Shown in pieces: positions 1 to 64,000 of a stretch of 64,000 nt of DNA. The number at the start of each line of letters is the position of its first letter. The stretch's first letter is position 1. The notes under the pieces were generated by a model, which saw nothing but the letters and a program-made list of their open reading frames with translations, ran no database searches and was not told the DNA's origin. The position numbers were made by a program, and so were the translations under genes. This DNA comes from Octopus bimaculoides (taxonomy: Eukaryota): contig NC_068991.1 in assembly GCF_001194135.2 (NCBI RefSeq), forward strand, positions 16,668,638 to 16,732,637. The letters run 5' to 3'.

Positions 1-288
1 TAAATTTATCAGGTAGATTTTCAATAACAGCTCAATTTAGTGTTTGATATTGTAGAACAGGTAGTATATTTTATAGTGTTTGAGTTTAGAAAATTCTATA
101 TCGAGCACATTAATTATGACTAAAAGCTTCAGAGAACAAAACTGATATTAAAGCTAATTACAGACCATGTACAAGGCCAATGGTAAATCGTGTATTATTG
201 CAAAACTTAAATCAATGCAACTGATGTTAAATATTTGCAACACAGTAGTGGAAATGTAAACGCCAAAAAGAAAAACAGAATTTGAAAT

Positions 289-319
<31 letters not shown>

Positions 320-2548
320 CCACCAGTGCTAATACCGTCATCACCATCACACCATGATCAACACCACAACTGACTCCATAATAACCATCACATTGTCAGT
401 ATCATCATCATCATTAATACCACCACCAATACCATCATCACCATAAATATATCAATACCATCACCATCACATTATCACTATCATCATTGTCATCATCATC
501 AACACCACAACTGACACCATAACCATCACATCATTACTATCATCTTTGTCATCATCACCACCATCACCATCACATTATCACTATCATCATTGTCATCAAT
601 ACCACCACCACCACCATCACATCACTATCATCATTGTCTTCATCATCATCATCAACATCATTATTGTTGTCATTGTCGTTATGGTCATCCATTTAACTGA
701 TGCTCTTCCTGTTGCCAACCTTCACTTGTTTCTCAGTGAGGAATTATTCCTCAGTGGCCAGACATGTTTACACAGAAGACTGGAAACAAATGACACCAAT
801 TGTATGACAGTGACACTCATTTACAGCTATCATGTGATGTCAAGACAAGGAGACACAAACACACAAACACAGGTGTCATCATCATCGTTTAACATCTGCT
901 TTCTATGCTCGCATGAGTTGGACAGTGTGACAGGAGTTGACCAGCCAGAGAGGAGCCCAGGCTCCAATTGTCAGTTTTGGTATGGTTTCTATGGGTGGAT
1001 GCCCTTCCTAATTCCAAACACTTTACAGCATGTATTGATATATTCATATACACAATGGGCTTCTTTCAGTTTCTGTGTACAATACCATACAAGTCCTTTA
1101 ACCCCTTGATGTTTGTTGGAGCACTGCAGCCATGCAGTGTATCTTGAGCAAGAAAGCCGAGCAGAGCCTATCCCTCTCCAGGCTAAACTCATTTCTACAG
1201 CTGAGTGGACTGGCGCAACATGAAATGATGTATTTTGTTCAAGAACACAATGGGTCACTCAGTCCAAGGATTAAAACTACAATCTTATCGTCGTGAATCC
1301 AACACCCTAACCACTAAGCGACGTGCCTCCACTCATAATGGTACTTGTTTCTACAGCTGAGTGGACTGGAGCAAGACCACAACCTGGTCCAGGAATCAAA
1401 ACCATAATTTTACAATCATGAGTCCAACAACCTAACCACAAAGCCACACGCCTCCACAGTTCCTGTCTACTAAATGAAATTACAAAGCATTGGTCAGCCT
1501 AGGCCTTAGCACAAAGGATTTGCATAAGGTGCCATGCAGAGGGACTGAACCCAAAACCATAGAACAGAGAAGCAAAATTCCTCATCACACAGCTATGCCG
1601 AGATAATCAATAGACAACAGCACTTTCCATGCTACAATATGTCTTTTCAACATGTGATAAAAATTAGGTTAAAGCTCAAGACAGGATATAAAAGTTCATT
1701 GCTCGGTGGACCACATTTTATACCTGAAAGCTTCGGGTCATAAAATTGACTCGCTAATGCTTCTCAACACTTACCTAACACTGATCAAGTGTTCTGTCTG
1801 GTTTAATTCTCATGTTTGCCTTCTGAGAGGACAGAAATAAAATAAAATAAACTACTTTGCCTAAGGACACAATGATATGCCTTCTAGTCTAGGAAACAAA
1901 CCTGTGACCTTTTGATCAAGAGCCCAGTTGTCTAACCACTAGGCCACGCTGAACAGTAAAATATAGATAAGTAAATATATGTACGTGTATATATATATAT
2001 ATATATATATNNNNNNNNNNNNNNNNNNNNNNNNNNNNNNNNNNNNNNNNNNNNNNNNNNNNNNNNNNNNNNNNNNNNNNNNNNNNNNNNNNNNNNNNNN
2101 NNNNNNNNNNNNNNNNNNNNNNNNNNNNNNNNNNNNNNNNNNNNNNNNNNNNNNNNNNNNNNNNNNNNNNNNNNNNNNNNNNNNNNNNNNNNNNNNNNNN
2201 NNNNNNNNNNNNNNNNNNNNNNNNNNNNNNNNNNNNNNNNNNNNNNNNNNNNNNNNNNNNNNNNNNNNNNNNNNNNNNNNNNNNNNNNNNNNNNNNNNNN
2301 NNNNNNNNNNNNNNNNNNNNNNNNNNNNNNNNNNNNNNNNNNNNNNNNNNNNNNNNNNNNNNNNNNNNNNNNNNNNNNNNNNNNNNNNNNNNNNNNNNNN
2401 NNNNNNNNNNNNNNNNNNNNNNNNNNNNNNNNNNNNNNNNNNNNNNNNNNNNNNNNNNNNNNNNNNNNNNNNNNNNNNNNNNNNNNNNNNNNNNNNNNNN
2501 NNNNNNNNNNNNNNNNNNNNNNNNNNNNNNNNNNNNNNNNNNNNNNNN

Positions 2549-2580
<32 letters not shown>

Positions 2581-2581
2581 A

Positions 2582-3000
2582 TTACTGAGATCCTCCTCTA
2601 GTATGTGCCACTTGGTGAAGAATGAAGTTTGATATAGCTACCCTCATGTGCACCTCTTGCCGTGAGGTAGGTTCATCTGGGACTCTCAACAGGAAGAGGT
2701 CCAGCCTTGATATAAAAATGCCTACATCTACTTTGTGCAGGTTCTTTAGACTCTTTGGGAGAATATTAAAAAGCTGTGGGCCCCTGAAACTCAGGTTGTT
2801 GCAGTAACTAGTCTTGAAGCACAATGGCATTATGGCATCTTTGGCACTGTGCAGTGTCAATCTGTTTTGGCATTGGTGTAGCTGTCAATGCCAAAATTTG
2901 ACACAATTCCTTCCAAGATCTCCCAGATGTATATTACTGCATACCTCTCCCACCTTCACTCTAGGGAGTAGAGTCTTAGCTGTTTCAGCCTTTCCCAGTA
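2582..3000 (-). mobile_element. 3' fragment of a CR1/L2-group LINE ORF2 (decayed)
   Basis: Minus strand gives ERLKQLRLYSLE*RWERYAVIYIWEILEGIVSNF and then SFRGPQLFNILPKSLKNLHKVDVGIFISRLDLFLLRVPDEP, the typical CR1/L2 C-terminal motifs. Contains stops and a frameshift. Confidence 0.8.
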
Positions 3001-3174
3001 GCTGAGCTGTAACTTAACAGTTCGGCAAAAGAGACCGATAGAATAAGTACGAAGCATACAAAGAATAAGTCCTGGGGTCGATTTGCTCAACTAAAGGCGG
3101 TGCTCCAGCATGGCCACAGTCAAACTGACTGAAACAAGTAAAAGAATAAAAGAAAATATATATATATATATGCA

Positions 3175-3214
<40 letters not shown>

Positions 3215-3451
3215 TGAGAGAGAAAGAGAGAGAGAGAGAGAGAGATGAAATGCAAGTGTAGGAATGATGATGATGCATAAATATTAATGACAAGCAGACA
3301 GCAAAAGACAGCAGCAAAAGAACTTTGGTGGACATTAGGAATAGTAATCATGGCATCGACTGCAATGAGTATGATGACCTCCATTGTAATTATGTTGAAT
3401 TACCACATTAGACATATTTTTATAGGATGAAAATTTGCTGCAAATGTCTCC

Positions 3452-3499
<48 letters not shown>

Positions 3500-3673
3500 C
3501 CACTATCCTTCTCTCTCCCACTGTCTGTCTATCTACCTATTTATTTACCTGTCTATCTCTCTCTATGTCGATGCATGTCTATGTATACAGATATGTATAT
3601 CTTTCTTTTAGTAGTAATGTTGCTGATGTTGTCAAGCAAGATCAGTCATTGACAGGCCAATATGCATACATAT

Positions 3674-3728
<55 letters not shown>

Positions 3729-3947
3729 NNNNNNNNNNNNNNNNNNNNNNNNNNNNNNNNNNNNNNNNNNNNNNNNNNNNNNNNNNNNNNNNNNNNNNNN
3801 NNNNNNNNNNNNNNNNNNNNNNNNNNNNNNNNNNNNNNNNNNNNNNNNNNNNNNNNNNNNNNNNNNNNNNNNNNNNNNNNTATAAACATCATCACTTAAT
3901 GTCTAGTTTCCATGCTGGTATGGCATGGAAAAGTGGTTGTTAAACAA

Positions 3948-3981
<34 letters not shown>

Positions 3982-4984
3982 GAGCTAATTTATAGTCCAT
4001 ACTTTGAAATGGTAATTCACACTGTAGGTGCTTGGCCTGCTGGCTGGCTGGTTGGCTGGGTTGAGAGTGAGAGGCAGGTGGTTAGACAGTGTGGTGATAG
4101 GAAGTGTCCAGCCAGTGCAGTGGCATAACATTCACCAACAGATCGAATGTTTATTTCATGAGACCCATTGCAGCTTTTAGACACACAACCAACTCTCTAT
4201 AAATCACCAAAGAAGGTTTCATCTTTCAATGCAAAAGCACATACACACTCGTACATCTTGGATAAAGTATAACTTTAACGGCATCAGATCTGTCACGCAC
4301 TTTACCAAAAGACAACTTCCTGAGCCCTCATAAATCTAGATAAATTTCAAACACTTACACAAGAAAAAAAATAGTAAAAAATACAAACAAGATCTTTTGC
4401 ATCATGGCAGGATGCATCATGAATATTGCACCAATAAACCACATACATATATGCCAAGAAGTGATCTTCTATGTGGTCACTTGGAATGCTAGAAATAGTA
4501 GCCAATCTTTCTCACATCATTTATTTGGGAAAAAAAAAGAGAAAAATATATTGGATAATAGATGCACTGTCTAAAAACGATATATATGAAATGGCCATGG
4601 TTGGAATGCTTTTCATCATAGGTTGGTTCAATCAGGGCTGAGCTGGGCCTAAACCACAACAACGCAGTTATATTGGTTTCAAATTTTGGCACAAGGTCAA
4701 TAAGTTTGGAGGTGGGGCAAGTTGATTGCAATGATCCCAGTGCTCAACTGGTACTTAATTTATTGACCTCCAAAAGGATGAAAGGTAAAGCTGATCTTGG
4801 CAGAATTTGAACTCAGAACATAAAGATGGACAAAATGCCGCTAAGCATTTTGACCAGTGTGCTTACAAATCCACCAGCTTGCTGCCTTACAATAACACAA
4901 TTATATTGCCATAAGATCTGTTGCTTCACTGAAACAAGTATGACACATCACCATGACAATCTAACCTCTTTTGTTTCTAACATT

Positions 4985-5390
4985 ATCATCATCATCATCA
5001 TCGTTTAACGTCCACTTTACACGCTGGCATGGGTTGGACGATTTGACTGAGGACTGGCAAAACAGATGGCTGCACCAGGCTCCAATCTGATCTGGCAGAG
5101 TTTCTACAGCTGGATGCCCTTCCTAACGCCAACCACTCCAGGAGTGTAGTTGGTGCTTTTACGTGTCACCGGCACGAAGGCCAGTCTGGTGGTACTGGCA
5201 ACAGCCACACTCATATGGTGTTTTTTAGGTGCCGCCTGCACAGGAGTCAGTCCAGCGGCACTGGCAACGACCTCGCTCAAATGTTTTGTTCACGTGCCAG
5301 TAAGGCAACACTGGTAATGATCACTCTCAAACGGTACTTTTTACATGCCCCCAGCAAGGAAGCCAGACAGCTGCCCTGGCAGTAATCCCA
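4985..5390 (+). mobile_element. Interspersed repeat family C, read from its (ATC)n-tail side
   Basis: (atc)n-gtttaacgtcc..catgggttgga..ggctccaat..gatgcccttcctaacgccaacc recurs at about 890, 9700, 12000, 22220, 27740, 37150 and 41630. True orientation not determined. Confidence 0.65.
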
Positions 5391-5511
5391 CATTATACAT
5401 GGCTATATTACTTTGGAGATATGTGTTTCTGTCCCTGTTTGAGACAGGAGCATGTTATTTGTGAGAGATTTAGCTTCTAGTTCATGAAAATACACCAATA
5501 TTGGTTCTTAA

Positions 5512-5722
5512 CCCTTCAGCATTCAGATTTCTTTAGTCAAATGTATTCTTATTTGTTCACATTGTTTAGAATTAATCATGCATTATCTTGTAGCTTCAAG
5601 ATTTCAATTATGTGTCCGCATATTTTTAGAACGACATTGTTGGATAGGTGCAAGATGTCGGATCTGGTCAGTTGTAACATAAAATATTTTGACCAGATAT
5701 GGGTGGATTAAATGCTAAAGGG
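5512..5722. mobile_element. TTAA-flanked (piggyBac-like) MITE, family CCCTTTAGCATT
   Basis: TTAA|CCCTTCAGCATT ... AATGCTAAAGGG|TTAA. Homologous copies at 11517-11994 and 26492-26708. Confidence 0.75.
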
Positions 5723-6227
5723 TTAAGCCCCAAGCTCCTACCCATAAATGGATATGTTATGTAATCCATAGATAGACATTTTAAAATTTTATAAAGTTGT
5801 GTGGGGGTGTGTATGCACATGTGTGTGTATGTGTGCATACATGTGTGCATACATGTGTGCATGTATGTTTGTGCAATTCAATAAACAGATGTTTATAAGT
5901 ACCAAATATAAATAAATACTAGGATCAATAGAATCAACTAAGACTATTGTATTTATATTCACCAACACTCATTTATGTGTGCATAAGTACGCACTATTTT
6001 TCCTTATTTATCTATTCATGTATTTACTTACTGAAAGATACAATGGGTAAACTAATTGAAAAATATGAATTATTCATGTGACAGTGTAATTGTTTTTATA
6101 ATTTGTTCCGGAATTATCCAGGGAAATGCTATTATCGCCTATATATAAATTTACAACCTCTTGATCTGAAACTAGTTTTATAAGTGCTAATACACGAAAC
6201 TCTCTTGGCCCTTGAGTCACTCTGCTA

Positions 6228-6265
<38 letters not shown>

Positions 6266-7519
6266 TTTATTCTTTTACTTGTTTCAGTCATTTGACTGTG
6301 GCCATGCTGGAGCACTGCTTTAAAGGGTTTCGGTCCAAGAAATCAACCCCAGGACTTATTCTTTGTAAGCTTAGTACTTATTCTATCAGTCTCTTTTGCT
6401 GATCCACTAAGTTACANNNNNNNNNNNNNNNNNNNNNNNNNNNNNNNNNNNNNNNNNNNNNNNNNNNNNNNNNNNNNNNNNNNNNNNNNNNNNNNNNNNN
6501 NNNNNNNNNNNNNNNNNNNNNNNNNNNNNNNNNNNNNNNNNNNNNNNNNNNNNNNNNNNNNNNNNNNNNNNNNNNNNNNNNNNNNNNNNNNNNNNNNNNN
6601 NNNNNNNNNNNNNNNNNNNNNNNNNNNNNNNNNNNNNNNNNNNNNNNNNNNNNNNNNNNNNNNNNNNNNNNNNNNNNNNNNNNNNNNNNNNNNNNNNNNN
6701 NNNNNNNNNNNNNNNNNNNNNNNNNNNNNNNNNNNNNNNNNNNNNNNNNNNNNNNNNNNNNNNNNNNNNNNNNNNNNNNNNNNNNNNNNNNNNNNNNNNN
6801 NNNNNNNNNNNNNNNNGGGGTTGTGTTTAACCCTTTTTTTAAACCTAACAAAACTCTCAACTCTCATGCATCCTTATTTTTCCTACCAGTTTATACATGA
6901 ACTACTATTGAACTACAAAAGCTCAAAGACAATATAATGTATGGGTATATTAATTTTTTTATATATTATTGTTTTATATATTATTTTCTTCATTTTGTAC
7001 TTCTTTGTAAAAAAATATTTTCATTCTTCTTCTTCTTGATAATTTGCTTTTCACAATGAAAACCGGTTAGAAGAAATCTTTATTAAAACATGCTTCCAGT
7101 TTAGCATTCTGGCTTTTTTTCATTTTCCTATATATATATATATATATATATATATCATGGACTCACCTGTCACAAATGTCAGATGACGGTTCTGTAATTG
7201 TTTTGTTTTTGCTGAGAGGCCTGCACACATGATTTGTGTTTAGCAATCAAATATTTGCTGTACATAATTTGCTCACTTCCTCCATCAAATCAACCTTGCC
7301 CGTACAGATGAACAGCATGTCACACATCAGATGTTGAAGTGGTCACAGAGCAACAAGCAACATAAGATGAAGTGTTTTGCTCAAGAACACAATGCATCAA
7401 CCAGTTCAGGAATTGAAACCTCAATCCCAATGTCATGAGTCCAACACCTTAATGACTAGGCCACACACTCTCAATGCGTGTTCATGTGTGTGTGTGTGTG
7501 TGTATCTGTTTAACTGTTT

Positions 7520-7900
7520 AACTTGTTTCAGTCATTTGACTGTGGCCATGCTGGAGCACCGCCTTTAGTCGAGCAAATCGACCCCAGGACTTATTCTTTG
7601 TAAGCCTAGTACTTATTCTATCGGTCTATTTTGCCGAACCGGTAAGTTACGGGGACGCAAACACACCAGCATCGGTTGTCAAGCGATGTTGGGGGGACAA
7701 ACACAGACACACAAACACACACACATATATATATATACAACAGGTTTCTTTGAGTTTCCGTCTACCAAATCCACTCACAAGGCTTTCGTCGGCCCGAGGC
7801 TATAGTAGAAGACACTTGCCCAAGGTGCCACACAGTGGGAATGAACCCGGAACCATGTGGTTGGTAAGCAAGCTACTTACCACACAGCCACTCCTATGCC
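7520..7900 (-). mobile_element. Abundant bipartite SINE with internal microsatellite (family A), near full length
   Basis: Modules ggagtggctgtgtggtaag..gtagacggaaact and gtccccc..gaccgatagaataagtactaggcttac..cagtcaaatgactgaaacaagt recur roughly 20 times in the window, e.g. about 13000, 23000, 29900, 32750, 34100, 35900, 39200, 43500, 47300, 53700 and 63300. Confidence 0.8.
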
Positions 7901-10900
7901 TATGTGCATATATATGTATGTAAATGCATCATATGTTATAATACCCAGATGAATAATGTTAGATGAATATGTTACATACTATAATACAACAAAGTGTTGG
8001 AGAATATTGGTCAGTGATGATGCTGCTTCATGTTACTTTCATTTGTCTGCTTTGTTATATTCTTGTTAGGAACAATTCCAATCTGATTTTACCATTTTAG
8101 TGATGAGAATAAATTGATCATTCTCATTAGACAGGATCAATTATTCAATTAAGAAGTCAAGCATCATGCTCAGAAGTCCAAAACTAATTATCTAAAGTCA
8201 AAACCAATAAATAGGTCAATATTCATTAATGAGTTGTTGTTTTTTTTCTTTCCAAGAATTAGTCACTTTTGATTTTGCTAGGCTCAAAGCCTCCAATCTT
8301 CATATTAGAAGAAACATGATGTAATGACTCTCATACCACTTTATTTTTTTTTCTTTCTCATTCTCGGAGGGGTTTTTCCATTCATTCAACCATCTTCTCT
8401 GTCCCCTATTCCTGGGAGGATCATGGTAGTAAAGTTCTCAGGCACGTCCTCCTTGGGTCTTATAAGAAGCAACTGTCATTACACTTTCTAGCTGGATTCC
8501 CGAGTGTGATCAACTGATCTTTTCTACTCTAAGCACAAGACCCGAAATTTTTGGTGAGGGGGCCAGTTAATTACATCGACCCCAGTACGCAACTGGTACT
8601 TAATTTATCAACCCTGAAAGGATGAAAGGCAAAGTCGACCTCAGCGGAATTCGAACTCAGAACATAAAGACAGACAAAATACTGCTAAACATTTCACCCC
8701 GCATCTAACACTTCTGTCAGCTCACCGCCTTGAGATGATAGATATTATCCAACCATCTCAAATGCACAGTAAATGGGTGTTTTTGTAGAACAGACCCCCA
8801 CCCTGCACAACACGTCTCTCACTGTTCCAGCCCCTACCCCAACCCCACTCCCCACATCTGTCCTTCGACATCACTTTTTCTTTCATTTTCTCATTCACAA
8901 CTTTACAGCCTAGTGTTAAGGCTATTATTTTTCTTCCTTTCGCAAATTCTTCCTCGTGCAGGCCCCGCTATGGATCAAGGTTGACCATGCGTCTGCACAC
9001 ACATGTGCAGGCCCAAGCAAGATTTTTCTGAGGAAAGCTGGCAGTTGCCATTTTCCAAAATTATTCTCAAAAGCATTTGAAACAAAAGCAGTGTATTTCA
9101 ATGGAAATATAGTAAGAAAAGGATTAATGCCATGACATAGTTTTATATTTTAAATGTCTAGTAAATCATAGGACTTGGCTTCAAATCCACGGTGTGTATT
9201 GTCTTGCTTTTTATGTTTTTGTTAAGGTTTAGTAAGAGAAAGAGGGGGCAACATTCATGACCTTTCTGTAGGGCATCTAAAATTGGTAGAGGTGAAGGTA
9301 TAAATGACCATATCTCATGGTTGTTGCAGTAAGAAGCAGAACATCCAGAGATCAAGTTACAGTTAAACTGGAGACTTGGTGTAAATGCTTACAACACAAA
9401 TTAGTCTATGAAAAGCCATTAAGTGCCATGTGGATTATTCTAAAAACATGAACAGTTCCTTTGATGGGCTTCTATACAGTTTCCATCTCCCTAATTTTCC
9501 TCAAGACTCGGGCTGACCCACAGCTACACTAGAAGATACCTGTACAAGGTACCAAGAAATGGAATCAAACCCACAATTAGGTGTTTGCAAAACAAAATTC
9601 CAACTATGTACCCCCTTCACAGCAAAACATCTGCTTCTGTCTCTCTGTCACACTTTAAGCATTCATCATCTGACACAAGATCACCTCCTCTCAAAGATTC
9701 CTTGTCTTGCAAAGTTACTTGGTGACTCTGCCAGTACTGGTGCCACTTAAAAAGCATCCCATCCACACTGTAAAGTGGTTGGCATTTGGAAGGGCATCCA
9801 GCTGTAAAAAACATGCCAAAACTGACCTCACTTATGATGCCATGTAAAAAGCACTCAGCCCACTCTGATGGGTAGTTGGTGTTAGGAAGGGCAACCAGCC
9901 ATAAAAACCATGCCAAAACAGACACAGAAGTATGGTGCAGGCTTCTGCTTGGCCGGCTCCTATCAAACCATCCAATCCAAGTCAACATGGAAGAAGGATG
10001 TTAAATGATGGTGGTGATGACGATGATGTCCAAGACTGTGTGTGAGTACGTTTTCAGGCAGCGTAATTAATTCTATAAACTCAAGTCTCCAAAGCTGTTG
10101 AGCAAATAGGTACCAAAATCTTCTGAAAATATAACCTTAATCTGTGATAGATTGAGAAACCCATATCTTTTTTTTGGCATTCAAGTTGAAATTTTTCAGA
10201 TCAAAATTTACATCCCTCACTCAAACAAAAGATAGATTAACTTATACACCTAGATGGATTTGGAGGACCTAAAATTCCATGTGAAATGCAGCAGGATTTG
10301 GAAAGATAGAGATGATCCTTCAATGTTTACACTACGTACTATGTCAATTTGTATGCCAAAAATACAGTACTTTCCAAAAGGAAGACTTATCTCTTTTCTC
10401 ATACCCAAAAATCCAGGGCCATGCATCTAGAAACTACTTTTTGTGGAGAGCTTAAGAGGCAATGTTGTGCAGAACTACGAAGTGTGAAAATATGGTAATA
10501 AAGAAGAGGATATGGAAGTGAGTGGCAGATGCTAAGTAGCCATGAAGATAAAGATTATTAAAGCTCCTGTTGATGATTAGGTGTATGGAAATTAATTGGA
10601 TATCCAGTAAAACTAAAAGCAAGATAAACATCATTAAGAATTTGTTGTTGAAGGAATGGTGGATCAGATAATAAAGGGGAATGGTTAGATAACTACTTAA
10701 ACATTCTGTGAACGTGTGGAGTCAAGTTAAATTCAAATGAAAATGGAAGTCGAAAGAACCCTTGCTAAAAAAAAAAAAAAATAATGAATGCAAAAATTAC
10801 AAAAAATAAATGCAAACAATAAAAATAAATTTTTAAAACTACTAAAAATTAAATGCAAAAACAAAAAAAAATTATAGAAAATAACTGACTGCAAAGTTGT

Positions 10901-11516
10901 TAAAAATATGCAAAAAATACAAAACAAAATATATAAAGTTTATCAGAAAAATTTTGAAAATATAAACTATAGAAAAGAAATCATAAGATAAAAAGATATT
11001 TCGCAAAAATTACTAAAAGGATAAAAGAGAAAAGGTTTACAAACCCAACGAGTGGTTGGTATATTGAAACCTAGACAAATATTACGAATATCTAGATGGA
11101 CAGATAAAATACTAAACGATGGGATTTCTAAGTGGCTGCTTGACCTTCTTGAAATAGAAGTCAAACCTCTCACAAACTGCGACTTATTTTCAAAAATGGA
11201 AGGTTGTATTTGGATAATGTAAATCCTGTGGTGAGCTTCCAGTGTGGGAGAACGGGAATTAGGAGAACTCTGCAGTTACCCCTTAGTAACCACTAATCCT
11301 ATGTCAGCCCTGGTATGAGGTGGTAGTAATGTCAAAGGCCTCAGCTATGGATCAAATAACTAAACATGGTCCTATGGCTGAGACATACAAAAGCTAGCCC
11401 TTAGACATGTGTCACACAGGCTTAAGATTTGAATATACATTGCATATCTTGCTTCATATAACTAATTTCTCCAAATCAAGAAGATCATCATCATCATCAC
11501 CATCATAATTGTTTAA

Positions 11517-11994
11517 CCCTTTAGCATTCCAATTATTCTGTCTAACGTAATGCTTATTTCTTCACATTGTTTTGAATTAATCATGCATTATCTTGTAGCT
11601 TTAAGATTTCAGTGATGTGCTTGCTTATTTCCAGAATGACAGTGTATGGTAAGTGCATGAACCTGAATATGGTTAGTCTGTACATAAGACAGGTATAATA
11701 AGACAGGTATACATAAGACAGGTATAATATTTGGGCTGGATAGGCAGCAAGCTGGCGGAGTCGTTAGCACATCTGGTGAAATGCTTAGCAGTATTTCGTC
11801 TGTCTTAGCATTCTGAGTTCAAATTCCGCCAAAGTCGACTTTGCCTTTCATCCTTTCAGGGTCGATAAATTAAGTACCAGTTGCATACTGGGGTTGATCT
11901 AATTGACTGGCCCCCTCCCCCAAAATTTTGGGCCTTGTGCCTAGAGCAGAAAAGAATATTTGGGCTAGATATGGCCAGTTTAAATGCTAAAGGG
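11517..11994. mobile_element. TTAA-flanked MITE carrying a nested SINE (11743-11954)
   Basis: TTAA|CCCTTTAGCATT ... AATGCTAAAGGG|TTAA. The SINE is flanked by the duplication aatatttgggct(g/a)gata. Confidence 0.75.
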
Positions 11995-14849
11995 TTAATG
12001 TCCATCTTCCATGCTGGCATGGATTGGACAATTCAACAGGAAGTGATAAGCCAGAGTATAGTGTTAAGCTCCAGTGTCCACTTTGACCTGGTTCCTATAG
12101 TTGGATGCTGTTCCTGACACCAACCACATATTGCAGATTACAAAGTAGTGTATTGACTGTTTTTCCGGGGGAGGGGGAGGATCACAGATACAAGTGGAGT
12201 CACCAAGCAACTTACAAGACAAGACCTCTTAACTGAGTGGCGTATAGTATGGAGGGGGGGTAACTTTATACCAGGGGATGAGAGGTTAAAGTATGATAGA
12301 GGAACAAGAACAAGTGTTTTGCTTTAGAGGAGAAACATTGCTACCAAATGTTGAAGGAAATTGAATCATTTCTTTTATTCAAATCCATCCCTGAAGAAAA
12401 ATTTGAATAATTTCAGAGGAAATAGTTATTTAACCTCATCAGAACCGAAGAAATAACAATACAAATTAAGGTGAGAATACATTCCTGACATTGGTGGTTA
12501 AAGTTTAGATAATAACTGAATATTATTTTTCAATTATTACCTCAAAAAAAGAAATTTATCAATCAAAGTCAAACACACAATTCACTGTTGAATGACATAA
12601 TTTTAGCTGTGGGTGACATCATTTTCTGCTATTTAACCTCCAGCCGCTGAAAACAATTGATATCTTTTTTTATTTTACCATATTTTATGCTATTTACTTT
12701 CTAACCATTGAAAACAATTGTTATTAATTTACTTCATAAAAAATAAATGAATAAAATAAAATATTCTTGAATATTTTCTCTTTAAAAAGATTAACTAAAT
12801 TTCTGTTATTTTACATCATAAATTTTTTTTTTTAATTCCAAATAAATAAAATAAATAACTAAATTCAACAGTACCAAAAAAATATTCCATCTTGAACAAT
12901 TTTCAGTTGAATGTATTGACCCCAGTATTTATTTTAAAAGCCTGGCACTTATTCTATTGGCCTCTTTTGCTGAACTGCTACGTTACAGGGATGAAAAACA
13001 CACTTGCACTGGCTTTCAAATAGTGGTGGGGAGGACAAACAGAGGCATAAAGATGCACACACAGATATATATATATACATATATAGGGAGAATTCACAAA
13101 AAAAAACAAAAGACGAAGACAGGTGGTGTAGAAAACAAACAGAATGTCTTTAACATTTCGAGCCTATACTCTATACATATATACAACAGGCTTCTTTCAA
13201 ATCCATTCACAAGGCTTTGGTCAGCCCAAGACTATAGTAGAAGACACTTGCCCAAGGTACCATGCAGTGGGACTGAACCCTGGACCATGTAGTTGGGAAG
13301 CAAGTTTTCCAACTGGAGTCTACATCCTATTCTGAAAGGCATCAACGAAAAATATACATATACACTCATGCATGCATACACTCGAAGTGAGAACAAGAAC
13401 CTTTTTGTGGTCACTCAATCTGCTAGAAATTGTATCTACACTATGCAACATATATGCATTGTTTAAGTTCTTACTGCAAGGAATTTTGGAATTCAGCAAC
13501 AGTAAATCACTATATGATATTCTTTTGCAAGAGGTTCTGAGACCAGCATGATTACCAGGCATTGGTTCAGTTACTCTCCAGGATGTCGGTGATACGCATT
13601 GGTAAACGAGCAATATCAACAACAATAACAGCAACAACAGACTAACTTCTTGGTCTTGTGCTTTGGCATCCAGTGTTATCAGGAATTGTGTAGGGTGGAC
13701 CCAAAACCTATAGCATGAACAAGTCTTTCTTCTCGGCTATAATATATGCCATGGAGAGAAAGAGAAAGGGAGCTAGAGAAGTGATCTATTGATGTAAGCA
13801 GCAGAAATGTAATATAATCAACAAGTGTTTCTCCATAACAAACCTTCCTTTGGGTTAAAATAATATGTACAATGAAAAGGGAGAAAGAGAAAGTAAAATG
13901 CAGACTATTACTATAAACAGCAGAAACAGTATATAATTAACAAGTGCTTATCAATAACCTCTGGGTCAAAAATATGTACAATGGAGAGAGAGAGAGAGAG
14001 ACAGAGAGAGGTGAAGACCAATGCTATAGACAGCAAAAACACTATATAATTAACAAGTGTTTATCAATAATAGACCTTCCTTCAGTTTGAAACATGTACT
14101 GTGAAGAATGAGGGAGAGAAATAAGATAGACGGATAAATAGGAGTGAGTGAGAAAAGGGGAGATTATGAGGAAGTGAGAAGGAGAGAAAAAGAGAGGAGT
14201 GATATTGAGAGATTGGTGTGTTCCATCACTGTAAGCAATAGAAACACTGTATAATTGATGAATATTTATCAATACTAGCCATTCCTGGGAAAAAAGAGAA
14301 AGTCGGAGAAAGTGAGAAAGAGAAAGAAAAATTAGACAAAGTAAAAGAGAGAGGCAAAGAGAGAAAGAGGTGGGCAAGGTCAGTTTATTGCTGTATATGG
14401 CAGAGGCATTTGTAATTGGAGAAATGTTTAGCAACATCAAACATTTCCTCTTGGTTGAAATAAGTGTCTTGGAGGGGGAGAGAAAGTGAGAGAAAGAAAC
14501 TGAGTTTGAAAGATAGAGAGTGACACAGACAGAGAGAGAGAGAGAGAGAGAGAAGAAGAAGGTTATTGCTGTAGTTGCTTGGCCTCAAATCAACCTCGAG
14601 CAAGAATGGCCCACAATCAAAGTCACTCCAACCATGACTATCACATATTTGTGTATTATTTTAGGAGTACATTGCTCATTGCATCCTTCCTTTCTGAAGA
14701 CAGCCGGATGTAATTTAAGAAAGATATGATTGCTATTTCTAGGTTAAATGGCCACATAGTGGTTGCCTCGTTGGCTCAGTTCATTGCTAAATGTAATGGC
14801 AATGTACAATTGATGAGCAAAAGCTTCTGGTAGGTAAAGTCTATTTTTG

Positions 14850-15275
14850 AAAGAAGGTGTGTTGCAGCATAGAATAGTCTGCACTGGTGATGTTGAATGA
14901 AAAGACTCTGGTGGAGAAAGTCTATTAATAAAAGAAGAGGTGATACAACAATCGAAGAAGGCCAATAGTGGAGAAAGCCTGAAGTATTACAACATAATAG
15001 TCTGCACTGCCAGTGTTGAACCTCAAAGCCTTTGGTGGATAAGTCCATTTATGAAAGAAGGGATGTTGCAACAAAATAAAAAAACAACCAATGGTGGAGA
15101 AAGCCTATTTCTGAAAGAAAGGGCGTTGAAGATAATAGTCTATACTGGTGGTGTTGAACCACAAAGCCTTTGGCACAAAAGTCCATTTATGAAAGAAATG
15201 ATGTTACAACAATATAAAAAACAGCCAATGATGGAGAAAGACCATTTATGAAAGAAAATTTGTTGCAACTACAGG
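14850..15275. repeat. Degenerate minisatellite, about 138-bp higher-order unit
   Basis: atagtct(g/a)(c/t)actg at about 14875, 14997 and 15135. agtccatttatgaaagaa at about 15042 and 15180, with a variant at about 15239. Confidence 0.65.
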
Positions 15276-15949
15276 CAGTCTAGTGGTGGGGGTAATCAAG
15301 TGGACCTGCAATACATAATGGTGGTGCTCTAGTGCATCCAAGGTATATATTGACAGTGGTAGTGGTGGTCTAGTGTATCAGGTATACACTCACAGGAACC
15401 TAACAAGCAACTTCTTGGAGCCAATGAAGGAGCTTCTAGAATTGATTTGGTCCAATTTAGAAATAGTTACCCATCAAAAAAGTGGATGGTTCTGGTGGGA
15501 ATGCTTCGGGTCACAGGTCTACTCAATGAGGTTTGAGCCCTGGGAATAAACAACCGTGACAACAACAACAACGACAACAACAACAACAGCAGCAACAACA
15601 ACAGTAAGAAAATTATTATTATTACGAGGTGTAAAATATTCCTTCTTGTACAAAAAGAGACTTTATTTTTTAATAAGCTTTCTTGACACCAATAATTGAT
15701 ATTGTAATGTATAGTGAATTCTTCCCAGAGGATTTTTTTGCCCTGTAATATATTCGGTGTCATGTAATGGCACCATAAATTAAAAGTAGTTTTATCACTG
15801 ATTATCCTAGCATTGAACAGAGAATACGTGTTTATATTTTAAACATGCTAAACGNNNNNNNNNNNNNNNNNNNNNNGAGTGAGGGAGGGAGGGAGGGAGG
15901 GAAGGAAAGTGATAATTTGAGAATCTGGGTTCTTATATTTTCAATTATT

Positions 15950-16674
15950 TTATTCTCCAATACCATTACCACGACTACCAACACCACCTCCAACACCACT
16001 GCCACCACCAACAACAACACCACTACCATCACCCCCACCACCAACAGCATCACTACCACCAAGACTATCACTACCACCATCACTAACATGAGAAACTATA
16101 ATCACAGCTGTCATAACTACCATGGCTACAATTGCCACTGGCACCACTACCATCACCACAAACTGCCACCAACTCTACAATCACCACTATCACCAACATC
16201 AGAACCATAATTGACAGTAATCACTGCTAGCTTCATCATCGTCAACATCATTATCATCCATCAACATAATTGCCACCACTACCACCAACCATTATCTGCA
16301 GTGCAATCACCACCACCACCACCACCACCACTACCATCACTACAACCATCATCATCGTCATCATAATCACAAAAATCATTACCATCAGCACGACAATAGC
16401 AATCCACAGCACCACTGCCGGCACCATCACCACCACCACCATCACAAGAATTAACACCATCATCAACATCACTGTCATCATTATCACCACCACCACTACA
16501 GCCACCACCACAACCACCACTGATAGTAGAGGCAGTGGTGAGTGCTAAGGTGTATAATGACTGTGACTCAAAGAAAACGATGATGATGATGACGATGATG
16601 ATGATGGTGATGGTGATGGTGATGGTGATGGTGATGATACCAGAAGTAGAGTCTTCTTAGACACAAACACAAAC

Positions 16675-16772
<98 letters not shown>

Positions 16773-17170
16773 TACACACACACACTGCTGCTAACCTTGA
16801 TGACCATGATAATTAGCAGAGGGGGGGTGAGGGTGGGGATGGGGGAGCTATGATGATAAAACATTTATTAGGGATGTAATAATGTTTATATGATGATGGT
16901 AATGATGATGATGATGGTGATGAATATGGTAATGATGATTAAGATGATAACAGTGGATAGATATGCGATAACAGTAATCATGACAATTCTGAATATCTTC
17001 AGATTGGCTGTTGTTTGGTTGATGTTTTTGTTGTCAGTGACGATGACAACGATGATGACAATGATTAGGATGATGATGATGATGATAACGAGATAATGAT
17101 GTCAATGAAGATAAAAATAATATGAATGATGATGACGATCAAGACAATGATGATGACAGCTGCCACTGAC
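15950..17170. repeat. Degenerate (ACC/ATC)n, (CA)n and (GAT)n low-complexity block
   Basis: Similar blocks at 290-700, 19865-20225, 38860-39150 and 40480-40720. Confidence 0.85.
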
Positions 17171-17294
17171 TATAAACCGCAATTATTTCTCTCAGAACAA
17201 GAAGTACTTTTAACAAGTTTACATACAGTGTGTATGTATGTGTATGTATGTATATATCGTCATCATCAAGGCCGGCATGGGTATGCATATATAG

Positions 17295-17342
<48 letters not shown>

Positions 17343-18103
17343 AAGAATATATATGCATGTATACACACATATATGTACATACTTACATCTACATGTGTAT
17401 ATAGATGCATATCAGGGTACAGGACGTTAAAACAATGAACTACAGACAACGGAACAAACACATAGGAAAACAGATAGCCACTTGGAATTGATCCTTCGTC
17501 AGCTGCCTCTATTCTAACTAGACGTTATATATANNNNNNNNNNNNNNNNNNNNNNNNNNNNNNNNNNNNNNNNNNNNNNNNNNNNNNNNNNNNNNNNNNN
17601 NNNNNNNNNNNNNNNNNNNNNNNNNNNNNNNNNNNNNNNNNNNNNNNNNNNNNNNNNNNNNNNNNNNNNNNNNNNNNNNNNNNNNNNNNNNNNNNNNNNN
17701 NNNNNNNNNNNNNNNNNNNNNNNNNNNNNNNNNNNNNNNNNNNNNNNNNNNNNNNNNNNNNNNNNNNNNNNNNNNNNNNNNNNNNNNNNNNNNNNNNNNN
17801 NNNNNNNNNNNNNNNNNNNNNNNNNNNNNNNNNNNNNNNNNNNNNNNNNNNNNNNNNNNNNNNNNNNNNNNNNNNNNNNNNNNNNNNNNNNNNNNNNNNN
17901 NNNNNNNNNNNNNNNNNNNNNNNNNNNNNNNNNNNNNNNNNNNNNNNNNNNNNNNNNNNNNNNNNNNNNNNNNNNNNNNNNACAGAGTAAAATAAATATA
18001 AATATATAGTTTTATTGTGCTTTTAATTATTAATTTTTCTATATGTGACAGTGGATTTTCATCGATCAGTTCATGAATCTTGGTTCTTTTCCCTAAAACT
18101 ATA

Positions 18104-18144
<41 letters not shown>

Positions 18145-18262
18145 GGGAAAAGGCCAACAAAAACCAAGTCAGGACAAGTATCTCAAGTCATTTAGAATAT
18201 TTGATTAGAGTAAGGGGAATTTGAGGTAATTAATTGATTAGTTAATTAATTAATTATTGGAC

Positions 18263-18335
18263 ATCTTACAGTTGTTTCTGGAATATCCCAAGTTAGCATC
18301 TTCATACACTGGGAATTCTGTCATCAGGGACAAGG
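18263..18335 (-). ncRNA. Degenerate hammerhead motif adjacent to the Penelope RT fragment
   Basis: Minus strand CTGATGA (18327-21)..GAATTCCCA/TGGGATATTC..GAAAC-AACT-GTA-AGAT. Stem I no longer pairs. Confidence 0.45.
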
Positions 18336-18439
18336 TGAGTATGAAAGGGAATTCACAGTTTATAAAGGAGTAACATAGTAGATAGAAGAATAAAGAGTAA
18401 AACAGTAGATAGAGGAATACAGAAATATATATTCACTAA

Positions 18440-18712
18440 CTATTGAGGAATACACTGGCTCTATTAGGAAGGACTTGTACAAGTCCTACAAGAGAGCCCT
18501 GACATCTGCCCTGGATACCATTAACACCAGCCACTGTAAACTGGTGAACAAACTTGAAGTAGACAATCACACAGAGCCCTACAACCCAAGAGTTCCGCAT
18601 TTCAACATTAAAGACCACAAAGTGGATTTCATAACCAAACCCTCTATAAGGCTCATCTGCCCTACCAAATCGGACTTAGGCTGAATCAGTAAGAATATAC
18701 TAGACAATATAA
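18440..18712 (+). mobile_element. Penelope-like element, RT N-terminal fragment
   Basis: ...PHFNIKDHKVDFITKPSIRLICPTKSDLG*ISKNILDNI matches the PLE motif FITLKDHKxNFxxxPxxRLINPxKSExGxISKxILD. One in-frame stop, and the fragment ends in a (CA)n tract. Confidence 0.8.
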
Positions 18713-18998
18713 TACACACACACACACACACACTGTTACATACATATAAACTCTACATACTACAATACATACACTACACAATACACACACTACACTATAA
18801 TACACACATACACTACACTACATACACACAAACCCTACACACTATAGTACATATGCACTGCACTATAACATACAAACAATCCCCATGCTATAATACACAT
18901 ACATACATACTATAAGACACTATCCCATACAATACTCACTATATAATACATACATATTATTCCACACTACAATACATGCACACTATACTGTAACACAT

Positions 18999-19459
18999 TG
19001 TTGTTGTTGTTGTTGGCACTCCNNNNNNNNNNNNNNNNNNNNNNNNNNNNNNNNNNNNNNNNNNNNNNNNNNNNNNNNNNNNNNNNNNNNNNNNNNNNNN
19101 NNNNNNNNNNNNNNNNNNNNNNNNNNNNNNNNNNNNNNNNNNNNNNNNATTAACGTGCAAGTGGCTGAGCACTCCACAGACACGTGTACCCTTAACGTAG
19201 TTCTCGGGGATACTCAGCGTGACACAGTGTGACAAGGCTGACCCTTTGAATTAGAGGCACAACAGAAACAGGAAGTAAGAGTGAGAGAAAGTTGTGGTGA
19301 AAGAGTACAGCAGGGTTCGCCACCTTCCCCTGCTGGAGCCTTGTGGAGCTTTAGATGTTTTCGCTCAATAAACACTCACAACGCCCGGTCTGGCAATCAA
19401 AACCGCGATCCTATGACTGCGAGTCCGCTGCCCTAACCACTGGGCCATTGCATCTCCAC
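18999..19459 (-). mobile_element. tRNA-derived SINE spanning an assembly gap
   Basis: Same family, with the 12-bp TSD actgtaacacat (18987-98 and 19460-71). Confidence 0.8.
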
Positions 19460-19709
19460 ACTGTAACACATACACACTATAATACACACAACCACACACT
19501 ATTATACACACAAACACACACACTCTACACTATAACACACAGAGACTACACCAGATACTATACTATACTACACATCCAAAATACACCAGACAATAGCCTA
19601 GACTATACTATTATATGCACAGTGCACCTCATAGTACCCTACATAAACACATATTGTATATTTATTGTACACACATTGTATATTTATTGTACAATATGTA
19701 TGTTGTGAA

Positions 19710-19747
<38 letters not shown>

Positions 19748-20610
19748 TCTATAGTGTGCATCTGCATGTTCTTTAGTGTATGTGTGCTGGATAGTATCTC
19801 TGTGCAATGTGAAGGACACTAGAGAGAGACATGGAGAAAGTTTTCTTTTAAAACTATAGGAGGGTGACCACCACCACCACCACCACCACCACTACCATCA
19901 GCATACAAAACGGTGGTGGGGGTAATGAAGTCAAGACTACAACTGCAAGTCATGGTGTTATTGATGGTAGAGGTAGTTGTTGTGGTGATGGCAGTGGTGA
20001 TGGTGATGGTGATGGTGGTGGTGGTGGTGGTGGCAGTGGTGGTACTTGTAGGGCTATTATTAGTAAGTGTTGGCAATGGTAGTGGTGATGGTGGTGGTTG
20101 TAGTGGTGCTTCTTGTTATGCTACTGCCGGCAATACTGTTAATTGGTAGTAGGGTGGTGATGGTGTGGTGGTAGTGTGGTGGTGGTGGTGGTGGTGAAAG
20201 TGGTGGTGGTACTGCTGCTACTGCAGCTGGCAGCAGTATAAAATAAAGAAAGAAGTAAAAGACAAGAGAATACAAGTACTGCAATCTCAACAATTAAATG
20301 AGACATTTTAAAGAGAGAGTTAATCCCTGTTACTTTCAACAGAAACATGCAAGAAAAAGAGTAGCAGGAGGAGGTAATAATAACTGTTACTGATTTAGGT
20401 ACAATGGCCAGCAATTCGGTGGGGAGGGGATTTAGTCAATTACAGTGACCCCAGTATTTGACTGGTACTTTATTTCATTAGTACTTTATTTTATCAACCT
20501 TGGAGGAATGGCACATAAAATTGACCTCAGCAGGATTTGAACTCAGAACATAACGGGCAGGAATAAATTCTACAAAGCATTTTCTTCAGTACTAACAATT
20601 CTTCCGGGAC

Positions 20611-21375
20611 TAGATGCCTGAGTAATAAAACAGGGCACTTTAGGCAAGGAATTAATCCTTTGCTACATTCCAGGGACCCTATATAGAGAAAGAGAAGTAA
20701 TAAGTTTTAGAGGGACCACCTTTGGTTCTATAATACAAATTCCCTGAGTAATAGATGCTTGAGTAATAAAACAGGGCACTTTGGGCAAGGAATTAATCCC
20801 TTGCTACATTCCAGGGACCCTATATAGAGAAAGAGAAGTAATAATNNNNNNNNNNNNNNNNNNNNNNNNNNNNNNNNNNNNNNNNNNNNNNNNNNNNNNN
20901 NNNNNNNNNNNNNNNNNNNNNNNNNNNNNNNNNNNNNNNNNNNNNNNNNNNNNNNNNNNNNNNNNNNNNNNNNNNNNNNNNNNNNNNNNNNNNNNNNNNN
21001 NNNNNNNNNNNNNNNNNNNNNNNNNNNNNNNNNNNNNNNNNNNNNNNNNNNNNNNNNNNNNNNNNNNNNNNNNNNNNNNNNNNNNNNNNNNNNNNGTAAT
21101 AGATGCCTGAGTAATAAAACAGGGCACTTTGGGCAAGGAATTAATCCCTTGCTACATTCCAGGGACCCTATATAGAGAAAGAGAAGTAATAAGTTTTAGA
21201 GGGACCACCTTTGGTTCTATAATACAAATTCCTTGAGTAATAGATGCCTGAGTAATAAAACAGGGCACTTTGGGCAAGGAATTAATCCCTTGCTACATTC
21301 CAGGGACCCTATATAGAGAAAGAGAAGTAATAATTTTTAGAAGGACCACCTTTGGTTCTATAATACAAATTCCCT
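20611..21375. repeat. 141-bp tandem repeat spanning a gap
   Basis: The unit start tagatgcctgagtaataaaacagggc occurs at 20611, 20752, 21100 and 21241 (period 141 on each side of the gap). Confidence 0.8.
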
Positions 21376-23727
21376 GTTTGTGATTTAAGTTAAAGTCTTC
21401 ATCAAAATTTCATTTTAATTTGTGTTCCAAATACTAGCTTAATAATTACAAAGTTATTTTACTAAATTCTTCATTATTTTCAAGATTAATTGACAAAGTG
21501 TATTTCAACAGAAAAAGAGTAATAATAAGTGTTAAGCTGTAGACTGCCTCAGTAAAATCTTACCCCGCTTCTCAGTCAATGCTGACCTCATTGAAAATCA
21601 CACAGTAGATGTGTCACTTAGGAACACAACCAATTCCACATTCTTCACACCAGAAAATGAAATGAACCAGTCACTCAGCCACAGCCCAAGGGGGAGCTTT
21701 AACAAAAGAACAAGACCACAACTGAAATAGTACTATTTTATAGACACCAAAGAACATGTTACCCAACCATCAAAATTGGAAGAAGAAGAAGAAAAACATG
21801 ACCATTACAATTTCACCTACTGTGGCTCTGCATCTCTTTATAAAGATGGGGCTGAGTCAAATTTGGTAGGGTTATTTTATCCCTTAAATAAACCATCCAG
21901 CCTGATTTCTTTGGATGTGGTTTCACCAGAATGTTTTGATAATGAAATGGAACATATCAAACTGAAAGACAATCTTTTGTTGCATTCATCAGAAACTGCA
22001 AAAGAGTTTGATTGTAACTGGAAGACAGGTGTGTAACAGACTATTCTGAATATCCTGTGGTAAAAGCATCTGCCTAAGCAAAGACTGAATAACAATCTTC
22101 ATGCAAAGAGATTGTTGTGTGCACTTTGCAGGACTAATGGAGAGCTAAGCAAAGACTCATTAGTGATACACTCCAATGGGCACCTCATCATAGACATTCA
22201 CTGATTCGATATAACCACTGTAAAGTGGTTGGCATTAGGAAAGGCATTCAACAATAGAAACCATGCCAAATCAGACTGGAATCTAGTGCAGCTCTCTAGT
22301 TTGCCAACTCTGGTCTCTAGCTTGCCAACCCATGCCAGCATGGAAAACGGATGTTAAATGACAATAATGATGGCGATGATGAAGACGGCCACCTAGCATA
22401 AAAGACCTGCAATGCCCAGCTCAGTATGGACATTATGCTATTGCCCTTCTGACTCCCAGAATGATAAGCAGACTCATGATGGACGGTGTGATTGGGTTAA
22501 GCAGATCCTAACTGAGCTCAACAAGATGACATGATGAATAGTAAAACTGGTTCTGCCTCAGTGACAAAATGGGATATTTTGAATTGAGGCAGCAAACTGG
22601 TAGAGTCTTTAAAACACTGGGTAGAATGCTCTGCAGTATTTGTTCTGAATCCATATACTCTAAGTTCAAATCCTGCCAAGATCAATTTTGCCTTTCATCT
22701 ATTTTTCTTTTTTTTTTTTTGAAGTGAGGGAAGTTTTGTGCCTCCCATGATTTCAACATATACTGACTCAGGTGGTTACATGCTGTTTAACTCATAACTG
22801 GGACCTGACAAGTGTTACTACACTAGGTCAGAGTAGACCTGGAAACAACAGGGGATAAGAGGTGGGGTCCACACTTCTTGAAACATTGAAACTCCCAAAC
22901 CAGGGATCCACTAGTGGATGCCATTTAAAGTCTAATTAACTTTTAAACACTAGGCATGGCTGTGTGATAAGAAGCTTGCTTCCCAACCACTTGGTTTCAG
23001 GTTCAGTCCCACTGCATGGCACCTTGGGCAAATGTCTTTTACTATAAACTTGGGCCTACCAAAGCCTTGTGAATGAATTTGGTAGATGGAAACTGAAAGA
23101 AGCCCGTCGTATATGTGTGTGTGTATGTGGGGGGGGGTTGTTAATACAGATAAAAAAGTAAATTTCAAATGCAGTATAGCCGTGAAAATTTTATGAAATG
23201 TTTGTGCTTGTACATTATATTTATTCATGCATGCATAAATACATACATACATTAACTTTTATATATTAAGATTTCTCGTCGCAAATCAGGCCAAGCCACT
23301 ACAATAACCACTATAATAATAATGATAATAATAATTTAACAAAAACATCATATGTAGTACAGAAAACAATCACAATATATTTACACTCAGCAAAATCATA
23401 AAAATTTTATGAAGAGGAAAGCCTGAGTGAATGAGAGAGTAAGAGAAACGAAACTATTCAAATTAATAATTTAGTCAAATTAATAATTTAGCTGTAACAT
23501 AATCGTCAGTCAAACCTCTAAAGATTATATTACAAAATGTTAACATAGAAAGTTATTATATTTATATAGTTATAACATTAGGAATGTCACGCAAAAGTCA
23601 TAAAATGCCATATCCAATCCGTGTGTTGCAGGCTGTTCTTCATAAATCAAGATCAATCACTCATCTTCATCCAATACAAATGTTGTTATTTAACCCCAGG
23701 TCCAATTCTGATCAAGCAGACCCTTAA

Positions 23728-23948
23728 CCCTTTCGTTACTATATTTATTTTGAGATGCTCTGCATTTTTTTCAATTACTTTAAATATAACAAAGAATTTA
23801 GTAAAATAACTTAGTTACCATTAAGCTAGTGTTAGGAACATAAATTGTGACTAAGGTTTGGTGGAAGATTTTAATTCAAAACTTATGAAAACAAGACATT
23901 TGTACCACAGAGCCAGAGGTGGCTTCATCCGAGTTGGTAACGAAAGGG
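23728..23948. mobile_element. TTAA-flanked (piggyBac-like) MITE, family CCCTTTCGTTAC
   Basis: TTAA|CCCTTTCGTTAC ... GTAACGAAAGGG|TTAA, with perfect 12-bp TIRs. Confidence 0.8.
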
Positions 23949-24581
23949 TTAATCAAAAGTGTTCCGACCATGACCATCCCATCCTTTTCTTATGTACAGG
24001 GAGCCCAGGATCACACTATCCCACATGTTCTTTCTTAAATTGGTACGGTGTGATTTGAGGAGGATTTGGCAGCTATTTCTAGTAGGTTGAGTAACTGACT
24101 GCGTAGATGCTATCAAGTTGGTTTGATACGACTGTAGCATTAGAAGCTCATGTAGGAGGGATAGTGAGACAGAGTGGTTGATAAGGCAAGGCTCAAGTGT
24201 TAAAAGTACTGATCTACAGGTCAGAGTGAAAGGGACGATAGTTCTAAACCCACTACTATCATAATCATCGTCAACAATATCATTATCAGTGAGTTCATTT
24301 ATCCATTTCATATCTCTTTTCCCATGCGAGCATGGATTAGACAGGGACTTGTTTCAGTCAGTATTTTACCCCCACATGCCGATCCTGTTGCCATTCTTTG
24401 CCTGGTTTCTTATTCTATTCCACTAACCTTAGAAAGCACAAACGCTGTGATTGGTTATGTGTCTTTGTGTCTGTATTTGTCCGCAACCATCGCTTGACAA
24501 CCAGTGTTGGTGAGTTTACATCCCCATAACTTGGCAGTTTAGCAAAAGAAATTGATAGAATAAGCACTAGACTTATAAGTA

Positions 24582-24969
24582 GAGGCGCAATGGCCCAGTG
24601 GTTAGGGCAGCGGACTCGCGGTCATAGGATTGCGGTTTCGATTCCCAGACCGGGCATTGTGAGTGTTTATTGAGCGAAAACACCTAAAGCTCCACGAGGC
24701 TCCGGCAGGAGATGGTGGCGAACCCTGCTGTACCCTTTCACCACAACTTTCTCTCACTCTTACTTCCTGTTTCTGTTGTGCCTGTATTTCAAAGGGGCCA
24801 GTTTTGTCACTCTGTGTCACGCTGAATATCCCCCGAGAACTACGTTAAGGGTACACGTGTCTGTGGAGTGCTCAGCCATTTGCACGTTAATTTCATGAGC
24901 AGGCTGTTCCATTGATCGGATCAACTGGAACCCTCGACGTTGTAAGCGACGGAGTGCCAACAACAACAA
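24582..24969 (+). mobile_element. tRNA-derived SINE (tRNA-Arg-like head), full length
   Basis: Head GAGGCGCAATGGCCCAGTGGTTAGGGCAGCGGACTCGCGGTC..GGTTTCGATTCCC with A and B boxes and a TCG anticodon-like loop. Conserved body and (CAA)n tail. Confidence 0.85.
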
Positions 24970-25553
24970 TTCACAAGCTAACAAAGAAATCTCTAAATGG
25001 TTCTTTACCCTGCTAGGAACATTAGCTAAATCTCCCTCAAATTACACACCTTATGTCTTGAAATGGAAGAAAACATTTCATGATGCACTTCTTGATACGC
25101 TATGTTTGAAATAGATACCAGATTAACACATCTGGACAGTCTTTGATCATAAGTTAACTCAATACCAGTGCTGACCTGGGACTAAACAACAAAAAGTACA
25201 TATCCTCGCTCCAGGACCACACTGTTTCAAATCTAATCTGTTGTCTGTTGAGGTTTGTTGGAATAGTAAACGATCTTCAGTTTTTCCACAAAGAAAGAGA
25301 AGTGGTGAGAGACTTGTGTCTAACAGAGAAGAGTAAGTAATAAAGTGAGAGAGAGTGTATGTGTGTGCCAGTATGAAGAGAGAATATGTACATGTCAGAG
25401 TGTTTTAGTGTGTATGTGTGTGAGAGAAAGACAGATAGACAGACAGACAAGGTATTCATAGTTGCTTTTGTTAGAAAATCATGAGGCAGAAAAAGAGGGA
25501 AAAAAAACTAGAGACCAGAGAAATGAGCAATGGTTTTTATCAGCATGTATTAA

Positions 25554-25754
25554 CCCTTTTAATATCAACCTGCCCAAAACCACCTTGGTTCTATGACAGA
25601 AGCTTCCTGTTTTAAACAGATCTAAATGAAAACTTTCCACCATTCAGACGCCAGCTTAATAAGAACAAAGTGATTTTACTATGTCCTACATTCTTTTCAA
25701 AATAGAATTGGAACAAACATGGTGTATTTCAATAGAAATATGTTAACAAAAGGG
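25554..25754. mobile_element. TTAA-flanked MITE, same family, diverged
   Basis: TTAA|CCCTTTT ... AACAAAAGGG|TTAA, with interior similar to 50417-50625. Confidence 0.6.
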
Positions 25755-25960
25755 TTAAAATACATAAATAGCTAATAAAATTCGTAATAACAAATGCACA
25801 AGGTTTCACCATTCAGTGGGGCAGGATTTCAATTACATGAATCCCAGGGTTTCATTTATACTTGATTTCAATCAACTCCAGAAGGATAAACAACAAAGCT
25901 GGTCTCAAGGATATTTGAACTCAGAATGCAAAGAGCTACAACTAAACACCTCAAAGCATT

Positions 25961-26169
25961 ACTCTTTTACTTGTTTCAGTCATTTGACTGCGGCCATGCT
26001 GGAGCACCGCCTTTAGTCGAGCAAATCAACCCCAGGACTTATTCTTTGTAAGCCTAGTACTTATTCTATCGGTCTCTTTTGCCGAACCGCTAAGTTACGG
26101 GGACGTAAACACACCATCATCGGTTGTCAAGCGATGTTGGGGGGGACAAACACAGACACACAAACATAT

Positions 26170-26246
<77 letters not shown>

Positions 26247-26412
26247 TACGACGGGCTTCTTTCAGTTTCTGCCTACCAAATCCACTCACAAGGCTTCGGT
26301 CGGCCCGAGGCTATAGTTGAAGACACTTGCCCAAGGTGCCATGCAGTGGGAACGAACCCGGAACCATGTGGTTGGTAAGCAAGCTCCTTACCACACAGCC
26401 ACTCCTGCGCCT
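25961..26412 (-). mobile_element. Family A SINE, near full length
   Basis: High identity to 7520-7900, with an expanded internal (TA)n tract. Confidence 0.8.
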
Positions 26413-26491
26413 TTAGGTATAGAAACCTGATGACTCTACAAATCCAATACCCTTGCCGATGCATTGTGGATGGATGTTTTCCAGCTTTTAA

Positions 26492-26708
26492 CCCTTTAGC
26501 ATTCTGATTACTTTAGGTGTAGCGCTTATTTATTCTTATTGTTTCAAATCAATCATGCATTATCTTGTAGCTTTGAGATTTCAGTGATGTGGCTGTTTAT
26601 TTTCAGAATGGCATTGTAGGATAGATGGGAGAGGCTGAATCCAGTCAGCCTGAATAAAAACAGGTAAAATATTTTGGGACAGTTACGGCCAGTTTAAATG
26701 TCAAAGGG
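26492..26708. mobile_element. TTAA-flanked MITE, family CCCTTTAGCATT (degenerate right end)
   Basis: Same internal sequence as 5512-5722. The right end reads aaatgtcaaaggg|ctaa. Confidence 0.65.
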
Positions 26709-26926
26709 CTAATTTTCTTTTAAGAAAAGGTTTGGAAATTTGATATTGTAAAATAAGTTTATCTGCTCCAGCACAGGGTTAACTTCAAACTAAACAGCAA
26801 TAAAGATTACAATTTCTTGCCTCATTAAACAATTTAACACCATGACTGAGAGTAAAAAGATGGGATGGTAACACCTGGAACACCTTTGGTCTCTTAAATT
26901 CTCGTCAATCATGTTTCATCTCAGGT

Positions 26927-26962
<36 letters not shown>

Positions 26963-28155
26963 TATACCTTGTTATTTCTCCTGTTTCATTTAAATAAAGG
27001 ATAGTGTAGAAATATAAATTCAGCCCCAGTACTTGACAAACACTTCATTTTATCGATGGTTGAAAGGCAAGAACTGACCTCGGTGGCATTTGAACTCAGA
27101 ACATAAAGGACCGAAACAAAACATCGCTGTGAATTTTGTCTGACACTCGAATGAATTTGCCAATTCATCGCCATATCTTAAACCATTAGGTTATATATAT
27201 ATATAGCTCCTTTTTACATTGTTTGGATTTCATATCAGAAACTTAAGGCCTATACACCAACTGAAAGGAAATCAATCTTATATAATGGTGTATGTGTCTG
27301 CTACTGTTGTTGTTGTTGGTGGTGGTGGGTGTTGGTTGTAGTCGTGTTTCTATTTCTTGTGTTTAAGTGTATAAAAGAAACTGCATGCAAACAGCAGACT
27401 AAGAAATGGGCATACATATACACACACACACACACCACATGTATGGGTGGATAGAACAAACAGGAGAAATAGGAAAGTAGAACTCGATACACAAGAATAT
27501 ATACTTTATTATTATTATTATTATTATTATTCATCGGCAGGATGTTACAAAAGTGACCCAAGGGAAAGAGTTTTGTGCATACACACACACACACACACAC
27601 ACAAAGGTACAGGCATAGCTGGGTGGTTACAAGTTTGCTTCCCAACTGCATGGCTCTAGGTTTGATCTATAACCTCGGGCCAACCAAAGCCTAAGGAGTA
27701 GATTTGGTAGATGGAAACAGAAAGCCCCTCATCATTTAACATTTGCTTTCCATGCTAGCATGGGTTAGCCAACTTGGATAGTTCTGGCGAGCTTGGGTGC
27801 TGCACCATGTTCCGGTCATATGCTTTGGCTTGGTTTCTATGGCTGGATGCCTGCCCTTCCTAAAACCAACCATTTTCTAAAGGGTATGGGGGTGCTTTTT
27901 ACATGGTACCAGCACATGTATATATTTATGTATGCATGTCTTTGTGTTTGTCACCCAGCACTGCTTGACATGTGGTTTGGCAAAAGAGACTGGTAGAATA
28001 AGCACCAGATTTTTTTTTTTTAAGTGCTGGTGTCAATTTGTTCAACTAAACCCTTCAAAGTAGTGCCCAAACATGGCCACTGTCCAATGACTGAAACAGT
28101 CAAAAGATAAAAGATATCATCATCTGTTTTATATATATATATATATATATATGTT

Positions 28156-28451
28156 GAGGCGCAATGGTTAGGGCAGCAGACTCGCGGTCGGAGGATCGTG
28201 GTTTCGATTCCCAGACTGGGCGTTGTGAGTGTTTATTGAGCAAAAACACCTAAAAGCTCCACGAGGCTCCGGCCGGGGTGTGGTGGCGACCCCTGTTGTA
28301 CTCTTTCGCCCCAACTTTCTCTCACTCTTTCTTCCTGTTTCTTGAGTAACGCTGCAATGGACTGGCATCCTGCCCAGCTGGGGGGGAACACATACGCCAT
28401 AGAAACCAGGAAACCGGGCCCATGAGCCTGGCTAGGCTTTAAAAGGGCAAC

Positions 28452-28452
<1 letters not shown>
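28156..28452 (+). mobile_element. tRNA-derived SINE variant with a different 3' module
   Basis: Head and body match 24582 up to cttcctgtttct. The sequence then diverges to gcaatggactggcatcctgcccagctgggggg...ctaggctttaaaagggc. Confidence 0.7.
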
Positions 28453-28492
<40 letters not shown>

Positions 28493-28601
28493 TTTAAGTG
28501 TAGGTATATGTATTTATGCATATTTATGTATATCTATGTATATTTTCAAGTATGTATATATGTGTGTATTTATATTTATATCTTAACCTTATGTACTTTC
28601 T

Positions 28602-28731
28602 AAAATCTCTGACGAAGCCTAGAGAAACACCCAAGTACCTCAATTTCATCTACTAATTACTTCAGTTCACTGGAGGGATAAAGGTAGAATGAGATATTAT
28701 TGCCTCTTGGCTGAAACAGCTGTGAGATATT
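28602..28731 (+). ncRNA. Type I hammerhead motif with long stem II loop, probably inactive (G17)
   Basis: ATCT-CTGACGA-AGCCTAGAG..CTCTTGGCT-GAAAC-AGCT-GT-G-AGAT. All three stems pair, but the triplet is GUG. Confidence 0.6.
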
Positions 28732-29407
28732 ATCCCAATTTCTATTGCTATATGTTATATTTTAATAATTACTGATATTTTATATATTATATACATAAGG
28801 CATAATATGTCATACATGTATGTATATTGTTATGATTGTCTTTTTAGTAAATAAATAAACTGACATAATATAATGTCTATAAGTTGATGAATACCACCTA
28901 TTAACCCCCTCCATTTTCTTATTGCTCTCTCTCTATATATATATATATATATATCAGAGGCATATATTCTGGGTATGTTAGGTGTGCGTTGCACACCCAT
29001 GGAAAATGGCAAATTCATTATAAGCATTAACCTTACTAATTAATTTAATCACAAATCTTAATGGAAAACTTTTGTTATAGCCTTGCTTGAAATTTGGTGG
29101 CATTGGGTGTGGTAGCACACCCAATACAACAACCACCACATGCCATATATTCTTCAGGATGATAGATACTCAGGAACATAGCCAGGCTGCTTACGATAAA
29201 GAACTCACACAACTGAGTGTCTGTCAGCTGTAAGTCCAACAAAATAAATCACACCACAGATAGTTCCTGAAGAGCCTTGTAATGAAACAAAATATATTTT
29301 GTCACACTGCAGTTATAGATTAAACATGTGCACATGCACACACGGCATAACTATAGTTTGCTGCCCCACTGCCAAATTTTTCTCATAACTTTATTAATAA
29401 TTGTTTC

Positions 29408-29680
29408 AGTAATTTTTCAGATTAACATCCACACGATCTTCACTAGGGTGTTAGGGTTAGGGTTTTAGGGCTAGGGTAAGGGTTTTAGGGTTAGTTTTAA
29501 GGTTAGGGTTAGTGTTTAGGGTTACGGTTACAGACGGAATTCCCTAACCCAAACCCTAAAACCCTAACCCTAACCCTAAAACTAACCTAAAAACCCTAAC
29601 CCTGACCCTGACCCTAAAACCCTAACCCTGACCCTAAAACCCTAGTGAAGATCGAGCAGGTGTTAATCTGAAAAACTACC
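29408..29680. mobile_element. Palindromic non-autonomous DNA transposon with telomere-like arms, copy 1
   Basis: Exact 8-bp TSD ATTGTTTC (29400-07 and 29681-88). Unique TIRs of about 40 bp (..TTTTCAGATTAACA..CACGATCTTCACTAGGG), with inner (TTAGGG/TTTTAGGG)n facing (CCCTAA/CCCTAAAA)n. Confidence 0.85.
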
Positions 29681-30027
29681 ATTGTTTCTAAGCATCAGCA
29701 AGTCAATATCATCGATCCCATTATTTTACTGATGGAAAAGCAAAGTTGACCCTAGTTGAATCTGAACACCGGGTGTTAAGAGTTCAGAATAAATACAGAA
29801 CAAGGATTTTTTTTTTTGGGGGGGGGGTCCATAAAATTGTGCAATGATACATTTTCAAAGGTGCAGATGATTATTGTGTTGATGAATTCTTTTTTAATTT
29901 GTGGCTGTGTGGTTAGAAGCTTGCTTCCCAACCACATGGTTCCAGGTTCAGTCCAACTGCATGGCATCTTGGGCAAGTGTTTTTCTACTATAGCCACAGG
30001 TCGACAAAAGCTGTAAGAGTAGATTTG

Positions 30028-30272
30028 GGTAAATTTTCAGATTAACACCTGCACGATTTTCACTAGGGTGTTACGGTTACGGTTTTAGGGTCAGGGTTAG
30101 GGTTTTAGGGTTAGTTTTAGGGTTAGGGTTAGGGTTTTAAGGTTAGGGTTTTAGGGTTGGGGTTTTAGGGTTAGGGTATTCCGTCCCTAACCCTAAATCC
30201 CTAACCGTAACCCTAAACCATAACCTTAACACCCTAGTGAAAATTGTGCGGGTGTTAATCTGAACATTAACC
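30028..30272. mobile_element. Palindromic non-autonomous DNA transposon with telomere-like arms, copy 2 (inserted in a SINE)
   Basis: Exact 8-bp TSD TAGATTTG (30020-27 and 30273-80), termini GGTAAAT...ATTAACC, same TIR as copy 1. It interrupts a SINE at the gatttggta motif. Confidence 0.85.
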
Positions 30273-33200
30273 TAGATTTGGTAAACAGAGACTGAAAAAG
30301 CCCGTGTCGTATGCGTTTATCATTGTGTCTGAGTTTGTCTTTCACCACCACTTGACAACCGGTTTTAGTGTGATTACACACCTCGTAACTTAGCGGTTCG
30401 GCAAAAGAGACCGATAGAATAAGTACCAGGCCTGAAAAACAATAAGCACTGGGTTCGATTCATTTGACTTATAATTCGAGGCGGTGCCCCAGTATGGCCG
30501 CAGTCTAATGACTGAAACAGACAAGCTATCATTTTAAGCCGTCAGTTACTCGTAACCATTGCACAAGCAAAAATAATTGTGTGTATGTGTATGTGTGTGC
30601 GTGTGACACACACACACACACACACGTCCCAGTATGGCCACAGCCGTAGAGTGGAAACCAGTGAAAGAAAAAAGATTTCGACTGTTTGTGTGTACATATC
30701 TTTTAAACTATCTGTATCGGCCGACTGAAGAGGAAATGATATAGCAAATGCTATCGTGTGCAAGCTAAAAGATAGGAACCTAGTCTGAGAGAGAGACAGA
30801 AAGACAGAGTAATATAAAGAGGTAGATAGAGGGAGAGAAACAGAAAGAAAGAGTAATATAAAGAGGTAGATAGAGGGAAAGAGAGAGAGAGAGACAGAAA
30901 GAGAGTGGCAGAAAGAGAGGAGATAAAAAGAGAGGAATCAGAAATAGAGGGGGGGGGTCTTCGAAAGAAAGAAAGGGAGATAGAGAGGAGTAGAGAGGGA
31001 AGAAATAAAAGAGAGCAGGAGATAAAAAGAGACTGAGGGGGAATAAAAAAAACAGAGATAAAGACAAAAAATAGAGGTGTGGACAATAAGATATTGTAAA
31101 AGAGAGAGGAAGAATGAGAGGGTTAGAAAAAGCAGTAGAGAGAAAATATAAGAGAGAGAGAGAGAGAGAAAGCCTGTGCGTGATAAGTGAGATTTAACAC
31201 TCCTGCTAAGGTCCTACATGTGTGTATGTGTGTGCACGCATATTCATGAGTATAATTTACGAGTGTATACACATGTTTATATATACAACAAAAACGGAGA
31301 CAAAAGAACTTAGGCGCAAAATGTGAAGAGCACGCATACACACACACACACACACACACACNNNNNNNNNNNNNNNNNNNNNNNNNNNNNNNNNNNNNNN
31401 NNNNNNNNNNNNNNNNNNNNNNNNNNNNNNNNNNNNNNNNNNNNNNNNNNNNNNNNNNNNNNNNNNNNNNNNNNNNNNNNNNNNNNNNNNNNNNNNNNNN
31501 NNNNNNNNNNNNNNNNNNNNNNNNNNNNNNNNNNNNNNNNNNNNNNNNNNNNNNNNNNNNNNNNNNNNNNNNNNNNNNNNNNNNNNNNNNNNNNNNNNNN
31601 NNNNNNNNNNNNNNNNNNNNNNNNNNNNNNNNNNNNNNNNNNNNNNNNNNNNNNNNNNNNNNNNNATATATATATATAAACACGCATTTATATACACACA
31701 CACACACACACACCAAACATTCACACATGACAGACATCACGGTTTATTAGATACAAATCTATGTGAGGTTATGATTTATACACACACACACAGGCATACG
31801 CACTGCCTTCCCCCCACTCTCACACAAGACAAGCACACGTATACTCATATGCACCTCTCCTACGCACATATATGCAGAGCCTTTCACGCACGTACAGACA
31901 CACGCACACAGTCATGCTGCCTCGTTGATACACACTGCTTCTCTCTTTCTCTCTAACACACACAGACATAGCCTCTTTCATACACACACAGACTCACAGG
32001 AATTGTTTGATTGCATGAGATAATGGCAAAAGCAGACAAGCGATGTTGAACAATTAAACAGACCAGTGAACACACACATATACACATCTATGTAGAATGT
32101 GTGAGCGTCAGTATATATTGTGTATGTAAATAAGTGCATGTGTGAGTTGCATTAACAAATTTATTCAGACATGAAAACGTATAGCAAAAAAAATAGACAC
32201 ACACACACACTAAAACACATATACACATTAAATAAATAAATATATATATATATAAACAGGCATTAAAAAATGGTGCAAAAACATCTACATATGTAAAGTA
32301 CATATAGATATACGCATGCATATAAAAAAACCCACATATATAAATATGTGTGTGTGTTTGTGGATACATACATATGCATACACAGACAATATATTTAGTA
32401 TCATTTGAGTAAAAACCTCGTAACATGCACGTAAGAGCTCTAACATCGTTATTTGGTTAGCACATGTTATCCTATCGTAGGGCATATTTCATGACTGGAT
32501 GCGCATGCAGAACTCCTCTTTGCATAAGAACACAAGAATAATATAACGAGGATGGAGGCTAATCAGGCTTTAGTAGATCACGACATTTGTTTCTGCACAA
32601 CACACCAGTTTTGAGTTGCTGAGTTTATATTCATAAACCATTATAGATAGAATATTATTCTCTATGATTATTACATGGTTGAATATATTTCAGCAACAGC
32701 CATATGTGGGTGCTTTCATCGTGGTTGTATGGTAAGAAGCTTGCTTCCTAACTACATGGTTCCGGGTTCAGCCCCACTGTGTGGTACCTTGGGCAAATGT
32801 CTTCTATTATAGACTCTGGCCGACCAAAACCTTGTGGATGGATTTGGTAGATGGAAACTGAAAGAAACCCGTCGTGTGTGTGTGTATATATATGTATATA
32901 TATATATATATAAAAGAATAAGCAACACGGATCAAAAAATCAAAAGGGTGCCTACGCATAAATACCATATTCAACCTTGAATCTATATCTAAACTGTATA
33001 TATATATATATATATNNNNNNNNNNNNNNNNNNNNNNNNNNNNNNNNNNNNNNNNNNNNNNNNNNNNNNNNNNNNNNNNNNNNNNNNNNNNNNNNNNNNN
33101 NNNNNNNNNNNNNNNNNNNNNNNNNNNNNNNNNNNNNNNNNNNNNNNNNNNNNNNNNNNNNNNNNNNNNNNNNNNNNNNNNNNNNNNNNNNNNNNNNNTA

Positions 33201-33559
33201 AAGCGGTGTTCCAGCATGTCCACAGACAAATGATAGAAAAAAAGTAAAAGAGTAAAAGAATGATCACGGCCAAAAAATCTAAGTACTGATGGGGTGATTT
33301 TAAACTTCAAACATATTTACTTTTTTTCTATCATTTGTCTGTGGACATGCTGGAACACCGCTTTAAGGGGTTTTAGTTAATGAAATTGACCCCAAGACTT
33401 ATTCTTTGTAAGCCTAGTACTTATTCTATGTAAACACAAACGTTAGGTAAGGCAATATATTGGAAAAGAATAATTGCAAATACAAGGGGGCGAAATGGTG
33501 TTTCTCTGAAGGATCTCGGGAATATGTTACTCAACAGGGCACATAGCCCAATGAGTCTT

Positions 33560-33845
33560 TCTAGGTCTGACCACACTGAGAAGTTACAGCGCTTGTACTA
33601 CAGACTTGTGGTTGAAATGTTGCAGGAACAAATCACAAGACGGATTCCTCAAGTCAAGCCAAATTGCAAGAGAACTGGAGATAGATGAAAAATGAGATGG
33701 TTGGATAATATCTATAATCTCAGTTGGTCGCACTTAGGGATTCCAGCCTAAAAGTCTAATGATGATTGCTTCTGATAGGACTTTATGGGAGGTACCTGAA
33801 GACTTTGGCCCCACAACAATCCCACGAATGATGGACAGAGAAGAT
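33560..33845 (+). mobile_element. RTE-clade LINE 3' end fragment
   Basis: KRTGDR*KMRWLDNI...IASDRTLW resembles the RTE C-terminal GKRxxGRPKxRWxD...AxDRxxW motif. Confidence 0.6.
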
Positions 33846-35632
33846 AGATATATTTTATATTTTCTTCGTTCCAGTCATTAAAAGGCCACCATGCTGGGAC
33901 ACTGCCTTTCGTCAAATGCATCAATCCCAGTATTTTTTTTGTTTTTTGTTTTTTTGTTTTGTAAGCCTGGTACTGATTCCATCATTCTATTTTGTTGAAC
34001 CACTAAGTTACAGAGATATTAACACAATACCAGTTGTCAAGTGGTGGTATGAGGCAAACAGATACAAAGACAGGCGCAGGAGTGGCTGTGTGGTAAGTAG
34101 CTTGCTTCCCAACCGCATGGTTCCGGGCTCAGTCCCACTGAGTGGCACCCTGGGCAAGTGTCTTCTGCTATAGTCTCGGGCCGACCAAAGCTTTGTTAGT
34201 GGATTTGGTAGACGGATGGCTGCAGTCAAATGACTGAAACAAGTAAAAGAATAAAAGAATACATACACGCACACACACACACACATATAACAGGCTCCTT
34301 TCAGTTTCCGTCAACCAAATCCACTCCGAAGGCTTTCGTTGGCCTGGGGCTATGGTAGAAGACACTTGCCCAAAGTGCTACGCAGTGGGACTGAACCCGG
34401 AACTATGTAGGCTTAAGAAGCGAACTTCTTATCACACAGCCATGCATATACCTGTATCCAGGGGTACATGTATTCAACATGTAGAGTTTATCTGGTTGAA
34501 TGAATAATCTCTACTGTATGTTTGGGCGGGGGTGAAGATTGACAACAATAAAGGCAAGCAACCACAGAAAATCTACCTTAACTAGTTTCATACAAGCATA
34601 GAAAAGTAGTCATTCAGATATCTGAATGGTTAATATGCGTGTTCTACATCCTGTAATTTTCAGAATAATAACTGTCATTATTAAATAGGCTAATATGAGA
34701 TTTTGATGGAAGCCATTAATTTAGATCGCTTTAAACCTTTAGCATATCCAAGCCCAAATAATGTACCTGCCCAAATAATGTACCAAGCCCAAATGAAACT
34801 CAACTATATCTAAAGCAATAAATACTTTTCTTCGGTAACATTTTTTCTGTTCTGTTAGTTGTTCAAGACGTTTTTTTCTTGTCAAGTTGATATTTATCGA
34901 TTTTTTTTTTGTCAAGTTGAATTATCAATCTGACTACTTTCATAAAGTCACTTCCACTAAAATGTTTTAATATTTGTAAGTAAAGTTTTGAAAAGAAGGA
35001 GAATATTTGATAATATTTAAGAAATATTATTTATATTTAAATAAGAAATATTATTTATATTTAAATAAGAAATATTTATATTTAAATAAGGGCCATGTAA
35101 CTTCCCAGATGTAACTCGCGCACCCTATCTGCGAGTCAACCGCAAATACCTACTTTGACAACCCCAAACTAAGAGTGCGACATGTACACGAGTATATAAG
35201 GTAATGCATGATTAAATGAAAACAATGTCGATAAATAGGAATTATATTTGACGGAGTAATGTGAATGCTAAATGCTCGGGAGATTTGTAGCATAGAACCA
35301 GAGGTGGTTTCAAGTGAAGAAAGTTCCACCACACCTCAAATTTACATATTAAATGTTCCAGTGATGTGGGACACAAAGACAAGACGTCTTTTCTTCTTTT
35401 TTTTTCATGCAAAAGGAAAACAGAAGCTAAATTATAATAGTAAGCATGAAAAATCGTTTTTACTAAATTGAAAATAGTTCTACAAATTATTTCCAATCAC
35501 TAAAGATATATAATAAATATCTTACAGCATTATAAATATCTTTGTAAATGTAACAGCCGTGCTATATATGACTAGCAACTAATGTACTCATGTGTGAAAC
35601 TGTACGTAAGTATGTGTGTATGTAATAATGTA

Positions 35633-35850
35633 CGAAGGGTTGCTGAAAAGTTCCTGGCTTTAAGGGTGTCGCAAAAGGCCTGGTTGGAGGCCGAACCTTC
35701 CGAGTTCTTTTATAGAGCTTAGGAGAAAAGAAGGACCACTGCAATAAGCGTATGAATCTTAGAGGGGAATATGTTGCATAAAATCGTAATTAACTGATCG
35801 TCCTGTATTTTTTTTTAGCCCAAAGCCAGGACCTTTTCAGCACCCCGTCG
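35633..35850 (+). mobile_element. mariner-derived MITE
   Basis: 29-bp TIRs (CGAAGGGTTGCTGAAAAGTTCCTGGCTTT, 3 mismatches) preceded by TA. The internal KRMNLRGEYVA* resembles the mariner transposase C-terminus (KCxxxxGxYVE*). Confidence 0.75.
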
Positions 35851-36791
35851 TGTATTGTATACATATGTAGATCTCTTTTATCATTTACTTGTTTCAGTCA
35901 TTAGACTGCGGCCATGCTGGGGCGCCGCCTTGAAAATTTTTTAGTCAAATGAATCGAGCCCAATACTTAATTTTGTTAAGCCTGGTATTTATTTTACTGG
36001 ACTCTAATGCCGAACCGCTAATTTACGGGGACGTAAACACACCAACACCGGTTGTCAAGTGCTAGTGGGAGAACAGGCACAGGCACAAAGACAGATACAC
36101 ACATACACAGGGCTTCTTTCAGTTTCTGTTTACTAAATCCCCTCACAAGGCTTCGGTCGGTCTGAAGATATGGTAGAAGACACTTGCCCAAGGTGCCACA
36201 CAGTAGAACTGAACCAGGAACCATGTGGTTAGGAAACAAACTTCTTACTACACAGCCACGCCTGCACCTATTATGTAAGTACATAGGTGTGTACTTCGAT
36301 AGTTCTACCTTAGAAGGTACGAACAAAGGAGTACTCGGTAACAGACATAATGGTTACTCTTTTTACAACCTGAACAATCAATGGTAGAAAAGGAAGCGGG
36401 TGGTAAAGCAATGACTCATCAGCTTCTTACAAATACGAATACACTGCCATCATCATCATCATTTAACATCTACTTTCTGTGCTGGCATGGGTTGGCTGCG
36501 TTATTGCACTCAGAGTTACTGACTTCATAGGCAGGTTGGCGGACTACACCATGCATGAATGCTTCAATTGGTTTCAATAGCTGAATGCCTCTCCTGTTAC
36601 TCGGTGTGTGTGTGTGTGTGTGTGTGGATAGATAGATAGATAGAAAGTATGGGGGTTAATATTGTATACGACTTGATGTTTGCCTTGCCTTAATGTTTGT
36701 TGTCCTCATTAACAATAATAGACAGACAAACAGATAGATAGATAATAGATACAAATATATAAACACACACATATTCATATATATATAAATA

Positions 36792-36832
<41 letters not shown>

Positions 36833-36880
36833 CATCATCATCATCATCGTTTAACATCTGCCTTCCATGCTAGCATGGGT

Positions 36881-36912
<32 letters not shown>

Positions 36913-37332
36913 CGAAATTGTAATTGAACCATACTCGATGACTGGCACCTGCACCAGTGGAGCACTAACAGCACTGTCCGAGCGTGTTCATTGCCAGCGC
37001 AGCTGTCTGGCTTCCGTGCTAGAGAAGAAATCAGGTCATTTATTTCATCCTTTAGCATTTAAACCAACAGTATCTTGCCCAGGGCTAATGTGTGTTAGTC
37101 CACATTGATCCAAGGTACTTGGTAAAATCAGCACTACTGATGCCACATTAAAAGCACCCAATACACTCTGTAAAGTGGGTGACATTAGGAAGGGCCTCCA
37201 GCCACAGAAACTATGCCAAAGCAGAGAGCAGAGACTACTTGGTGTAGTCTTCTGACCTCTTAGATCTTGTTGTATCACCCAACCCATACCAGCTTAGAAA
37301 ACAGACATATGATGATGATGATGGTGATATGG

Positions 37333-37368
<36 letters not shown>

Positions 37369-37502
37369 ACAAACATACACTCACAAGTCTTTGGTTGTGT
37401 AGTATAAAACTCTTGCCCAAGGTGATGGGAAGTGGAACCGAACTCCAAACCACATGGTTGTAAAGCAAGCTTCTAAATCATACAGCTATGCCTGCACCTA
37501 TG

Positions 37503-37537
<35 letters not shown>

Positions 37538-37541
<4 letters not shown>

Positions 37542-37826
37542 TTGTCTGGGGAGAGTCATTCTCTTTTAGTGCCTTATAGATTTAACACACTCACCGGTCT
37601 AATTTCCGGTCATTTACTTATTTCTTTTTACTAAAATTTTCGTTGCGCCTTGCAACCTTTTCAACAGTCATTGAATGGACAGAGTCAAGGACTATTGTAA
37701 AGGTTGGAAGATGCAACAAAAATTTTAGTAAAAAGAAATAAGTAAATGAGTGGAAATCAAACTGGTGAGTGTGTTAAATTAATAAGGCACAAAAAGAGAA
37801 TGACTCACCCCAGACACAATAAAATA
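37538..37826. repeat. About 130-bp-arm imperfect inverted repeat next to (TA)n
   Basis: Arms tgtctggggagagtcattctc... and ...gagaatgactcaccccagaca, with a loop of about 20 nt at 37670-89. Confidence 0.85.
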
Positions 37827-37879
37827 TGCTTCAACACATGAATTCACATAAAGAATCTTGCAAACCAAATATATATACG

Positions 37880-37918
<39 letters not shown>

Positions 37919-39682
37919 NNNNNNNNNNNNNNNNNNNNNNNNNNNNNNNNNNNNNNNNNNNNNNNNNNNNNNNNNNNNNNNNNNNNNNNNNNNNNNNNNN
38001 NNNNNNNNNNNNNNNNNNNNNNNNNNNNNNNNNNNNNNNNNNNNNNNNNNNNNNNNNNNNNNNNNNNNNNNNNNNNNNNNNNNNNNNNNNNNNNNNNNNN
38101 NNNNNNNNNNNNNNNNNNNNNNNNNNNNNNNNNNNNNNNNNNNNNNNNNNNNNNNNNNNNNNNNNNNNNNNNNNNNNNNNNNNNNNNNNNNNNNNNNNNN
38201 NNNNNNNNNNNNNNNNNNNNNNNNNNNNNNNNNNNNNNNNNNNNNNNNNNNNNNNNNNNNNNNNNNNNNNNNNNNNNNNNNNNNNNNNNNNNNNNNNNNN
38301 NNNNNNNNNNNNNNNNNNNNNNNNNNNNNNNNNNNNNNNNNNNNNNNNNNNNNNNNNNNNNNNNNNNNNNNNNNNNNNNNNNNNNNNNNNNNNNNNNNNN
38401 NNNNNNNNNNNNNNNNNNNNNNNNNNNNNNNNNNNNNNNNNNNNNNNNNNNNNNNNNNNNNNNNNNNNNNNNNNNNNNNNNNNNNNNNNNNNNNNNNNNN
38501 NNNNNNNNNNNNNNNNNNNNNNNNNNNNNNNNNNNNNNNNNNNNNNNNNNNNNNNNNNNNNNNNNNNNNNNNNNNNNNNNNNNNNNNNNNNNNNNNNNNN
38601 NNNNNNNNNNNNNNNNNNNNNNNNNNNNNNNNNNNNNNNNNNNNNNNNNNNNNNNNNNNNNNNNNNNNNNNNNNNNNNNNNNNNNNNNNNNNNNNNNNNN
38701 NNNNNNNNNGAGAAAAAGAAGTCCCAAAATATTTTTCTTGGAGAAAGGGTTAAATAGAGAATTCTAGTTGAAAAGCAAACGGTGAGAAGAGGGAAGTCTG
38801 TGAAGTACTCTGAAACCGGACAAGAATGGTTGGAATGATATAGGTAGCTTAAATATGTAGAATATGGTTATAGTAATAACATGGTAAACAGTGGAAGTGT
38901 CCATGATGATGATGGTGGTGGTGGTGGTGGTGGTGGTGGTTATGAAGATATTTTGTAATGGTGGAGTGATGGTGGAAGTAATGGAAGAGATGGATATAGA
39001 GATGGTGGTAGAAGTGGGTTTATTTTGTGGTGGTGGTAGTAGTGATAAGGACACTGGTGGTAGGAGTAACATTTTTTTTGATAGTTGTAGCGGTGACGGT
39101 GGTGACGGTAATGGTGACAACTGGTGGTGGTGATGGTAATGGTGGTGATGGCAGTATTATATGCTGTTTAGCCCCACATCTTTTATCTTCCACTTGCTTC
39201 TGTCACTAGACTGCAGCCATACTGGGGCACCGCCCTGAAGAATTTTAGTCAAACAAATTGACCCTAGTACTAATGTTTTTACCTTTTTTGTGTGTGTTTG
39301 AAGCCTGGTGGCACTTATTGTATTGATCTATTTTTGCCAAACCACTAAGATACATGGACGTAAACACACCAACACCAGTTGTCAATTAGGAATGGTGGAC
39401 AAACATAGACACAAAGATATATACATATATACAAATGGCTTCTTTCAGTTTCCATCTATCAAATCCATTCACAAGGCTTTGGTTAGCCCAAGGCCATAGT
39501 AGAAAACACTGCCCTCAGGTGCCACACAGTGGGACTTAACCTGGGACCATGTGGCTGGAAAGCAAACTTCTTACCACACAGCTATGCCTGATCGGTGTAA
39601 CAATCAAAGGCGTTCCAGCATTGATCATTTCAATTTGATTTTTGTAAGATACAGTTGTATTGAGGACTACATTATCCAATGT

Positions 39683-40072
39683 TGTTGTTGTTGGCACTCC
39701 GTTGCTTACGACGTTGAGGGTTCCAGTTGGTCCGATCAACGGAACAGCCTGCTCGTGAAATTAACGTGCAAGTGGCTGAGCACTCCACAGACACGTGTAC
39801 CCTTAACGTAGTTCTCTGGGAGATTCAGCGTGACACAGTGTGACAAGGCTGACCCTTTGAATTACAGGCACAACAGAAACAGGAAGTAAGAGCGAGAGAA
39901 AGTTGTGGTGATAGAGTACAACAGGGTTCGCCACCATCCCCTGCCGGAGCCTCGTGGAGCTTTTAGGTGTTTTCGCTCAATAAACACTCACAACGTCTGG
40001 TCTGGGAATCGAAACCGCGATCCTATGACCGCGAGTCCGCTGCCCTAACTACTGGGCTATTGCACCTCCACT
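39683..40072 (-). mobile_element. tRNA-derived SINE, full length with TSD
   Basis: Reverse complement of 24582-24969, flanked by the 12-bp TSD attatccaatgt (39671-82 and 40073-84). Confidence 0.88.
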
Positions 40073-42019
40073 ATTATCCAATGTACCTTTTTTCTAAAAG
40101 ACTTCTGGATATGATTTGAGGGAGATTTGGCTGTTATTTCTTGCAAGTCAAGTGAATACATAGAGGATGCCTCATAGATATGCAGCCTTGCTGCTGTCAA
40201 TGACAAGGATGATGGATGAGGCAGTGAATGTAGGATGTGGCAGTGGTTGTTTCTGTTGACGTTTAACCCTAGGTCAACCCTGATTAATCAGACCTATAAT
40301 GAAAGGCATTCCAGTCATGACCATCCTACTCTTTATTTATGAGGGGGGGGGGGTATCTAGAACAACATTACCCGATACATGAGCCTTTCCTTCTCAACGA
40401 AGTTGATTAGAGAGGTGAGAATGTGGTTGCTATGTCTAGCATGATTAGTGGTCACACGGTGGCCACACATGTTGACCGTCTGTGTTAGTGGTGATACTGA
40501 TGATGATGGTGATACCAGTGTTGACAAATGTGGTGGTGATTGTGAGGGTGGCAATGGTAGTGGCGGCAGTGGTGCTAATTATGATAGTGATGGTAATTAT
40601 GGTGGTGGCTGTGGTGGTAATAGTCGTGGAAGGAGAAGTAGTAGTAGTAGTAGTAGAAGGAGTGCTAGCAGCAGCAGCAGCAGTGGTATTCATAACAAGG
40701 TGGTGGTGGTGGTGGTGGTACTGGTTTATTTGTTTTATTATTTACTCTAAGCTGGCAGACTGGCAAAACAGTAAGCCTGCCAGGCAAAACGGTTAGCAAT
40801 ATTTCTTCCAGCTCTTTATGTTCAAAGTTCAAATACTGCCAAGGTCAACTTTGTCTTTTCATTATTTCAGGATCAATAAAACAAAAAAAAAAAAAAAGGA
40901 CCAGTCAAGTACTGGGGTTGACATAATCAAGTAAACCCCACCCACACCCCATTCCTGCCAAAATTGCTGGCCTTGAGTCGAAATTTCAGACAATTCTTTA
41001 TTTACTGTATATCACCAATTCATAAACAATGGCATCCTTTCTTACACGTTTCCAACAGACCAAACACTGGTTCACTGTATTTCTGATAATGAGAGTGACA
41101 AGAGAGTGTCTGTAACTCAATGCAGAACAAATATCTCAAGGGGCATCATTCTTAAAGCAACAGTTTTTCAATTTTGCTCAACAATGTCTATACCCTTTGC
41201 CAATATACATCACTGAAAGTCTCACACACACACGTGCACACAAACAGACACAAACACACACACTTGTTTATTCATTGCATATCCTGCCCCAGAAAAACTA
41301 CACAACCCCATGACAGCATGAAAGAGCATGTATATTATATGCGTTTCATATATGTGTACATTTGCATACATAGATCTAATAAAGAATAACAGAAAAAGCT
41401 TCAATATCAAAATATATATGTGGGTGTGTGTGTGTACATATATATATATATATATACATATATTCTTTCACCTGTTTCAGGCATGTGACTACACCCATGC
41501 TGGAGCACCACCTTACATATGTATATATAAGGCACAGATATGGCTGTGTGCTAAGACGCTTCCTTCTCAATCACATGGCTCCAGGTTCAGTTCCACTGTG
41601 TAGCAGCTTGTGGACGTGTCTTCTACTATAGCTGGCATGGGTTGGACAGTTTGACAGAAGCCTGCACCATACTTCTGTGTCTGTTTTGGCATGGTTTTTA
41701 TAGCCGGTGGCTGTTTGCCCTTCCTAACACCAACCACCCCGCAGAGTGGGCTGAGTGCTTTTTATGTGGCACTAGCACAAGCAAGGTCAGTTTTGGCATG
41801 GTTTTTACAGCTGAATGCCCTTCAAAATACCAACCACTTCACAGTGTGGATTGCATGCTTTTTAAATGGCAAGGTAACTAAGTAACATTGCAAGACAAGG
41901 AATCTTTGAGACAGGAGGGTGCAGTGAAGGTGGTGGACTTGCATCAGATGATGAATGGTTAGAGTGTGACAGAGACAGAAACAGGTGTCTTGTTCTAGAG
42001 GAGGTACATGGTTACCTAG

Positions 42020-42021
42020 CC

Positions 42022-42052
<31 letters not shown>

Positions 42053-42470
42053 CAGACAGACAGAGACAGACAGACAGAGAGAGACAGACAGACAGAGAGA
42101 GACAGACAAAGAGAGACAGACAGAGAGAAACAGACAGAGAGAGACAGACAGAGACAGACAGACAGAGAGAGACAGACAGAGAGAGACAGACAGAGACAGA
42201 CAGACAGACAGAGAGAGACAGACAGAGACAGACAGACAGAGACAGACAGACAGAGAGAGACAGACAGAGAGAGACAGACAGACAGAGACAGACAGACAGA
42301 CAGAGACAGACAGACAGAGACAGACAGACAGAGACAGACAGACAGAGAGAGACAGACAGAGACAGACACACAGAGAGAGACAGACAAAGACAGACAGACA
42401 GAGAGAGACACAGATAGAGAGAGACAGATAGAGAGAGACAGACAGACAGAGAAAGAGAAAGAGAGAAAAG
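42020..42470. repeat. Compound (GACA)n/(GA)n microsatellite
   Basis: About 450 bp of gacagaca/gagagaca units. It produces the long spurious SVCLSL and RQTER ORFs. Confidence 0.9.
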
Positions 42471-43227
42471 AAGAGAGGATTAACAAGAAAGAGGGCAGGA
42501 ACAGGGGTGCTGCTGTAAAGATTATCTAACCAGAGGGAAGAGCAAGAGAAAGAGAGAGAGGGAGTGATGAAGAATGAGGGCAGAAACAGGTATGCTGGTC
42601 TGTACAAAGTACTCAATATGAGATCAGTGGAATGTGACAATGGGGTTGATGATAGGAGAATGAGGTCAGTGTCATCTTAAGGCAAGGGCAAACTAGGGAA
42701 ATAGATGTCCAAGAGCTTCATGGGTGTAGGAACCCAAACCTGGTCTATGTATTCTGTGGCTTGCAGTCAATAAATTAATACTTATAGAGTCCAATGCATT
42801 GATTAGCCCAAGGGCCTATAACACTGTTAAAACAGCTCCTAAACAAGATGACAAATTGTTTGCTTGTTGAGGAGATCAGAAATCATTGTAAGGACAGCAG
42901 ACGAAACACCTTGCTAGAAACAGCAATCAAATCTCTCTCGAACCACACACTAACATCTTAAAATGGGAAAAAAAATAAAAAGTCAGTTACGTCAGACATA
43001 GCTATAAGTATACAAAATAATAGGAATGCATCAAAGTTGGAATGTCTTTGAGTATGGGCTCGCTCGACCAAGGATGACCTGGAGCTAAACAAAAGTAACA
43101 CCATCAATGACAACAACAACAGCATGTATATATGTAGAGATGTAGCATGAATGTAGAGGGTAAGCTTGCAGATCAGTCAGTCAGATGGCCTATTTTGGAA
43201 TGTGATTCACAATGGGTTGGGGAGGAC

Positions 43228-43258
<31 letters not shown>

Positions 43259-43436
43259 AAGAGAGGGAGAGAGAAAGAGAGACAGACAGACAGAGGCAGA
43301 GAGAGAAAAGCTACACTGTCCCAAATATGTGAGCAGTACTCTAATGTGGGTCACATTCTGTACCTTGAAAGAGAGTCAACTGTTATTCTGAGCTGGAAGT
43401 ATTTTCTAACCTTGATTTTATGTATGTATGTATGTA

Positions 43437-43497
<61 letters not shown>

Positions 43498-44075
43498 ATG
43501 TTGGGACACTGCTCTGAAGAATTTTAGTCAAACAAATCAACCCCAGTACTTATTTCTATCTAAACCCTGGTATTTATTCTATCAGTCTCTTTTGCCAAAC
43601 CACTAACACACACACACACACATGTATATATGATGGGCTTCTTTCAGTTTCCATCTACCAACTCCACTCACAAGGCTTTTGTCAGCCCAAGGCTATAGTA
43701 GAAGATACCTGTCCAAAGTGCCACGCAGTGGGACTGAACCCAGGACCATGTGGTTGGAAAGCTAACTTCTTAACACACACCCATGCATGTACATATGTAA
43801 ATAGAGATGGATGGATGGGTGGATGGATACAGTACAAACATAAAAACCAAGATAAGGTAAAAAAAACAAACAGGAAAATTGGAAGAAGTCTTTAACATTT
43901 TGATCATACATTCATCAATGGAAAAGAGAAATGAAGAGAGAAATATATTATATAAATAATTTGTGTGTGTTTGTGTGTGTGTGTGTGAGTGTGCGCGTAC
44001 ATGCATGCATGTGTGCATGTGCGTGTATTTCATTTAGTTTACATCCATTTTTTCCCTTACTAGCCTAGCTAAGAC

Positions 44076-44395
44076 CAGTGGGTCTCAACCAGTTTCTTAT
44101 CTGTGGACCCCTTTAATTACCATTTTATTCTGGTGGACACCCATAGCCATTCAATGTTTAAAAAACTAGTTTTATAGATAATTCTTTCAAAATTCTTTGA
44201 TTTTTTCACACATTAACTTGTGTAGGTTGAACTATGTAAAACATTAGAGAAAGAAACCAAGCTGTTTCTTGCAATAAATACATGTACATCATATCAAATT
44301 TTTTCATGCACTTTTAAAATACAACCATGGATCCCCAGTTTTCTATTTTGCTAAAGGTCTTATATGGACCTCCCGGGTTCATATAGACCCCAGTG
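44076..44395 (+). mobile_element. hAT-like MITE fragment
   Basis: Starts with CAGTGGGTCTCAACC, a Charlie/hAT-type terminus. No intact right TIR or TSD was seen. Confidence 0.35.
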
Positions 44396-45992
44396 AGTTT
44401 GATGAATAATTACTGAGGCACTGTTTTACAGCTGAATAATCCTATTTGTCGCTAAACCTTACTTGCCTCTTGAGTAAAGATCTTTTTTTCTTTTACCCCA
44501 CTTGTCTTTGAAAGTAAAGAGCTAGAAGACAATTTGTTAGCAGGATATGACTGAGTAAGTGTATAGCAGAAAGAGAGGTGGCTTTGTGCCAAATGTTGAG
44601 AGATTAAAGTATGATAAAAGGGACAGGAAGAGGTTATTCGCTACAGAGAAGACAGCTTGCATTATATAAGAGATGATAAGGTGGCAAACTGGCAGAGAAT
44701 CACTAGCACTCTGAGTGAAAATGCTTAGCAGAGTTTGATCTGTTTTTATGTTCTGAGCTCAAATTCTGCCGAGGTTGATTTTGCTTTTCATCCTTTTGGT
44801 GGGGGTGTATGAAATTAGTACTAGTTGAGTACTGGGGTCCATGTAATCAACTTATCCCTTCTCCCAAAATTGCTGGCCTTGTGCCAAAATTTGAAACCAT
44901 TATATATATGGGATGATAGGAGTGATTGGAGGTGGAGCTGGAAAAAGAGATAAAGAAGATGGTAATGAGGTGTTAAAATGTGCCCACAGAGTACAATGTG
45001 ATAGACAGAACAAAGTACGAGACCAGAAGATCAGGCAGGGTAGGAGAGTAGAGGTTGCAAGAGTATGAGGGGAGAGTGAGAGGTAGTTAGTGATGGGGAT
45101 ACAGATGAATATAGTGAATGGTAAAAAAGGGTGGGAAGGTGGTCAATGGAAAATATGAGTTGGAGGGCAAGTAGGAGGAAAGAGGTTGCATTGGGTCCAT
45201 ACACTGAAATCCCGACAGTCAATCTCCTTCCCTAGGTACAATCACAACAGACACTGTCACCTGACCTATATATATATATATATATCTTCGAAACGTCTAG
45301 TTAGAATAGAGGCAGCTGACGAAGGATTAATTCCAAGTGGCTATCTGTTTTCCTATGTGTTCGTTCCGTTGTCTGTAGTTCATTGTTCTAACGTCCTGTA
45401 CCCTGATATGCATCTATATACACATGTAGATGTAAGTATGTACATATATGTGTGTATACATGCATATATATTCTTTGTATTACATATATATATGTATATA
45501 CACTGGCTGTAATGACTACAGCAGGATGCTGAGTGGTTGAGAAGCTTGATTCCTAAGTATGAAGTTTCAGTTCCATTGCACTGCACCTTGGGGCAAGTGC
45601 CTTCTACTATAGTTCCGGGTTGACCAAAACTGTGTGAGTCAACTTGGAAATTGAAAGGAAACTGACAGAAGCCCAATGTATGAATTTGTTGAGGTGTATT
45701 TTCTACTGCCAGAGGCCGTTCCTGTTGACAACCCTCACCTGATTCCAAGCAAGATTATATCTCTCAATGACCAGTCTATGTTTCCACAGAATATTGGAAA
45801 CAAAGGTCACCACCTGCTTAATCAGGGCTGTGGAGTCAGAGTCAGGGGTGCCAATAGTAGAGGAGTCAGAGTCGAAGTTTTTTGTGCATGATGGTGACAC
45901 TTGTTTACACCTATCATGCAAAGTCAAGGTAAGGAGACAGTAATGTATACCCACACACACACACAAACATATATATATATATATAGAGAGAG

Positions 45993-46049
<57 letters not shown>

Positions 46050-46088
46050 TGTATATCTATCTATCTATCTATCTAACATAAATTAATA

Positions 46089-46208
46089 ACAGAACACAAA
46101 GGATATCACGGTACACATGTTTCAAGCTTTATAAACAATCTGTTATTACATCAGCAGATTGTTTATAAAGCTTGAAACACGTGTACCACGATATCCTTTG
46201 TGTTCTGT
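46089..46208. repeat. 54-bp-arm inverted repeat, 12-nt loop
   Basis: 46089-46142 against 46155-46208: 3 mismatches, no indels. Confidence 0.9.
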
Positions 46209-46348
46209 TTTCAATTTATGTTTGATATATTCTCTCACCTCTGCCACTATCTGGCATATACAGGTGCTTAAACTTATCAAGTATTACCTCTAAACTTACA
46301 GTATCTATGTGATTCACGTTGTCTTTCAAATATATATATATATGCATC

Positions 46349-46402
<54 letters not shown>

Positions 46403-47274
46403 CATATANNNNNNNNNNNNNNNNNNNNNNNNNNNNNNNNNNNNNNNNNNNNNNNNNNNNNNNNNNNNNNNNNNNNNNNNNNNNNNNNNNNNNNNNNNNN
46501 NNNNNNNNNNNNNNNNNNNNNNNNNNNNNNNNNNNNNNNNNNNNNNNNNNNNNNNNNNNNNNNNNNNNNNNNNNNNNNNNNNNNNNNNNNNNNNNNNNNN
46601 NNNNNNNNNNNNNNNNNNNNNNNNNNNNNNNNNNNNNNNNNNNNNNNNNNNNNNNNNNNNNNNNNNNNNNNNNNNNNNNNNNNNNNNNNNNNNNNNNNNN
46701 NNNNNNNNNNNNNNNNNNNNNNNNNNNNNNNNNNNNNNNNNNNNNNNNNNNNNNNNNNNNNNNNNNNNNNNNNNNNNNNNNNNNNNNNNNNNNNNNNNNN
46801 NNNNNNNNNNNNNNNNNNNNNNNNNNNNNNNNNNNNNNNNNNNNNNNNNNNNNNNNNNNNNNNNNNNNNNNNNNNNNNNNNNNNNNNNNNNNNNNNNNNN
46901 NNNNNNNNNNNNNNNNNNNNNNNNNNNNNNNNNNNNNNNNNNNNNNNNNNNNNNNNNNNNNNNNNNNNNNNNNNNNNNNNNNNNNNNNNNNNNNNNNNNN
47001 NNNNNNNNNNNNNNNNNNNNNNNNNNNNNNNNNNNNNNNNNNNNNNNNNNNNNNNNNNNNNNNNNNNNNNNNNNNNNNNNNNNNNNNNNNNNNNNNNNNN
47101 NNNNNNNNNNNNNNNNNNNNNNNNNNNNNNNNNNNNNNNNNNNNNNNNNNNNNNNNNNNNNNNNNNNNNNNNNNNNNNNNNNNNNNNNNNNNNNNNNNNN
47201 NNNNNNNNNNNNNNNNNNNNNNNNNNNNNNNNNNNNNNNNNNNNNNNNNNNNNNNNNNNNNNNNNNNNNNNNNN

Positions 47275-47580
47275 GAATTTTTAGTCAAATGAATGAACCT
47301 CCAGCATTTATTTTTGTTTTAAGCCTGGTACTTATACCATCGGTCTCTTTTGCTGAACCATTAACTTACAGGCACATAAACACACACACATACCTTTATA
47401 TCATTTCTTCTTTCTTTTACTTGTTTCAGTCATTAGACTGCGGCCATGCTGGGGCACCACCTTCAAGAATTTTTAGTCAAATGAATGAACCTCCAGCATT
47501 TATTTTTGTTTTAAGCCTGGTACTTATACCATCGGTCTCTTTTGCTGAACCATTAACTTACAGGCACATAAACACACAAA
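47275..47580. repeat. 192-bp-period direct duplication of a SINE segment at a gap edge
   Basis: gaatttttagtcaaatgaatgaacctccagc... is identical at 47275 and 47467. Confidence 0.75.
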
Positions 47581-47846
47581 TACTAGTTGTCAAGCGGTGG
47601 TGAGAAACACAGACAGCAGAAACACACACATGAAAAAGAGGCACAGTAAAGTATGACGTGCAACAAAGATCAAGCTTGAATGAGTATCCAGACATGTGGC
47701 ACCAGCTTTGGAAACGCTAGTGAGTGTGCTCAATATGAACCAAATAATAAAAAAAATACTAAGCAGAAAAAACAGGTGTGGTAGTCAAGGCCTTGAATAC
47801 CACACCTATTTCCTGCATATTGTGCAAATCTGTGTGTTTAAATGTG

Positions 47847-47897
<51 letters not shown>

Positions 47898-48609
47898 NNN
47901 NNNNNNNNNNNNNNNNNNNNNNNNNNNNNNNNNNNNNNNNNNNNNNNNNNNNNNNNNNNNNNNNNNNNNNNNNNNNNNNNNNNNNNNNNNNNNNNNNNNN
48001 NNNNNNNNNNNNNNNNNNNNNNNNNNNNNNNNNNNNNNNNNNNNNNNNNNNNNNNNNNNNNNNNNNNNNNNNNNNNNNNNNNNNNNNNNNNNNNNNNNNN
48101 NNNNNNNNNNNNNNNNNNNNNNNNNNNNNNNNNNNNNNNNNNNNNNNNNNNNNNNNNNNNNNNNNNNNNNNNNNNNNNNNNNNNNNNNNNNNNNNNNNNN
48201 NNNNNNNNNNNNNNNNNNNNNNNNNNNNNNNNNNNNNNNNNNNNNNNNNNNNNNNNNNNNNNNNNNNNNNNNNNNNNNNNNNNNNNNNNNNNNNNNNNNN
48301 NNNNNNNNNNNNNNNNNNNNNNNNNNNNNNNNNNNNNNNNNNNNNNNNNNNNNNNNNNNNNNNNNNNNNNNNNNNNNNNNNNNNNNNNNNNNNNNNNNNN
48401 NNNNNNNNNNNNNNNNNNNNNNNNNNNNNNNNNNNNNNNNNNNNNNNNNNNNNNNNNNNNNNNNNNNNNNNNNNNNNNNNNNNNNNNNNNNNNNNNNNNN
48501 NNNNNNNNNNNNNNNNNNNNNNNNNNNNNNNNNNNNNNNNNNNNNNNNNNNNNNNNNNNNNNNNNNNNNNNNNNNNNNNNNNNNNNNNNNNNNNNNNNNN
48601 NNNNNNNNN

Positions 48610-48830
48610 CGTTAGCACGCTGGGCGAAATGCTTAGCGGCATGTTGTCTGTCATTACGTTCTGAGTTCAAATTCCGCCAAGGTCGACTTTGCCTTTCATC
48701 TTTTCAGGGTCGATAAATTAAGTACCAGTTACGCACTGGGGTCGATGTAATCGACTTAATCCCTTTGTCTGTCCTTGTTTGTCCCCTCTATGTTTAGCTC
48801 CTTGTGGGCAATAAAGAAATAAGAAATTGT
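48610..48830 (+). mobile_element. SINE family B
   Basis: gttagcacgctgggcgaaatgcttagc..ttctgagttcaaattccgcc..gactttgcctttcatc..taagtaccagtt. Further copies at about 4700, 8520, 11743, 20420, 27020, 40780, 44700, 52580 and 60420. Confidence 0.75.
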
Positions 48831-48848
48831 GCAGAAGTCCATTATAGA

Positions 48849-48890
<42 letters not shown>

Positions 48891-49034
48891 CGCACGCGCG
48901 CGCACCAATGCTTAAGTTTACAAAGTAAACTGTTGCTGATGTTGTATTCCATTCTACTCTCTAACTTAGCAGTTCAAGAAAAGTTATCAATAATGTCAAA
49001 TTCTTGAATGCATTGTCCTCCAATAATTAAAAAC

Positions 49035-49290
49035 CAATAAAAGAACATGTCCCTTGACTCTGAGATGGCCTTTGACAGGACACCTCCTTCTGTGATCTAG
49101 TGATCCCTAAAGAAGTTAGAGGTAGGCGAATGGTTTGCGATAACTGTACAAACCATACACAGGAACGCAGTGAGAAAAGTGAGAGTCAGCAATGAGTTCG
49201 GCAATGACTTTAGTATGTATGTAGGGGGCCATCAGAGCTTAGTCCCAAATCCCTTTTATTTATTATAGTCCTCCAAACCATAATAGAGAA
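49035..49290 (+). mobile_element. RTE-clade LINE reverse transcriptase fragment
   Basis: LDSEMAFDRTPPSVI**SLKKLEVGEWFAITVQTIHRNAVRKVRVSNEFGNDFSMYVGGHQSLVPNPFLFIIVLQTI corresponds to the decayed RT motifs DLEKAFDRVP and VGVHQGSVLSPLLF. Confidence 0.85.
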
Positions 49291-49306
49291 GTTTAATCCT
49301 TTTGTT

Positions 49307-49692
49307 GTGGAGGCGCAATGGCCCAGTGGTTAGGGCAGCAGACTCGCGGTCGTAAGATCACGGTTTCGATTCCCAGACCGGGCGTTGTGAGTGTTTATTG
49401 AGCGAAAACACCTAAAGCTCCACGAGGCTCCGGCAGGGGACGGTGGCGAACCCTGCTGTACTCTTTCACCACAACTTTCTCTCACTCTATCTTCCTGTTT
49501 CTGTTGTACCTGTATGTCAAAAGGGGCAGCCTTGTTGCACTCTGTGTCATGCTGTATCTCCCCCGAGAACTACGTTAAGGGTACACGTGTCTGTGGAGTG
49601 CTCAGCTACTTGCACGTTAATTTCACGAGCAGGCTGTTCCGTTGATCGGATCAACTGGAACTCTCGACGTCGTAACCGACAGAGTGCCATAC
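49307..49692 (+). mobile_element. tRNA-derived SINE, full length with TSD
   Basis: Same family, with the 12-bp TSD aatccttttgtt (49295-306 and 49693-704). Confidence 0.88.
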
Positions 49693-50416
49693 AATCCTTT
49701 TGTTACCATATTTCTGTTAAAATACCCTACCTTTGTTTAAATTAACTTTGGGAAGCAAGCTTCTTACCACACAGCCATGTCTGTGCCTATATGTATGCGC
49801 ATAAAATAAATATTAGCAATGGCTATCAACTCTCTTTGTAGATAGAAAGGTGAAGAGTATTTATCAACTGAAGAGTGGCCAATCAGCTATAAAATACAAT
49901 GGGAATAATCTCATTTTTTTTTTCTGTGGAACAAGGTGTATTCATAGTTGTTTACTTTCCTCAACACACTTATTATAAACTATAGGCTAACTACTTTAAA
50001 TTTACCTTATATTTTCTTAAACATGCTGTTTGTACACAAAATATTCATTAAGCATTTAATCATGCTGCCAACTAATGCATAATATGCAAATTAGTGTTGC
50101 CATTTCTGCTAACTTTTAGTTTATACCACATTTTAGTTGCATTTCTCTTTTTTCTATTTCTGAAAGGAGAAGAATGGTTGAAGTATTGTTTAAATTTACC
50201 TTCAATCATATGTAGTATTTACGGGCAATGTTTAAGGTTTACCTTGGTGGAGGTAATTTCCAGTGTAATCACTTCAATATTGCAGGACTGGTTAAGAGGT
50301 CTATGTTATAATTCTGCATGTGCAGTTAGCATTGGTTATTTTAGTTTATTAACTTATTATTAAGTTTTTCATATACATGGTACAACTGTAACCCAATTTA
50401 AAATTATTTCCGTTAA

Positions 50417-50625
50417 CCCTTTTGATACCAACCCGGCTTCTGGCTCTGTAGAACAAATGTCTTGTTTTCATAAGTTTTGAATTAAAATCTTCCACCAAAC
50501 CTTAGTCACAATTTATGTTCCTAACACTAGCAGAATGGTAAATTTATTTTAATAAATTCTTTGTTATATTTGAAGTAATTGAAAGAAACACAGAGCATCT
50601 CAAAATAAATACAGTAACGAAAGGG
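50417..50625. mobile_element. TTAA-flanked MITE, family CCCTTTCGTTAC (opposite orientation to 23728)
   Basis: TTAA|CCCTTTGATAC ... GTAACGAAAGGG|TTAA. The interior is the reverse complement of 23728-23948. Confidence 0.75.
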
Positions 50626-50649
50626 TTAAATGCTAGTTTTGTTTTTGAG

Positions 50650-51108
50650 GCAATTGTTAATGGGGAAATTTTCATTTATTAAAGACAAGAATAGCAATGT
50701 TAGACTTAATATTTAAGGAAAAGGGAGGTGTTGAACCAGATATTGTCGCAGCATCCCTTCTTATGACTGGACGACAAGGGTTATGGGTATATGTGATTTT
50801 ATCACTGAATCCACTAATTTCTAGTACTTCACGATGGTAGGGGACTGCAGTGTCAAAGATTTCATTATATGATAACACTTTAGAGAGTCTTCTACTGATA
50901 TATTAATCAGGGTTTTTTGAAAACTATAAGTGGATGTCAGGAATCTACATTAGATTTAGTATAGGTCTTGTATTTGCCTTTGGTTAAGCTGAGGGTAACA
51001 TTTAAGAAATTTTTAGTTCTTAGGGTAATAGTGCCAGTTATTTTTAAGTTGAAATTTATATTGTTAATATGTTCTTTTTTTATGAACACCTCATGCACAT
51101 CCATCAGC

Positions 51109-51110
<2 letters not shown>
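50650..51110 (-). mobile_element. Penelope-like element, RT palm/thumb fragment
   Basis: LKITGTITLRTKNFLNVTLSLTKGKYKTYTKSN, then ISRRLSKVLSYNEIFDTAVPYHREVLEISGFSDKITY and TPPFSLNIKSNI. These match PLE motifs NFLDVTLNL..GKY.PY.KPN, RRLS.LS.N...FD.A.P.Y..AL..SG and NPPFS.N..TN. Frameshifted, and starts in (TA)n. Confidence 0.8.
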
Positions 51111-51147
<37 letters not shown>

Positions 51148-51287
51148 TATATACATATATAAATTAAAACAATAGGGTAAAAAATTGGATATTAATTAAT
51201 ATCAATTTAATACCAGGGAACAAGCACATTAAAAGAATTAAGGAGATTCAGAAAAAATATCTGAGATCTCAAAGGATTATTGTATAG

Positions 51288-51497
51288 GTATATATAAATA
51301 TATATAAAGGAGACAACTAGGTGGACTGTTAATGCGCTAGAAGAAGATCACATGTAATGTGTCTACTAAGACCAAGTTGTTCTCAAAGGAAATTTCCTTT
51401 GAGAACAATTCAGTCTTAGTAGACATATTACATGTGATCTTCTTCTAGCACATTAGCAGTCCACCTAGTGGTCTCCTTTATATATATTTATATATAC
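51288..51497. repeat. 105-bp-arm spacerless palindrome
   Basis: Centre GGAAA|TTTCC at 51392/51393: 7 mismatches, no indels. Confidence 0.9.
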
Positions 51498-51620
51498 GTA
51501 TATATANNNNNNNNNNNNNNNNNNNNNNNNNNNNNNNNNNNNNNNNNNNNNNNNNNNNNNNNNNNNNNNNNNNNNNNNNNNNNNNNNNNNNNNNNNNNNN
51601 NNNNNNNNNNNNNNNNNNNN

Positions 51621-51653
<33 letters not shown>

Positions 51654-53819
51654 CTTCCAAATAAACAAGAGCTAACAAGTGACCTACTGCTATGGATGCC
51701 AAAGCCTGGCTGTACATGATGAGCTGGTTGTCCGAACACTACATATATAGATCAACTCAGCAGAGACACTGGATGCTTCCCTGAAGACTTTGCTCAACTA
51801 ATGTAGAACCAAGGCGATGGTGTGTGCAGGTTAAAAATGTCTGAGAAAGCTCAACCAGACGATGATGAATGACCAGTTGCAATTGTTTTGGTATCACTCT
51901 GTTTTTACTGTTGAATGCAAAAGTTCCAAGTGGAAAGTTACATAATATTTGCAGCTTTAAGCATTAAAGTGACGTTTCATTAGACTTGCATCAAAAAGTG
52001 CACTCTTACATTTTGTGTCTGTCAAGCATTGTGTGTTGCTTATATCAAGAGAGATCATCTAATGAAATTATAGTGTGTCAAGTTTGATGTCTTTAACCCA
52101 TTAACTACAAATTTAGACTTCCTGATTATTCCAGCAATGATTTTCAATATCTATCAAAAAACTAGACTTGGTATTTTCTGCAAATCACATTGCCTCAATA
52201 AACTTGACATATCACAACAGAAAATAGTTTCAAACATCACATTCCTCAACATAAGCTAGACGTATATAAAACTGCTTTCTGCATTTAAGGGTAATGAAAC
52301 TTTGAGTGGATATATCTACTTTCTGCTGTAAATGGAGTTAAAGCAATATTGATCATACTAAGGTTGAATAAAATTTTTAGTTCTGTTTTTATTTTTGCTT
52401 TTTTTTTTTTTTTTCTAATTCTTTCTCAAAATTCCAAATCAAATGAAGCCATACCTTACAGCTACAGAACACAAACACTTGAAACGATCAATGGCCTGCA
52501 TTATTTATTTCTCCTACACTGCAATTGGATGTTTTCCTATCTCTGTTTAATAACGGATTCAAATTTTTATACATGGCCAGTAATTTTAGGGAAGTGGCTA
52601 AGTCGATTATGAAAGACAAAGTCGACCTCAGCAGAATTTGAACTCAGAACGTAAAGACAGACAAAACGGCGCTAAGCATTTCACTTAGCATGCGCACAAT
52701 TGTCAGCTCACTGCCTTTATATCTCTGTTTAAAAACAGCCAATATCAAGGTTGGCAAGTTGACTGATTTCTCCAGTTACACTTTACATTGTATAGAGAGG
52801 AGGAGAGAGTTATAGTAAGAGGTGCAGGATGAGTGCATATACTAGGTTTGGTAGCAGGCAAGGAGTAAATGAATGCTACACACACACACACATACACAAT
52901 GAGAAAGAATAAGTAAAACGGGGGAAGAAGAGAAAATAAGTGACAGTGTAATGAATAAAATTTTCTTGAATTTAGTATTAATCACATCATTTTTGTATAT
53001 GAACCAAGAAATTTGATAAAAATCTAAATTATAATTATCAGATAGATGTCATGTTTCCTGATATTAATGTTGGCAAAAGCATATTTCCAAAGTTACCCGT
53101 TATACGACAAGTAACACNNNNNNNNNNNNNNNNNNNNNNNNNNNNNNNNNNNNNNNNNNNNNNNNNNNNNNNNNNNNNNNNNNNNNNNNNNNNNNNNNNN
53201 NNNNNNNNNNNNNNNNNTGCCCCAGCATGGCCGCAGTCAAATGACTGAAACAAGTAAAAGAGTATATTTTAGGTATGCCACACCTTTTCGTTATTTTTAG
53301 CAATCCTTGTCGTGACATACAAAAAGTTGTCTAGAAATCAACAAAAGAAAGGCTTTCGGATATTCTCAATAAATTTAATTCGCTAGCAATTAGATGTATC
53401 TGTGCGTTTGTTAATGTGTTTTTATGTATGTATGTATGTGAGTGACAGACAGACACACGCATACATACGTATGTACATACATACATAAACACATTCATAA
53501 ACAATACATTGGTAATATCATTCATACTGGTGTGAAAAGCAGCTGAAGAACTCAATAGTACATCTTATTCAAAATTGAGAACGAGTCGTCGCTCAGTGTT
53601 TTACCTTCACAATCTGATTAATATGTACATACATACATGTGTGTGTGTGTGTGTTTGCGCTCAGGAGTGGCTGTGAGGTAAGAAGCTTGCTTCCCAACCA
53701 CATAGTTCCGGGTTCAGTCCCACTGCGTGGCACCTTGAGCAAGTGTCTTCTACTGTAGTCTCGAGTCGACCAAAGCCTTGTGAGTGGATTTGGTAGACGG
53801 AAAATGAAAGAAGCCCGTC

Positions 53820-53858
<39 letters not shown>

Positions 53859-56693
53859 NNNNNNNNNNTGAAACAAGAATATATATATATTACTCTTTTA
53901 CTTGTTTCAGTCATTTGACTGCGGCCATGCTAGAGCACCGCCTTTATAGTCGAGCAAATCGACCCCAGAGCTTATTCTATCGGTCTCTTGCCGAACCGCT
54001 ATGTTACACACCAGCATCGGTTGTCAAGCGACGTTGGGGGGGGGGGGGCAAACAGACACATAAACACACACACACATATATCTATCTATCTATCAATATA
54101 TATATATATATATCCACACACACATTCACAACTGACATACTTATATACATCGATAACGATCAAGAACTAAAACCAGTTACTTTTACAACTCCGTTGGAAT
54201 GCTGACAATTTTATTTCGAGTTATATATATTCCGCTCCTTTCACCCTCGTTAGGAAAACAAAGTTTTATTTAAACAAGAGTCAATGACAGATTTCCAAAC
54301 TCTATATAGTCACTCACATCACCTGTTAGACATAGCAGCTAAATCTTCCTCAAAACACACTCTATAGTCGCAACAACAAAAGAATAATAACTCTAATGAA
54401 GGAATAATACATTAGATAATGTAGTGCTAGATACTAAATGTCTGATAATAGACAGTTATGATTGGAATACCAATAGTCATGGGCCTGCTTCATTTAGGCT
54501 GACTTGATGTTAAACAACAACAACAAAAGTTGTTTAAATTCAGTGTTGAAAGAGAAACAAAAATTTTATCTTATCAGAGATCATACTTAAGTTTCTGACA
54601 ATACGATCGTAGATTTCAAAACTTTTAAAAAGTTTCAGTTAATAATTATACTTGAACAATTAAGCGAATATGTTTTTGGCAAGAATTCTCTCATTTTGTT
54701 TATTTTGGGGGGTTGTTTTGTTTTTTTTATTGATTAATAACAATTTACATTTGCTAAAACTGTTTTAAAATAGATGTAATGATCGTTATGCAGAGCACTA
54801 TCATTTTGTTAACCACTTGTATGAATGAATAGGCATTTAACTCTATGTGACTATTAAGACCTACTTTCTGAAACTTAAAAGCTCATTACTTGAACTTCAG
54901 AAACAAGATGAATTAAAAATCTCTTAATAGTTTTGCTCGAATTTATGCATGCACGTATACATGATTATATATATATATATATATAAATNNNNNNNNNNNN
55001 NNNNNNNNNNNNNNNNNNNNNNNNNNNNNNNNNNNNNNNNNNNNNNNNNNNNNNNNNNNNNNNNNNNNNNNNNNNNNNNNNNNNNNNNNNNNNNNNNNNN
55101 NNNNNNNNNNNNNNNNNNNNNNNNNNNNNNNNNNNNNNNNNNNNNNNNNNNNNNNNNNNNNNNNNNNNNNNNNNNNNNNNNNNNNNNNNNNNNNNNNNNN
55201 NNNNNNNNNNNNNNNNNNNNNNNNNNNNNNNNNNNNNNNNNNNNNNNNNNNNNNNNNNNNNNNNNNNNNNNNNNNNNNNNNNNNNNNNNNNNNNNNNNNN
55301 NNNNNNNNNNNNNNNNNNNNNNNNNNNNNNNNNNNNNNNNNNNNNNNNNNNNNNNNNNNNNNNNNNNNNNNNNNNNNNNNNNNNNNNNNNNNNNNNNNNN
55401 NNNNNNNNNNNNNNNNNNNNNNNNNNNNNNNNNNNNNNNNNNNNNNNNNNNNNNNNNNNNNNNNNNNNNNNNNNNNNNNNNNNNNNNNNNNNNNNNNNNN
55501 NNNNNNNNNNNNNNNNNNNNNNNNNNNNNNNNNNNNNNNNNNNNNNNNNNNNNNNNNNNNNNNNNNNNNNNNNNNNNNNNNNNNNNNNNNNNNNNNNNNN
55601 NNNNNNNNNNNNNNNNNNNNNNNNNNNNNNNNNNNNNNNNNNNNNNNNNGAAGGCAAGATTAAAAACAAACAAATAAAAAACCTCTACTTATTCCTTGCA
55701 GTTGCGACAAGGAAACAGATGCTATGCCAAGTTGCAAAGAATTCACTGCATCAACAATTGGCAGACACATAAATACACACACACATCAGCAGCTAACATT
55801 CTGTAGAGCCTTTGAGGCCATAATTTACACACATACACATATAGATAGAGATATAGTTATACATATATATTTTTGTGTTTGTTTTTTATACGTGTGTGTT
55901 TAGTATGTAAGTACCTACATAGTGAATGTGTCGATAGTATAAACGATATATAGTGCATGTATGTATACACGTGCATACACACAAAATCACAAAATATATA
56001 CAAAACATTAACAGATACCTCCGCTTATAATCAGTATACATTACAAACGTGTGAGTGTAGATACATATACACACTCACACACATATATATATAAACAGAT
56101 AGATAGAGTGACAGATACAGAGAGAGAGAGAGAGAAATGGTTATAAAGCATGTATGGATGTTAAATAAGATAGATAGATAGATATTACTTATGAGATGGA
56201 TAGTTAGAATATATGAATACGTGGAAGGACTGATGTATATTGGTTCCGAGGGGAAATTTAGGTTTGATCCATATTGTAAGTGTCCAAGTGTTGACATAGA
56301 ATTGGATACACACACATACATATATACATATCTATATATATATATATATATATATATNNNNNNNNNNNNNNNNNNNNNNNNNNNNNNNNNNNNNNNNNNN
56401 NNNNNNNNNNNNNNNNNNNNNNNNNNNNNNNNNNNNNNNNNNNNNNNNNNNNNNNNNNNNNNNNNNNNNNNNNNNNNNNNNNNNNNNNNNNNNNNNNNNN
56501 NNNNNNNNNNNNNNNNNNNNNNNNNNNNNNNNNNNNNNNNNNNNNNNNNNNNNNNNNNNNNNNNNNNNNNNNNNNNNNNNNNNNNNNNNNNNNNNNNNNN
56601 NNNNNNNNNNNNNNNNNNNNNNNNNNNNNNNNNNNNNNNNNATATATATATACATGTACACACACATTATATCTCTATACACACACACATATA

Positions 56694-56724
<31 letters not shown>

Positions 56725-56749
56725 GCAAAATAGATTATTAGCTACTCAC

Positions 56750-56884
56750 CTTTCTGTCGACGAACCCACATGCTATATCCTTTAATGCAGACAGAGTAGG
56801 TTCGCCTTCGATATTCACTTGCTCACGACATAGTCCGATTTGGATCATAAAACTAAGTTTCTCTTTGGGGCCACTTTCTTCCAT
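56750..56884 (-). CDS. PRKD: First coding exon (45 codons) of a serine/threonine protein kinase D (PKD/PKC-mu family)
   Basis: Translates to MEESGPKEKLSFMIQIGLCREQVNIEGEPTLSALKDIACGFVDRK. This resembles the PKD N-terminal motif as I recall it (SFxLQIGLSRE...SLAHVREMACSIVDQK). The ATG is in a strong context (aaaacgATGG) with an in-frame TAA upstream. The exon ends in a phase-0 AAG|GTGAGT donor at 56750/56749. Confidence 0.9.
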
Positions 56885-57149
56885 CGTTTTTTGAGAGTGT
56901 AACTGCAAATCCGTATTAAACCCCCCCAATCCAGACCACTTTCTTTTCCCCCCTAAACACGTTTATATTGTTGGTTTTTAATTTATATTCAACTTCGGAT
57001 TCTAAAATTGAGAAAACGTTAAACTTTTAGTGGATTTTTTAAAAATATATAAATAGCGTAATGATTTTTTTTTCTCAAACGAGGGAATAGAAAACTTGCG
57101 AATTGCTATCGAAGAGAGAAATACATGTATATGTATTTATATGTGTTAA

Positions 57150-57340
57150 TATAAATAAAATAAATAAAAAAAATTCCAGTCGGCTAGCAAGCGTACGACT
57201 GGCCATCCAGGCTCAGAGAATCCACCACGCACTCCTTTACTTAGACGCAAACACGTCCGCATATATGCATATAAGTGACGATTGGCGCGCACCTACACAA
57301 CATACACTTTGACAGGCGCGCGCATATACATATACACACT
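57150..57340 (-). promoter_or_regulatory. Candidate proximal promoter / 5' UTR start of the PKD gene
   Basis: CpG-enriched patch (cgtacg, cacgtccgc, ggcgcgc, gcgcgc) in an otherwise CpG-poor window. CCAAT on the minus strand at 57285-57281 next to a TGACG half-site, about 300-450 bp upstream of the ATG. Confidence 0.35.
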
Positions 57341-58169
57341 CACACACGCTCACTTGAACACACTGAGAGAGAGACAGAGAGACAAACAGACAGAGAAACA
57401 GATAGAGATACACATGAGAGGAAAGAGAGAGAGAGTAATAGACATAAGCAGAAAGAGAGTGGGGAAAAGATTTAGAAATACATACATATAAGCAGAGAGA
57501 GAGAGGCGCATAGCAATACATAGACACACACACATTCATTCATTCATTCATACACAGAAACAAACAAGCAGACAGACGGACAGGCAGGCAGGTACGAACC
57601 ACTAGCACAACACATGTCTTATTCATATGTGTACATACATATTTTTACGCATATCTTCAGTAGAGACGTTTGTTCATACATGTCACTCTCAAAACATACA
57701 TACATGATATATGTATGTATATATATAACTACACATGATATATGTATGTGTGCATATATACATATATATATACACTACAGGCATACACATTTATGTATAT
57801 ATATCAAGCGAGAGACGGCTTCCCTCTCTTATATATAGAGGAGAATCCCGTCTTATATATAAATATATATGACAGGATATATACGACTCGTGTGTGTGTT
57901 TATTTTATATATAACATATACATAATTACACAGAATCTTTTTGTATACATATATGTGTGTGTGTATATATATATATATATATAACCCAAAGAGGAGGGAA
58001 TCCCACTCCCTTTTGTATACATATATATATAAATAGAGAGAGGGGGAGAGAAAGACAGAAGATAGGATTTCTCTTTGCCTTTATAAAGTGAGAGAGTTAG
58101 GGGTTGGGAGTGTGTGAAAATCATTGACGGAATGAAAGGAGTAAACGAAAGAAGAAAGAAAGAAAGAGA

Positions 58170-58205
58170 AGGAAGTCCGAAAGCTTCCGGTATGGGCGGC
58201 GACAG
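58170..58205. promoter_or_regulatory. ETS-site / GC-box cluster, possible second or divergent promoter
   Basis: GGAAGT (58171-76), CTTCCGG (58184-90) and GGGCGG (58194-99) within 30 bp of unique sequence. Confidence 0.3.
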
Positions 58206-58367
58206 TTGTTGTCACAGCACTGTCTTTTTCCCAGCATGCCTCATTCCCTGTCAAATTGTCACATTTTACCCTACTCTTTTCTCTTGCCACCACCCTGCAA
58301 ATTGCTTCCAGCACTTGTTTTAATACTATTTAACACCCCCGTCACTATACCCGGACACAGCACGAAT

Positions 58368-58402
<35 letters not shown>

Positions 58403-58591
58403 CTCTCTCTTTCGCTCTAGCTCTCTCCTTATTTCTTTGTATGGTATATATATATATGTATCTCTCTGTCTATCTGAGAATTTTGGTTCATTTATTTTCA
58501 GCCACCCGAAATTCCATAGACAAAAGCCATATAGCAGAGGATTTTACTTGTATCTACGCGTGTGTATATAAATATTTGTGTGTGTGTGTGT

Positions 58592-58626
<35 letters not shown>

Positions 58627-58627
58627 C

Positions 58628-58662
<35 letters not shown>

Positions 58663-58670
58663 TTCTTTTA

Positions 58671-58806
58671 TTTCTTTCAGTTGTTTGACTGCGCCATGCT
58701 GGAGCACCGCCTTTCAGCCGAAGAAATCGACGCCATGACTTATTCTTTGCTAAGTTACGGGGACGTAAACACACCTACGGTTGTCAAACGATCGTGGAGG
58801 GCACAA

Positions 58807-58841
<35 letters not shown>

Positions 58842-59010
58842 CACACACGACGGGCTTCTTTCAGTTTCCGTCTACCAAATCCACTCACAAGGCTTTGGTC
58901 GGACCGAGGCTATAATAGAAGACACTTGCCCAAGGTGCCACACAGTGACATTGAACCCGGAACCATGTGGTTGGGAAGCAAGCTTCTTACCACACAGCCA
59001 TGCCTGCACC
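58671..59010 (-). mobile_element. Family A SINE with internal deletion
   Basis: Same modules as 7520-7900. Confidence 0.75.
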
Positions 59011-60419
59011 TATTATATCTAATAAATTCATATATATNNNNNNNNNNNNNNNNNNNNNNNNNNNNNNNNNNNNNNNNNNNNNNNNNNNNNNNNNNNNNNN
59101 NNNNNNNNNNNNNNNNNNNNNNNNNNNNNNNNNNNNNNNNNNNNNNNNNNNNNNNNNNNNNNNNNNNNNNNNNNNNNNNNNNNTATATATATATATATTT
59201 GTATGTATGTATATATGTGTGTCCATAAATAGATACATGCATACAGACATATCTCAAACGTAAATAGATTCCATCATTTTTGAAAGATTTATTTCTCTTT
59301 CGCTGTTTACTCGTCAAAGAAGAGGTTTCTTTTTCACTGCTCTACCATGTGGCTGCCAAGTGGATAAAGACATCCCCATAGAAGTACTCCAACTCATTGG
59401 AGTTGTTCTGCAACATTACCCACCTTACAACAGAGATTATTTTCAACAGTCCATCTGACAGCCCAAAAGACATCTTGTCAGAGGACCCAGTTCAACTTGA
59501 GTAGGATGTTGTTGATTTCTTTCTTTTGCAGGTGAATTGTACAATTACTCTGCTGACTGCAGCAAGAGGAATCCCCAAAAAAGGTTTTATGCAATCTTTA
59601 GCTGGCTAAAGCTTAGATTCACCCACAGAACACCCTCTTTGAAGATCAGTACTTGTGTGTGTGCAAGCGCGCATGCACGTATGTGTTTGTTTTTTTATAT
59701 ATATAGTGACATATTTGCTTACCAACTAACCCCTTCTTCCTAGTTACATTCTTTTGAAAACCCCCTGAACCTGAAACTGACACACCTGATTACGAAGTTC
59801 TGCATGCATATTCTATATGCATGAATAAATTCTGCACAATAGCAAAACCCCAAATTTAATCAATAAAAATGTTCCATAACACCTCTCCATCACAGCCTAA
59901 CCTATAAGGGCTGCATGTATCGGTATTCTACATGTGCACATGTATGTGCATGCACATGCACATGTGCATCTTCACACACATATAATTAAATAAGATTTCA
60001 TTGTAGTATGCTGTGCAAAGCTTGTCCACAGTTATTGGCCACCAGATGTCATTATACAGAGGAAATCCTCTTACTACTGGATGTACATCAGGAATTCCAT
60101 AGTATACAATTATTGTATTTTGTCTGTCACTTTATCTGTGAATTAAGTTCTGTCTGTAAATTGCTGAAAATGATACACTGCTTTGGCTAATCATTTTAAC
60201 ACTGAGTGAAAGAACAGTATGATCTAACAAAAGACTTGTTTAAAACAATCACCTGCAGAAACACATCTAGCACTTTTGTGTGAATGATAGTGATTATACA
60301 ATATACTAATTATATCATCTCACCAATGTACTACAACTGTAAAAATATACTGAAACAACTGTAGTGATTTTAAATAAAGTATATCATTCAATCCATTTTC
60401 TACTATCTTATTTCTTTAT

Positions 60420-60630
60420 TGCCCACAAGGGGCTAAACATAGAGAGGACAAACAAGGACAGACATAGGGATTAAGTCGATTATATCGATCCCCAGTGCGT
60501 AACTGGTACTTAATTTATCGACCCCGAAAGGATGAAAGGCAAAGTCAACCTCAGCGGAATTTGAATGTAACGGCAGACGAAATACCGCAAAGCATTTCAC
60601 CCAATGCGCTAACGTTTCTGCCAGCTTGTC
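60420..60630 (-). mobile_element. SINE family B
   Basis: Reverse complement of 48610-48830. Confidence 0.75.
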
Positions 60631-60785
60631 ATCCATTTTCTACTATCTCTCTATTTGTGTGTGTGTGTGTGTGTGCTTTTTATTAAGGCCAAAAAATTTT
60701 CCCAGATCTTACTCAGAGTTACCCGTTACCATTCATCAGGCAGTTTTGATCATACTGTCCAACAAACAGTAATGTATGTGATCAC

Positions 60786-60827
60786 AACTGTCTGACGAAT
60801 GGTAACATGAAACTTTGAGTAACAGTT
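60786..60827 (+). ncRNA. Type I hammerhead ribozyme motif, apparently intact
   Basis: Stem I AACTGT/ACAGTT, core CTGACGA, stem II ATG-GTAA-CAT, GAAA, stem III ACT-TTG-AGT, cleavage triplet GUA (predicted cut between 60821 and 60822). Confidence 0.75.
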
Positions 60828-61149
60828 TGTGAGGATTTTTTCAGCTTTAATAAAATGCATATTACTCTACCTTTGGTATTTGAGTATTATTGTTTTCATA
60901 TGTTTATGGAACATACTGTTCCAGTGCACTTATCACATATGATGTTTAAGTGCTTTAGTCTACCTGTGATTCCATTATATCTCTTGTGCCTACAGCCTAC
61001 ATTAAGTGGACTGTATGGAGCTTATACCTATTCCTTTTCTGCATACTGAGCAAGACCATTTCCGAAAGGATATCAGGGTCTTGTCTTCTTTCCTTCTAAC
61101 TAAAACTGTCATCTTTGCTAAGTTTATGACCTCTTGATTCCAGGTTTAG

Positions 61150-61530
61150 CTTTCATGCCTGAAATTTCCTCTCTAGTTACTCCAAAGATTCAATTCCATA
61201 GATTCAACACCACCTTCTTATTTTCCATATCAGTGGCAAGTATGTTTTCATCATTCTGAATATTCTTCATACAATGACTTAGCGATTCTCTCTGGCACAC
61301 TTCCTAATGATCCTGAACACTTCACACCAAGTTGCTCTTCTAACCACTTGGTAATGCTCCCTGCTAACCTCTACAACCCCAGGTTTTTCATGCCTGTTTC
61401 TTAGCCTTGACTGTCCTATCAATGGTATCATTCCACCACCATGTTACTCTCAGCTTGATCAGGACTTTGTTCCAGCCACATGTCTGTTCAATGACTCTGA
61501 GCAAGATATTTCATAGAAATTCCCAGATTT
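61150..61530 (-). mobile_element. RTE-clade LINE fragment (between endonuclease and RT)
   Basis: Minus strand gives RVIEQTCGW...LRVTWWWNDTIDRTVKAKKQA*KTW, matching the RTE TWWWN..V...IK.KK.AWK.W motif. Confidence 0.65.
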
Positions 61531-61914
61531 CATCTATGTTACGTGTGTCTAAAATCTACCTCTCTGCAGTTAAATGCATTAGTTAGAATTTCTTGAAATC
61601 TCTTCCCATTCACTGGATCTTTCAGTTTCCATATATCTGTGTTTATATCTATATCTATATCTGTCTACAACCCCCCCCACCACACACACACATGCACACA
61701 CACATAAATGCATACATATACATGTATATATATATGTATATATATGTATGTATATATATATATATATATAATATATATATATATATACAAATTTAGTAAA
61801 TGGAGTAAAACGCATATGTTAAATGAATTCTATTATATATATATATATATGATTGACCGTTGACTGAACACTATTCAATCTTTTTTCTCCGTGTTTTTCT
61901 CCTTGTCTCCGTAT

Positions 61915-61951
61915 TCTTTCTGTTGAAGAGCGTAGCTCGAAACGTCAAAGA
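61915..61951 (+). ncRNA. Minimal hammerhead-like motif with variant core CUGUUGA
   Basis: TCTTT-CTGTTGA-A-GAGC-GTA-GCTC-GAAAC-GTC-AAAGA. Stems I and II pair exactly, and stem III is the self-complementary ACGT. Confidence 0.45.
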
Positions 61952-62079
61952 CTTTCCGTATTCCCGAGCGTCATACTAATATATACTTTTGTTATTTACA
62001 CCACCTGTCCTCGTCTGTTGTTATTATTTGTATATTCTCCTATATATATATATATATATGTATATGAAGATTGAGCTAC

Positions 62080-62115
<36 letters not shown>

Positions 62116-63426
62116 CGATTGTGCTACAACTTGTCTATCATTTCAACATAAAAGCATGCACTAAGCTTCTTTTCTACATAACAGGTAATTTTTTTAAGCC
62201 TAACCTCAACCTCTCTCTCTCCCTCCTTCACTCTCTCTTTCACTATCCCTCTCTCTTTCTCTTTGTTTTTCTCACAGTTTAACTGTTCCTCTCTCTTTCT
62301 CTCTTTCACCTTTTATTTTGTAAAGGATTTTCATTTATTTATTTATTTATTTAACAAAATTGTATTATAATATGTTATTTATAATGTTATTTATACATAG
62401 AAAATACAAATTCTTTTTTATTTTATTTCACTTTTACTGAAGTAAAGAAAATAGGAAAACAGAGTCGATATTTTTATAATTATTTTTAGCTTTTCATTGG
62501 TTATATTTATTATTTATTTATTCATTTATTTAGTTTTACTTTTCCTGAATTAGAAAAAGAAAGGGAAAACTTGTTTTTTTATAATTATTTCTAGCTTTTT
62601 TTTTTGTTGGTTATATTTATTTATTTATTGTTTTAAAAGGAGTGGGGCAGATTCAGTTTTCCCTTTTCTATTTATATATTTTCTCTCCACCTCTTCCTCT
62701 TTCCCCTCTATCTCTCTCTCTCTCCCCTTCTCTCTCTTTCACTCTCTCTCTCTCTCTCTCAGATATTTCATATTCAACTCCTCCCTTGTTTATACCTGTC
62801 TCTCTCACTTTCACTCTTTGTCAGTCTCTCTTTCTCACTCTACACACACATACATTACACACTCACATAGATATATACTTATGTACATATATATATACAC
62901 ACATAAAAATATACATTAACATATGCATGCATGCATTCACATGCATACACATATCTACAAACATACACACAAATGTACATACACACTTCCATACATACAT
63001 ACATACATACATACACACTTCTATACATACATGCATACAGACATAAATACATAAACACTTTCATTTATATATACATATGCTCATGCACACATATGTACAA
63101 GCATAAGTTCATACATACACACATGCATAAATACATATTTACATACATATTTAAATAAATAATTACATACACAACTTACACAGACACACACACACATGCA
63201 TGCAAACATACACATACATACATACATGTGTACATGCGTACTTACATACATACATACATACTCTTTTATTTGTTTCAGTCATTTGACTGTGGCCATGCTG
63301 GAGCACCACCTTTAGTCAAACTGATCAACCTCAGGACTTATTCTTTGTAAGCCTAGTACTTATTCTATCAGTCTCTTTTGCCGAACTGCTAACTTACAGA
63401 ATATGCACACCACTTGTTTTCAGCAT

Positions 63427-63512
63427 TTAGGGTAACGGTTACAGTTAGGTTTAGGGTTAGGGTTAAGTTTAGGGTTAGGGTTTGGTTTAGGGTTAGGTTT
63501 AGGTTTAGGGTT
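63427..63512 (+). repeat. Degenerate interstitial telomere-like tract (TTAGGG/TTTAGG)
   Basis: ttagggtaacggttacagttaggtttagggttagggttaagtttagggttaggg..., one orientation only. Confidence 0.7.
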
Positions 63513-64000
63513 GTGTATTTTGATGTATACATATATGTTGTAGATAGTCTAGTATGCGTATATACTGTTATAATTTTATTTTTAATGCAGCGTATATTTT
63601 ATTTTATTTGATTTGATTTTAATGTGTTAATTCGAATATAATTAATTATTTACAATATGTATTTTGAGCCCATTTTTCTATTTAAAGTTTTCTTCGATTT
63701 TTTAAAAATAGGATGAATCCATATTGAATTCATTTGTTTTGTTCATTGCCCACCCATGACCGTTATTTGAAACGACCAATGAAACAGATCTATGTGTTTC
63801 AAATTTTATATTAGTATTGATTGCATTGTCATTCCTTTCCCATTTCTAACAAAACTGTCCGATGAACAGGAACTTGAAACTCCAAGTAAGTTTTTTTGTT
63901 ATATTTCTGCTGCTTTTAAATAAAGCATATTACTCTACCTCTGGTATTTGAGTACTCTTTATTCCACCTTGTTGCACATTTATGTGCTTACTCCAGTATA

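What the first reader, a model, noticed from the sequence alone, without database searches (positions are those of the whole stretch)
29400..30280. Telomere-repeat-bearing palindromic MITE with 8-bp TSDs (Merlin-like), two copies about 350 bp apart
Each copy looks like a telomere fusion site, (TTAGGG)n facing (CCCTAA)n. But both are bounded by the same unique TIR of about 40 bp and by different exact 8-bp TSDs (ATTGTTTC and TAGATTTG), so they are transposed units. Three of the four termini read 5'-GGT. GG termini with an 8-9 bp TSD fit Merlin/IS1016 better than hAT, whose ends are usually CA/TA. The central spacers (gacggaat and attccgtc) show opposite orientations, and the proximity suggests local hopping. 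Copy 2 interrupts a SINE, so it post-dates that insertion. Such an element would scatter inverted telomere-like tracts that could bind telomere proteins, form G-quadruplexes or cruciforms, seed healing of breaks and mimic fusion scars. I do not know of a description of this element; the function is inference.
Basis: partly seen in the sequence, partly recalled or inferred. Interest (0 to 1): 0.8.

Follow-up and report, generated by a model that had tools for sequence, protein, structure and literature searches.

The report
Telomere-repeat foldback transposon in octopus
Two copies of a small, non-coding cut-and-paste transposon with inverted arms made of telomere-like repeats lie 347 bp apart in octopus DNA, showing that sequences resembling telomere-fusion scars can be spread by transposition; the enzyme that moves it was not found.

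Summary
Copy 1 (29408-29680, 273 bp) and copy 2 (30028-30272, 245 bp) are near-palindromes. Each has a 41-bp unique terminal inverted repeat, then G-strand telomere-like units, an 8-nt loop, and the C-strand units. Both are flanked by exact 8-bp duplications. Copy 2 splits a SINE; joining its flanks restores the SINE with one copy of the 8-mer, so it is an insertion.

The window is octopus DNA, probably Octopus bimaculoides. I found two relatives with the same termini. One is an 89-bp deleted copy in O. bimaculoides (42/42 identical terminus, still carrying CCCTAA units). The other is a 3.1-kb foldback element in O. sinensis with an exact 8-bp duplication (AAAAAAAT) but 120-bp subrepeats in place of telomere-like ones.

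It is therefore a foldback-type, non-autonomous DNA transposon family, and the telomere-like tract is inherited cargo. The arrays are only telomere-like: 13 of 50 units are exact TTAGGG, in a 20-bp higher-order period.

The Merlin call fits (GG ends, 8-bp duplication; a verified octopus Merlin has both). It is unproven: no transposase shares the termini, and Mutator/Foldback is not excluded.

No published description was found. Repbase and Dfam could not be checked.

The parts
29400..29407 (.). Target-site duplication of copy 1, left (ATTGTTTC)
   Evidence: Identical to 29681-29688; flanking bases differ, so it is exactly 8 bp
29408..29680 (-). Copy 1 of the foldback MITE (273 bp), inverted relative to copy 2. 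Left arm 29408-29532, loop GACGGAAT 29533-29540, right arm 29541-29680. The 41-bp unique termini are 29408-29448 and 29640-29680.
   Evidence: Folds as a single DNA hairpin, -93.5 kcal/mol, z = -17.3
29681..29688 (.). Target-site duplication of copy 1, right (ATTGTTTC)
29901..30027 (+). 5' part of the roughly 366-bp SINE split by copy 2 (includes the left duplication at 30020-30027)
   Evidence: The joined flanks align without a break to full SINE copies at 35890-36259, 7524-7891 and 39195-39582, which carry TGGATTTG or a close variant (GGGATTTA in one) once at the site
30020..30027 (.). Target-site duplication of copy 2, left (TAGATTTG)
30028..30272 (+). Copy 2 of the foldback MITE (245 bp). 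Left arm 30028-30177, loop ATTCCGTC 30178-30185, right arm 30186-30272 (about 60 bp shorter). The termini are 30028-30068 and 30232-30272.
   Evidence: Hairpin -70.4 kcal/mol, z = -13.6. The left terminus is 42/42 identical to the O. bimaculoides copy L011:8976-9017
30273..30280 (.). Target-site duplication of copy 2, right (TAGATTTG)
30281..30519 (+). 3' part of the interrupted SINE
63427..63512 (+). Possible solo arm of a further copy. It is a G-strand-only telomere-like array with an 18-bp period, and has no terminus and no C-strand arm.
   Evidence: Aligns to copy 2 positions 44-137, including the degenerate 'TTAG-TTTAGGG' landmark unit. The upstream match to the terminus is not significant (61 of 500 shuffles score as well). 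Membership is unproven.

Best explanation
These are two insertions of a non-autonomous, foldback-type (near-palindromic) DNA transposon family of octopus genomes.

Each copy has four parts in order: a 41-bp unique terminal inverted repeat (consensus GGTAAATTTTCAGATTAACACCTGCACGATTTTCACTAGGG), an arm of telomere-like units (TTTTAGGG TYAGGG TTAGGG), an 8-nt loop, and the mirror-image arm. It encodes nothing.

It is moved in trans by a DDE-type cut-and-paste transposase. That enzyme recognises the termini, excises the element, and integrates it at a target cut with an 8-bp stagger. Repair of the stagger gives the 8-bp duplication.

The telomere-like tract was already in the master copy and is carried along as cargo. 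It was not made at each site by telomerase or by chromosome fusion. The long palindrome is unstable, so copies lose arm sequence.

Status of each step:
- Shown: insertion, the 8-bp duplication, shared termini, homologous arms, lack of coding capacity, and presence at other loci and in a second species.
- Inferred: the cut-and-paste mechanism.
- Open: which transposase. Merlin is the best single guess, at roughly even odds.
For: Structure and insertion:
- Exact 8-bp duplications flank both copies.
- Paralogous empty site: removing copy 2 plus one 8-mer restores a contiguous SINE, and full SINE copies elsewhere in the window carry that 8-mer (or a close variant) only once.
- The terminus occurs only at element ends.

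The arms descend from one array:
- The arms of copy 1 and copy 2 share a gapless stretch of about 105 bp at 88% identity.
- Each long arm contains the same odd unit, TTAGTTTTAGGG, once (the left arm of copy 1 has the variant TTAGTTTTAAGG).
- The arms share the same first units, CTAGGG TGTTAGGG TTAGGG TTTTAG.

Relatives elsewhere:
- L011:8929-9017 (O. bimaculoides chromosome CM046617.1) is an 89-bp internally deleted copy. It is 42/42 identical to copy 2's left terminus and still carries CCCTAA units. Its flanks are TATATATA and TGTATATA.
- L004:161-3272 (O. sinensis CM016860.1) is a 3,112-bp palindrome with termini GGTAAAATTACAGATTATCACCCCCACGATTTTCACTAAG (33/38 identical). It has an exact 8-bp duplication, AAAAAAAT. 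It has no ORF with a Pfam match.
- Overall, 7 of 8 termini begin GGT.

The Merlin lead:
- The Merlin literature gives GG termini, 8-9 bp duplications and inverted repeats of 24-462 bp. It also reports 191 Merlin protein hits in O. bimaculoides (PMC8101967).
- A real octopus Merlin (L004:4266-12986, 8,721 bp, 305-aa PF12762 transposase) has GGC termini, 355-bp inverted repeats and 8-bp duplications at three loci.
Against: - No autonomous element with these termini was found. No Merlin remnant occurs in the window.
- The one octopus Merlin whose ends I could define shares nothing with the MITE termini beyond chance.
- Only four to five family members were seen. Two of them come from the window that was picked because of them.
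- The duplication of the 89-bp copy lies in a (TA)n tract and matches at only 7 of 8 positions.
- Transposition activity has not been observed. There are no orthologous empty sites and no polymorphism data.
Confidence: 0.82

Rival explanations
1. It is the same kind of element but belongs to another superfamily. It would be mobilised by a Mutator/Foldback-type transposase, or less likely by hAT or P, rather than by Merlin.
For: - The architecture (long inverted arms made of tandem subrepeats around a tiny loop) is that of Foldback-like elements. From my own knowledge, these have been tied to the Mutator (FB) and P (Galileo) superfamilies.
- Mutator-type elements often start with G-rich ends, have long inverted repeats and make 8-10 bp duplications.
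- In O. vulgaris, Mutator (55 families, 13.9 Mb) and hAT (134 families, 16.6 Mb) are more abundant than Merlin (18 families, 2.2 Mb) (PMC13282606 supplement).
- There is no similarity to the verified octopus Merlin termini.
Against: - Three of the four duplications seen are exact 8-mers and the fourth matches at 7 of 8. The usual values are 9 for FB/Mutator and 7 for Galileo (my own knowledge).
- The termini do not fit the hAT end motif (YARNG) or P-type CA ends.
- GG plus 8 bp is the published Merlin signature.
Confidence: 0.4
2. The repeats are not of telomeric origin. They would be subterminal transposase-binding repeats that grew by slippage from the inner end of the terminus (…CACTAGGG) and only resemble the host telomere motif.
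For: - The terminus itself ends in CTAGGG and runs straight into TGTTAGGG TTAGGG.
- Only 26% of units are exact TTAGGG, and the array has its own 20-bp period.
- In the O. sinensis relative, the same position holds about 120-bp subrepeats that each end in an echo of the inner terminus, GGAATTTTCACAAGG. This shows the family builds its arms from terminus-derived repeats.
Against: - The commonest core unit is the TTAGGG motif reported for marine invertebrates generally (for molluscs specifically, from my own knowledge). Convergence on it by chance is unlikely, though not impossible.
- The G strand runs 5'->3' from the terminus towards the centre in both arms. A folded-back chromosome end would give the same arrangement.
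Confidence: 0.35
3. They are independent head-to-head telomere fusion or telomerase-healing scars formed in place, not mobile elements.
For: (TTAGGG-like)n facing (CCCTAA-like)n is the classical fusion signature.
Against: - The same 41-bp non-telomeric termini bound every copy.
- Exact 8-bp duplications flank the copies.
- There is a clean paralogous empty site in a SINE.
- The arms share idiosyncratic units.
- Copies occur at unrelated loci and in a second species.
Confidence: 0.02
4. It is an assembly or sequencing artefact (chimeric fold-back reads).
For: The window is a gapped draft (6,107 N), and palindromes are a known artefact class.
Against: - The two copies differ from each other and between their own arms by about 10-14%.
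- Family members occur in an independent gap-free (probably long-read) assembly of another species (L004, no N).
- The duplications and the SINE context are biologically coherent.
Confidence: 0.01

Closest known systems
Merlin superfamily non-autonomous elements (IS1016/IS1595-related DDE transposons)
   Same: 5'-GG termini, 8-bp target-site duplication, and inverted-repeat length within the published 24-462 bp range. Merlin is unusually rich in O. bimaculoides (PMC8101967). The octopus Merlin I delimited behaves the same way at its ends.
   Different: No transposase partner shares the termini. There is no sequence similarity to the one verified octopus Merlin terminus.
Foldback-like transposons (Drosophila FB, Galileo, Tetris; sea-urchin TU elements)
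   Same: Almost the whole element is two long inverted arms built from short tandem subrepeats, with a unique outer domain and a tiny loop. The elements are non-coding and structurally unstable. Tetris is cited in PMC5615363; the rest is from my own knowledge.
   Different: The duplication is 8 bp (FB 9, Galileo 7). The element is much smaller (245-273 bp). The subrepeats here are the host's telomere-like motif.
Tandem-repeat-containing MITEs of molluscs (e.g. DTC84 of Donax trunculus, pearl of oysters)
   Same: A mollusc MITE whose core is a tandem array that can seed or spread satellite-like DNA (cited in PMC5615363).
   Different: In those elements the array is a direct array between short inverted repeats, not a mirrored array. 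None is reported to be telomere-like.
Ciliate telomere-bearing elements (TBE1-3 of Oxytricha)
   Same: Cut-and-paste transposons that carry the host telomeric repeat in inverted orientation at both ends (PMC4724952).
   Different: TBEs are autonomous Tc1/mariner elements with a 3-bp ANT duplication. They carry a single 17-nt telomeric stretch at the outermost tip of the inverted repeat. Here the repeats lie inside a unique terminus, are 90-110 bp per arm, and the element is non-coding.
Interstitial telomeric sequences (fusion-type head-to-head arrays; short arrays inserted at break repair)
   Same: Internal telomere-like tracts, here in head-to-head arrangement.
   Different: Those form in place and have neither inverted-repeat termini nor target-site duplications. 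[quoted passage not shown]

Membership tests
MITE / non-autonomous TIR DNA transposon | Terminal inverted repeats bounding a short element | tested here: met
   41-bp unique termini at all four ends
MITE / non-autonomous TIR DNA transposon | Target-site duplication of fixed length, with an empty site lacking the element | tested here: met
   8 bp at copies 1 and 2 and at L004; 7 of 8 at L011. A paralogous empty site exists in a SINE
MITE / non-autonomous TIR DNA transposon | No coding capacity | tested here: met
   All frames are closed within about 40 codons. The 3.1-kb relative has no Pfam match
MITE / non-autonomous TIR DNA transposon | Multiple dispersed copies | tested here: inconclusive
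   4 certain members at 3 loci in 2 species. Outside the window, that is 1 in about 66 kb of O. bimaculoides and 1 in about 240 kb of O. sinensis/vulgaris. No whole-genome count was possible.
Merlin superfamily | 8- or 9-bp target-site duplication | tested here: met
Merlin superfamily | Inverted repeats beginning 5'-GG | tested here: met
   7 of 8 termini begin GG; one begins AG
Merlin superfamily | Autonomous partner with the same termini encoding a DDE_Tnp_IS1595 transposase | tested here: inconclusive
   I fetched 13 octopus loci around Merlin genes of at least six lineages. None has these termini next to the gene. Other lineages, including the one most abundant in O. bimaculoides, could not be fetched.
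Merlin superfamily | Terminus similarity to a verified Merlin of the same host | tested here: not met
   Against the ends of Merlin 'F', the local alignment score was reached by 182-281 of 300 shuffles
Foldback elements (FB / Galileo type) | Long inverted arms made of tandem subrepeats with a short or absent middle | tested here: met
   Arms of 87-150 bp made of 6-8-bp units around an 8-nt loop. The relative L004 has 3 x 120-bp subrepeats per arm
Foldback elements (FB / Galileo type) | Duplication of 9 bp (FB, Mutator-related) or 7 bp (Galileo, P-related) | tested here: not met
   8 bp throughout
hAT superfamily | 8-bp duplication together with termini of the YARNG type | tested here: not met
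   The duplication length fits. The termini read GGTAA, and the boundaries are fixed by the SINE empty site
Telomere fusion / in-place interstitial telomeric sequence | Head-to-head telomeric arrays with no transposon termini or duplications | tested here: not met
   Termini and duplications are present, and the arms are homologous between copies

The most novel reading that the evidence does not exclude
The family began as a real chromosome-end accident. A transposon end lay next to a telomere or a healed break. The end folded back or fused with its sister chromatid, giving terminus-(TTAGGG)n-loop-(CCCTAA)n-terminus, that is, a fusion scar bounded by two inverted transposon ends. The transposase could then mobilise it. 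Since then, thousands of inverted telomere-like hairpins would have been scattered through the octopus genome. There they could bind telomere proteins, stall replication, seed break healing, or be transcribed into hairpin RNAs that yield telomere-repeat small RNAs.
Probability: 0.12. Interest if true: 0.75.

Novelty: new variant of a known kind. Interest (0 to 1): 0.5.

Why it matters
Internal telomere-like tracts are commonly read as relics of chromosome fusions or of telomerase-mediated break repair. Here a head-to-head tract that looks exactly like a fusion scar is demonstrably a transposon insertion. In octopus genomes, and perhaps in others, such tracts cannot be taken as evidence of ancestral fusions without checking for termini and duplications.

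[quoted passage not shown] If the family is as abundant as the small sample hints, it would add many long perfect-hairpin, G-rich sites to the genome. Such sites are candidates for fragile sites, small-RNA sources or binding sites for telomere proteins.

On the ordinary side, foldback MITEs with tandem-repeat arms are a well-known kind of element. This family is probably already masked, unnamed, in automated octopus repeat libraries.

Tried and rejected
DNA scans:
- Exact or degenerate terminus patterns in the metagenome, prokaryote-genome and viral collections gave 0 hits. This was expected, since none of them holds cephalopod DNA.

Protein searches used as a route to more sequence:
- A protein search with translated terminus peptides, used as a proxy for a nucleotide search, found nothing at E<=10.
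- A SINE-derived ORF returned one Octopus vulgaris protein, which served to identify the host.
- A chimeric query of ten Octopus Merlin proteins returned no octopus protein, although exact look-ups later showed that they are in the collection.
- Route that worked: I took Merlin protein sequences from the supplement of PMC8101967, found them by exact look-up, and fetched their loci.

Merlin partner and motif tests:
- tblastn of Merlin proteins against the window found no remnant.
- Merlin 'F' as the partner is rejected on terminus sequence.
- The shared short motifs are not significant: TCAGATTTCCGT in Merlin F, TCAGATTTTTTCCGT in the L004 foldback, ATTCCGTC in the MITE loop.

Other tests:
- Derivation of the terminus from the SINE: not significant.
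- A paralogous empty site for copy 1: none, because its flanks are unique.
- Rfam: only sub-threshold generic hairpin matches. There is no tRNA.

Literature:
- Ten full-text searches, including the terminus sequence itself, found no description of this element.
- The O. vulgaris curated repeat paper does not print its library.
Full report
**Observation**

The region holds two near-palindromic units.
- Copy 1 is 29408-29680 (273 bp), flanked by ATTGTTTC at 29400-29407 and 29681-29688.
- Copy 2 is 30028-30272 (245 bp), flanked by TAGATTTG at 30020-30027 and 30273-30280.
- They lie 347 bp apart.

Each unit begins and ends with the same 41-bp non-repetitive sequence, consensus GGTAAATTTTCAGATTAACACCTGCACGATTTTCACTAGGG. 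The 35-nt core of this terminus matches only at element ends: 3 of the 4 within 3 mismatches, against 0.00 expected, with the fourth recovered by a 12-mer search. Three of the four ends start GGT and one starts AGT.

Telomere-like 12-mers are strongly enriched: 28 matches against 0.18 expected.

The 8-nt centres are GACGGAAT and ATTCCGTC, which are reverse complements. The full alignment is also better with copy 2 inverted (score 232 against 198; 90% identity over aligned columns).

**Proof of insertion**

Copy 2 lies inside a SINE of about 366 bp.
- I removed 30028-30280 and joined the flanks. The result aligns without interruption to full SINE copies at 35890-36259, 7524-7891 and 39195-39582 (79-71% identity).
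- In the multiple alignment those copies read ...GTGAGTGGATTTGGTAGAC... (minor variants between copies), with the 8-mer present once.
- This is a paralogous empty site. It fixes the element boundaries and the 8-bp duplication, and shows that the insertion is younger than the SINE.

Copy 1 sits in unique sequence, so no such test was possible. Its duplication is unambiguous all the same, because the bases on either side differ.

**Anatomy**

After the terminus each arm consists of units ending in GG(G). The recurring pattern is TTTTAGGG, TYAGGG, TTAGGG, a 20-bp higher-order period.
- Of 50 units, 13 are exact TTAGGG and 9 are exact TTTTAGGG.
- The tract is therefore telomere-like rather than telomeric.

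The arms are homologous to one another, not independent arrays.
- The left arms of the two copies align gaplessly for about 105 bp at 88% identity.
- Each long arm has one copy of the degenerate unit TTAGTTTTAGGG (the left arm of copy 1 has the variant TTAGTTTTAAGG).
- Three of the four arms begin CTAGGG TGTTA, and the right arm of copy 1 begins CTAGGG TTTTA.

The array was therefore present in the master element and is carried by transposition.

Arm lengths differ: 125 and 140 nt in copy 1, 150 and 87 nt in copy 2. This shows loss of sequence from the palindrome.

As single strands both copies fold into one long hairpin:

| Copy | Free energy (kcal/mol) | z against shuffles |
|---|---|---|
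| 1 | -93.5 | -17.3 |
| 2 | -70.4 | -13.6 |

G-quadruplex motifs are present in the G-rich arms. All reading frames close within about 40 codons.

**Host**

The window has no evident coding gene; its ORFs of at least 90 codons are low-complexity or repeat-derived. Several lines point to an Octopus genome, most probably O. bimaculoides.
- A SINE-derived ORF hits a single protein, from Octopus vulgaris.
- Window repeats match repeats in fetched Octopus loci at 88-92%.
- The window has the N-run pattern seen in the O. bimaculoides loci but not in the O. sinensis or O. vulgaris loci.
- One terminus is 42/42 identical to a copy on O. bimaculoides chromosome CM046617.1.

**Relatives elsewhere**

No collection of eukaryotic DNA could be searched directly. 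Pattern scans of the metagenome, prokaryote and viral collections found nothing.

I reached octopus genomic DNA indirectly. I took Merlin protein sequences from the supplement of PMC8101967, found them by exact look-up, and fetched 15 loci of about 20 kb. Two further family members turned up by chance in the flanks.

1. L011:8929-9017 (O. bimaculoides) is an 89-bp copy. It has the first 28 nt of the left terminus, joined to CTAAAACCCTAACCCTAACACCCTAG and a complete right terminus. It sits in the (TA)n tract of a SINE, with flanks TATATATA and TGTATATA.
2. L004:161-3272 (O. sinensis) is a 3,112-bp palindrome.
   - Its arms are 90.6% identical.
   - Its termini are GGTAAAATTACAGATTATCACCCCCACGATTTTCACTAAG, 33/38 identical to copy 2.
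   - It has an exact 8-bp duplication, AAAAAAAT.
   - Its arms hold no telomere-like units. Instead they hold three subrepeats of about 120 bp, each ending in an echo of the inner terminus (GGAATTTTCACAAGG).
   - It has no ORF with a Pfam match.

A profile of the termini finds exactly these eight ends and nothing else in all the sequence held.

Leaving out the window, which was chosen because of the element, the counts are one copy in about 66 kb of O. bimaculoides and one in about 240 kb of O. sinensis/vulgaris. These numbers are too small to estimate abundance, but they suggest the family is not rare.

**Superfamily**

Evidence in favour of Merlin:
- Published Merlin hallmarks are inverted repeats of 24-462 bp with a conserved 5'-GG, and 8-9 bp duplications. 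O. bimaculoides has the most Merlin protein hits of any protostome surveyed, 191 (PMC8101967).
- I delimited one real octopus Merlin by comparing paralogous copies. It is L004:4266-12986, 8,721 bp long, and 99.6% identical to the copy in L006. It is also present in O. vulgaris (L005, L007).
- It encodes a 305-aa PF12762 transposase and has 355-bp inverted repeats with ends GGCGATG... and GGCATAG....
- Its 8-bp duplications are GCAAATCT, CAAGGCTT and GAAACTTT.
- So the GG-plus-8-bp signature holds for Merlin in this host, and the MITE shares it.

Evidence against, or missing:
- That Merlin's ends are no more similar to the MITE termini than shuffled sequence is.
- No Merlin remnant lies in the window.
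- None of the Merlin loci fetched carries the MITE termini next to the gene.
- hAT-type and P-type ends do not fit.
- Mutator/Foldback is not excluded. It has long arms, G-rich ends and 8-10 bp duplications, and is more abundant than Merlin in O. vulgaris.

I put Merlin at about even odds.

**Origin of the tract**

Two readings remain open.

1. Telomeric origin. A transposon end lay next to a chromosome end or a healed break, and then folded back or fused with its sister. In both arms the G strand runs 5'->3' from the terminus to the centre, which matches this.
2. Slippage origin. The repeats expanded from the CTAGGG at the inner end of the terminus. The 20-bp period, the low purity, and the terminus-derived subrepeats of the O. 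sinensis relative favour this.

**Comparison with known elements, and novelty**

The element works like a foldback-type MITE. Tandem-repeat MITEs are known in molluscs, and foldback elements with subrepeat arms are classical (and my own knowledge). Transposons bearing the host telomeric repeat are known in ciliates: the TBEs are Tc1/mariner elements carrying one 17-nt stretch at the tip of the inverted repeat.

I found no description of a metazoan MITE whose mirrored arms are telomere-like arrays. A review treats mobile-element transport of telomeric repeats as only a possibility. Ten full-text searches, including the terminus sequence itself, found nothing.

Repbase, Dfam and the octopus repeat libraries could not be queried. 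The family may well be in them as an unclassified consensus.

**Verdict**

- The transposon reading is confirmed and extended to a family spanning at least two octopus species.
- The Merlin label is plausible but unproven.
- The functional ideas are untested.
- It is a new variant of a known kind, of moderate interest. Its main value is as a caution against reading head-to-head telomere-like tracts as fusion scars, and as a concrete case of telomere-like repeats spread by transposition.

Noticed in passing
window 63427-63512: A third telomere-like array. It is G-strand only, with an 18-bp period (TTTAGGG TTAGGG TTAGG), and starts 30 bp beyond a truncated minus-strand SINE module (63264-63397). 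It aligns to the arm of copy 2, including the odd landmark unit, but has no recognisable terminus and no C-strand arm. It may be a solo arm of the same family or an unrelated interstitial tract.
   Followed up: partly
L004:4266-12986 (O. sinensis CM016860.1); also L006, L005, L007: An 8.7-kb Merlin transposon with 355-bp inverted repeats, GG ends and 8-bp duplications. Copies at different loci are 99.6% identical, and the 305-aa transposase is identical in O. sinensis and O. vulgaris. It looks very recently active.
   Followed up: partly
L004:161-3272: A 3.1-kb near-perfect palindromic element of the same terminus family lies only about 1 kb upstream of that Merlin copy. The proximity may be coincidence. 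The two share no sequence beyond (TA)n.
   Followed up: yes
L011:8929-9017 and window 30028-30272: Two of the four certain family members are inserted in copies of the same SINE family: one in its internal (TA)n tract, one 5' of it. This may be chance given SINE abundance, or a target preference.
   Followed up: no
window 49443-49745 (+): An ORF here contains ...CSVDRINWNSRR.... This recurs at the N-terminus of an O. bimaculoides 'Merlin' gene model (KOF65758.1: ...CSVDRINWNPRR...). It suggests that another repeat has been fused into that gene model.
   Followed up: no
window 9620-10000 (-), 41555-41878 (+), 941-1144 (+), 5047-5382 (+): Several ORF-like stretches share a motif (…LPNTNYPSEWAECFLHG…). 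They belong to a further unidentified repeat family.
   Followed up: no
window 2585-2884 (-): A 100-codon open frame that, from memory, resembles the C-terminal tail of a LINE ORF2 (…LDLFLLRVPDEPT…). It lies next to an N gap.
   Followed up: no
window 21096-21373: A 141-bp unit repeated twice at 98% identity. It is a very young tandem duplication in an otherwise old repeat landscape.
   Followed up: no
window 29450-29592 and 30056-30244: Rfam covariance models of several miRNA precursors match the palindromes below threshold (best MIR8643, 52.5 bits against a gathering score of 135). The matches are structural only. They are a reminder that such hairpins could be mis-annotated as, or evolve into, small-RNA precursors.
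   Followed up: yes
tool behaviour: The word-indexed protein search did not return Octopus Merlin proteins that were part of the query itself, although exact look-up shows they are in the collection. Most O. bimaculoides entries carry no contig information; only three did.
   Followed up: partly
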